Made by a program: the position numbers and the translations under genes. A stretch of DNA of 24,000 bases, taken from NCBI GenBank assembly GCA_017459565.1, contig JAFUCP010000084.1, positions 19,716 to 43,715 on the forward strand, in the 5' to 3' direction. Positions 1 through 24,000 of the stretch are shown here, one piece after another. Within the stretch, counting starts at the first letter, position 1. Each line of letters opens with the position of its first letter. This DNA comes from Clostridia bacterium. GTDB lineage: Bacteria > Bacillota > Clostridia > Christensenellales > Aristaeellaceae. Under the pieces are notes generated by a model. It worked only from the letters and a program-made list of their open reading frames with translations, ran no database searches and was not told the DNA's origin.

Positions 1-607
1 GCGCCTCTTTGGGAACGTCCACGGTACGGGTATGGCAGACGGTGACGGTGGCGTTTTTGCCCATCAGCATCATGGCCGCGGGCTTGCCCACCACCAGGCT
101 GCGCCCGATGACCACGGCCTTCTTGCCCTTGCAATCGATGCCGTAATAGTCCAGTATCTCCATGCATGCCTGGGGCGTGCAGGGCGGGAAGCCCAGGTCC
201 TTGCGGCCCTCAAACACGCCCGCGTTGGACAGGTCGGTCATGCAGTCCACGTCCTTGGCGGGATCAAGGGTGTTGCAAATTTCATCCTGATCGGCCTTCA
301 GGTGCTTCGGCAGGGGGCGGAACATCAGCACGCCATGGATGGATGCGTCTGCGTTGACGGCCTTGATCTGCGCGATCAGGTCCTCCTTGGTCACATCCTC
401 GGGCAGTACGAATTTTTCAACCTCGACGCCGATCAGCTCCGCGCGGGCGGTCGCTCCCTTCTCATAGGAGAGGTCGGAGGGGTTTTCGCCGCAGCGGATG
501 ATGCCCAGCTTCGGGGTAATCCCCTTTTCCTTCAGCTCAGCCACCCTGGCCTGCAGCTTCGCGTTCAGCGCGGCGGTGACTTCCTTGCCCAGCAATTGCT
601 TTGCCAT
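1..607 (-). CDS. folD: Bifunctional methylene-THF dehydrogenase / methenyl-THF cyclohydrolase FolD, N-terminal ~202 codons (gene continues past the left edge)
   Basis: Own translation of the minus strand from ATG 607-605 (GGAGG upstream: ataacggaggctgaaaatATG) stays open to position 1. It reads MAKQLLGKEVTAALNAKLQARVAELKEKGITPKLGIIRCGENPSDLSYEKG...KAVVIGRSLVVGKPAAMMLMGKNATVTVCHTRT, the typical FolD NAD(P)-binding signature. It is absent from the ORF track because no stop lies in the window. Confidence 0.85.
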   Translation of the reverse strand, partial: MAKQLLGKEVTAALNAKLQARVAELKEKGITPKLGIIRCGENPSDLSYEKGATARAELIGVEVEKFVLPEDVTKEDLIAQIKAVNADASIHGVLMFRPLPKHLKADQDEICNTLDPAKDVDCMTDLSNAGVFEGRKDLGFPPCTPQACMEILDYYGIDCKGKKAVVIGRSLVVGKPAAMMLMGKNATVTVCHTRTVDVPKEA

Positions 608-629
608 ATTTTCAGCCTCCGTTATTCTT

Positions 630-1253
630 TCAGAAGAAGTTTTTACGCACGCCTTCAAAGACCTCGTCGGCCAGTGCGCAGTATTTGTCCAGCATACCGT
701 TGGCCTTTGCGTTCAGCTCCTCGGCCAGCTGGCGGTTTTTCAGGCTCTTGGTGTTGATGAACACGTTGAGGGACGCGCTTTGCAGCGCCGCCTTGCAACA
801 CACTGCGCCGCAGCCGGCGTCGGACACCGCGAGGCGGGAGCCCTTGGCCGCAAACACGGCGATGGCGTCGATGGCGTCGCAGCAAAGCTCCATGATCTTC
901 ATGGGTACCCTACAGGCCACGATGGTGGCTTCCTCCAGCACCTTGTCGCGGTTGGGATCGTCCTTGGGAATACCGTAGGCCTTCGCCAGGGGCTCAAAGC
1001 CCTCCGCGTCGGCGGGCACCTGGTCCATGAGGTCCTTCTGCAGGCCGTCGCACTTCGCCTTGAGCGCGATGATCTCCGCCTCAACATCCGCATACTTTTT
1101 CTTACCCACGGTGAGGGAGCCCACCATGTTGCCCAGCGCCGTGCCGATGGCGCCCACCAGCGCCGCTGCGCCGCCGCCGCCCGGAACGGGGGCGTTGGAG
1201 GCCAGCACCTCCACAAATTCCCGACAGGAATTCAGCGTGAAATCCGTTGCCAT
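630..1253 (-). CDS. fchA: Methenyltetrahydrofolate cyclohydrolase (FTCD_C / cyclodeaminase family)
   Basis: Track ORF 630..1448 trimmed to the ATG at 1253, which is preceded by AAGGAG (tgacaaaggagaaaacgatATG); 207 aa. The G-rich motif APVPGGGGAAALVGAIGTALGNMV is typical of the cyclohydrolase/cyclodeaminase family. It sits between fhs and folD, as in clostridial WL clusters. Confidence 0.85.
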   Translation of the reverse strand: MATDFTLNSCREFVEVLASNAPVPGGGGAAALVGAIGTALGNMVGSLTVGKKKYADVEAEIIALKAKCDGLQKDLMDQVPADAEGFEPLAKAYGIPKDDPNRDKVLEEATIVACRVPMKIMELCCDAIDAIAVFAAKGSRLAVSDAGCGAVCCKAALQSASLNVFINTKSLKNRQLAEELNAKANGMLDKYCALADEVFEGVRKNFF

Positions 1254-1306
1254 ATCGTTTTCTCCTTTGTCAAAGCAGTGATTATCAGGTACCAATACGC
1301 CCATAG

Positions 1307-1325
1307 GGGCGGCCAATGGCCGCCC
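1307..1325 (-). other. Perfect 8-bp GC hairpin (GGGCGGCC-aat-GGCCGCCC) in the 207-nt fhs-fchA spacer
   Basis: The inverted repeat is read directly from the sequence. No U-tract follows on the transcribed (minus) strand, so it is more likely an RNA stability/processing stem than a terminator. Confidence 0.4.
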
Positions 1326-1460
1326 GCCAGACGCGCCTTTCAGCGTTGCCTTCGGCGGACGGCGCATCGCCGCCCCTACAGATGCGTTTGATTGCACAGA
1401 TTCATCCTTCAGGCCGTGCCGTATCCGCAGACTGCCCTCAGGCTGCATCCGTCAAGCAGC

Positions 1461-3221
1461 TTAGAACAGGCCGCTGACCTTGCCGGTCTCGGTGTCCACA
1501 TCCACGCGGCGATAGGCCGGGTCGGACGCGGTGCCGGGCATCATGGAGATGGTGCCGGCCATCGGGCAAAGGAACTTCGCTCCGCCGTACTCCAGGATGT
1601 CGCGGATGGGCAGCCGCCAGCCCTTCGGCACGCCCTTGAGAGCCGGGTCGTGGGACAGGGACAGATGGGTCTTGACCATCATGGTGCAGTAATCCGCGTA
1701 CTTGGGATCGCTCTCAAAGCGCTTGGCCTTCTCGATGGCCAGAGGCGCCCAGTCGACGCCGTCCGCGCCGTAGACTTCCTTGGCAATGCGCTCCACGCGC
1801 TCGCGCAGGGGCATCTCCAGGTCGTACAGGAACTTGATCTCGGGCTTCTGCTCGCAGGCTTCGACGACCACCTGGGCCAGCTCCTTCGCGCCTTCGCCGC
1901 CATAGCGCCAGTGGTTGGACTGGGCGCAGCGCACGCCGCGCTCGGCGCACAGGCGCTTGATCAGGTTGATCTCGTTATCGGTATCGGTATAGAACTGGTT
2001 GATGCAGACCACGGGCACAATGCCGGACTTGAGGACGGTGTTCACGTGATGGAACAGGTTCTCGCAGCCCTTTTCCACCAGCTCCAGGTTCTCCTCGGTG
2101 TATTCCACGGGCAGCGGACGGCCGGGAGAAACCTTGGGCCCGCCGCCGTGCATCTTGAGGGCGCGGACGGTGGCCACGATGACGGAGACATTCGGGGTCA
2201 GCCCGGACAGGCGGGTCTTGACGTTCCAGAACTTTTCAAAGCCGATATCCGCGGCGAAGCCGGACTCCGTCACATGATAGTCGAACAGCTTCAGAGCCAG
2301 GCGGTCCGCGATGACGGAGCTTTGGCCGATGGCGATGTTGGCGAAGGGGCCGGCGTGAATCAGCACGGGCTGATGTTCCACGGTGTAGCACATGGTGGGA
2401 TTGATGGTGTTGCGCATCCAGGCGGTCATGGCGCCGGCAACCTCCAGATCCTCGCAGGTCACGGGTTCGCCGCTGCGGCTGTAGGCCACGACGATCTTGC
2501 CGATGCGCTCACGCAGGTCCTTGAGGTCCTTGGCGACGGCCAGAATGGCCATCAGCTCAGAACCGACGGCGATGCCGAACTTGCTCTCCATCAGATATCC
2601 GTCCTTGTTGCCGCCGACGCCGATGATGATGTTGCGCAGGCCCTGGGCGCAGAAGTCCAGCACCCAGCCCATTTCGACGCGCTTGGGATCGATATCCAGG
2701 CGACGGCCCATGTTGTGCTTGGCCATCTCTTCATCGGTATAGTTGCGCTCATGCTGCATACGGGCGTTCAGCGCCACCATGGCCAGGTTGTGGGCGTTCA
2801 TGATGTCGTTGATATCGCCGGTCAGGCCCAGGGAGAACTCCGTCATGGGCATCAGCAGGGCGTTGCCACCGCCGGCAGCAGTGCCCTTGACGTTCATGGT
2901 GGGGCCGCCGGAGGGCTGGCGCAGCGCGCCGCCGACGTTCTTGCCGATCTTTGCCAGGCCCTCGATCAGACCCAGAGAAACGGTGGACTTGCCCTCGCCC
3001 AAGGGAGTGGGAGTGATAGCGGTAACTTCGATGAACTTGCCGTCGGGCTTGTCCTTCAGACGATTCATGATCTTGATAAAGTCAAGCTTCGGGGTCTTGC
3101 CGTAGGGAATGATTTCATCGGGCAGCAGGCCCAGCTTCTCCCGGAAGAATTCCACGGGGGGCAGCGTTTTTTCCGCTTCTTCCGCGATTTGCCAGTCTTT
3201 GTAGATCGTAGGATCAAGCAT
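1461..3221 (-). CDS. fhs: Formate--tetrahydrofolate ligase
   Basis: 586 aa with the hallmark [11 protein letters not shown] nucleotide-binding motif and full-length FTHFS-like sequence. SD is ttgaaggaggaacccccaaATG. Confidence 0.95.
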
Positions 3222-3334
3222 TTGGGGGTTCCTCCTTCAACATTTCATTCATCACTATGGCGGTTAAACGCGGGCCTTCAGCCCGGCGAAACGTCCCTGT
3301 TCGCGGACGCGCGCACACGCGCTCACCATTCGTC

Positions 3335-3363
3335 AGTATAGCATGATTGTTCGATTATGTCAA
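3335..3363 (-). promoter_or_regulatory. Sigma-A type promoter for fhs-fchA-folD (TTGACA-17-TATACT)
   Basis: Minus-strand reading: TTGACA (3363-3358), a 17-nt spacer taatcgaacaatcatgc, then TATACT (3340-3335). It lies in an AT-rich island and leaves a leader of roughly 105 nt. Confidence 0.55.
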
Positions 3364-3446
3364 TAAATCATAGGGATATTATGACTATAATTCGATGTTA
3401 AGCCACACCCGACGCAGGTTTCGCCATCGCATCCGAGCTTGGGTCA

Positions 3447-3476
3447 TTGACAGATAACCACATAATATGATACATT
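3447..3476 (+). promoter_or_regulatory. Candidate promoter for the trigger-factor-like gene (TTGACA-18-TACATT with TGn extended -10)
   Basis: TTGACA at 3447-3452 and TACATT at 3471-3476, preceded by tga. The spacer is 18 nt, so this is only moderate support. Confidence 0.35.
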
Positions 3477-3512
3477 AATTTTATCACATCAGAAACGGAG
3501 TGTCAATACAAC

Positions 3513-4466
3513 ATGCTGCAATACAAGTCACTTAAGGGCACGCTGGAAAGGCTCATCGTATCCGACGCGCAGGTGGACGACCAGATCGAACAGCTGCTTC
3601 AACAGCACGCGCGCGTCATCCCCGTGACGGACCGCGAAAGCCGCCTGGACGACGAGCTTCTGCTGGACTACGCGGGCTTCTGCGACGGCGAACCGTTCGA
3701 GGGCGGCACGGCGCAGGACCAGACGCTCCTGCTGGGCAGCGGCACGTTCATTCCCGGCTTTGAGGAACAGCTTGTGGGCAAAAGAGCGGGCGACGAGGTC
3801 GACGTGCGCGTCACCTTCCCCAGCCCCTACCACGCCCCGGCGCTGGCGGGCAGGGAGGCCGTGTTCCACTGCCACGTCAAGGAAATCCGCCTGCGGCAGC
3901 GCTATGCCCCGGACGACGCGTTTGCCCGCGAGGTGGGTGGCTTCGACAGCTTCGCGGCCATGCGCGAAGCCATGCGCCAGGGCTTGCAGGCCTATGCGGA
4001 CCGGCAGGCGGACGAGGAATTGAAGCTGCGCTTGTTGGACGCGCTGACGGAAAACTACGCCTGCGACATCACCGACGCACAGCTTGAGAGCGCCATAGAG
4101 GCGCAGATGCAGTCCCTCACGGCACAGCTTTCCCGCCAGGGATTGACGCTGGACGCCTACTGTCAATTCACTGGCAAGACAAAGGCGCAGCTTCGCCGGG
4201 ACTGCGAGCCCGACGCCAGGAAGGCCGTCATCCGCCAGAGCGCGCTGGCGGAGATCGCCCGGCAGGAGGGGCTGGAAGCCGACGAAGAATCCGTCGCCGA
4301 GGCCATCCGACAGCTTTGCCGGGACAACCACATGACCCTCGAGCAGCTGACGCCCCTGCTGGACGAAAGCGCCCAGCGCGCCATCGTGCAAAACGTCATC
4401 ACGCAGAAGGCGCTGGACTGTCTGCGGGACAACGCCGTCGTCGAGACCGTCCAGCGCCACGCATAG
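3513..4466 (+). CDS. Trigger-factor paralog lacking the ribosome-binding N-domain (FKBP-type PPIase domain + TF C-terminal chaperone domain)
   Basis: 317 aa. DELLLDYAGFCDGEPFEGGTAQDQTLLLGSGTFIPGFEEQLVGKRAGDEVDVRVTFP matches the trigger-factor PPIase core (..IDF.G..DG..F.GG....L.LG.G.FIPGFE..L.G). It is followed by a long helical TF C-domain-like region. By eye the protein aligns with E. coli TF only from about residue 115. The upstream 290 bp is AT-rich promoter DNA and leaves no room for an N-domain. Confidence 0.8.
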   Translation: MLQYKSLKGTLERLIVSDAQVDDQIEQLLQQHARVIPVTDRESRLDDELLLDYAGFCDGEPFEGGTAQDQTLLLGSGTFIPGFEEQLVGKRAGDEVDVRVTFPSPYHAPALAGREAVFHCHVKEIRLRQRYAPDDAFAREVGGFDSFAAMREAMRQGLQAYADRQADEELKLRLLDALTENYACDITDAQLESAIEAQMQSLTAQLSRQGLTLDAYCQFTGKTKAQLRRDCEPDARKAVIRQSALAEIARQEGLEADEESVAEAIRQLCRDNHMTLEQLTPLLDESAQRAIVQNVITQKALDCLRDNAVVETVQRHA

Positions 4467-4486
4467 CGCCATATCGGATTTTTCGC

Positions 4487-5404
4487 TCATTCCTCGCCCG
4501 AATCGCCGCGTTCGCCCAGCGGCATGGCCTCCAGCGCGAAGTCCCGGAAGGCGGCCTGCTCCGGCGTGAGATACTTTTTCTTGTGGACAAAATACAGGTG
4601 GTAGGGCATGGTTCCCTCCAGGGGAAAGGCCAGCAGCCTGCCATCGGCCACGTCCTCGCGAACGGCCACCTCTGAAATCACGGAGATGCCCACGCCGGAG
4701 GCCACCAGGCGCTTGATGCTCTCGGTATCGTCCACGGCGGACACGACCTTCAGCTTGAGCTGCGGAATATACAGCTTTGACCAGCGCAGGAATTCCTGTT
4801 GCAGCGTGGAGGTGCTGCTCCGGGTGATCAACGGCTCTTCACCAAACAGCGCGTTGGGAAAAATCTGGCCGTGCAGCGCCTGGAAGCGCGCTTCGTTGGG
4901 CGCGATCACCACGAGGTTGGCCATGGCGTAATGCCTGACGGCATAGTCGGAATCCATCAGCTTTGTGGTGCAAAAGGCAAATTCCGTGCCGTCTGATTGC
5001 AGGCGGGAATAGATTTCCGAATGGTTGCAGGTGATGAAATTGAAGCTGACTTGCGGGTGCTGAGCGCAGAATCGGATCACCAGGTCCGTCAGATAATAGC
5101 GCACGATGTAGGGCGTCGCCACGATGTTCACGGATTTCGCGTCCCGGTTCGCGCAGCTGAGGGCAAAAATGCTGTCCCGGTTCAGCTTGAGCATCTGCCG
5201 GGCATATTCATAAAAGGTGCGCCCGTCCTGGCTCAGCTCCATACTGCGGGTGGTTCGGTTCAGAAGGCGCGTGCCCAGCTCCGTCTCCAGCTTGCGAATG
5301 TGAATCGTCACCATGGACTGGGAAAGCTGCAGCCGCTCGGCGGCGTTGGAGAAGCTGCCCTCGTCCACGGCGGCAACAAAGGATTCCAGTTGCTTGAAGT
5401 CCAT
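4487..5404 (-). CDS. LysR-family transcriptional regulator
   Basis: 305 aa. The N-terminal wHTH MDFKQLESFVAAVDEGSFSNAAERLQLSQSMVTIHIRKLETELGTRLLNRTTRSMELSQDG is the canonical LTTR signature, and a C-terminal substrate-binding domain follows. SD is acaggagaacgatcggATG. Confidence 0.9.
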   Translation of the reverse strand: MDFKQLESFVAAVDEGSFSNAAERLQLSQSMVTIHIRKLETELGTRLLNRTTRSMELSQDGRTFYEYARQMLKLNRDSIFALSCANRDAKSVNIVATPYIVRYYLTDLVIRFCAQHPQVSFNFITCNHSEIYSRLQSDGTEFAFCTTKLMDSDYAVRHYAMANLVVIAPNEARFQALHGQIFPNALFGEEPLITRSSTSTLQQEFLRWSKLYIPQLKLKVVSAVDDTESIKRLVASGVGISVISEVAVREDVADGRLLAFPLEGTMPYHLYFVHKKKYLTPEQAAFRDFALEAMPLGERGDSGEE

Positions 5405-5438
5405 CCGATCGTTCTCCTGTATTTATGAATCGGATTAC

Positions 5439-5467
5439 ATTATATATTAATAAATGCGAATTGTCAA
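5439..5467 (-). promoter_or_regulatory. Exact-consensus sigma-A promoter for the LysR gene (TTGACA-17-TATAAT)
   Basis: Minus-strand reading: TTGACA (5467-5462), spacer attcgcatttattaata, then TATAAT (5444-5439). An AT-rich dyad TTAT-N6-ATAA overlaps the spacer and -10 and may be an LTTR autoregulatory box. Confidence 0.55.
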
Positions 5468-5504
5468 ACGGTAACGCAGCTCCCGGCGTCCCTTTTCAGG
5501 GGAT

Positions 5505-6140
5505 TCAGACCATCCTGCGCTTGATATCCGAAATCAGTATGTCCCCCACCACCGTGCGATCCTCCGCCGAGAAGGCCTGGGGAAAGTTATCGGAAAATAA
5601 AATCTGGCTGTTGGGCGGGAATTCGTCGTCCCCCTCCCACACGATCAGCCGCACATCGTAGCCGGGCATGATTTCCAGCTGGTACGCGGCATCCCCCTGC
5701 CTGAGGGGAATGACCGGCAGCTGCTCCGCCGCCCGGGCGAAGGCATCCAGCCGCGGCCCAAAGGCAAAGGCGGCCCGCGTCAGACAGCGGCCCGTGAAGG
5801 GCTTCAGATACACCTCGCCCCATGGCATCTCCCGGTAGGGCAAAAAGACGCCCGTGCCCACGGAGCGCCGGCCCTCCAGCAGATAGCGGATCAGCAGCAT
5901 CTGGGCCGGCAGGTTTGTCAGTGCAAAGCCCGTTTCATCGGCGCTGCCGATGGCGAATTTGGGCCACGCGATCTGATAGTCCACATACAAAAGGCGCACG
6001 GTAAACAGTCCCGTCCCGCCATCAAATTTCACGCCGCAGCGCTGCGCCGCCTCGACGGGGTCCAGTTTTTCAAACAGCGCGGTATAATGCTCAAAGGGCA
6101 CCATTTCCTTGTGATTTTCCACGTTTCGCATCGAAAACAA
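5505..6140 (-). CDS. Conserved hypothetical protein, DUF3786-like (family recalled as often linked to corrinoid/acs loci)
   Basis: 211 aa, starting 18 nt downstream of the ferredoxin gene (coupled) with SD gggagaggttgttttcgATG. The family assignment is from memory of DUF3786-type sequences and has not been verified. Confidence 0.5.
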   Translation of the reverse strand: MFSMRNVENHKEMVPFEHYTALFEKLDPVEAAQRCGVKFDGGTGLFTVRLLYVDYQIAWPKFAIGSADETGFALTNLPAQMLLIRYLLEGRRSVGTGVFLPYREMPWGEVYLKPFTGRCLTRAAFAFGPRLDAFARAAEQLPVIPLRQGDAAYQLEIMPGYDVRLIVWEGDDEFPPNSQILFSDNFPQAFSAEDRTVVGDILISDIKRRMV

Positions 6141-6158
6141 CCTCTCCCGGTTTCATGT

Positions 6159-6452
6159 TTAATCCCTGACCAGCAGCGTCGCGTCGCCCATGACATGGGC
6201 CATGCACGCCAGCCTCCAGCCCGCATCATATTCTACATCGGCAATGTAAAAGGATTTCGAAGCCCGCAGCTTGCCATTCAGAATTCGCACACGGCACTTT
6301 CCGCAGGAGCCGTTGCCATCGCAGGGCGCGAAAACGGGGATTCTGCCCCGGCGCGCCACCGCAAGCAGGTTTTCGCCCACCCGGGCCGCGACGCGCACAT
6401 CCTCCTCGTCCTCCTCCAAACGAAAGGTGATCAGGCAGCTTTCATCCTGCAT
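6159..6452 (-). CDS. Small [2Fe-2S] ferredoxin resembling the N-terminal domain of RACo-type corrinoid activators
   Basis: Track ORF trimmed to the ATG at 6452 (SD gagaggggaaagcgcgATG); 97 aa. The cysteine pattern is C-D-G-N-G-S-C-G-K-C-R-V ... L-A-C-M, that is C-x5-C-x2-C...C. Confidence 0.8.
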   Translation of the reverse strand: MQDESCLITFRLEEDEEDVRVAARVGENLLAVARRGRIPVFAPCDGNGSCGKCRVRILNGKLRASKSFYIADVEYDAGWRLACMAHVMGDATLLVRD

Positions 6453-6473
6453 CGCGCTTTCCCCTCTCACGGA

Positions 6474-6500
6474 CACAGGGGCGGCAATGCCGCCCCTGTG
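6474..6500. other. Perfect 12-bp GC hairpin (CACAGGGGCGGC-aat-GCCGCCCCTGTG) between acsB and the ferredoxin gene
   Basis: Read directly from the sequence. A T-run (atattttctc) follows only on the plus strand, so on the minus-strand mRNA there is no U-tail. A second 6-bp stem, GCCGGG-N5-CCCGGC, lies at 6519-6535. Confidence 0.45.
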
Positions 6501-6542
6501 ATATTTTCTCTGCCATCAGCCGGGAAAACCCCGGCGGACCGA

Positions 6543-8672
6543 TTACATCAGCGGATCAAGGCCCAGCACCGGATGGCCCTTTTCGGTCAGCCAGTTGAGC
6601 AGCTCCTCGGGGTCGGTGGTGACGGTTTCATCCGCGATCATATCCGCGAAGTTCTCGATGCCGTACAGCTCCTGAGCGGTCTTGTTCAGGCGCTCGGCCA
6701 CATCGTCCTTGAGTTCCTTGGGCATCCAGACGATGCGCTCCGTGCCGCCCTCGGCGGAGGCGAACTTCTTGGAGGCGATGAAATGGCGGCCATGGCCCAT
6801 GAAGCCCGGGGTCTGCACTCCGCCGCCGGTCATGGAGGCCAGCTCGCCGAAGGTCATGCCCGTGGGCGTCATGCCGCTGTATTCGCGGTTGCAGATGATC
6901 ACGCCGTTGGACAGGGGCTCGATGCCGCAAATGCACTCAAAGCAGCCGCAGGAGGTCATGGGGTCCTCCATGATGGAGTACAGCGTGACGTTTTCCACCG
7001 CGCCGTGGGTCGCCTGGGTGACGGCCTCGTTTACGGTGTCATAGCGACCCGTGCGCTCGTCGGTGCAGCCCACCTTGGCAATGGGCTGGCTGGGGCCGGT
7101 GGGGTTAAGCTGGTAGGTCGCCTTGGCGTCCAGCCAGGACACCGCGCCGCACAGGCCCAGGCGCTCCGGCGTGACCACGCAGCAGTGGGCGGGCGCGAAG
7201 CTCTGACACAGCGTGCAGGTGAAGAAGGTGTCCACGCTCTCGTCGGTCATGCTGGCCAGGCGATCGTCCCGGGCGCTGTAGGTGGGCATGGCCACCTCGT
7301 CCAGCACCTGCTTCGCCTTGGCGGGATCGGTCACCAGGCGCACCTGGCACTTGTCCACCACGGCGTCGAACTCGTTCATGATCATGTTATACAGTACTTC
7401 GCCGAAGTGGTTCAGCCGCAGGCCCTTTTCATAGGCTTCATTGGATATGCGGATGCGGAACTGGTTGCGCTGGCCGGTGTGCATCACGCCCTCCATATAG
7501 TTGAACCAGGCGTGGATCTTGCGTTCGATGACGGATTCGAAGTCTGCCTGCATCTTCGCGCCGGCCACTTCGACACAGGTCGCCAGTGGGAATTCGATTT
7601 CGCCGCAGTCGATATCCGGCCCGTCGATGACGATTTTGTGGTCCTCCACGGCATCGGCATCCACCATCTTCACGATCTCGCAGGTCACATTCTTGCCGCT
7701 GTAGAATTCCACCTTCATGTCCTTCTTGCGGATGATTTCGCCCTCAAAGGCGGAGGCGAAGGCCACGGGAATGGGCAGCTCGGTGACCTTGATCTTGATG
7801 TTGCGCATTTCCAGAGAGTGCTTGACGGTCTCGGCGTGGTCCAGCACGGCCTCCAGGGCGCCGGGCACCTGCAAATCGCCGATATCCTGGTCCACGATCA
7901 CCGGGAAGCCCAGCGCGATCGCGCCGGCTCCGGCGGAGACAACCACCTCGTTCAGCGCGCCGAAGGTGTTCACAAAGGCGGGCACGCGCTCCTTGGTGTA
8001 ACTCAGCAGCGCGCCCAAATCGCCGGGCTGCACGCCGCCGAAGATCAGCGCCGCGCGGATGGCGACGGTGACCACATGGATGACGGCGGTTACATCGTGG
8101 CCCAGGGGCACCACGCGGAATTCCAGGCCCAGCTTCACGCCGCCCTCGGCGCACTGTTCAATGACATCGCCCACCAGGAAGGTCAGGATGCCCTTGGACT
8201 GGTAATCCTTGACCACCTTCACCACGTCCGCCGCGTCGCCGGCCTTGCCCAGCACCACGGCCACGCCGGGAATATCCCCTGTTACCAGCGGAACGCCCAG
8301 GGAGCGGATGATGGGATCGGGCACGAAGCCAATGCCGGAATCCTCGGCATAGGGATCGCTGCCCTCGACATACTTGAGGCCTTCGATGATCTCCGCGCCC
8401 ACGGCCGTGGCCAGGCCCGCGTTCAGCGCGTCGCCCAGCTCCGGCTTATTGGAAATCAGGCTCTTCAGCACACCGACGCAGGCGGGCAAATCCGCCAGCC
8501 TGGCCACCTTGACGCCCGTAGCCGCATAAATGGTCGGAAAAAAATAGGCGGTATCCGGGAAGGCAATCTTCTGATCCGGGCCATATTTTTCAATGGCGGC
8601 GTTGACCGCGCCTTCGGTCAGACCGGCGACGGCGTTGGAGCCGGCAAAGATAAGATCCGTCAATGCGCTCAT
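6543..8672 (-). CDS. acsB: Acetyl-CoA synthase (A-cluster subunit of CODH/ACS)
   Basis: 709 aa. It carries the A-cluster ligand motifs FFTCTLCQSFAPAHCCVVTPERLGLCGA and SCGCFECICGIEP (Cys-Gly-Cys) and is collinear with AcsB along its full length. SD is gaacggaggatttatcATG. Confidence 0.95.
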   Translation of the reverse strand: MSALTDLIFAGSNAVAGLTEGAVNAAIEKYGPDQKIAFPDTAYFFPTIYAATGVKVARLADLPACVGVLKSLISNKPELGDALNAGLATAVGAEIIEGLKYVEGSDPYAEDSGIGFVPDPIIRSLGVPLVTGDIPGVAVVLGKAGDAADVVKVVKDYQSKGILTFLVGDVIEQCAEGGVKLGLEFRVVPLGHDVTAVIHVVTVAIRAALIFGGVQPGDLGALLSYTKERVPAFVNTFGALNEVVVSAGAGAIALGFPVIVDQDIGDLQVPGALEAVLDHAETVKHSLEMRNIKIKVTELPIPVAFASAFEGEIIRKKDMKVEFYSGKNVTCEIVKMVDADAVEDHKIVIDGPDIDCGEIEFPLATCVEVAGAKMQADFESVIERKIHAWFNYMEGVMHTGQRNQFRIRISNEAYEKGLRLNHFGEVLYNMIMNEFDAVVDKCQVRLVTDPAKAKQVLDEVAMPTYSARDDRLASMTDESVDTFFTCTLCQSFAPAHCCVVTPERLGLCGAVSWLDAKATYQLNPTGPSQPIAKVGCTDERTGRYDTVNEAVTQATHGAVENVTLYSIMEDPMTSCGCFECICGIEPLSNGVIICNREYSGMTPTGMTFGELASMTGGGVQTPGFMGHGRHFIASKKFASAEGGTERIVWMPKELKDDVAERLNKTAQELYGIENFADMIADETVTTDPEELLNWLTEKGHPVLGLDPLM

Positions 8673-8724
8673 GATAAATCCTCCGTTCTCTTTCTATCCC
8701 CCCGCGGGGGTTCTTTTTGCTAAT

Positions 8725-8753
8725 ATTATAAACCCTGTCGCGCCGGAAATCAA
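8725..8753 (-). promoter_or_regulatory. Internal sigma-A promoter for acsB (TTGATT-17-TATAAT)
   Basis: Minus-strand reading: TTGATT (8753-8748), spacer tccggcgcgacagggtt, then TATAAT (8730-8725). The predicted 5' UTR contains a perfect 12-nt palindrome, CCCCCGCGGGGG, at 8699-8710. Confidence 0.55.
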
Positions 8754-8786
8754 GCGTTTGCGGCACGATTGTCCGCGCGCCGCGGT

Positions 8787-8828
8787 CCAACAAAAGCAGA
8801 GGCCCCGCCGAAACGCTCGGGCGGGGCC
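8787..8828 (-). terminator. Rho-independent terminator or attenuator after acsE
   Basis: 9-bp GC stem GGCCCCGCC/GGCGGGGCC (8801-8809 / 8820-8828), followed on the minus strand by UCUGCUUUUGUUGG. It begins 19 nt after the acsE stop. Confidence 0.5.
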
Positions 8829-8846
8829 CCTGCCGTTGGGCAGCGC

Positions 8847-9632
8847 TCAGATCTCCAGATAGGAGTCCGCGTACAGGTTGTTGTTCTTGATGATATCGCA
8901 GGTCTTGACGGTCTCCATCAGGCGCTGATCGTTGGGATTCACGATGGCGGAGGTCAGGCCCTGCATCATGGCCATGGCCAGCATGCAGCTGTCGAAGATC
9001 GGGCGGATGTGCTTGGGCATACCATTGGAGTTATTGGACAGGCCGCCGGTGGAATTCAGGCCCATTTCGGAGAACATCCTGATGGCCTCCAGAACCTCCA
9101 TCTGCTTGTCCTGCATACCCTTCACCACCAGGAACAGCGGGTCAAACCACAGGTCCTCCGCCTCCATGCCGTGCATCAGGCCTTCCTCCAGCATCCGCTG
9201 GCAATGGGCCATGCGCTCATCGTTGTCGGAGGCGATGCCGTTGGCGGAGCAAAGCGCGATGACGATGGCTTCGTTGTTGGCGGCCAGCTCGATGCGGTTG
9301 AAGCGATCGCCGGCGTCCGCGGAATTCACGATGGGCTTGCCCTTGGAACGGTTGTACACCTGGATGCCGGCCTCGATGGCCTTCATGTTGGAGGTATCCA
9401 GGGCCAGCGGCACGTTGTCAAAGCGCTCCTGGAGCAGCTTGACGGCCCACTGCATGATCTCTTCGCCGTCGGACTCGGCGGGGCCGATGTTCACGTCGAT
9501 GTAGTTTGCGCCGGCCTTGAGCTGCTGTTCACAGCGAAGCAGGATGGGTTCCGGGTCGCGCTCTGCGAAAGCCTTGCGGATGGACGGAGCGGTGACGGAA
9601 ATGCGCTCGCCGATGGTGATGAATTTTGCCAT
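8847..9632 (-). CDS. acsE: Methyl-THF:corrinoid/iron-sulfur protein methyltransferase
   Basis: 261 aa. Pterin-binding TIM-barrel sequence MAKFITIGERI...AGANYIDVNIGPAE...LALDTSN, of AcsE length and in AcsE context. SD is ataggaggaaaacaacATG. Confidence 0.93.
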   Translation of the reverse strand: MAKFITIGERISVTAPSIRKAFAERDPEPILLRCEQQLKAGANYIDVNIGPAESDGEEIMQWAVKLLQERFDNVPLALDTSNMKAIEAGIQVYNRSKGKPIVNSADAGDRFNRIELAANNEAIVIALCSANGIASDNDERMAHCQRMLEEGLMHGMEAEDLWFDPLFLVVKGMQDKQMEVLEAIRMFSEMGLNSTGGLSNNSNGMPKHIRPIFDSCMLAMAMMQGLTSAIVNPNDQRLMETVKTCDIIKNNNLYADSYLEI

Positions 9633-9668
9633 GTTGTTTTCCTCCTATGTTCAATAATGGTTATGCCA

Positions 9669-9695
9669 AACCGATGCGGCAGGGCCGCATCGGTT
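9669..9695 (-). other. Perfect 11-12-bp hairpin (AACCGATGCGGc-agg-gCCGCATCGGTT) in the acsC-acsE spacer
   Basis: The inverted repeat is read directly from the sequence. There is no clear U-tract on the minus strand. Confidence 0.4.
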
Positions 9696-9704
9696 CAAAA
9701 CCCA

Positions 9705-11051
9705 TTAAGCGGAGAAGTCCTTGATGAACTTGACCAGCTGAACAGCCTCCATCGGGCCCACCACAACGTTCCAGCCGGGCAGCTTGGCCTCGATTTCGCC
9801 CTTCATCACGGCAACCTTGCCGGGGATGATCAGCGTGCGGGACTTGATCTTGTTCTCGATATCGGCCTCATCAAAGAACTTCTTGATGGTGCCCGCGGAG
9901 AACTTGCCGGCCGCCCAGGCGGTCAGCACGGACATGCCGCTGGCATCGGTGATCAGCAGGTTGACCGGGCACTTGGACCGCTCATACTCGCCGGACACCA
10001 GGAAGTAGGTCAGCGCGAAGTCCACGGTCAGGGAGCAGACGGAATTCTCATCCGCGCCGTTGAGGGCGTAGATGCCGGGCTCGACCTTCATGGGCTTCTG
10101 CGGGTCGGTAAAGATATTCTGGCGCAGGCCGTACAGCGCCAGCGCCTCGGCGTAGGTCATGTTCTCCATGACGATGATGGAGCCGTAGCGCAGCGTGAAG
10201 GCCGCGGCCAGGGCGGTCTGCATGTGCAGGTCCCCGGCGGCGATCCTGGCCAGGTTTACGATGGAGGGATAGCCCAGGGAACGGTCCTGATCCTTCAGAT
10301 TGCCACGGCGCACCATGACGGCGTTGGCGAAGGTCTGCTTCGCGTCCGCGCCGGTGCAGTCGATGACCAGGTTCTTGTTGCCCTTGCCCTCCAGGGCCTT
10401 GATGTTATCATAGATTTCGTTCATGTCCGCGCCGCAGACGCCCAGGGTGACGCCCGCGCCGGTGGCGGCGGCGTTCATGGCCTCAAGGTTGTCCTTGTTC
10501 GCGCCGTTCAGAATGGGCTTGCCGGCCTTGCAGATATCCAGCGCGGCCTTCGCGACGTCCGCGTCGGCGCAGTTCAGCACCAGCGCGCGCTGGGCCTCGG
10601 CAGCCTTCTTCACCAGCGCCACATAGGCGTCGGCGCCGTTTCCGGCATAGTTGAGGAACAGGAATTCCACATACTCGCGCTCGCCGATGCGCTCATAGTC
10701 GACCTTCTTGATCGCCTCGAGCTTGGCGTCCACCGCCGCGTCGTCCATATCGGAATCCAGCGTCACGGCGAACAGGTTGCGGTTGACCAGCGTCTTTTCA
10801 TGGCGGAACAGCACGGTTTCGCCGCCCAGCTTGTGGGCGCAGTCGCCCGCGCCGACCTCGATGGTCTTCATCAGGGGCGCGGTGGCCTCGGACAGCGTGG
10901 CCAGAGCGTCGGCGGACATATAGGGGCACTTTTCAATCGGCAACGCGCCGGAGGCGACCTTCATGGAGAACGCCATGCAGGTGGGGCTGCCACATTCCTT
11001 GCAATTCTTTTTGGGGGTCAGCTTAAAAATGTCAAGACCTTTCAGAGCCAT
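9705..11051 (-). CDS. acsC: Corrinoid iron-sulfur protein, large subunit
   Basis: 448 aa. The N-terminal [4Fe-4S] motif is KKNCKECGSPTCMAFSMKVASGALPIEKCPY (C-x2-C-x4-C-x16-C). SD is gggaaggaggatattaaccATG. Confidence 0.93.
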   Translation of the reverse strand: MALKGLDIFKLTPKKNCKECGSPTCMAFSMKVASGALPIEKCPYMSADALATLSEATAPLMKTIEVGAGDCAHKLGGETVLFRHEKTLVNRNLFAVTLDSDMDDAAVDAKLEAIKKVDYERIGEREYVEFLFLNYAGNGADAYVALVKKAAEAQRALVLNCADADVAKAALDICKAGKPILNGANKDNLEAMNAAATGAGVTLGVCGADMNEIYDNIKALEGKGNKNLVIDCTGADAKQTFANAVMVRRGNLKDQDRSLGYPSIVNLARIAAGDLHMQTALAAAFTLRYGSIIVMENMTYAEALALYGLRQNIFTDPQKPMKVEPGIYALNGADENSVCSLTVDFALTYFLVSGEYERSKCPVNLLITDASGMSVLTAWAAGKFSAGTIKKFFDEADIENKIKSRTLIIPGKVAVMKGEIEAKLPGWNVVVGPMEAVQLVKFIKDFSA

Positions 11052-11073
11052 GGTTAATATCCTCCTTCCCCGC

Positions 11074-12018
11074 TCACATCAGGCTATCGATGAACTTTGC
11101 GATGGTGGCGACAGCGGCAGGGTGCTTCATGATGACCAGATTGGAGCCGCCCACAAGGCATGCGGAGGCGGTACACACTTCCATCTCGATGCCGCGCTCG
11201 TCGAGGGGGCCCCATTCGGGGGATTCCTCTTCGGGTGACATGGATTCCTTGACGCCCCAGGTTTCAGGAGAGATGGGGGTCACAATGGGCATCTGAAGCT
11301 GCGCGTCGCTCTGGGCCAGAGCGGCGGCCTTCACGCGGTCCAGCGTGGAGGAGAGGTATTCAAAGCCATAGCCGGCGGCGGACGAGCCCACGTTCATGCA
11401 GACGCTCTGCGCGGGCACGCCCAGCTGGCTCAGCAGCACGTTGAGCTGCTTGGCCAGGTTGATATCCACGGCGGATTCCGCACCGACCTTCTGGTTATAG
11501 GCCAGGCCCGCGGAAGCGCCGACGGTCTTGTAATTTTCCTCGCGGGAGGAAAGCACCAGTATGTTCTTTCCCTGAAGCGCTTCGGAAATGGCGGAGAACA
11601 GCTCCGCGTCCTTTTCGATGTTCTTGCAGCCCATGACGATGATGGGCATGGAAACGGCCTCGGCCACGGCCTTGGCCACGGCGACGCAGTCCGCCACGGA
11701 GGTATTGTCGCCATTGGGGTCCGCGCTTTCAAAGTGCAGACAGATGGCGGATGCGCCCTCCATCGTCTCGGCCTTTTTGGCCATATCGACGACGGTCTCG
11801 CAGCCCTCATAGAACTTGAGCAGGCCGGGCGAAACGATGCCCGCAAGGCCCTTGTCGCTGATCTCGATGGCGATCTTGGGCTTGTTCTCAATGGGCGCGT
11901 CGAAGGTGTAGAAGGGCAGAACATTTTCGCCGCCGATCACGATGCTCTTGTCGCCCGTGCCGAGGGTGACCGCATTGATCCTGGCGTTGAACGCCTGCTT
12001 TTTCGGAGTGAAAGCCAT
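11074..12018 (-). CDS. acsD: Corrinoid iron-sulfur protein, small subunit
   Basis: 314 aa with a TIM-barrel-like sequence. It ends 22 nt before acsC starts and sits at the canonical position between cooC and acsC. Confidence 0.88.
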   Translation of the reverse strand: MAFTPKKQAFNARINAVTLGTGDKSIVIGGENVLPFYTFDAPIENKPKIAIEISDKGLAGIVSPGLLKFYEGCETVVDMAKKAETMEGASAICLHFESADPNGDNTSVADCVAVAKAVAEAVSMPIIVMGCKNIEKDAELFSAISEALQGKNILVLSSREENYKTVGASAGLAYNQKVGAESAVDINLAKQLNVLLSQLGVPAQSVCMNVGSSAAGYGFEYLSSTLDRVKAAALAQSDAQLQMPIVTPISPETWGVKESMSPEEESPEWGPLDERGIEMEVCTASACLVGGSNLVIMKHPAAVATIAKFIDSLM

Positions 12019-12049
12019 GATTGTATTCCCCCTGTCAGTGTCATTGCCC

Positions 12050-12069
12050 GGAGGCGCTTGTGCGCCTCC
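12050..12069 (-). other. Perfect 8-bp hairpin (GGAGGCGC-ttgt-GCGCCTCC) in the cooC-acsD spacer
   Basis: Read directly from the sequence. It touches the cooC stop codon and has no U-tail. Confidence 0.4.
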
Positions 12070-12842
12070 TAAAGTTTAAGGTCCTCCATGATTGATTTCA
12101 GCGCGGCCTTCACCGGGGCGTCATCTGGTACCTTGGCGCTGGGCTTGCCTTCGCAGTCGTACTCATAGACGGTATCGTCCTGCGGCAGCACGCCCGCCAG
12201 CTCCAGTCCGTGCTTTTCAATCTCTTCCTTAACCCCGTCGTTCAGGCTGCCGCCCGGCGCGCGGTTAACGATCAGCTTCATGGTGCCGGGCTTCAGCTCC
12301 AGCGCGTTCACCATTTCGGCGATGCGCGCAGCGGCCTGGATGCCCCGGCGGGAGCAGTCGCTGATGAGCAGGAGCGTATCCACATGCGGCAGCGTGCCGC
12401 GGGCGATATGCTCCATGCCGGCCTCATTGTCGATCACCATATACCCATATCGGCCGTAATACTTGTCGATCTGCGTCTTGAGGACGCCGTTGACATAGCA
12501 ATAGCAGCCCTTGCCCTCCGTACGGCCCATCACCAGCATGTCGAAATCGTCCTCTTCGATCAGCGCGGTGTTGAACTTGTACTCGGCATACTCCTGCTTG
12601 GTCATGCCGGCGGGGATGGGGCTGACAGGCATAAGCTCCGCATGGGCCATTTCCTCGCGGATGGAGCCCAGCGTGGTCTCCACCTCGACGCCCAGCACCT
12701 CGTTCAGGTTGGAGTTGGCGTCCGCGTCCACCACCAGCAGAGGGCCCTTGCCCTTTTGGGTCAGATATTCGATGATCAAGCCGCAGGTGGTCGTCTTTCC
12801 GACGTCGCCCTTGCCGGCCACAGCGATGACATGTGTTGACAT
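12069..12842 (-). CDS. cooC: CooC/AcsF-type nickel-insertion ATPase for CODH/ACS
   Basis: 257 aa. It has a deviant Walker A (AVAGKGDVGKTTTCG) and the metal-bridging C-x-C motif (GKGCYCYVNG). SD is cgaggaaaacaATG. Confidence 0.9.
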   Translation of the reverse strand: MSTHVIAVAGKGDVGKTTTCGLIIEYLTQKGKGPLLVVDADANSNLNEVLGVEVETTLGSIREEMAHAELMPVSPIPAGMTKQEYAEYKFNTALIEEDDFDMLVMGRTEGKGCYCYVNGVLKTQIDKYYGRYGYMVIDNEAGMEHIARGTLPHVDTLLLISDCSRRGIQAAARIAEMVNALELKPGTMKLIVNRAPGGSLNDGVKEEIEKHGLELAGVLPQDDTVYEYDCEGKPSAKVPDDAPVKAALKSIMEDLKL

Positions 12843-12865
12843 TGTTTTCCTCGATTCAGGACAGA

Positions 12866-13795
12866 TCAGATCAAATCGACGATGCCGGATTCCTTCACCA
12901 GGCGGGTCACATCCTCATACTTGTTGAGGGCGTAGAGGTGAATGCCGTCGATGCCGCAGACCCTGTATTCGTCGATCAGACGGATGGTGTATTCCATGCC
13001 CGCCTCCTTGAAGGCAGCCTTCTTCGCGGCGATGGATTCCTCGCTCTCGTTGGGCGCGAAGGGATTCGGGAAGATCCAATTTTTGGAGATGATCTCAGCC
13101 AGCTCCCTGGGCATGACGCAGCCGTTGCGGCTGAGCGCCATGTTGATGGTGGCGGCGGCGTCCAGCACAGGCATGATGCCCACGTCCACGGGCATCCAGA
13201 TGCCGGCGGCGCGGATGGCGTCCATCCACCAGCGGAACTGGTCCATGTCCCAGCACAGCTGGGTCATGATATAATTGGCGCCCTCGTCCTGCTTCTGCTT
13301 GAGGAAGGAGATGTCCGCTTCGATGCTGCGGCAGGAGATGTGGCCCTCGGGAGAGCCGGCCACCGCGATGGTGAACTTATCGCCAAACTCCTTGCGGGTG
13401 AACTTCACCAGCTCCGTGGCATAGTGCAGATCTCCGCCCGTGCCGGTCCAGCCGAAGGGGATATCGCCGCGCAGGGCCAGCATGTGGTCGATGCCATGGT
13501 CCAGGTAGTTTTGAAGCTGCTGACGGATGCCTTCCCTGTTGTTGGCCACACAGGTAAAGTGCGTCACGGGGATGCACTTGCCGTCCTTTTTTATTTTGTC
13601 AAGAACCTCCAGGTTTTTGCCCACATTGGTGCCGCCCGCGCCGTAGGTGCAGGAAATGTAGTCGGGCTTCAGTTCATACAGATGGTCCAGCACGCCGCCG
13701 TCCCCGCACAGCTTTTCCATGCCGACATCGGTTTTGGGCGGAAATACCTCGAAGGAAAAGCCCATGCGCTGTTTGAGGATGTCCGTTACATTCAT
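12866..13795 (-). CDS. metF: Methylenetetrahydrofolate reductase
   Basis: Track ORF trimmed to the ATG at 13795 (SD tgggaggacgattaaacATG); 309 aa. MTHFR motifs present: FSFEVFPPKTD, CTYGAGG, ALRGD, TQLCWD. Confidence 0.9.
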   Translation of the reverse strand: MNVTDILKQRMGFSFEVFPPKTDVGMEKLCGDGGVLDHLYELKPDYISCTYGAGGTNVGKNLEVLDKIKKDGKCIPVTHFTCVANNREGIRQQLQNYLDHGIDHMLALRGDIPFGWTGTGGDLHYATELVKFTRKEFGDKFTIAVAGSPEGHISCRSIEADISFLKQKQDEGANYIMTQLCWDMDQFRWWMDAIRAAGIWMPVDVGIMPVLDAAATINMALSRNGCVMPRELAEIISKNWIFPNPFAPNESEESIAAKKAAFKEAGMEYTIRLIDEYRVCGIDGIHLYALNKYEDVTRLVKESGIVDLI

Positions 13796-13874
13796 GTTTA
13801 ATCGTCCTCCCAAGCCAAATTGTTACATTTCAGTGTCGCGCGTCATATAAAAAACCACGCAATTACACAACTAT

Positions 13875-13903
13875 ATAATACCACAAACCCGTTGATTAGG
13901 CAA
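13875..13903 (-). promoter_or_regulatory. Candidate promoter for metF-cooC-acsDCE (TTGCCT-17-TATTAT with TGn)
   Basis: Minus-strand reading: TTGCCT (13903-13898), spacer aatcaacgggtttgtgg, then TATTAT (13880-13875). It lies in an AT-rich island. Confidence 0.45.
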
Positions 13904-13952
13904 GCACCCCGGGAAGCATTGCGACATAATTTGAGCAAAATTAATATGATCG

Positions 13953-13976
13953 GATAAAAAGGATTCTCATATCCTC
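13953..13976 (-). terminator. Weak terminator-like stem (AGGAU-augaga-AUCCU + UUUUUAU) overlapping the stop of the 75-aa ORF
   Basis: The stem is only 5-6 bp, but a clear U-run follows on the minus strand. Confidence 0.3.
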
Positions 13977-14194
13977 GTGAAGAGAAACCTCTGTCTGAGG
14001 CCGCTCAGGCTGACAAACACGGTGAGGTTATCCGAATCCTTCTGTTCCACGGTCAGCTCGTCCGGCATTTCACCGAGAAGGCCTTTGACATAGCCCACCG
14101 GGTCGTCGGTCTCGATCTCATCGAAAAAAACATCCCGCATTTGATTGCCGGAGCAGCTGTTCTGTATCTCACGCACCACTTCGTATTCCGCCAT
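13967..14194 (-). CDS. Small acidic hypothetical protein (75 aa)
   Basis: Track ORF 13967..14299 trimmed to the ATG at 14194, which is preceded by AAGGAGGG. Sequence MAEYEVVREIQNSCSGNQMRDVFFDEIETDDPVGYVK..., with 15 D/E versus 7 K/R. I recognise no family. Confidence 0.55.
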   Translation of the reverse strand: MAEYEVVREIQNSCSGNQMRDVFFDEIETDDPVGYVKGLLGEMPDELTVEQKDSDNLTVFVSLSGLRQRFLFTRI

Positions 14195-14250
14195 AACACC
14201 CTCCTTGCGCATATAAAGAAGGCTGTCTGAAGGCTCTACGCCGATTTCGG

Positions 14251-14286
14251 AAAAATCTGCGGGTCCGGCGTCCCTGCCGCCCCCGC
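14251..14286 (-). terminator. Intrinsic terminator/attenuator between cooT and the 75-aa ORF
   Basis: The minus-strand RNA GCGGGGGCGGCAGGGACGCCGGACCCGC forms 9 bp of GC pairs with a 3-nt bulge, followed by AGAUUUUU. Confidence 0.5.
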
Positions 14287-14332
14287 GTTCCATCCTCAAC
14301 GGTACAGCATTGCTTCAGACAGCTCCCTCGGT

Positions 14333-14533
14333 TCAGGCCAGCGCCGCCCTGGGGCGCACCACCACCGTGCCGCCGGTCAGATCGGCCAGCGCGATTTCGC
14401 CCTCAATGACCTCTTCCCGGCCCATGATATCGGTCAACGTGATCACGCCGTCCTTCGTCTGGATGAGCATGACGTTTTTCAGCACTTCGTTTTCAGGCTT
14501 TTTTTCAATTTTGTACACCGTTGAAAGGCACAT
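14333..14533 (-). CDS. cooT: CooT-family nickel-binding chaperone
   Basis: Track ORF trimmed to the ATG at 14533 (SD gagaggagatatagacagATG); 66 aa. MCLSTVYKIEKKPENEVLKNVMLIQTKDGVITLTDIMGREEVIEGEIALADL... has the N-terminal Met-Cys2 and the size and beta-rich pattern of CooT (PF10133 type). Confidence 0.8.
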   Translation of the reverse strand: MCLSTVYKIEKKPENEVLKNVMLIQTKDGVITLTDIMGREEVIEGEIALADLTGGTVVVRPRAALA

Positions 14534-14537
14534 CTGT

Positions 14538-15032
14538 CTATATCTCCTCTCTGGCAATGTCCAATGCCCGCAGCACCGTGGACAGGCGCATGTTTCCCTT
14601 TTCAAAATCTGACACCGCCTGCAGCACCTGCTCAGAGGCGATGACATCCCCCACGTCCCTGAGCCTTCCCGCCAGCTGCGCCAGCTCGTTGGCGTGGGCA
14701 GCGTTGTGGTTGACCATGTACTGCATCAGCGCTATGATCTCGGTCCGCGGGTCCACGCCACAGCCATCGCAGTCGGAGTTACAGTGCGCCGCACCCGGGC
14801 AGCCCTGGGGATGCTCATGGGGATGGGCATGGGTGTGTTCATGGGCGTGGGCATGGGTCGTGCCGTCGGCATGGGTATGCTCATGGCTGTGGACATGGGT
14901 ATGCTCGTGTTCGTGTCCTTCGCCGCTTTCCCGGGCGGGCTCACCGGTATGCGGATGGTTTTCGCCGTGGGCATGGTGGTCGTGGGCGATCCCATGCTCG
15001 TGCATATATTCATGGCTGTGTTCGTGATCCAT
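14538..15032 (-). CDS. Extremely His-rich / Cys4 metal-binding protein with a helical C-terminal domain (putative Ni/Co storage or chaperone)
   Basis: ATG at 15032 (SD gaaaggatgtttgaagATG); 164 aa. I count 28 His in the first 83 residues (MDHEHSHEYMHEHGIAHDHHAHGENHPH...GHEHEHTHVHSHEHTHADGTTHAHAHEHTHAHPHEH). Next comes C78-x5-C84-x3-C88-x2-C91, then about 70 aa of helical sequence with HNAAHANELAQLA. Its stop lies 4 nt before the cooT ATG. Confidence 0.8.
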   Translation of the reverse strand: MDHEHSHEYMHEHGIAHDHHAHGENHPHTGEPARESGEGHEHEHTHVHSHEHTHADGTTHAHAHEHTHAHPHEHPQGCPGAAHCNSDCDGCGVDPRTEIIALMQYMVNHNAAHANELAQLAGRLRDVGDVIASEQVLQAVSDFEKGNMRLSTVLRALDIAREEI

Positions 15033-15075
15033 CTTCAAACATCCTTTCAAAACGATTCTGCTTCGTCCCCATCAG

Positions 15076-15104
15076 ATTATACAACAGTCCGCCGGGTTTG
15101 TCAA
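15076..15104 (-). promoter_or_regulatory. Exact-consensus sigma-A promoter (TTGACA-17-TATAAT) for the His-rich protein/cooT operon
   Basis: Minus-strand reading: TTGACA (15104-15099), spacer aacccggcggactgttg, then TATAAT (15081-15076). The spacer holds a G/C tract flanked by ACAA/TTGT arms (15081-15101), a weak candidate operator. Confidence 0.6.
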
Positions 15105-15234
15105 AATCTTCGACTTGGGCGGTCCATTCCCAAATTCCCGGCGGGACCGCGGTTCCGGGCAAATCACCCATCCCCTGCCCGGGGTTTCCAATCAAAAATT
15201 CCATCATTCTTTACCTGGCGGGCGGAATGAAGGA

Positions 15235-15263
15235 TTGCATTTCGCGGCGACATGGGATAGAAT
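15235..15263 (+). promoter_or_regulatory. Promoter for the CsoR/InrS-like regulator (TTGCAT-17-TAGAAT)
   Basis: TTGCAT at 15235-15240, a 17-nt spacer, and TAGAAT at 15258-15263, about 20 nt upstream of the ATG. SD is GAGGTGA. Confidence 0.5.
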
Positions 15264-15283
15264 TCAAGTGAGGTGAGCCTTTG

Positions 15284-15646
15284 ATGAACCGAGACGATCA
15301 CAGCCACGCCCATCCCGAGGGAATGGATCACGAATACATGCACGCCCACGGCATCCCCCACAGCCACGAACACGGGCATACCCACACCCACGAGCATACC
15401 CGGGCCGTGCTGAACCGGCTGTCCAGGGCCATCGGGCACCTGCAATCCGTGCGCACCATGGTGGAGGAGGGGCGCGACTGCTCCGAGGTGCTGGTGCAGA
15501 TTGCCGCCGTGCGCTCCGCCATCGACAATACCGGCAAGCTGATATTGCAGGATCATTTGAAGCACTGCATTGTGGACGCCGCCCACGAGGGCGACCAGAA
15601 GGCCATCGACGATCTGTGCGAGGCCATCGACAAGTACATGAAATGA
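15284..15646 (+). CDS. CsoR/RcnR (DUF156) family metal-sensing repressor with a His-rich N-terminal extension (InrS-like)
   Basis: ATG at 15284; 120 aa. The core LNRLSRAIGHLQSVRTMVEEGRDCSEVLVQIAAVRSAIDNTGKLILQDHLKHC gives the C66 / H91-x3-C95 ligand pattern. The first 38 residues contain 13 His. Confidence 0.85.
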   Translation: MNRDDHSHAHPEGMDHEYMHAHGIPHSHEHGHTHTHEHTRAVLNRLSRAIGHLQSVRTMVEEGRDCSEVLVQIAAVRSAIDNTGKLILQDHLKHCIVDAAHEGDQKAIDDLCEAIDKYMK

Positions 15647-15647
15647 C

Positions 15648-15678
15648 AAGGCAGCGGGGCACTCGTTCCCGCCGCCTT
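15648..15678. terminator. Shared hairpin between the convergent regulator and RhaM-like genes
   Basis: AAGGCaGCGGG-N9-CCCGCcGCCTT forms 10 bp with one mismatch. The flanking U-tracts are poor. Confidence 0.4.
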
Positions 15679-15686
15679 GTTCACGC

Positions 15687-16319
15687 CTATACGATCCTGC
15701 GGATATGCTCGTGGCTTTCGCCGGTGATCCAGTCCACGTCGTCGGTCAGCCAGTCCATGATCTCCAGCTGCCGCGTCTCCCAGGCGATGGTGTCCTGCTT
15801 TTCCTGCTCCGTCATCTCCCGGTCGAAGGCCTTCACCTTTTCGCAGTAGCCGAAGATGTATCCCGCGCCGTACCAGATGGTGAAATTGCTGTCCGGGCCC
15901 TCTGAGACGGCGTCACCCCGGGCGGCGATCAGCCCGTCGTGGCGGCGCTTGTATTCCTCCGCGCAGCCGGGTTTGAGCTTCGTGACGAACACGCGATGCC
16001 GGATCAGGGATTTGTCCGCACGCACGATGCCGATATCGTGGTACATCAGCCGCATACTGCCCGTAGGGCAGAGCAGCTCCGCGCTGCCGTCGATCACGCG
16101 CTCCAGCAACTCGCGCAATTCAGGGGCCGCGTCCAGATCCGTGTCCCTGGCATATTCCCCGTATCCGCAGAGTATGTCCGATACGCTCCAGACGGAGAAG
16201 TTTCCCACGCCGAGACGCTCCGCCTCCTCCAGAATCCTCGGCGCAAGCTCTGAAATCCCTTGCAGCACCGCCTCGCGCCTGTCAGGGTTTATCTTCATCA
16301 AAAAGGTCTTGCGTTCCAT
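15687..16319 (-). CDS. Tandem L-rhamnose-mutarotase-like (RhaM/DUF718-type alpha+beta barrel) protein
   Basis: 210 aa built from two repeats. Each opens like RhaM (RKTFLMKINPDRREAV... and HRVFVTKLKPGCAEEYKRRHD...NFTIWY), compared with E. coli RhaM [21 protein letters not shown]...NYAIY recalled from memory. Confidence 0.5.
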   Translation of the reverse strand: MERKTFLMKINPDRREAVLQGISELAPRILEEAERLGVGNFSVWSVSDILCGYGEYARDTDLDAAPELRELLERVIDGSAELLCPTGSMRLMYHDIGIVRADKSLIRHRVFVTKLKPGCAEEYKRRHDGLIAARGDAVSEGPDSNFTIWYGAGYIFGYCEKVKAFDREMTEQEKQDTIAWETRQLEIMDWLTDDVDWITGESHEHIRRIV

Positions 16320-16354
16320 GCTTCATTTCCCCCTTCCGTATGTTCCCTTGTGTT

Positions 16355-16834
16355 TCACGCGTCCCCGTCCCTGAGCGACTTCAGATACGGCACCGCCCTG
16401 TCGCCGTCCAGAACAAGCTCCGCATAGCAGCCGTCCATCAGCGCGCCGGGATTGATCAGCAGCACACTGCCCGACATCTCCACGCAGGGGCGGTGGGTGT
16501 GCCCGAAGAGCGCAATGTTCGCGCCCTGCTCCTCGGCGAAATAAGAAAGCCTGTCGTAGCCGTACTTCACATCCTGCAAATGGCCATGTACCGCCAACAG
16601 CCTGTGGCGTCCGCAGGACCAGAGCGCCATGCGCGGCTGCTGGGAAAACATGTCGCAGTTGCCGGCCACGGCGATCACCGGCATCTCAAGCCGGCGTTCA
16701 AGCCAGCGGGCGTCGGAATGATAATCGCCCAGGTGAAAGACCGCGTCGTACTTCTCCCGTTTGCACCTTTCCAGCCAACACGCCAGCCAGCTTTCCCGGT
16801 CGTGGCTGTCGGAAACGATGCCCAGCCGCGTCAT
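16355..16834 (-). CDS. YfcE/MJ0936-family metallophosphoesterase (YsnB-like)
   Basis: 159 aa with the motifs GIVSDSHD, HLGD, GNCD and GHTH. Its ATG overlaps the upstream stop (ATGA at 16831-16834). Confidence 0.85.
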   Translation of the reverse strand: MTRLGIVSDSHDRESWLACWLERCKREKYDAVFHLGDYHSDARWLERRLEMPVIAVAGNCDMFSQQPRMALWSCGRHRLLAVHGHLQDVKYGYDRLSYFAEEQGANIALFGHTHRPCVEMSGSVLLINPGALMDGCYAELVLDGDRAVPYLKSLRDGDA

Positions 16835-18159
16835 GTCTCCTCCTCCAGCGCGTCCAGCAGCTTCGCAATGGCTCGGGCGCGGTGGGACACGCCGTTCTTC
16901 GCCTCCGGGTCCGCCTCGGCAAAGGTCACGCCGAGGTCGTCAGACAAAAACAGCGGGTCATAACCGAAGCCGCCGGTTCCCCGGTATTCGCCGATGATCT
17001 CCCCATCGCAGCGGCCATAGACGGTCACGGGCTCCCGTCCGGGCCTGCACAGCGCCACCGCCGCGCCATAGTGCGCCCTGTGGGGGGCGGGCTTGTCCGC
17101 AAGCTCGCTGAGCAGCAGCCGGTTGTTGGCCTCGTCGTCGCCATGGACGCCGCAGTAGCGGGCGGAATGGACACCGGGACGCCCGTCAAGCTGATCCACG
17201 CACAGGCCGGAATCGTCCGCCAGCGTGGCGCAATGGCAGATATCCATGAGGGCCTGCGCCTTGATAAGCGCGTTTTCCTCAAAGGTCTCGCCCGTCTCCT
17301 CCACGTCCAGCGTCACGCCCATGTCCCGCATGGAGCGCACATCGAAGCGTTCGCCCAGCAGCTGCCGCAGCTCCTTCAGCTTGCCGAAGTTGTTGCTGGC
17401 AAGGGCCAGCAGAGGCTTTTTGCAAATGACCTCCGCGCGGCTTCCCAGCGCGTCGCGCTGCGCCTGCATAAGCTCCAGGCAGCCCTTTTCCCCCAGCGCC
17501 AGCAGCGTGTCCAGCTCCGCCTTGGTATAACAGCGCCCCTCGCCGGTACCCTGCACCTCCACAAAGCCGAGCCGGCCCTTGGCGTCGCGCGTCATGACCA
17601 CGTTCATATCCACCTGTGCGCGGCTGTCCTGGGCATATTCCAAATCGAGGGTACACACATCGTCGATCACGCCCACGGACACCGCGGCCACCTGGCGGAT
17701 GACGGGCGAATCCGGCAGCGTGCCCTCCTGCATCAGCTTGTCCACGGCGATGCACAGCGCGGTGAACGCGCCGGTAATGGAAGCCGTCCGCGTGCCTCCG
17801 TCGGCCTGGATTACGTCGCAATCGATGTAAACCGTGCGCTCCCCCAGCCGGGTCAGATCACAGGCCGCGCGCAGGGAGCGCCCGATCAGCCGCTGGATCT
17901 CCACGCCGCGCCCGTCCTTCTTCACGCCGTCCCGAGCCTTGCGCTGAGGCGTGGAGCCGGGCAGCATGGCATACTCCGCCGTGAGCCAGCCCTTCCCCTT
18001 GCCCTTCAAAAAGCCGGGCACCCCCTCCTGTATGGAGGCGGTGCAGATGACCTTTGTCCTGCCGCAGCAGATCAGCACAGAGCCCGCGGCCATCTCGGTA
18101 TAGTCCGGCAGTATCCGCACCATGCGCAGCTCGTTGGCCGCGCGATTGATCGCTTCCAT
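16831..18159 (-). CDS. rph: Fusion protein: RNase PH (N-terminal ~240 aa) + RdgB/HAM1 non-canonical purine NTP pyrophosphatase (C-terminal ~200 aa)
   Basis: 442 aa. The N-terminal part has AGSVLICCGRTKVICTAS...GWLTAEYAMLPGST...DCDVIQADGGTRTASITGA (RNase PH). The C-terminal part has LALASNNFGKLKELRQLL...TFEENALIKA...ADDSGLCVDQLDGRPGVHSARY...GFGYDPLF (RdgB). SD is gaaggaggaatacccATG. Confidence 0.9.
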   Translation of the reverse strand: MEAINRAANELRMVRILPDYTEMAAGSVLICCGRTKVICTASIQEGVPGFLKGKGKGWLTAEYAMLPGSTPQRKARDGVKKDGRGVEIQRLIGRSLRAACDLTRLGERTVYIDCDVIQADGGTRTASITGAFTALCIAVDKLMQEGTLPDSPVIRQVAAVSVGVIDDVCTLDLEYAQDSRAQVDMNVVMTRDAKGRLGFVEVQGTGEGRCYTKAELDTLLALGEKGCLELMQAQRDALGSRAEVICKKPLLALASNNFGKLKELRQLLGERFDVRSMRDMGVTLDVEETGETFEENALIKAQALMDICHCATLADDSGLCVDQLDGRPGVHSARYCGVHGDDEANNRLLLSELADKPAPHRAHYGAAVALCRPGREPVTVYGRCDGEIIGEYRGTGGFGYDPLFLSDDLGVTFAEADPEAKNGVSHRARAIAKLLDALEEET

Positions 18160-18226
18160 GGGTATTCCTCCTTCTGGCCTTCGCCAGTTTCTTCAGGTAT
18201 TTCCGAGGCCGCCTGCTCCGGCGCGT

Positions 18227-19357
18227 TCATTCAAAGTCGAACAGCATCGCCGACTGGGTCTGGATGTAGTCATAGACGATGGAATCCGCCACATTCATGA
18301 AGCTGGGCACACCCAGCTCCCCCAGGCCTGGGTCGTAGGGCTTTCCATCCACATAGATTTCCACCGACTTCACGCCGTCAAACTGTGTGCAGGTCAGCAC
18401 CAGCGCCTTGAGCGCCATGCGCCCGCCATCGGAATTCTGCACCAGGTTCACGAATTCCCCGGTGAAATTCAGTCTGGCGACGCCGTTCTCCACCTTCACA
18501 TCGATCAGCCCGCAGCCCGCGGGCACCACGCTTTCCAGCATGTCGCCGTTGGCGGGGCCCTTGGCCAGCTCCAGCACCGCGGTGTTGATGTCCGCCGAGG
18601 CGTGGACTATGCGGGTCACAGGCACGATCACCGCGCCGGAATCCGCCGGGAAGTACAGCGTCACCGCCTGCGAATCCGCCCGGTTCATGGTGGGCTGGGC
18701 GCTCTCCAGGTTGATATCCCCCCGGGTGAATTCGCCCGCCACCGGGGTGCCGTGGGTCAGCGTCCCGCGCCGCTGGCCATCGATCAGGAACTCCACGCGC
18801 TCCACGCTTTCAAACTCTGTCAGCGTCTGCACGATGGCGTTGATCATGTTGGATTCCGCCGCGGCGTCGGCCATGTTCAAAACCTCTTTGCTCAGATCGA
18901 TGCGCGCCAGCCCGCCCGAAATGTCCAGGTCGATCTTCGTGTTTTCGGGCAGCACGGTCCTCAGTCCCAGCCGCGCGGCCTGCATATCGTTGTTCACGCT
19001 CTGCACCATCAGATTGAGCGTCGCCTTGGCGATGCCGTCCTCCATGGGCACCCGGCACATCACGGGCACCAGATAGCCGTAATTGTCCTGATAGTACACG
19101 ATGGTGGAAACCTTCGCGGCCTCCGCCTCCCCGGTGCCTTCGGACCCGGAAGCGCCGGTCTGAGCGTCCGCCGGCTGCGGCGTCGCCTCCGCCGCGTCGA
19201 AGGGCTCCCCGGCCCCCGGTTCAGTCGTGGCCGCCGGGGACACCGCCGCATCCACCGGCGCGCGCCACAGCGTCCACGCGCACGCCACCGCGATGGCCAG
19301 GACCAGCAGCGCCAGCGCCAGCAGGTAGGCCTTGCGCTGATTTTGTGAAACATTCAT
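18227..19357 (-). CDS. gerM: GerM-like membrane-anchored protein with tandem GerMN domains
   Basis: Track ORF trimmed to the ATG at 19357 (SD caaggagggttccacATG); 376 aa. It has an N-terminal TM helix (AYLLALALLVLAIAVACAWTLW), a low-complexity linker, then two GerMN-like halves. The gerM-rph-rdgB-ysnB order matches B. subtilis. Confidence 0.75.
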   Translation of the reverse strand: MNVSQNQRKAYLLALALLVLAIAVACAWTLWRAPVDAAVSPAATTEPGAGEPFDAAEATPQPADAQTGASGSEGTGEAEAAKVSTIVYYQDNYGYLVPVMCRVPMEDGIAKATLNLMVQSVNNDMQAARLGLRTVLPENTKIDLDISGGLARIDLSKEVLNMADAAAESNMINAIVQTLTEFESVERVEFLIDGQRRGTLTHGTPVAGEFTRGDINLESAQPTMNRADSQAVTLYFPADSGAVIVPVTRIVHASADINTAVLELAKGPANGDMLESVVPAGCGLIDVKVENGVARLNFTGEFVNLVQNSDGGRMALKALVLTCTQFDGVKSVEIYVDGKPYDPGLGELGVPSFMNVADSIVYDYIQTQSAMLFDFE

Positions 19358-19435
19358 GTGGAACCCTCCTTGCGTCGTCCATTTCGGTTTCAATGTATTC
19401 CGGCGCAAGGGGAGGTATGCCGCGCGTACATCCCC

Positions 19436-19464
19436 ATTTTATCATAAATTAGGCGGTTGCGCAA
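19436..19464 (-). promoter_or_regulatory. Candidate gerM promoter (TTGCGC-17-TAAAAT)
   Basis: Minus-strand reading: TTGCGC (19464-19459), spacer aaccgcctaatttatga, then TAAAAT (19441-19436). A sporulation-sigma promoter cannot be excluded, since CATACCTC lies on the minus strand at 19412-19419. Confidence 0.3.
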
Positions 19465-19485
19465 TCGCGGCAAATGGTTTATAAT
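19457..19485 (+). promoter_or_regulatory. Promoter for rqcH-DUF1836 (TTGCGC-17-TATAAT)
   Basis: TTGCGC at 19457-19462, a 17-nt spacer, and TATAAT at 19480-19485. Confidence 0.5.
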
Positions 19486-19523
19486 CGGTATTGAAAACAA
19501 GCTATTGTAATTTGGAGGAACAC

Positions 19524-21248
19524 ATGCCCTTTGACGGACTGACGCTGGGCCTGGTGGCCCGCGAATTGAACCGCGCCCTTGAAGGCGGGCGCATTGCCAA
19601 AATCATACAGCCCGAACGGGATGAAATTATATTGACCGTCAGGAACAACGGCATGAACCATCAACTGCTCATGTCGGCCACGGCCAACTGCGCCCGCGCC
19701 CACCTGACCACCACCCGCAAAAACAACCCGCTGGAGCCTCCCGCGCTGTGTATGCTGATGCGCAAGCACATCACCGGCGGCCGCATATGCGGCATACGCG
19801 CCGTGGAAAGCGACCGCATCCTGGAGGTCGAAATCGAGCATTATGACGAATTGGGGGACCGCGCCCGCAAGAAGCTGATCTGCGAATTCATGGGCAAGCA
19901 CTCCAACCTCATCTTCGTGGGCGGAGACGGGCGGATCATCGACAGCGCCCGCCGCGTCAACGAGCAGATTTCTTCCGTGCGGGAGGTGCTGCCCGGGCTG
20001 CGGTACGAGCTGCCGCCCGCCCACGGCAAGCTGCCCTACGACCGCGTGGAGGCGCAGGCGCTGCTTTCGGCCATGAGCGGCATGAACGGCCCGCTTCACA
20101 GGCTGATCGCGCAGTGCGTCAGCGGCATGTCGGCCCAGACGGCGCGGGAGCTGGCCTTCCGTGCCACCGGCTCTGAGGACACCCACAGCGACGAAATCGA
20201 CCTTGCGGCCGCCTGCGGCAGCATTGCGGACAACCTTGCCGCCATCCCCGGCCAGGTCAGCCCGGCGATCCTCTACAACGCCGAAGGCGCCCCGGTGGAC
20301 GCCGTCGCCTTCCGATATCACAGCCGCGACCACCTGCGCCGCGAGGAATACGCCACCATCTCCGAGGCGCTGGACGCCTTCTACCGCAGCCGGGACCGGG
20401 CAGAGCGCATCAAGCAGAAGAGCGCCGCACTGCACCGCACGCTGAAAAAGAACATCGAGCGCTGTGAGCGCAAGCTGGCCCTGCAGCAGGAGGCGCTGCT
20501 GGGCAGCCAGCGCATGGAAGAGTACCGGCTCAAGGGCGAGCTGCTGACCGCAAACCTCCACCTGGCGCAAAAGGGCGCAAAGCGCGTGGACGTGCCCAAC
20601 TATTATGAAGAGGGGATGCCCCTGCTGTCCGTGGAGCTGGACGAGCGGCTCTCCCCCGGCCAGAACGCTCAGCGGTATTTCAAGCTGTACCAGAAGGCGC
20701 GCAACGCCCAGACCCTGGCGGCGGAGCAGATCGAAAAGACGGGGGCGGAACTGGATTACCTGGAAGGGCAGCTGGACAACCTGGGAAAGTGTCAGGAGGA
20801 GGCCGAGCTGTTTGAACTGCGCGAAGAGCTGGAACGCTTCGGCTATGTCAAGGTCAACCGCAACCGCCGTCAGATGAAGCAGCTGCCACCCTCCCAGCCC
20901 ATGCGCTTCACCGCGCCCTCGGGGCGGACGATTCTGGTGGGCAAAAACAACCTGCAAAACGACAAGCTGACCGGCACGGCGCAGCCCAACGAGGTCTGGC
21001 TCCATGCCAAGGACATACCCGGCTCCCACGTGATCATCGTCGGAGAGGCGCCGGACGACGATACGATCCTCTATGCCGCGCGGCTGGCCGCGCTCTATTC
21101 CAAGGGGCGCGCCTCTTCCCGCGTGCCCGTGGATTATACCCTCCGGCGCTTCGTGAAAAAACCCGGCGGGTCCAAGCCCGGCTTTGTCATATACACCAAC
21201 CAGCACACGCTTTACGTCCAGCCGGCAGAAGAACAGACCATGGTCTGA
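19524..21248 (+). CDS. rqcH: RqcH / FbpA (NFACT-family ribosome quality-control protein)
   Basis: Track ORF trimmed to the ATG at 19524 (SD tttggaggaacacATG); 574 aa. It has the NFACT-N start MPFDGLTLGLVARELNRALEGGRIAKIIQPERDEIILTV, a central coiled coil, and a C-terminal DUF814-like region (WLHAKDIPGSHVII). Confidence 0.9.
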   Translation: MPFDGLTLGLVARELNRALEGGRIAKIIQPERDEIILTVRNNGMNHQLLMSATANCARAHLTTTRKNNPLEPPALCMLMRKHITGGRICGIRAVESDRILEVEIEHYDELGDRARKKLICEFMGKHSNLIFVGGDGRIIDSARRVNEQISSVREVLPGLRYELPPAHGKLPYDRVEAQALLSAMSGMNGPLHRLIAQCVSGMSAQTARELAFRATGSEDTHSDEIDLAAACGSIADNLAAIPGQVSPAILYNAEGAPVDAVAFRYHSRDHLRREEYATISEALDAFYRSRDRAERIKQKSAALHRTLKKNIERCERKLALQQEALLGSQRMEEYRLKGELLTANLHLAQKGAKRVDVPNYYEEGMPLLSVELDERLSPGQNAQRYFKLYQKARNAQTLAAEQIEKTGAELDYLEGQLDNLGKCQEEAELFELREELERFGYVKVNRNRRQMKQLPPSQPMRFTAPSGRTILVGKNNLQNDKLTGTAQPNEVWLHAKDIPGSHVIIVGEAPDDDTILYAARLAALYSKGRASSRVPVDYTLRRFVKKPGGSKPGFVIYTNQHTLYVQPAEEQTMV

Positions 21249-21275
21249 TTATCGTAACACAAAGGAGGAGTCCTT

Positions 21276-21779
21276 ATGAGCGTCGATATTCAAAGCGCTT
21301 TGTCGGGAATACGTCGGTACCGGCCCATGGACTGGGACCAAATTCCAGACCTTGGTCTGTATATGGACCAGGTGATCACCTTTATCACCCGCATGTATGA
21401 GCCGCTGTACGGTGAGGACATTCACGGCTACCTTTCCCCCTCCATGATCAACAACTATGTCAAGAGCAAGCTGATCCCCCGGCCGACGGGCAAGAAGTAC
21501 AGCCGGGAGCAGATCGCGCTGTTGACGATGATCGTGGCCCTGAAGCAGACCTCCAGCATGGAGGAGATCCGGCGGCTATTGGCGCTGGACGAGGCTGGGA
21601 CGGTGGAAAGCCTTTATGCCGTGTTCAGCAGCCGCTTCAGCCACGCCGTGCAGTTTATGTGCGGCGAGGGCGATATCTCCGGCGCGCCGCGCACCGCGCT
21701 GGACTTTGCCATACTGGCCTGCGCCTGCTCCGCGGGCTGCGCCGCGGCGCTCAAATACGAGGCAAAACAGGTTCAATAG
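21276..21779 (+). CDS. DUF1836 domain protein
   Basis: 167 aa. LSPSMINNYVKSKLIPRPTGKKYSREQIALLTMIVALKQ matches my recollection of the DUF1836 core. SD is aaaggaggagtccttATG, 27 nt after rqcH. Confidence 0.65.
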   Translation: MSVDIQSALSGIRRYRPMDWDQIPDLGLYMDQVITFITRMYEPLYGEDIHGYLSPSMINNYVKSKLIPRPTGKKYSREQIALLTMIVALKQTSSMEEIRRLLALDEAGTVESLYAVFSSRFSHAVQFMCGEGDISGAPRTALDFAILACACSAGCAAALKYEAKQVQ

Positions 21780-21802
21780 TCCCCAAACGGCGCATATGAT
21801 TG

Positions 21803-21842
21803 GCCCGGACCCCTGCGAAGCGGGGCGTCCGGGCTTTGTCTT
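21803..21842 (+). terminator. Rho-independent terminator after the rqcH-DUF1836 operon
   Basis: GCCCGGACCCC-tgcgaagc-GGGGcGTCCGGGC, followed by TTTGTCTT. Confidence 0.6.
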
Positions 21843-21880
21843 GCCATGGCGCATGGACAGATGCAATCGGGAGGCGGAAT

Positions 21881-23014
21881 ATGAGACGGTTTATCCTGTT
21901 GGTCGCGCTTGTGGCGCTTCTTTCGTCCACGGGGCCGGGCACAGCTTCTGAGCGCCTGTCCGTCGCGGCGAAGGGCGCGGTCCTGATCGATGCCGACTCC
22001 GGTCGGATTTTATTCGGTCAGAATGAGAATGCCCTGTATCCCATGGCCTCTACCACCAAGGTGATGACCACGCTGCTGGCACTGGAAAATGCGGCGCTTG
22101 ATGAGCGCGTGACCGCAGGCAAAAACGCCTATGGCGTGCCCGGGACATCGCTTTATCTGTCCGAGGGCGAGACGCTGAGCATGGAGCAGATGCTTTACGG
22201 GCTGATGCTGCGCAGCGGCAACGACGCCGCGGTGGCCGTGGCCGAACACATATCCGGCAGCGTGGCGCAATTTGCCGAACTGATGAACAACAGGGCGCGC
22301 GAGCTGGGCATAGACGCCCACTTTGTCAACCCTCACGGTCTGGACGCCGACGGACACGAAATTTCCGCCCTGGGTCTTGCCCTGGTGATGCGCCAGGCCA
22401 TGCAGAACCCGGATTTCCGAGTCATCACGTCCACCCAGCGAAAGGTGATCCCCTGGGTGGGCAACGAATACAGCCGCGTGCTTGAAAACAAGAACCGGCT
22501 GCTCAAAACCTATGAAGGCGCGACGGGCGGCAAGACAGGCTACACCGGCAAGGCCGGGCGCTGTCTCGTGTTCAGCGCACAGCGGGATGGGCTTGAGCTG
22601 ATCGGCGCGGTGCTGAACTGCCCCACATGGTTCGATACCGCCACGCTGATGCTGGACTGGGGCTTTGAAAATTTCCGCACAGAGCGCGCCGTCGACGCGG
22701 GCGAGGCCATCGCCGTGCTGCCGGTTCGCGGCGGCGTCTATGAATCGGTGGCGCTGGTGGCCGATGGGCCGCTGCGCACCGCGGTGCCCGTGGGCAGCCA
22801 TGTGAAAACAGACTACAGTCTGCCCACTGAGGTGGAAGCGCCCGTCCGCGCCGGCGACCAATTGGGAACCGCCACCCTCACGGCCAACGGGGAGATCGTG
22901 GCCCGGTGCGGGCTCGTCGCCGCCTCAGACGTGCAAAAGCGCAGCTTTCTCGAATCCTTCAAGCGCCTGCTTCGCCACTGGGTGCTTCAGCTTCAGCCGT
23001 CGGCCACGTCCTGA
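21881..23014 (+). CDS. Serine-type D-Ala-D-Ala carboxypeptidase (peptidase S11, PBP5 family)
   Basis: Track ORF trimmed to the ATG at 21881 (SD gggaggcggaatATG); 377 aa. It has a signal peptide (MRRFILLVALVALLSSTGPGTA) and the S-x-x-K (ASTTK), S-x-N (RSGND) and K-T-G (GKTGYT) motifs. Confidence 0.9.
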   Translation: MRRFILLVALVALLSSTGPGTASERLSVAAKGAVLIDADSGRILFGQNENALYPMASTTKVMTTLLALENAALDERVTAGKNAYGVPGTSLYLSEGETLSMEQMLYGLMLRSGNDAAVAVAEHISGSVAQFAELMNNRARELGIDAHFVNPHGLDADGHEISALGLALVMRQAMQNPDFRVITSTQRKVIPWVGNEYSRVLENKNRLLKTYEGATGGKTGYTGKAGRCLVFSAQRDGLELIGAVLNCPTWFDTATLMLDWGFENFRTERAVDAGEAIAVLPVRGGVYESVALVADGPLRTAVPVGSHVKTDYSLPTEVEAPVRAGDQLGTATLTANGEIVARCGLVAASDVQKRSFLESFKRLLRHWVLQLQPSATS

Positions 23015-24000
23015 TGGCGTTTCCGTCCCGGTCCGCCAGCACCAGTTCTTCCTCGCTTATGAGCAGCAGGCGGTCCCGGCTCAGCGCGCGAATCTCCCGG
23101 TACTTTGCGTTCAGGCGCTCTACGCCCCCGGCGTCCATCATGCCCCAGCGCGCCCCATCGTAATTCCAGGACATTTGCAGCCGGTCCAGATCCGCGCTGT
23201 AATACTCCGCGCCCTCCAGCCTCAGCCAGGCATACAGCCCCTCGCACAGCGGCAGTATGAACTGATATCGCCCGGAGGCCGCGCTGCCATCGGCATCGAC
23301 CAAATATTGGCAGGCGTCGCCCCAGTCGCCATCCGAAGCGATGAACTGGCCCGACGTTCCCGGAGCATAGCGCGTTCCCGCGCCGCTTTCAGAGACGACG
23401 CGCCCCGTCGCGTCGTAGAGCCGCGCCCGCTCTCCGTCGTCGATCAGCAGGCAGTCGCCCACCAGCGACGCAGACAGGTTTTCGCCTGCTACTGCAAACA
23501 GGCGCACGCCGCCGTCGGGCGCATACGCCTCCACGCCGCCGCCAGACAGCGCCGCAAGCAGGGTCCCGCCCCTGTCAAGCCAGTCGTATTCCGCCGCAAG
23601 CACCACCGCTCCGTCCGCGTCGATCAGCCCTACGCCGTCGCTGCCCGTCATCCTGGCGGCACCGTCCTGAAAGGGGCCGATATACAGCCATTCGGGGGCG
23701 ATGACAATTTCACCCCGGGCATTCACCGCGCCATAGCGCCCGCCTTCGTCCATATAGGGCATCCTGCCGGAGCGGACGCGGCTCAGCCCGCAGGCGGTGT
23801 AGACGCCGGTGCGCCGCGCGGAGCCGTCCGCGGCCACATGTATGATCTCATCCGGGCGGTCGTCCAAAGGGTCGGAATCCAGCGCCAGGAAGCCGCCCTC
23901 GCCGTCGCTTGTCAGCTGGGTATACAGCGCGGGCAGCGTCACCTGACCGGCATCATTCATCGCGCCGCAGAGGCCCCCCGCGCGAAAGATCAGGCAGTCG
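22959..24000 (-). CDS. WG-repeat (KWG-like) protein, C-terminal part (reading frame stays open to the right edge)
   Basis: It contains repeated units of the type G..G.ID..G..V..P.Y.W. The frame upstream of the track's first Met (23960) remains open to 24000 (DCLIFRAGGLCGA-MNDAGQVTLPALY), so the gene is probably truncated by the window. Confidence 0.65.
   Translation of the reverse strand, partial: DCLIFRAGGLCGAMNDAGQVTLPALYTQLTSDGEGGFLALDSDPLDDRPDEIIHVAADGSARRTGVYTACGLSRVRSGRMPYMDEGGRYGAVNARGEIVIAPEWLYIGPFQDGAARMTGSDGVGLIDADGAVVLAAEYDWLDRGGTLLAALSGGGVEAYAPDGGVRLFAVAGENLSASLVGDCLLIDDGERARLYDATGRVVSESGAGTRYAPGTSGQFIASDGDWGDACQYLVDADGSAASGRYQFILPLCEGLYAWLRLEGAEYYSADLDRLQMSWNYDGARWGMMDAGGVERLNAKYREIRALSRDRLLLISEEELVLADRDGNAIRTWPTAEAEAPSGEAGA

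Follow-up and report, generated by a model that had tools for sequence, protein, structure and literature searches.

Organization of the locus

The window, i.e., the whole 24,000-nt stretch of clostridial DNA that was analyzed, contains at 13967-15646 a compact cassette, the parts of which, each checked against the sequence, are real genes (Table 1). The gene for a CsoR/RcnR-family regulator, here called REG, faces a divergent unit encoding a His-rich protein of the Pfam family DUF8180 and CooT; cooT starts 4 nt past the stop of the DUF8180 gene. The gene for a small acidic protein, p75, follows. The genes beyond it were described in the initial annotation as metF-cooC-acsD-acsC-acsE, co-directional and downstream of the cassette, and Pfam agrees. 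acsD, acsC, acsE, and also acsB are borne out, all running in the direction of metF and the cooC-like gene.

Table 1. Genes and sequence elements of the cassette and of the adjoining acs region, in window positions.
Feature	Position	Strand	Basis or remark
REG, InrS-like CsoR/RcnR-family probable metal-sensing repressor, 120 aa	15284..15646	+	Pfam PF02583
REG-DUF8180 divergent spacer	15033-15283		251 bp
Candidate operator 1, C/G-tract inverted repeat, AACCCCGGGCAGGGGATGG (- strand)	15168..15186		motif search
Consensus sigma-70 promoter of the DUF8180-CooT unit, TTGACA-17-TATAAT	15076..15104	-	12/12 match
CooJ-like His-rich protein, Pfam DUF8180, 164 aa	14538..15032	-	PF26551
CooT, 66 aa	14333..14533	-	PF10133
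Terminator-like GC-rich hairpin (14259-14286) followed by a U5 run, AGAUUUUUCC	14249..14286	-	RNA fold
p75, acidic orphan protein, 75 aa	13967..14194	-	no family match
metF-cooC-acsDCE promoter, extended -10, TTGCCT-17-TG-TATTAT	13875..13903	-	conserved in L005-L019
metF	12866-13813	-	Pfam
CooC/AcsF-type P-loop ATPase, cooC-like	12069..12842	-	CbiA/AAA_31 Pfam hits and CYC motif
Internal acsB promoter, TTGATT-17-TATAAT	8725..8753	-	10/12 match
Candidate operator 2, AACCCCCGCGGGGGGATAG	8694..8712		between the acsB -10 box and the ribosome-binding site
acsB	6543-8672	-	Pfam

The conservation survey covered 80 species genomes, with acs context counted in 75 informative species. DUF8180 followed by CooT is found in 80/80 loci; that is, the two genes noted earlier as neighbors form an obligate pair. 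REG is present in 54/80 loci and missing in 26/80. An acs operon lies downstream of the cassette in 40 of the 75 informative species, and REG accompanies 39/40 of these acs-linked loci vs 13/35 of the others. The remaining loci, about 35 of 75, sit amid unrelated housekeeping genes (Sm_multidrug_ex, ThiT, HIT, ECF S-components), away from any recognizable nickel enzyme. The arrangement is far from chance and recurs in dozens of species-level genomes, and the attachment to acs genes that had been emphasized before holds for one part of the surveyed homologs and not for the other: with about 35/75 loci lacking acs neighbors, the cassette is not ACS-specific. In loci L106 and L107, cooT and then cooC follow directly on a DUF8180-like gene. 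No copper genes (copA, copZ, or others) are present in the surveyed neighborhoods, and a search of the window and of those related loci that were checked detected no CODH gene. The DUF8180 family as a whole accounts for about 2,300 database hits and occurs in 477 species genomes.

The regulator

REG matches PF02583 over residues 40-117 (E 2e-27, 95.8 bits, cut-off 22.8). Residues 1-39 form a His-rich N-terminal extension, with 13 His in the first 38 residues, so that both the fold and the His count originally assigned to the 15284-15646 gene stand. The closest solved relative is the InrS structure, PDB 5FMN (E 1.1e-26, 48% identity over 90 columns); the match to Cu-CsoR in the same PDB comparison is much weaker (E 1e-13). 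The second-best solved match is PDB 6AHX, and a literature search by that code returned unrelated chemistry papers only. InrS residues H21/C53/H78/C82 align with REG H34/C66/H91/C95, the last three of which had been recognized from the start. All 55/55 REG homologs keep H34, H36, D65, C66, H91, and C95 unchanged. The candidate metal ligands are H34 (or H36), C66, H91, and C95. The ‘A’ position before the first Cys is occupied by the invariant D65 in REG, by Pro in InrS, and by Tyr in Geobacillus CsoR.

Every REG homolog has a His-rich N-terminal tail, with 8-31 His. In the window, an HxYMHxHGIxH module is common to this tail and to the N-terminus of the DUF8180 protein. An H-C-H-C (W-X-Y-Z) fingerprint marks Ni/Co sensors in a network of the CsoR family (PMC8643695), and InrS itself combines a His-rich tail with a CsoR-type inverted-repeat site (PMC3320959). 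In vitro, Cu, Zn, and Co also bind to InrS (PMC4235346). The x-C-H-C core found in REG is common to Cu(I)-CsoR and also binds Cu(I), and the best NCBIfam match of REG, which falls below threshold, is RicR. Judged by its sequence, REG is a CsoR/RcnR-family protein of the InrS type with all four InrS ligands kept. It is probably a nickel-sensing repressor.

The DUF8180 protein and CooT

The 164-aa protein has, as first described, 28 His in its first 83 residues and a Cys4 motif. The His-rich region is predicted to be disordered (AF2, pLDDT <50), and the four Cys, C78-x5-C84-x3-C88-x2-C91, lie in a loop. A C-terminal helical hairpin (residues 95-162, helices 95-126 and 130-162) is predicted by AF2 with pLDDT 84-98 and carries the motif Y105-x3-H109-x3-H113-x2-E116. 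PF26551 is precomputed for the exact 164-aa protein and for all 120 homologs among the matches listed; local scans with NCBIfam and with a Pfam set that does not include the PF26551 model gave no family. DUF8180 goes unmentioned in the literature searched. The database name ‘cobalt transporter’ finds no support, as the protein has no transmembrane segment (the maximal 19-residue Kyte-Doolittle mean is 0.35) and no transporter family matches.

The initial annotation took this protein for a non-homologous substitute of CooJ. For comparison, the Rhodospirillum rubrum CooJ sequence was taken from an R. rubrum contig, where it was located through CooT. Alignment of DUF8180 with R. rubrum CooJ by hhalign gives 54-56 colinear columns at 27-28% identity with a probability of only 8-14%; the P value of 0.002-0.004 is marginal, and 1/400 shuffles reached the real score. 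In this alignment, Y105/H109/H113/E116 fall on CooJ H18/H22/H26/E29, and H22, H26, and E29 are each paired with an invariant residue. The protein departs from the strict CooJ motif H(W/F)xxHxxxH in having Y105-M106 where that motif has H-W/F. The first motif position in the wider DUF8180 family is Y in 97 cases, F in 7, and H in 1, and a single member has H-L-x2-H-x3-H. Structural searches were uninformative: Foldseek of the DUF8180 model vs the PDB found generic hairpins only (E >0.8), and a profile search of the PDB with the DUF8180 alignment returned designed repeat proteins only, and no CooJ. In Clostridium pasteurianum BC1 and Shewanella fodinae, CooJ carries its His-rich region at the N-terminus (bioRxiv 10.64898/2026.03.10.710785). 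Since the hairpin is colinear with that of R. rubrum CooJ and only 1/400 shuffles equals its score, the designation as non-homologous is probably wrong. Elsewhere in the DUF8180 family, the domain is fused to CobW/COG0523, ZnuA, CobU, an ABC ATPase, or a methyltransferase, and the Cys4 motif is often missing; these features point to general metal handling.

The CooT assignment is straightforward. The 66-aa protein matches PF10133 with 61.8 bits (E 7.5e-17, cut-off 27) over 59/60 profile positions, so that Pfam upholds the family given to CooT as it does that given to REG. The N-terminus reads MCL, with the expected Met-Cys2, in the CooT of the window and in 80/80 homologs. A phmmer comparison with solved CooT sequences found no similarity. 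CooT binds Ni through Cys2 (PMC6006190).

p75 and the hairpin preceding it

The 75-aa protein is acidic, as noted earlier, with 15 D/E vs 7 K/R. No match was found in Pfam or NCBIfam, and its 369 homologs are nearly all 74-77 aa long. The AF2 model (pLDDT 91) has a beta-beta-alpha-beta-beta-beta fold with no significant neighbor in the PDB, and a search for a conserved metal-ligand pattern in p75 found nothing beyond one Cys. p75 is present in 40/40 acs-linked loci vs 2/35 others; that is, its presence tracks the acs context.

An intrinsic terminator was originally placed between cooT and the p75 gene. The hairpin and the U run do exist, they are enclosed by an outer stem of 11 bp formed by 14313-14323 and 14222-14232, and the spacer folds better than shuffled sequences (z -2.98). 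However, the terminator is weak, a consensus terminator scan did not call the hairpin, and the CooT-p75 spacing is only 2-20 nt in 9 related species. It follows that the terminator is not a conserved feature.

Promoters and candidate operators

The exact TTGACA-17-TATAAT promoter reported for the 251-bp gap is indeed there, matching at 12/12 positions. It is the sole perfect match in 2.1 kb, in which shuffled sequences give 1.2 weaker sites. An 11-12/12 promoter is kept ahead of DUF8180 in nearly all of the 80 species and, in particular, in 23/26 loci without REG. The earlier argument that so strong a promoter needs repression is thus a weak one.

Some 64 bp separate candidate operator 1 from the -35 hexamer downstream of it, and its distance to each of the two predicted transcription starts is about 100 bp, an unusual location for steric repression. 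The CsoR-type C/G-tract motif, counted with a strict pattern, occurs in 34/55 loci with REG vs 3/26 without (Fisher p 2.8e-5). Of 109 matches in 2.2 Mb, 16 fall within REG-DUF8180 spacers, i.e., 16 in about 14 kb of spacer vs about 1 per 20 kb overall. The C4-N-G4 pattern alone gives 5 matches in the window vs 3.7 expected. The long leaders of L036 and L065 were considered as possible riboswitches and set aside: Rfam was blank at gathering and permissive thresholds, and the element is a repeated palindrome also present elsewhere.

The acs genes have promoters of their own. A conserved one stands between p75 and metF, and simple read-through of the acs operon from the strong cassette promoter was accordingly dismissed. 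A terminator-like hairpin at 8789-8830, after acsE, precedes the internal acsB promoter. This promoter carries a second candidate operator of the same type, absent from the initial annotation. The motif is found at the same acsB position in L080 and L091/L092, with a weaker variant in L005, and upstream of a solitary acsB promoter in L098/L099/L105. In all, 5/44 distinct acsB upstream types have it vs 1.5% of background windows. L105 has at acsB exactly the site sequence that L025 has at DUF8180, and ggaaa...GGGGAT flanks are common to motif sites of both promoter classes. The REG-type site on the acsB promoter suggests that nickel supply gates acetyl-CoA synthase.

A model for nickel-responsive supply

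We favor, with some confidence, the view that the cassette is a conserved nickel-homeostasis and maturation module of Oscillospirales. In this model, the strong promoter would drive DUF8180, CooT, and, via read-through, p75. A metal-free REG tetramer would sit on the C/G-tract inverted repeats at 15168-15186 and 8694-8712. Ni(II), possibly caught first by the His-rich tail, would bind at H34/C66/H91/C95, lowering the DNA affinity of REG and freeing both promoters. The CooJ-like protein would then become abundant and serve as a Ni buffer through its His-rich region and through an H-x3-H-x2-E site at the dimer interface, while CooT would take Ni through Cys2. The two proteins are proposed to feed the CooC/AcsF-type ATPase (C113-x-C115), which would load the A-cluster of ACS, as well as CODH encoded elsewhere in the genome. 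Overall, the subunit of the nickel enzyme would be co-expressed with its nickel supply chain, and solely when nickel is available.

The module view is supported by the InrS likeness of REG, by the conservation of the cassette and of Cys2 in CooT, by the likeness of the DUF8180 hairpin to CooJ, by the operator motif, which tracks REG and recurs at acsB promoters, by the tight packing of DUF8180-like, cooT, and cooC genes in L106/L107, and by the lack of copper genes in the surveyed neighborhoods. It is weakened in turn by the Cu(I)-binding ability of the x-C-H-C core, by the consensus promoter kept in loci without REG (26/80), by the roughly 35/75 loci away from recognizable nickel enzymes, by the domain fusions and the frequent loss of Cys4 in the wider DUF8180 family, and by the presence of the motif at only 5/44 acsB upstream types. 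The missing strict CooJ motif and the low hhalign probability also count against it, as do the distance of operator 1 from the transcription starts and the ordinary frequency of C4-N-G4 in the window. Further, InrS/RcnR-type sensors classically answer nickel excess by turning on efflux, whereas CooT and CooJ, maturation factors where studied, matter when nickel is scarce.

A more specific proposal is offered tentatively, as one we hold to be possible though on the doubtful side. The InrS-like sensor would gate acsB together with the nickel supply chain, such that cytosolic Ni switches the last Wood-Ljungdahl step. The REG tail would sample or exchange metal with the buffer pool via the shared HxYMHxHGIxH module, matching the set-point of the sensor to the saturation of the buffer.

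Alternative explanations

The cassette might be a general Ni (or Ni/Co) buffering and detoxification unit, comparable to Helicobacter Hpn, that sits next to acs opportunistically and delivers nothing to ACS. Metal excess would then lead the sensor to derepress a very abundant His-rich sink. We consider this unlikely. The many loci among unrelated genes would be explained, as would the classical response of InrS/RcnR-type sensors to excess, the very high expression implied by the consensus promoter, and the separate promoter of the acs genes. The explanation fares poorly, however, with the concentration of REG at acs-linked loci, with the abutting genes of L106/L107, with an operator type that recurs at acsB promoters, and with the maturation role of CooT and CooJ where studied. 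A change of effector is less probable still, to the point of being quite improbable: REG would sense something else, for instance a thiol-reactive species or one of the ions Cu(I), Co(II), and Zn(II), with the DUF8180 protein as a generic binder of that metal, and nickel would not be the signal. InrS is by far the closest solved relative of REG, the W-position His is invariant, and Asp replaces the ‘A’ Tyr of Cu-CsoR. Moreover, the obligate partner CooT belongs to a nickel-binding family, copper genes are missing from the neighborhoods, and the DUF8180 protein is without a membrane segment. These points outweigh, in our judgment, the C-H-C core shared with Cu(I)-CsoR, the sub-threshold RicR match, the fusions to ZnuA, CobW/COG0523, and CobU, the ‘cobalt transporter’ name, and the corrinoid (cobalt) proteins AcsC and AcsD encoded next door.

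It is also conceivable, but highly improbable, that the chaperone operon is constitutive, with REG regulating only itself or a distant gene and the C/G-tract repeats being incidental GC-rich hairpins. Such a state of affairs would fit a promoter that is equally strong without REG, the distance between operator and core promoter seen in the window, a C/G-tract pattern common in the GC-rich DNA here, and a strict pattern scored in only 34/55 REG loci. Against it stand the association of the motif with REG, its enrichment in the spacers, and the shared flanks and identical sequences across both promoter classes.

Significance and comparison with known systems

If the nickel module is as we propose, DUF8180, misnamed ‘cobalt transporter’, would receive its first functional assignment, and the orphan 75-aa family would receive a role. 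The CooJ/CooT nickel-maturation system, a matter of CODH operons in a handful of model bacteria, would also take in, among abundant Oscillospirales of gut and rumen, ACS operons and modules that stand alone. Where other CsoR-family nickel sensors are linked to efflux, REG would be the first one coupled to nickel chaperones and to a nickel enzyme gene, and the acetogenic capacity of gut communities could hinge transcriptionally on nickel availability. Heterologous production of CODH/ACS repeatedly runs into problems of nickel supply; a small cassette that joins sensor and chaperones, with a defined candidate operator and a consensus promoter, is directly testable and potentially useful.

Among known sensors, InrS of Synechocystis PCC 6803 (5FMN) resembles REG in fold family, in H-C-H-C ligands, in the His-rich N-terminal extension, in the CsoR-type C/G-tract inverted repeat as likely operator, and in an operator at an internal promoter within an operon (nrsD for InrS, the acsB candidate for REG). 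It differs in that InrS controls the efflux gene nrsD, whereas REG likely targets chaperone/buffer genes and acsB. REG also has a longer tail, with a motif shared with the regulated protein, and its host is a member of the Clostridia rather than a cyanobacterium.

CooJ (R. rubrum, with variants in C. pasteurianum BC1 and S. fodinae) is, like the DUF8180 protein, small and soluble, with a flexible His-rich region containing Cys. Both have a two-helix hairpin expected to dimerize, with an i, i+4 His ladder plus Glu on helix 1, and both genes adjoin cooT and, in some species, cooC. The DUF8180 protein differs by its invariant Tyr-Met in place of the first His and W/F of the CooJ motif and by the additional Cys4 loop, which separates its His-rich part from the hairpin. 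The gene order is J-like then T here and C-T-J in the known CooJ system, and the DUF8180 module stands beside ACS genes or alone, whereas CooJ is attached to cooS. Known CooT proteins (R. rubrum 5N76, C. hydrogenoformans) share the length of about 63-66 aa and the invariant Met-Cys2; in contrast, the CooT described here is always paired with DUF8180, often in genomes or loci that have no CODH gene nearby.

The REG cassette also recalls RcnR-rcnA of E. coli, with its divergent sensor and target and sites in the shared spacer, and the proposal as a whole recalls NikR with Hpn/urease in Helicobacter pylori, where a nickel-dependent His-rich store accompanies a nickel enzyme. The ligand set of REG differs from that of RcnR, and its family differs from that of NikR. 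Unlike in either of these systems, the candidate targets here are CooJ-like/CooT and acsB.

Gene Organization of the Cassette and the acs Operon

The cassette consists of the gene for REG, an InrS-like regulator of the CsoR/RcnR family, and a divergent set of genes encoding the His-rich DUF8180 protein, CooT, and the orphan protein p75. The coordinates given for these genes in the initial annotation all hold, and the profile searches that it had proposed for REG and CooT both returned matches (see the table). The cooT start is four nucleotides past the DUF8180 stop codon. Following p75, in the same direction, are metF, a gene for a CooC-type ATPase with a C-x-C motif, acsD, acsC, acsE, and acsB. 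Past acsB are the DUF3786, LysR regulator, FTHFS, and fchA genes.

Features of the window and their positions
Feature	Position	Strand	Description
REG	15284-15646	+	120 aa; Pfam PF02583, E 2e-27
DUF8180 His-rich protein	14538-15032	-	164 aa; 28 His within the first 83 residues; four Cys
CooT	14333-14533		66 aa; Pfam PF10133, E 7.5e-17; N-terminus MCL
p75	13967-14194		75 aa, acidic; 138-nt spacer after cooT
acsB	6543-8672
FTHFS gene	1461-3221
Trigger-factor-like gene	3513-4466	+	317 aa; FKBP_C and Trigger_C domains
Rhamnose-mutarotase-like gene	15687-16319	-	210 aa; C-terminal domain PF05336, E 5.6e-11
Consensus promoter	15104..15076	-	TTGACA-17-TATAAT
Candidate operator 1	15168-15186		~100 bp away from both predicted transcription starts
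Inverted repeat, 12 nt	15021-15032 and 15323-15334		ATGGATCACGAA, perfect
Terminator-like hairpin	8789-8830	-	GGGGCCCCGCC...GGCGGGGCC then CUGCUUUUGUU; directly 3' of acsE
acsB promoter	8753..8725		10/12 match
Candidate operator 2	8694-8712		aaCCCCCGCGGGGGGATAg

No CODH gene (cooS/acsA, Prismane) is found within the window or the related loci checked, though AcsB retains the N-terminal domain for docking onto CODH. In several species (L091, L098, L105), the operon stops at acsE, and acsB is solitary, elsewhere. In some relatives (L085:11056-13335, L088:9982-12276), acsC and acsE form a single fused protein of ~760 aa (FeS + CdhD + Pterin_bind).

The trigger-factor-like gene is on the opposite strand within the Wood-Ljungdahl cluster, with the LysR regulator on one side and FTHFS on the other. 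Its product lacks the ribosome-binding N-domain, and a 320-aa minus-strand ORF overlapping it has no family match. The rhamnose-mutarotase-like gene is convergent with the REG gene, a position kept in the closest relatives (L001-L007, L019). At gathering thresholds, Rfam has no match in the window, despite the FTHFS gene. Rfam matches in related loci are an FTHFS RNA motif (L045:2852-2963), a cobalamin riboswitch (L028:5229-5410), and a tandem glycine riboswitch (L021:3595-3753).

The Regulator

The best solved relative of REG is InrS (E 1.1e-26), with the Cu(I)-CsoR proteins at 1e-13 or worse. In the alignment, InrS ligands H21, C53, H78, and C82 correspond to REG H34, C66, H91, and C95. These four residues and H36 are invariant among 55 REG homologs, all of which carry an N-terminal extension with 8–31 His. 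The residue ahead of the first Cys is always Asp in the 55 homologs, whereas it is Tyr in Cu(I)-CsoR. The H-C-H-C fingerprint is assigned to Ni/Co sensors (PMC8643695), and InrS combines a His-rich tail with a CsoR-type inverted-repeat site (PMC3320959). InrS itself is reported to bind Cu and Zn in vitro (PMC4235346). Metal identity and regulation are inferred throughout.

The DUF8180 Protein and Its Relation to CooJ

In the protein database, this exact protein and each of the 120 homologs listed carry PF26551 (DUF8180). Some sources name the protein a cobalt transporter; the name is unsupported because the protein has no hydrophobic segment (maximum KD19 0.35). In an alignment of 20 homologs, the His-rich N-terminus varies in length, and the four Cys and a C-terminal domain of ~70 residues are invariant, the latter including Y105, M106, H109, N110, H113, E116, D142, and E144. 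In the AlphaFold model, the N-terminus is disordered and residues 95–162 form a two-helix hairpin with high confidence; Foldseek returned generic hairpins only.

CooJ proteins are difficult to recognise from their sequence. They combine a helical domain bearing an H(W/F)xxHxxxH nickel site with a disordered His-rich region, and those of C. pasteurianum BC1 and S. fodinae have this region at the N-terminus (bioRxiv 10.64898/2026.03.10.710785). Reported CooJ homologs number 46–68 and include WP_015615318.1 and WP_133040590.1. In CODH operons of clade E that are associated with one-carbon genes, CooT and candidate CooJ genes are present (PMC13056359). The R. rubrum CooJ sequence was taken from a contig located via CooT. 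In a profile-sequence alignment, the DUF8180 hairpin is colinear over its whole length with CooJ residues 16–71, pairing Y105/H18, M106/F19, H109/H22, H113/H26, and E116/E29 at 27–28% identity (P 0.002–0.004, probability 8–14%). The real score is 19.5, versus a mean of 9.7 (sd 2.1) for composition-preserving shuffles, of which 1/400 reached it. The initial annotation had regarded the protein as a non-homologous CooJ substitute. The colinear hairpin and the shuffle result argue instead that DUF8180 is probably a remote CooJ homolog, and it would work like CooJ. The strict CooJ motif is not matched by DUF8180, and membership in the CooJ family is therefore unproven; H-L-x2-H-x3-H is present in one family member.

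A profile of the Cys4-plus-hairpin region matches 578 representative clusters, many of them without the Cys4 loop. Some members are fused to CobW/COG0523 GTPase, ABC ATPase, ZnuA, CobU, SAM-methyltransferase, or Nitro_FeMo-Co domains (hairpin fusion proteins P0300, P0326, P0284, P0297, P0337, P0305/P0373/P0304, and P0243). The partner domain is truncated in several fusions, and some may be assembly or gene-calling artefacts; the CobW–His-rich–Cys–hairpin fusion looks genuine. Thus, the wider family points to a generic metal-handling domain, which tempers the claim of nickel specificity.

REG and DUF8180 also share a motif. HxYMHxHGIxH is found in the REG tail in 47/55 sequences and in the DUF8180 N-terminus in 29/81, and 24 loci, the window among them, have it in both. 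In the window, REG MDHEYMHAHGIPH (residues 14–26) matches DUF8180 MDHEHSHEYMHEHGIAH (residues 1–17), and the coding of the motif yields the 12-nt inverted repeat. The sharing could have come about because the divergent neighbours exchanged modules, or because matched metal capture was under selection. A second motif, HTHADGTTH, is confined to DUF8180 (44/81).

A palindromic element with CGGCAAGAGCTG...CAGCCGCAGACGATTT was seen at L036:9800-9990, L065:9870-9940, L026:10456-10467, and L055:1193-1204. Two species have it in the DUF8180 leader, one has it between DUF8180 and cooT, and one has it at another place; the L036 copy contains a long inserted hairpin. Rfam has no matching family, and the element resembles a small palindrome of a mobile or repeated type.

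Promoter and Candidate Operator of the Divergent Spacer

The only perfect consensus promoter of the region is in the 251-bp REG–DUF8180 spacer, and an 11–12/12 match ahead of DUF8180 is kept in nearly all species. The initial annotation had reasoned that so strong a promoter would probably need repression. Its strength is real, but it is also kept in 23/26 loci without REG, so a need for repression does not follow from promoter strength.

Candidate operator 1 is an inverted repeat of C/G tracts that typically reads ggaaaCCCGGGGAGGGGGatg or atCCCCCGGGAGGGGatgg. It is present upstream of the −35 box in 34/55 loci with REG versus 3/26 without (Fisher p 2.8e-5). On its own, the pattern is not uncommon in this GC-rich DNA (5 observed in the window versus 3.7 expected), and the operator evidence is therefore positional and comparative. 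REG–DUF8180 spacers, ~14 kb in total, hold 16 of the 109 flanked motifs found across 2.2 Mb. In the window, the distance of operator 1 from the transcription starts is awkward for steric repression of a simple kind; other species have the site abutting the −35 box or 25–40 nt upstream of it.

p75 and the Transcription Units

There are 369 homologs of p75, nearly all of 74–77 aa and none annotated; Pfam and NCBIfam scans gave no family assignment. The p75 model (pLDDT 91) has a beta-beta-alpha-beta-beta-beta fold with no significant structural neighbour in the PDB. An intrinsic terminator had been proposed after cooT. The window's cooT–p75 spacer does contain a terminator-like GC hairpin with a U5 run, inside an 11-bp outer stem (z −2.98), but a consensus terminator scan did not call it. 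Nor is it conserved: p75 follows cooT by 2–20 nt in nine species, a spacing that predicts a common transcription unit there. A conserved extended −10 promoter lies between p75 and metF, and the acs genes would start from this promoter of their own. Because of the hairpin after acsE, they would form two or more transcription units, and acsB would be served by a promoter of its own.

Operator 2, one of the five pattern matches of the window, is in the acsE–acsB spacer, between the −10 box and the acsB ribosome-binding site. L080 (CCCCGTTGGGGGGATA) shows the same layout, as do L091 and L092 (ATCCCCCTTCTGGGGGAT), the closest AcsB relatives from metagenomes; L005 has a weaker variant, CCCCATATGGGAGATA, at this position. 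Where acsB is solitary amid unrelated genes (L098, L099, L105), ATCCCCC-N3-4-GGGGGATGG is upstream of its promoter, and the L105 site is identical to the DUF8180 site of L025. The strict motif occurs in 5/44 distinct acsB upstream types versus 1.5% of background 200-nt windows. These sites suggest, with moderate rather than decisive force, that the regulon takes in acsB in some lineages, including the window's organism.

Distribution of the Cassette

A DUF8180 relative was found in 477 species, and the best 80 loci of these were analysed. All 80 have cooT directly after DUF8180 and a CooT beginning Met-Cys-Leu, and 54/80 have a divergent REG. The proposed link to acs genes is seen in 40 of the 75 informative loci among these best 80, where metF/cooC/acsDCE follow the cassette. 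REG is present in 39 of these 40, the lone exception stopping at a contig edge, and p75 in all 40. Of the other 35 loci, REG is present in 13 and p75 in 2; they are surrounded by housekeeping genes of unrelated function (small multidrug export, ThiT, HIT, ECF S-components), none of them for a nickel enzyme. Thus, DUF8180 and CooT make up a self-contained pair, and the complete cassette, which adds the sensor and p75, is the form specific to acs-linked loci.

In more distant acs operons, retrieved via AcsB, the cassette pieces recombine. DUF8180-like, cooT, and cooC genes are tightly packed in L106 and L107, p75 alone occupies the head in L097 and L112, and the cassette is absent altogether from L121 and L148.

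In one lineage with the full cassette, a LarA-like gene (Lar_N + LarA_C) adjoins REG (L085:5928-6815, L086:5925-7196, L087:6094-6840). LarA-family proteins are nickel-pincer-dependent racemases, and this gene is a second nickel-enzyme link.

Comparison with Known Systems

The initial observation is confirmed. Its interpretation as a nickel cassette finds partial support; it is corrected as to non-homology with CooJ, the need for repression, and the terminator, and extended to acsB. A literature search found no description of a CsoR-family nickel-type sensor with chaperone genes heading a Wood-Ljungdahl operon. The arrangement predicted here is such a sensor wired, at the operon head, to chaperone genes and, it appears, to acsB as well. 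The parts themselves are of kinds already known, namely a sensor like InrS, a protein like CooJ, and CooT.

What the first reader, a model, noticed from the sequence alone, without database searches (positions are those of the whole stretch)
14538..15032. Extreme His-rich + C-x5-C-x3-C-x2-C protein with a conserved-looking helical tail: an uncharacterised metallochaperone type
The (H-x)n tracts make up about one third of the first 83 residues. They are followed at once by four closely spaced Cys and a roughly 70-aa helical domain (IIALMQYMVNHNAAHANELAQLAGRLRDVG...FEKGNMRLSTVL). The His tract is N-terminal, unlike the C-terminal tails of CooJ and SlyD, and the protein has no GTPase domain, unlike HypB. 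From memory, similar small Clostridia proteins carry uninformative labels such as 'cobalt transporter', although they have no TM segments. The translational spacing to cooT (4 nt) suggests a stoichiometric partnership.
Basis: partly seen in the sequence, partly recalled or inferred. Interest (0 to 1): 0.65.

Follow-up and report, generated by a model that had tools for sequence, protein, structure and literature searches.

The report
CooJ-like nickel helper protein (DUF8180)
This small histidine- and cysteine-rich protein belongs to a large uncharacterised family (Pfam DUF8180) that almost always sits directly in front of the nickel-binding protein CooT in anaerobic gut bacteria, so it is most likely a nickel-handling helper for the CO2-fixing enzymes encoded beside it; it is probably a variant of the known helper CooJ and not an entirely new kind of protein.

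Summary
A 164-aa ORF lies on the minus strand (14538..15032). It has 28 His in its first 83 residues, then C78-x5-C84-x3-C88-x2-C91, then a roughly 70-aa tail. cooT follows 4 nt downstream.

The tail is the defining domain of Pfam DUF8180 (PF26551). The family has no published function and NCBI labels it 'cobalt transporter', although it has no TM segment. AlphaFold2 predicts the tail as an alpha-hairpin (pLDDT 94). H109 and H113 are invariant; N110, E116 and N147 are at least 96% conserved. E98, Y105, H109, H113 and E116 lie on one helix face.

At least 585 species genomes carry a relative. Every fetched locus with enough flanking DNA has cooT beside it, apart from methyltransferase fusions. 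Usually cooC and the CODH/ACS genes follow, often downstream of a divergent CsoR/InrS-type metal sensor.

Best reading: a nickel buffer and donor that works with CooT and CooC, functionally like CooJ but with the His tract at the N-terminus. Neither sequence nor fold searches link it to RrCooJ (6HK5), and it does not match CooJ's motif exactly.

A His-rich 'hp' next to CooT in C. autoethanogenum was knocked out in 2023, and N-terminal-tract CooJs were described in 2026.

The parts
14538..15032 (-). His/Cys-rich DUF8180 protein, 164 aa, ATG start, stop codon included
   Evidence: ORF list and translation. Homologues at 60-78% identity carry the precomputed Pfam PF26551 = DUF8180. The start codon is supported by alignment A3.
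14808..15032 (-). N-terminal His-rich region (aa 1-75, 27 His). Its length is hypervariable among relatives.
   Evidence: Composition. In alignment A3 the tract ranges from absent (P0097, 70 aa) to about 90 aa. Among 107 complete 50%-cluster representatives, 60 have at least 5 His N-terminal to the domain.
14976..15014 (-). N-terminal motif HEYMHEHGIAHDH (aa 7-19), shared with the N-terminus of the divergent CsoR-family regulator
   Evidence: Conserved as HEYMH-x-H-(G/N)-I-x-H in the window's clade. The regulator has DHEYMHAHGIPHSH. Nearly all 63 neighbouring regulators carry Y(L/M)H-x-HGI-x-H.
14823..14909 (-). aa 42-70, HEHTHVHSHEHTH-ADGT-THAHAHEHTHAH: predicted beta-hairpin that places alternating His on one face, with the turn at ADGT
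   Evidence: AlphaFold2 gives strands 42-53 and 59-70, with block pLDDT up to 92. The motif H-T-H-A-D-G-T-T-H recurs in many relatives. This is a prediction only.
14760..14801 (-). Cys cluster C78-x5-C84-x3-C88-x2-C91
   Evidence: Positions. Each Cys is at least 90% conserved in the close clade. It is present in only 33 of 107 diverse representatives, so it is accessory. The model has low confidence here.
14547..14753 (-). DUF8180 core domain (aa 94-162): antiparallel two-helix hairpin
   Evidence: AF2 helices 95-126 and 130-162. The domain-only model has pLDDT 94.1 and pTM 0.75. Conservation comes from A1, 69 diverse sequences.
14685..14708 (-). Candidate metal site H109-N110-x2-H113-x2-E116. 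H109 and H113 are invariant; N110 and E116 are 99% conserved.
   Evidence: Alignment A1. On a helical wheel, E98, Y105, H109, H113 and E116 fall on one face. N147 (96% conserved) lies opposite H109 in the hairpin (the positions are inferred from the hairpin register).
14333..14533 (-). cooT (66 aa, Met-Cys2), 4 nt downstream
   Evidence: PF10133, E 7.5e-17. cooT is adjacent to DUF8180 in 80 of 80 unique pairs, and Cys2 is present in all 80.
13967..14194 (-). Conserved 75-aa ORF of unknown function after cooT
   Evidence: Homologous ORFs follow cooT in most of loci L001-L084. No Pfam hit.
12069..12842 (-). cooC/acsF-type ATPase carrying a C-Y-C motif, in the same gene string
   Evidence: CbiA, AAA_31 and ArsA Pfam hits. 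The sequence contains GKGCYCYV. It is syntenic in most loci.
15076..15104 (-). Consensus sigma-70-type promoter TTGACA-17-TATAAT upstream of the DUF8180 ORF
   Evidence: 12 of 12 hexamer positions match. TT(G/T)ACAAA ... TATAAT is conserved in related intergenic regions.
15170..15184 (.). GC-rich inverted repeat ATCCCCTGCCCGGGG, resembling a CsoR-family operator, between the divergent genes
   Evidence: CCC(C)-N-GGGG(A/T)T is present in 31 of 52 unique regulator|DUF8180 intergenic regions, against 0.5 expected from shuffles. It usually ends about 20 nt upstream of the -35 hexamer. Binding by the regulator is inferred.
15284..15646 (+). Divergent CsoR/RcnR-family metal-sensing repressor with a His-rich N-terminal extension and C-x24-H-x3-C ligands
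   Evidence: PF02583, E 2e-27. Sequence GRDC...DHLKHC. Present divergently upstream in 63 of 84 loci.

Best explanation
The gene encodes a soluble cytoplasmic nickel-binding accessory protein of the DUF8180 family. It probably works as the first link of a CooJ-like / CooT / CooC relay that supplies Ni to acetyl-CoA synthase and CODH.

Proposed mechanism (all inferred unless marked shown):
1. The core is a two-helix hairpin. It probably dimerises into a four-helix bundle.
2. The invariant H109 and H113, with E116, N110, N147 and perhaps Y105 and E98, line one face of the hairpin. They would form a defined metal site at the subunit interface.
3. The variable N-terminal H-x-H tract acts as a high-capacity, lower-affinity Ni(II) reservoir. 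The C-x5-C-x3-C-x2-C knot provides a thiolate-rich, higher-affinity or transfer site.
4. Ni is then handed to CooT (Cys2 site), encoded 4 nt downstream, and to the CooC/AcsF-type ATPase (C-x-C site) for insertion into the enzymes.
5. Expression is probably de-repressed by metal through the divergent CsoR/InrS-type sensor, which carries the same N-terminal His motif.

Shown here: the composition, the conservation pattern, the predicted fold, the near-obligate synteny with cooT and cooC, and the conserved operator-like repeat.

Inferred: Ni as the metal, dimerisation, the order of transfer and the regulation.
For: - Family and conservation: homologues carry PF26551/DUF8180. H109 and H113 are invariant across 69 diverse sequences, and N110, E116 and N147 are at least 96% conserved.
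- Fold: a confident helical hairpin, with the conserved polar residues on one helix face.
- Synteny: cooT follows immediately in 80 of 80 unique pairs from species-level genomes, with a median gap of 14 nt and Cys2 always present.
- The same pairing occurs in the about 40%-identical Blautia-type subfamily, ahead of cooC-cooS-cooC-acsB, and in L090 and L094.
- The pairing is kept in non-acetogen clusters that also hold a CooC-like ATPase and a CdhC-domain protein.
- A CobW-type GTPase-DUF8180 fusion is followed by cooT.
- The window's CooC has the C-x-C motif.
- A divergent CsoR-family regulator and a conserved operator-like repeat are present.
- Literature: CooT binds Ni via Cys2, and CooC, CooT and CooJ are needed for CODH activity at low Ni in R. 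rubrum (PMC6006190).
- Literature: clostridial CooJs with an N-terminal His-rich region (preprint).
- Literature: deleting the His-rich hp or the CooT gene in C. autoethanogenum lowered ACS and CooS1 protein 1.5-1.8 fold and changed growth (PMC10230548).
Against: - No metal binding has been measured for any DUF8180 protein.
- Profile searches against PDB sequences find no CooJ (6HK5) at E up to 10, even with HW engineered into the profile. I had no positive control showing that 6HK5 is in the copy searched.
- Foldseek returns only generic hairpins, with E at least 0.49.
- The regulator's C-H-C ligand set is also the classic Cu(I)-CsoR set, so the metal could be Cu, Co or Zn.
- About 20 of the 84 loci carry only the regulator, DUF8180 and cooT, with no ACS genes downstream. 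A methyltransferase-fused subfamily shows no called cooT in the short sequence downstream. The domain is therefore not strictly tied to CODH/ACS.
- In C. autoethanogenum extra Ni did not change the CooT-mutant phenotype, and growth on minimal medium was unaffected.
- CsoR-type de-repression at high metal fits a buffer at least as well as a delivery factor.
Confidence: 0.6

Rival explanations
1. A general metal buffer, store or detoxifier. Together with CooT, the protein soaks up excess Ni (or Co, Zn, Cu) when the CsoR-type sensor is de-repressed. It protects the cell and does not deliver metal to a specific enzyme.
For: - CsoR/RcnR/InrS-family repressors are released by metal excess and normally switch on efflux or sequestration genes (established knowledge).
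- The regulator | DUF8180-cooT module stands alone in about 20 loci. In L043, for example, it is followed by Fur-family and rubrerythrin genes.
- The His tract is hypervariable in length, as expected for a capacity function.
- The C. autoethanogenum mutants showed defects in rich medium, not in minimal medium.
Against: - The invariant H-N-x2-H...E hairpin is kept even in 67-80-aa members with no His tract. Bulk binding is therefore not the conserved function.
- The pair nearly always comes with a CooC-type insertion ATPase and a Ni enzyme.
- Blautia-type loci have no adjacent sensor.
Confidence: 0.2
2. A regulatory partner. The protein acts as a metal-dependent modulator of the CsoR-type repressor, or of Wood-Ljungdahl gene expression, for example by exchanging metal with the sensor through the shared N-terminal His motif.
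For: - The motif HEYMH-x-HGI-x-H is shared between the regulator and DUF8180 in the window's clade.
- The arrangement is divergent, with a conserved operator-like repeat.
- Deleting hp changed the levels of AcsB, AcsE, AcsD and CooS1.
Against: - Many DUF8180-cooT loci lack the regulator (21 of 84).
- Most family members lack the shared motif.
- hhalign finds no relation between the hairpin and CsoR (probability 10.6%).
- The protein-level changes in the mutants are small and are also explained by unstable apo-enzymes.
Confidence: 0.08
3. An Fe-S or redox protein. The C-x5-C-x3-C-x2-C motif binds a [4Fe-4S] or [2Fe-2S] cluster, and the protein serves as a scaffold or carrier for building the A- or C-cluster.
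For: - The C-x3-C-x2-C spacing is that of classic [4Fe-4S] ligands (established knowledge).
- All four Cys are at least 90% conserved in the close clade.
- One variant replaces the His tract with a FeoB-associated Cys-rich membrane domain (P0081), and another is fused to a NifX-like domain (P0125).
Against: - Only 33 of 107 diverse representatives keep at least 3 Cys before the domain.
- The segment has low-confidence, loop-like structure.
- There is no Pfam Fe-S domain.
- A short CxxCG(C) motif is also a known high-affinity Ni site in E. coli HypB (own knowledge).
Confidence: 0.05
4. A cobalt transporter, as annotated in NCBI records.
For: The only support is the database label on several homologues.
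Against: - There is no hydrophobic segment: the maximum KD-19 score is 0.35 and GRAVY is -0.91.
- The only Pfam transporter hits are insignificant ZIP matches driven by the His tract (E 0.49).
- The model is a soluble hairpin.
Confidence: 0.01

Closest known systems
CooJ (R. rubrum CODH accessory protein, PDB 6HK5; Alfano et al. 2019, recalled from memory; motif as quoted in preprint 10.64898/2026.03.10.710785)
   Same: - A small protein encoded next to cooT and cooC.
- One His-rich disordered region plus one roughly 65-70-residue helical hairpin.
- In the first helix a His-x3-His pair is followed by Glu: H109-x3-H113-x2-E116 here. From memory, R. rubrum CooJ has the same spacing; this was not checked against its sequence.
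- Some distant DUF8180 members even have the third His (H-M-x2-H-x3-H in P0417, P0247 and P0209).
- Clostridial CooJs with an N-terminal His-rich region are reported.
   Different: - The first motif position is Tyr in 88% of the family and the second is Met, not the 'strictly conserved' H(W/F).
- The His tract is N-terminal.
- There is an extra four-Cys cluster.
- The gene order is DUF8180 then cooT, not cooT then cooJ.
- No sequence or ranked structural similarity to 6HK5 was detected.
Hp (CAETHG_1604 / LABRINI_07945) of Clostridium autoethanogenum, partner of the CooT-family Nbp (PMC10230548)
   Same: - A His-rich hypothetical protein of about 113 aa beside a CooT gene at the edge of the C1-fixing cluster.
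- It is highly expressed, and homologues are said to accompany Wood-Ljungdahl genes in several acetogens.
- The sgRNA target encodes ..EEGFAE.., which resembles the DUF8180 helix-2 motif EGV(A/S)(E/D)F.
   Different: - The order there is nbp then hp, deduced from the primer sequences.
- I could not obtain the Hp sequence, so membership in DUF8180 is unverified. No C. autoethanogenum hit appeared.
HypB N-terminal CxxCGC high-affinity Ni site, and the His stretches of HypB, SlyD, UreE and Hpn (own knowledge)
   Same: His-rich tracts serve as Ni reservoirs, and a short Cys cluster serves as a tight Ni site in a maturation factor.
   Different: There is no GTPase, FKBP or UreE domain. Here the conserved core is a helical hairpin.
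InrS / CsoR / RcnR metal sensors (this comparison concerns the neighbouring regulator)
   Same: - PF02583 fold.
- C-x24-H-x3-C ligand spacing.
- A His-rich N-terminal extension like that of InrS.
- A GC-rich inverted repeat as the putative operator.
   Different: The regulated genes are not an efflux pump but a putative chaperone pair. The metal specificity is untested.

Membership tests
Pfam DUF8180 (PF26551) | Significant match to the family model or domain | tested here: met
   The local Pfam copy lacks PF26551. However, 120 of the 120 listed homologues of the tail (E down to 1e-38, 60-80% identity) carry a precomputed PF26551 hit. The gene tables name it DUF8180.
Pfam DUF8180 (PF26551) | Conserved core motif Y-M-x2-H-N-x2-H-x2-E-L ... 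F-x-K-G-N-x2-L | tested here: met
   The window protein has Y105, M106, H109, N110, H113, E116, L117, F143, G146, N147 and L150. H109 and H113 are invariant in A1.
CooJ | Strictly conserved H(W/F)-x2-H-x3-H Ni-binding motif | tested here: not met
   The sequence is Y105-M106-x2-H109-x3-H113. Tyr occupies the first position in 88% of the family and Met the second in 88%. Only rare members have His first.
CooJ | His-rich tail at the C-terminus (R. rubrum definition) | tested here: not met
   The tract is N-terminal. A 2026 preprint accepts N-terminal tracts in clostridial CooJs.
CooJ | Detectable sequence similarity to RrCooJ (6HK5) | tested here: not met
   Profile searches of PDB sequences with A1 and with the HW-engineered A4 return no CooJ at E up to 10. 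I had no positive control that 6HK5 is in the copy searched.
CooJ | Helical hairpin that forms a coiled-coil dimer with an interfacial Ni site | tested here: inconclusive
   A monomeric hairpin is predicted confidently. 6HK5 is not among the top 50 Foldseek hits, all of which are non-significant generic hairpins.
CooJ | Encoded beside cooT and cooC in a CODH/ACS context | tested here: met
   Window gene order, 80 of 80 related loci, and Blautia-type loci with cooS.
HypB / CobW-type metallochaperone GTPases | P-loop GTPase domain | tested here: not met
   No cobW or HypB Pfam hit in the window protein. A separate fusion protein, P0152, does have one.
CsoR/RcnR (as the fold of the C-terminal tail) | Profile similarity to PF02583-type proteins | tested here: not met
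   hhalign of A1 against 54 neighbouring CsoR sequences gives probability 10.6% over 19 columns.
Metal transporter ('cobalt transporter' label) | Transmembrane segments | tested here: not met
   The maximum 19-residue hydropathy is 0.35. The ZIP hit has E 0.49 and lies in the His tract only.

The most novel reading that the evidence does not exclude
DUF8180 is not simply 'CooJ of Firmicutes'. It would be the conserved core of a portable three-part nickel-insertion module (DUF8180 + CooT + CooC-type ATPase). That module would serve several Ni enzymes, including an undescribed one in non-acetogens. This enzyme would be built from a stand-alone CdhC (A-cluster) domain protein, a BcrAD-type activase and two HGD-D proteins (L092, L093).

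In the window's lineage the module would be wired to an InrS-like sensor that carries the same N-terminal His motif as the chaperone, so that sensor and buffer are tuned to the same metal activity.
Probability: 0.25. Interest if true: 0.7.

Novelty: new variant of a known kind. Interest (0 to 1): 0.45.

Why it matters
How nickel reaches the A-cluster of acetyl-CoA synthase and the C-cluster of CODH in acetogens is still unclear. The roles of CooT and CooJ are described as unresolved (PMC6006190).

This family is present in at least 585 species-level genomes, many from gut and rumen Clostridia. It is nearly always fused in an operon to cooT and sits at the head of Wood-Ljungdahl clusters. That gives a concrete and abundant candidate for the missing nickel donor, with two invariant histidines to mutate.

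It would also correct a widespread misannotation ('cobalt transporter') and give Pfam DUF8180 a testable function. This is relevant to gas-fermentation strain engineering, where heterologous CODH/ACS often matures poorly.

Tried and rejected
1. Pfam and NCBIfam scans of the whole protein and of the tail gave no significant family, because the local Pfam copy lacks PF26551.
2. phmmer and profile searches against PDB sequences found nothing significant. The best hit was a weak PhoU match (1xwm, E 0.22, or 0.009 with an engineered profile). I treat it as helical-hairpin noise, because Pfam PhoU did not hit.
3. Foldseek with the full-length model and with the domain-only model returned only generic hairpins: Snf7, Rop, rubrerythrin and ferritin halves, ESAT-6.
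4. I tested whether the tail is CsoR-like. hhalign rejected this.
5. I tried to obtain a real CooJ sequence for direct comparison. The Alfano 2019 paper is not held. The CooJ sheet of the eLife supplement is truncated. The preprint has no supplements held as text. A plasmid search with CooS found only Acetoanaerobium and R. albus records, and the Acetoanaerobium locus has no cooT or DUF8180 near cooS.
6. I tried to prove that C. autoethanogenum Hp is a DUF8180 member. The cluster look-up gave no names. A metagenome scan with the primer-derived sequence found nothing. The third protein search returned no C. autoethanogenum hit. This remains unresolved.
It succeeded with 11 sequences.
8. The 'cobalt transporter' reading was rejected, because there is no TM segment.
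Full report
**1. The observation**

The reported interval holds a minus-strand ORF, 14538..15032, with an ATG start and 164 aa. Thirty residues are His, and 28 of them lie in the first 83 residues (34%). The Cys residues sit at 78, 84, 88 and 91, which gives the reported C-x5-C-x3-C-x2-C. The tail IIALMQYMVNHNAAHANELAQLAGRLRDVG...FEKGNMRLSTVL is present as described.

cooT (PF10133, E 7.5e-17) starts 4 nt after the stop codon and has its own GAGGAG ribosome-binding site inside the last codons of the His-rich ORF. The protein has no hydrophobic segment: the highest 19-residue hydropathy window is 0.35 and GRAVY is -0.91. The only addition is that the gene lies on the minus strand.

**2. Surroundings**

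The gene heads a minus-strand string:
- the His-rich protein, then cooT, then a conserved 75-aa ORF;
- MTHFR, then a cooC/acsF-type ATPase with a C-Y-C motif;
- acsD, acsC, acsE and acsB (ACS), then DUF3786;
- further down, a LysR regulator, fhs and fchA.

A perfect TTGACA-17-TATAAT promoter lies at 15104..15076 on the minus strand.

Transcribed divergently at 15284..15646 is a CsoR/RcnR-family repressor (PF02583, E 2e-27). It has C-x24-H-x3-C ligand spacing and a His-rich N-terminal extension. That extension contains DHEYMHAHGIPHSH, nearly the same motif as residues 7-19 of the target, HEYMHEHGIAHDH.

**3. The family**

- The tail alone finds 3374 protein clusters at 90% identity with E at most 1e-3. 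All 120 listed carry a precomputed Pfam PF26551 hit, which the gene tables name DUF8180.
- My local Pfam copy does not contain that model, which explains the empty scans.
- An exhaustive HMMER search finds 334 clusters at 50% identity.
- NCBI calls several members 'cobalt transporter'. No paper in the library mentions PF26551 or DUF8180.
- In an alignment of 69 diverse domains, H109 and H113 are invariant. N110, E116, L117, N147 and L150 are at least 91% conserved. Y105 and M106 are each 88% conserved.
- The N-terminal parts are accessory. Among 107 complete representatives, 60 have at least 5 His before the domain, 33 have at least 3 Cys just before it, and 21 have both. Some members are the bare domain, 66-80 aa long.
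- Within the window's own clade the four Cys are each at least 90% conserved, and the His tract varies from 0 to about 90 residues.

**4. Structure**

AlphaFold2 predicts helices 95-126 and 130-162 with pLDDT above 90. The domain-only model has mean pLDDT 94.1. The fold is a simple antiparallel hairpin.

On a helical wheel, E98, Y105, H109, H113 and E116 share one face. By the hairpin register, N147 lies opposite H109. This polar stripe sits within the conserved face of a helix that has two hydrophobic stripes. That is the pattern expected for a metal site buried at the interface of a dimeric four-helix bundle. This step is inference; no multimer tool was available.

Residues 42-70 (HEHTHVHSHEHTH-ADGT-THAHAHEHTHAH) are predicted as a beta-hairpin that would display a ladder of His on one face, with block pLDDT up to 92. 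The Cys cluster is modelled with low confidence.

Foldseek against the PDB gives no significant match for either model. The best E is about 0.5, and the hits are Snf7, Rop, rubrerythrin and ferritin halves, and ESAT-6. Profile searches against PDB sequences are also empty. hhalign shows no relation to the neighbouring CsoR family (probability 10.6%).

**5. Genomic association**

A scan of one genome per species found at least 585 genomes with a relative. The best 80 are Clostridia and Oscillospiraceae, mostly gut or rumen MAGs.

- In all 80 unique pairs, cooT follows directly. The median gap is 14 nt, the gap is at most 40 nt in 76 of 80, and CooT Met-Cys2 is present in 80 of 80.
- Of the 84 loci examined, 63 have the divergent CsoR-family gene. 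Most continue with the 75-aa ORF, with or without MTHFR, then cooC, acsD, acsC, acsE and acsB.
- About 20 loci carry only regulator | DUF8180-cooT. In L043 this module is followed by Fur-family and rubrerythrin genes.

The pairing holds in subfamilies only about 40% identical to the window's domain:
- Blautia-type loci read DUF8180-cooT-cooC-cooS-cooC-acsB.
- L090 reads DUF8180-cooT-cooS-cooC-acsB.
- L094 reads RACo-DUF2284-DUF8180-cooT-cooC-acsDCE-acsB.

It also holds outside acetogenesis. Butyrivibrio sp. VCB2006 (L092) has DUF8180 and cooT beside a CooC-like ATPase and HGD-D proteins. L093 adds a BcrAD-type activase and a 243-aa protein that passes the Pfam CdhC threshold.

Fusions exist with a CobW-type GTPase (followed by cooT, L098), an ABC ATPase, ZnuA, a NifX-like domain, CobU and a methyltransferase. 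The methyltransferase fusion is the one context where no cooT was seen.

**6. Regulation**

A GC-rich inverted repeat of the CsoR-operator type, CCC(C)-N-GGGG(A/T)T, occurs in 31 of 52 unique regulator|DUF8180 intergenic regions, against 0.5 expected in shuffles. In the window it is ATCCCCTGCCCGGGG at 15170..15184. It usually ends about 20 nt upstream of the -35 hexamer of the DUF8180 promoter and abuts the -35 in a few loci.

Nearly all the neighbouring regulators carry Y(L/M)H-x-HGI-x-H and an H-x-H-x-H-E-(N/H) run just before helix 1. With C...H...C, this gives an InrS-like H-C-H-C ligand set. This comparison rests on my own knowledge of the family. Metal-dependent de-repression is therefore likely, but the metal is not established, because C-H-C alone is the Cu(I)-CsoR signature.

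**7. Mechanism**

I commit to a nickel buffer-and-donor role with confidence 0.6. In this model the hairpin dimer holds one defined site built from H109, H113 and E116. The His tract stores several Ni(II) ions, and the Cys cluster gives a thiolate-rich transfer site. Ni then passes to CooT (Cys2) and to the CooC-type ATPase (C-x-C), and from there into ACS/CODH.

The supporting logic is the near-obligate three-way synteny across deep divergence, together with the known Ni chemistry of the partners (PMC6006190). The main rival, at 0.2, is a non-specific buffer or detoxifier under a metal-excess sensor. Smaller rivals are a regulatory partner, an Fe-S carrier, and the annotated 'transporter', which the sequence refutes.

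**8. Comparison with known systems**

*CooJ.* The closest system is CooJ. The shared features are small size, a position next to cooT and cooC, one His-rich region plus one helical hairpin, and an H-x3-H-x2-E face. The CooJ motif is quoted as -HWXXHXXXH-, and DUF8180 has Y-M-x2-H-x3-H. A few members have His in the first position (P0417, P0247, P0209).

A 2026 preprint reports clostridial CooJs with the His-rich region at the N-terminus, and says CooJ is hard to recognise by sequence. A 2026 eLife paper finds manually assigned 'potential CooJ' together with CooT in clade-E CODH operons tied to one-carbon metabolism. Those may well be DUF8180 proteins, but the list was not readable.

Against membership:
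- the 'strictly conserved' H(W/F) is not met;
- the tract is at the other end from RrCooJ;
- the gene order is reversed;
- neither profile nor fold search reaches 6HK5.

I therefore describe it as working like CooJ and probably being a distant relative, but I do not file it as a CooJ member.

*C. autoethanogenum Hp.* A His-rich hypothetical protein ('hp', about 113 aa) lies beside the CooT gene ('nbp'). It is highly expressed, and deleting it gave growth and product changes and 1.5-1.8-fold lower AcsB and CooS1 (PMC10230548). The primer table shows the order nbp then hp, an Hp N-terminus MNNEHE.., and an sgRNA target encoding EEGFAE, which resembles the DUF8180 helix-2 motif. I could not confirm identity.

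**9. Verdict**

The feature is real, and it is correctly read as a metal-handling partner of CooT. It belongs to an already catalogued but functionally blank family (DUF8180). It is best seen as a new variant of the CooJ kind of nickel accessory protein, with an extra Cys cluster and, in this lineage, a dedicated CsoR/InrS-type sensor.

Novelty is moderate, because related proteins have been noticed and one probable relative has been knocked out. The value lies in the strength of the comparative evidence and in the clear mutational targets.

Noticed in passing
L093:2708-8147 and L092:832-5591: In non-acetogen contexts, one of them Butyrivibrio sp. VCB2006 (L092), DUF8180 and cooT sit with a CooC-like ATPase and two or three HGD-D (PF06050) proteins. 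L093 also has a BcrAD/BadFG activase and a 243-aa protein that passes the Pfam CdhC (ACS A-cluster domain) threshold at 24.8 bits against a cut-off of 24. This may be an undescribed nickel enzyme system.
   Followed up: partly
window 15284-15646 (+), with 14976-15014 (-): The divergent CsoR-family repressor and the His-rich protein share an N-terminal motif, (D/H)-H-E-Y-M-H-x-H-G-I-x-H-x-H. Nearly all 63 neighbouring regulators carry Y(L/M)H-x-HGI-x-H. Why a sensor and its target would share a metal-binding tail is unexplained.
   Followed up: partly
window 15170-15184: A conserved CsoR-operator-like inverted repeat, ATCCCC-N5-GGGG, occurs in 31 of 52 related intergenic regions. It usually ends about 20 nt upstream of the -35 hexamer and does not overlap the core promoter. 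In the window it ends 65 nt upstream of the -35.
   Followed up: partly
window 13967-14194 (-): A 75-aa ORF (MAEYEVVREIQNSCSGNQ...) follows cooT. It is conserved at this position in most related loci and has no Pfam hit.
   Followed up: no
L098:281-1167; L096:5001-5777; L099:27-923; proteins P0125, P0182, P0227: The DUF8180 domain is found fused to several partners: a CobW-type GTPase (then followed by cooT), a SAM methyltransferase (5 contigs, next to SpoIIE, no cooT seen), an ABC ATPase, a NifX-like domain, the N-terminal half of ZnuA, and CobU. Some of the single-contig fusions may be assembly or frameshift artefacts.
   Followed up: partly
window 14521-15027 (+), 14694-15230 (+), 14732-15013 (-): Long 'shadow' ORFs overlap the His tract in other frames and on the other strand. 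They arise because the CAY/GAR-rich repeat has no stop codons. Some database 'homologues' (P0121, P0126: MNTTMRIRMSIPIP...) are out-of-frame translations of the same tract joined to the real domain.
   Followed up: no
window 16831-18159 (-) and 15687-16319 (-): Upstream of the regulator lie a 442-aa RNase PH-Ham1 (dITP/XTP pyrophosphatase) fusion protein and a 210-aa protein with a weak rhamnose-mutarotase-like domain. The same neighbours occur in L004.
   Followed up: no
window 5505-6140 (-) and 4487-5404 (-): A DUF3786 protein and a LysR-family regulator lie between acsB and the fhs/fchA genes of the Wood-Ljungdahl cluster. No CODH (cooS/acsA) gene was found among the minus-strand ORFs scanned between 630 and 16834; the ORFs beyond 18200 were not scanned.
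   Followed up: no
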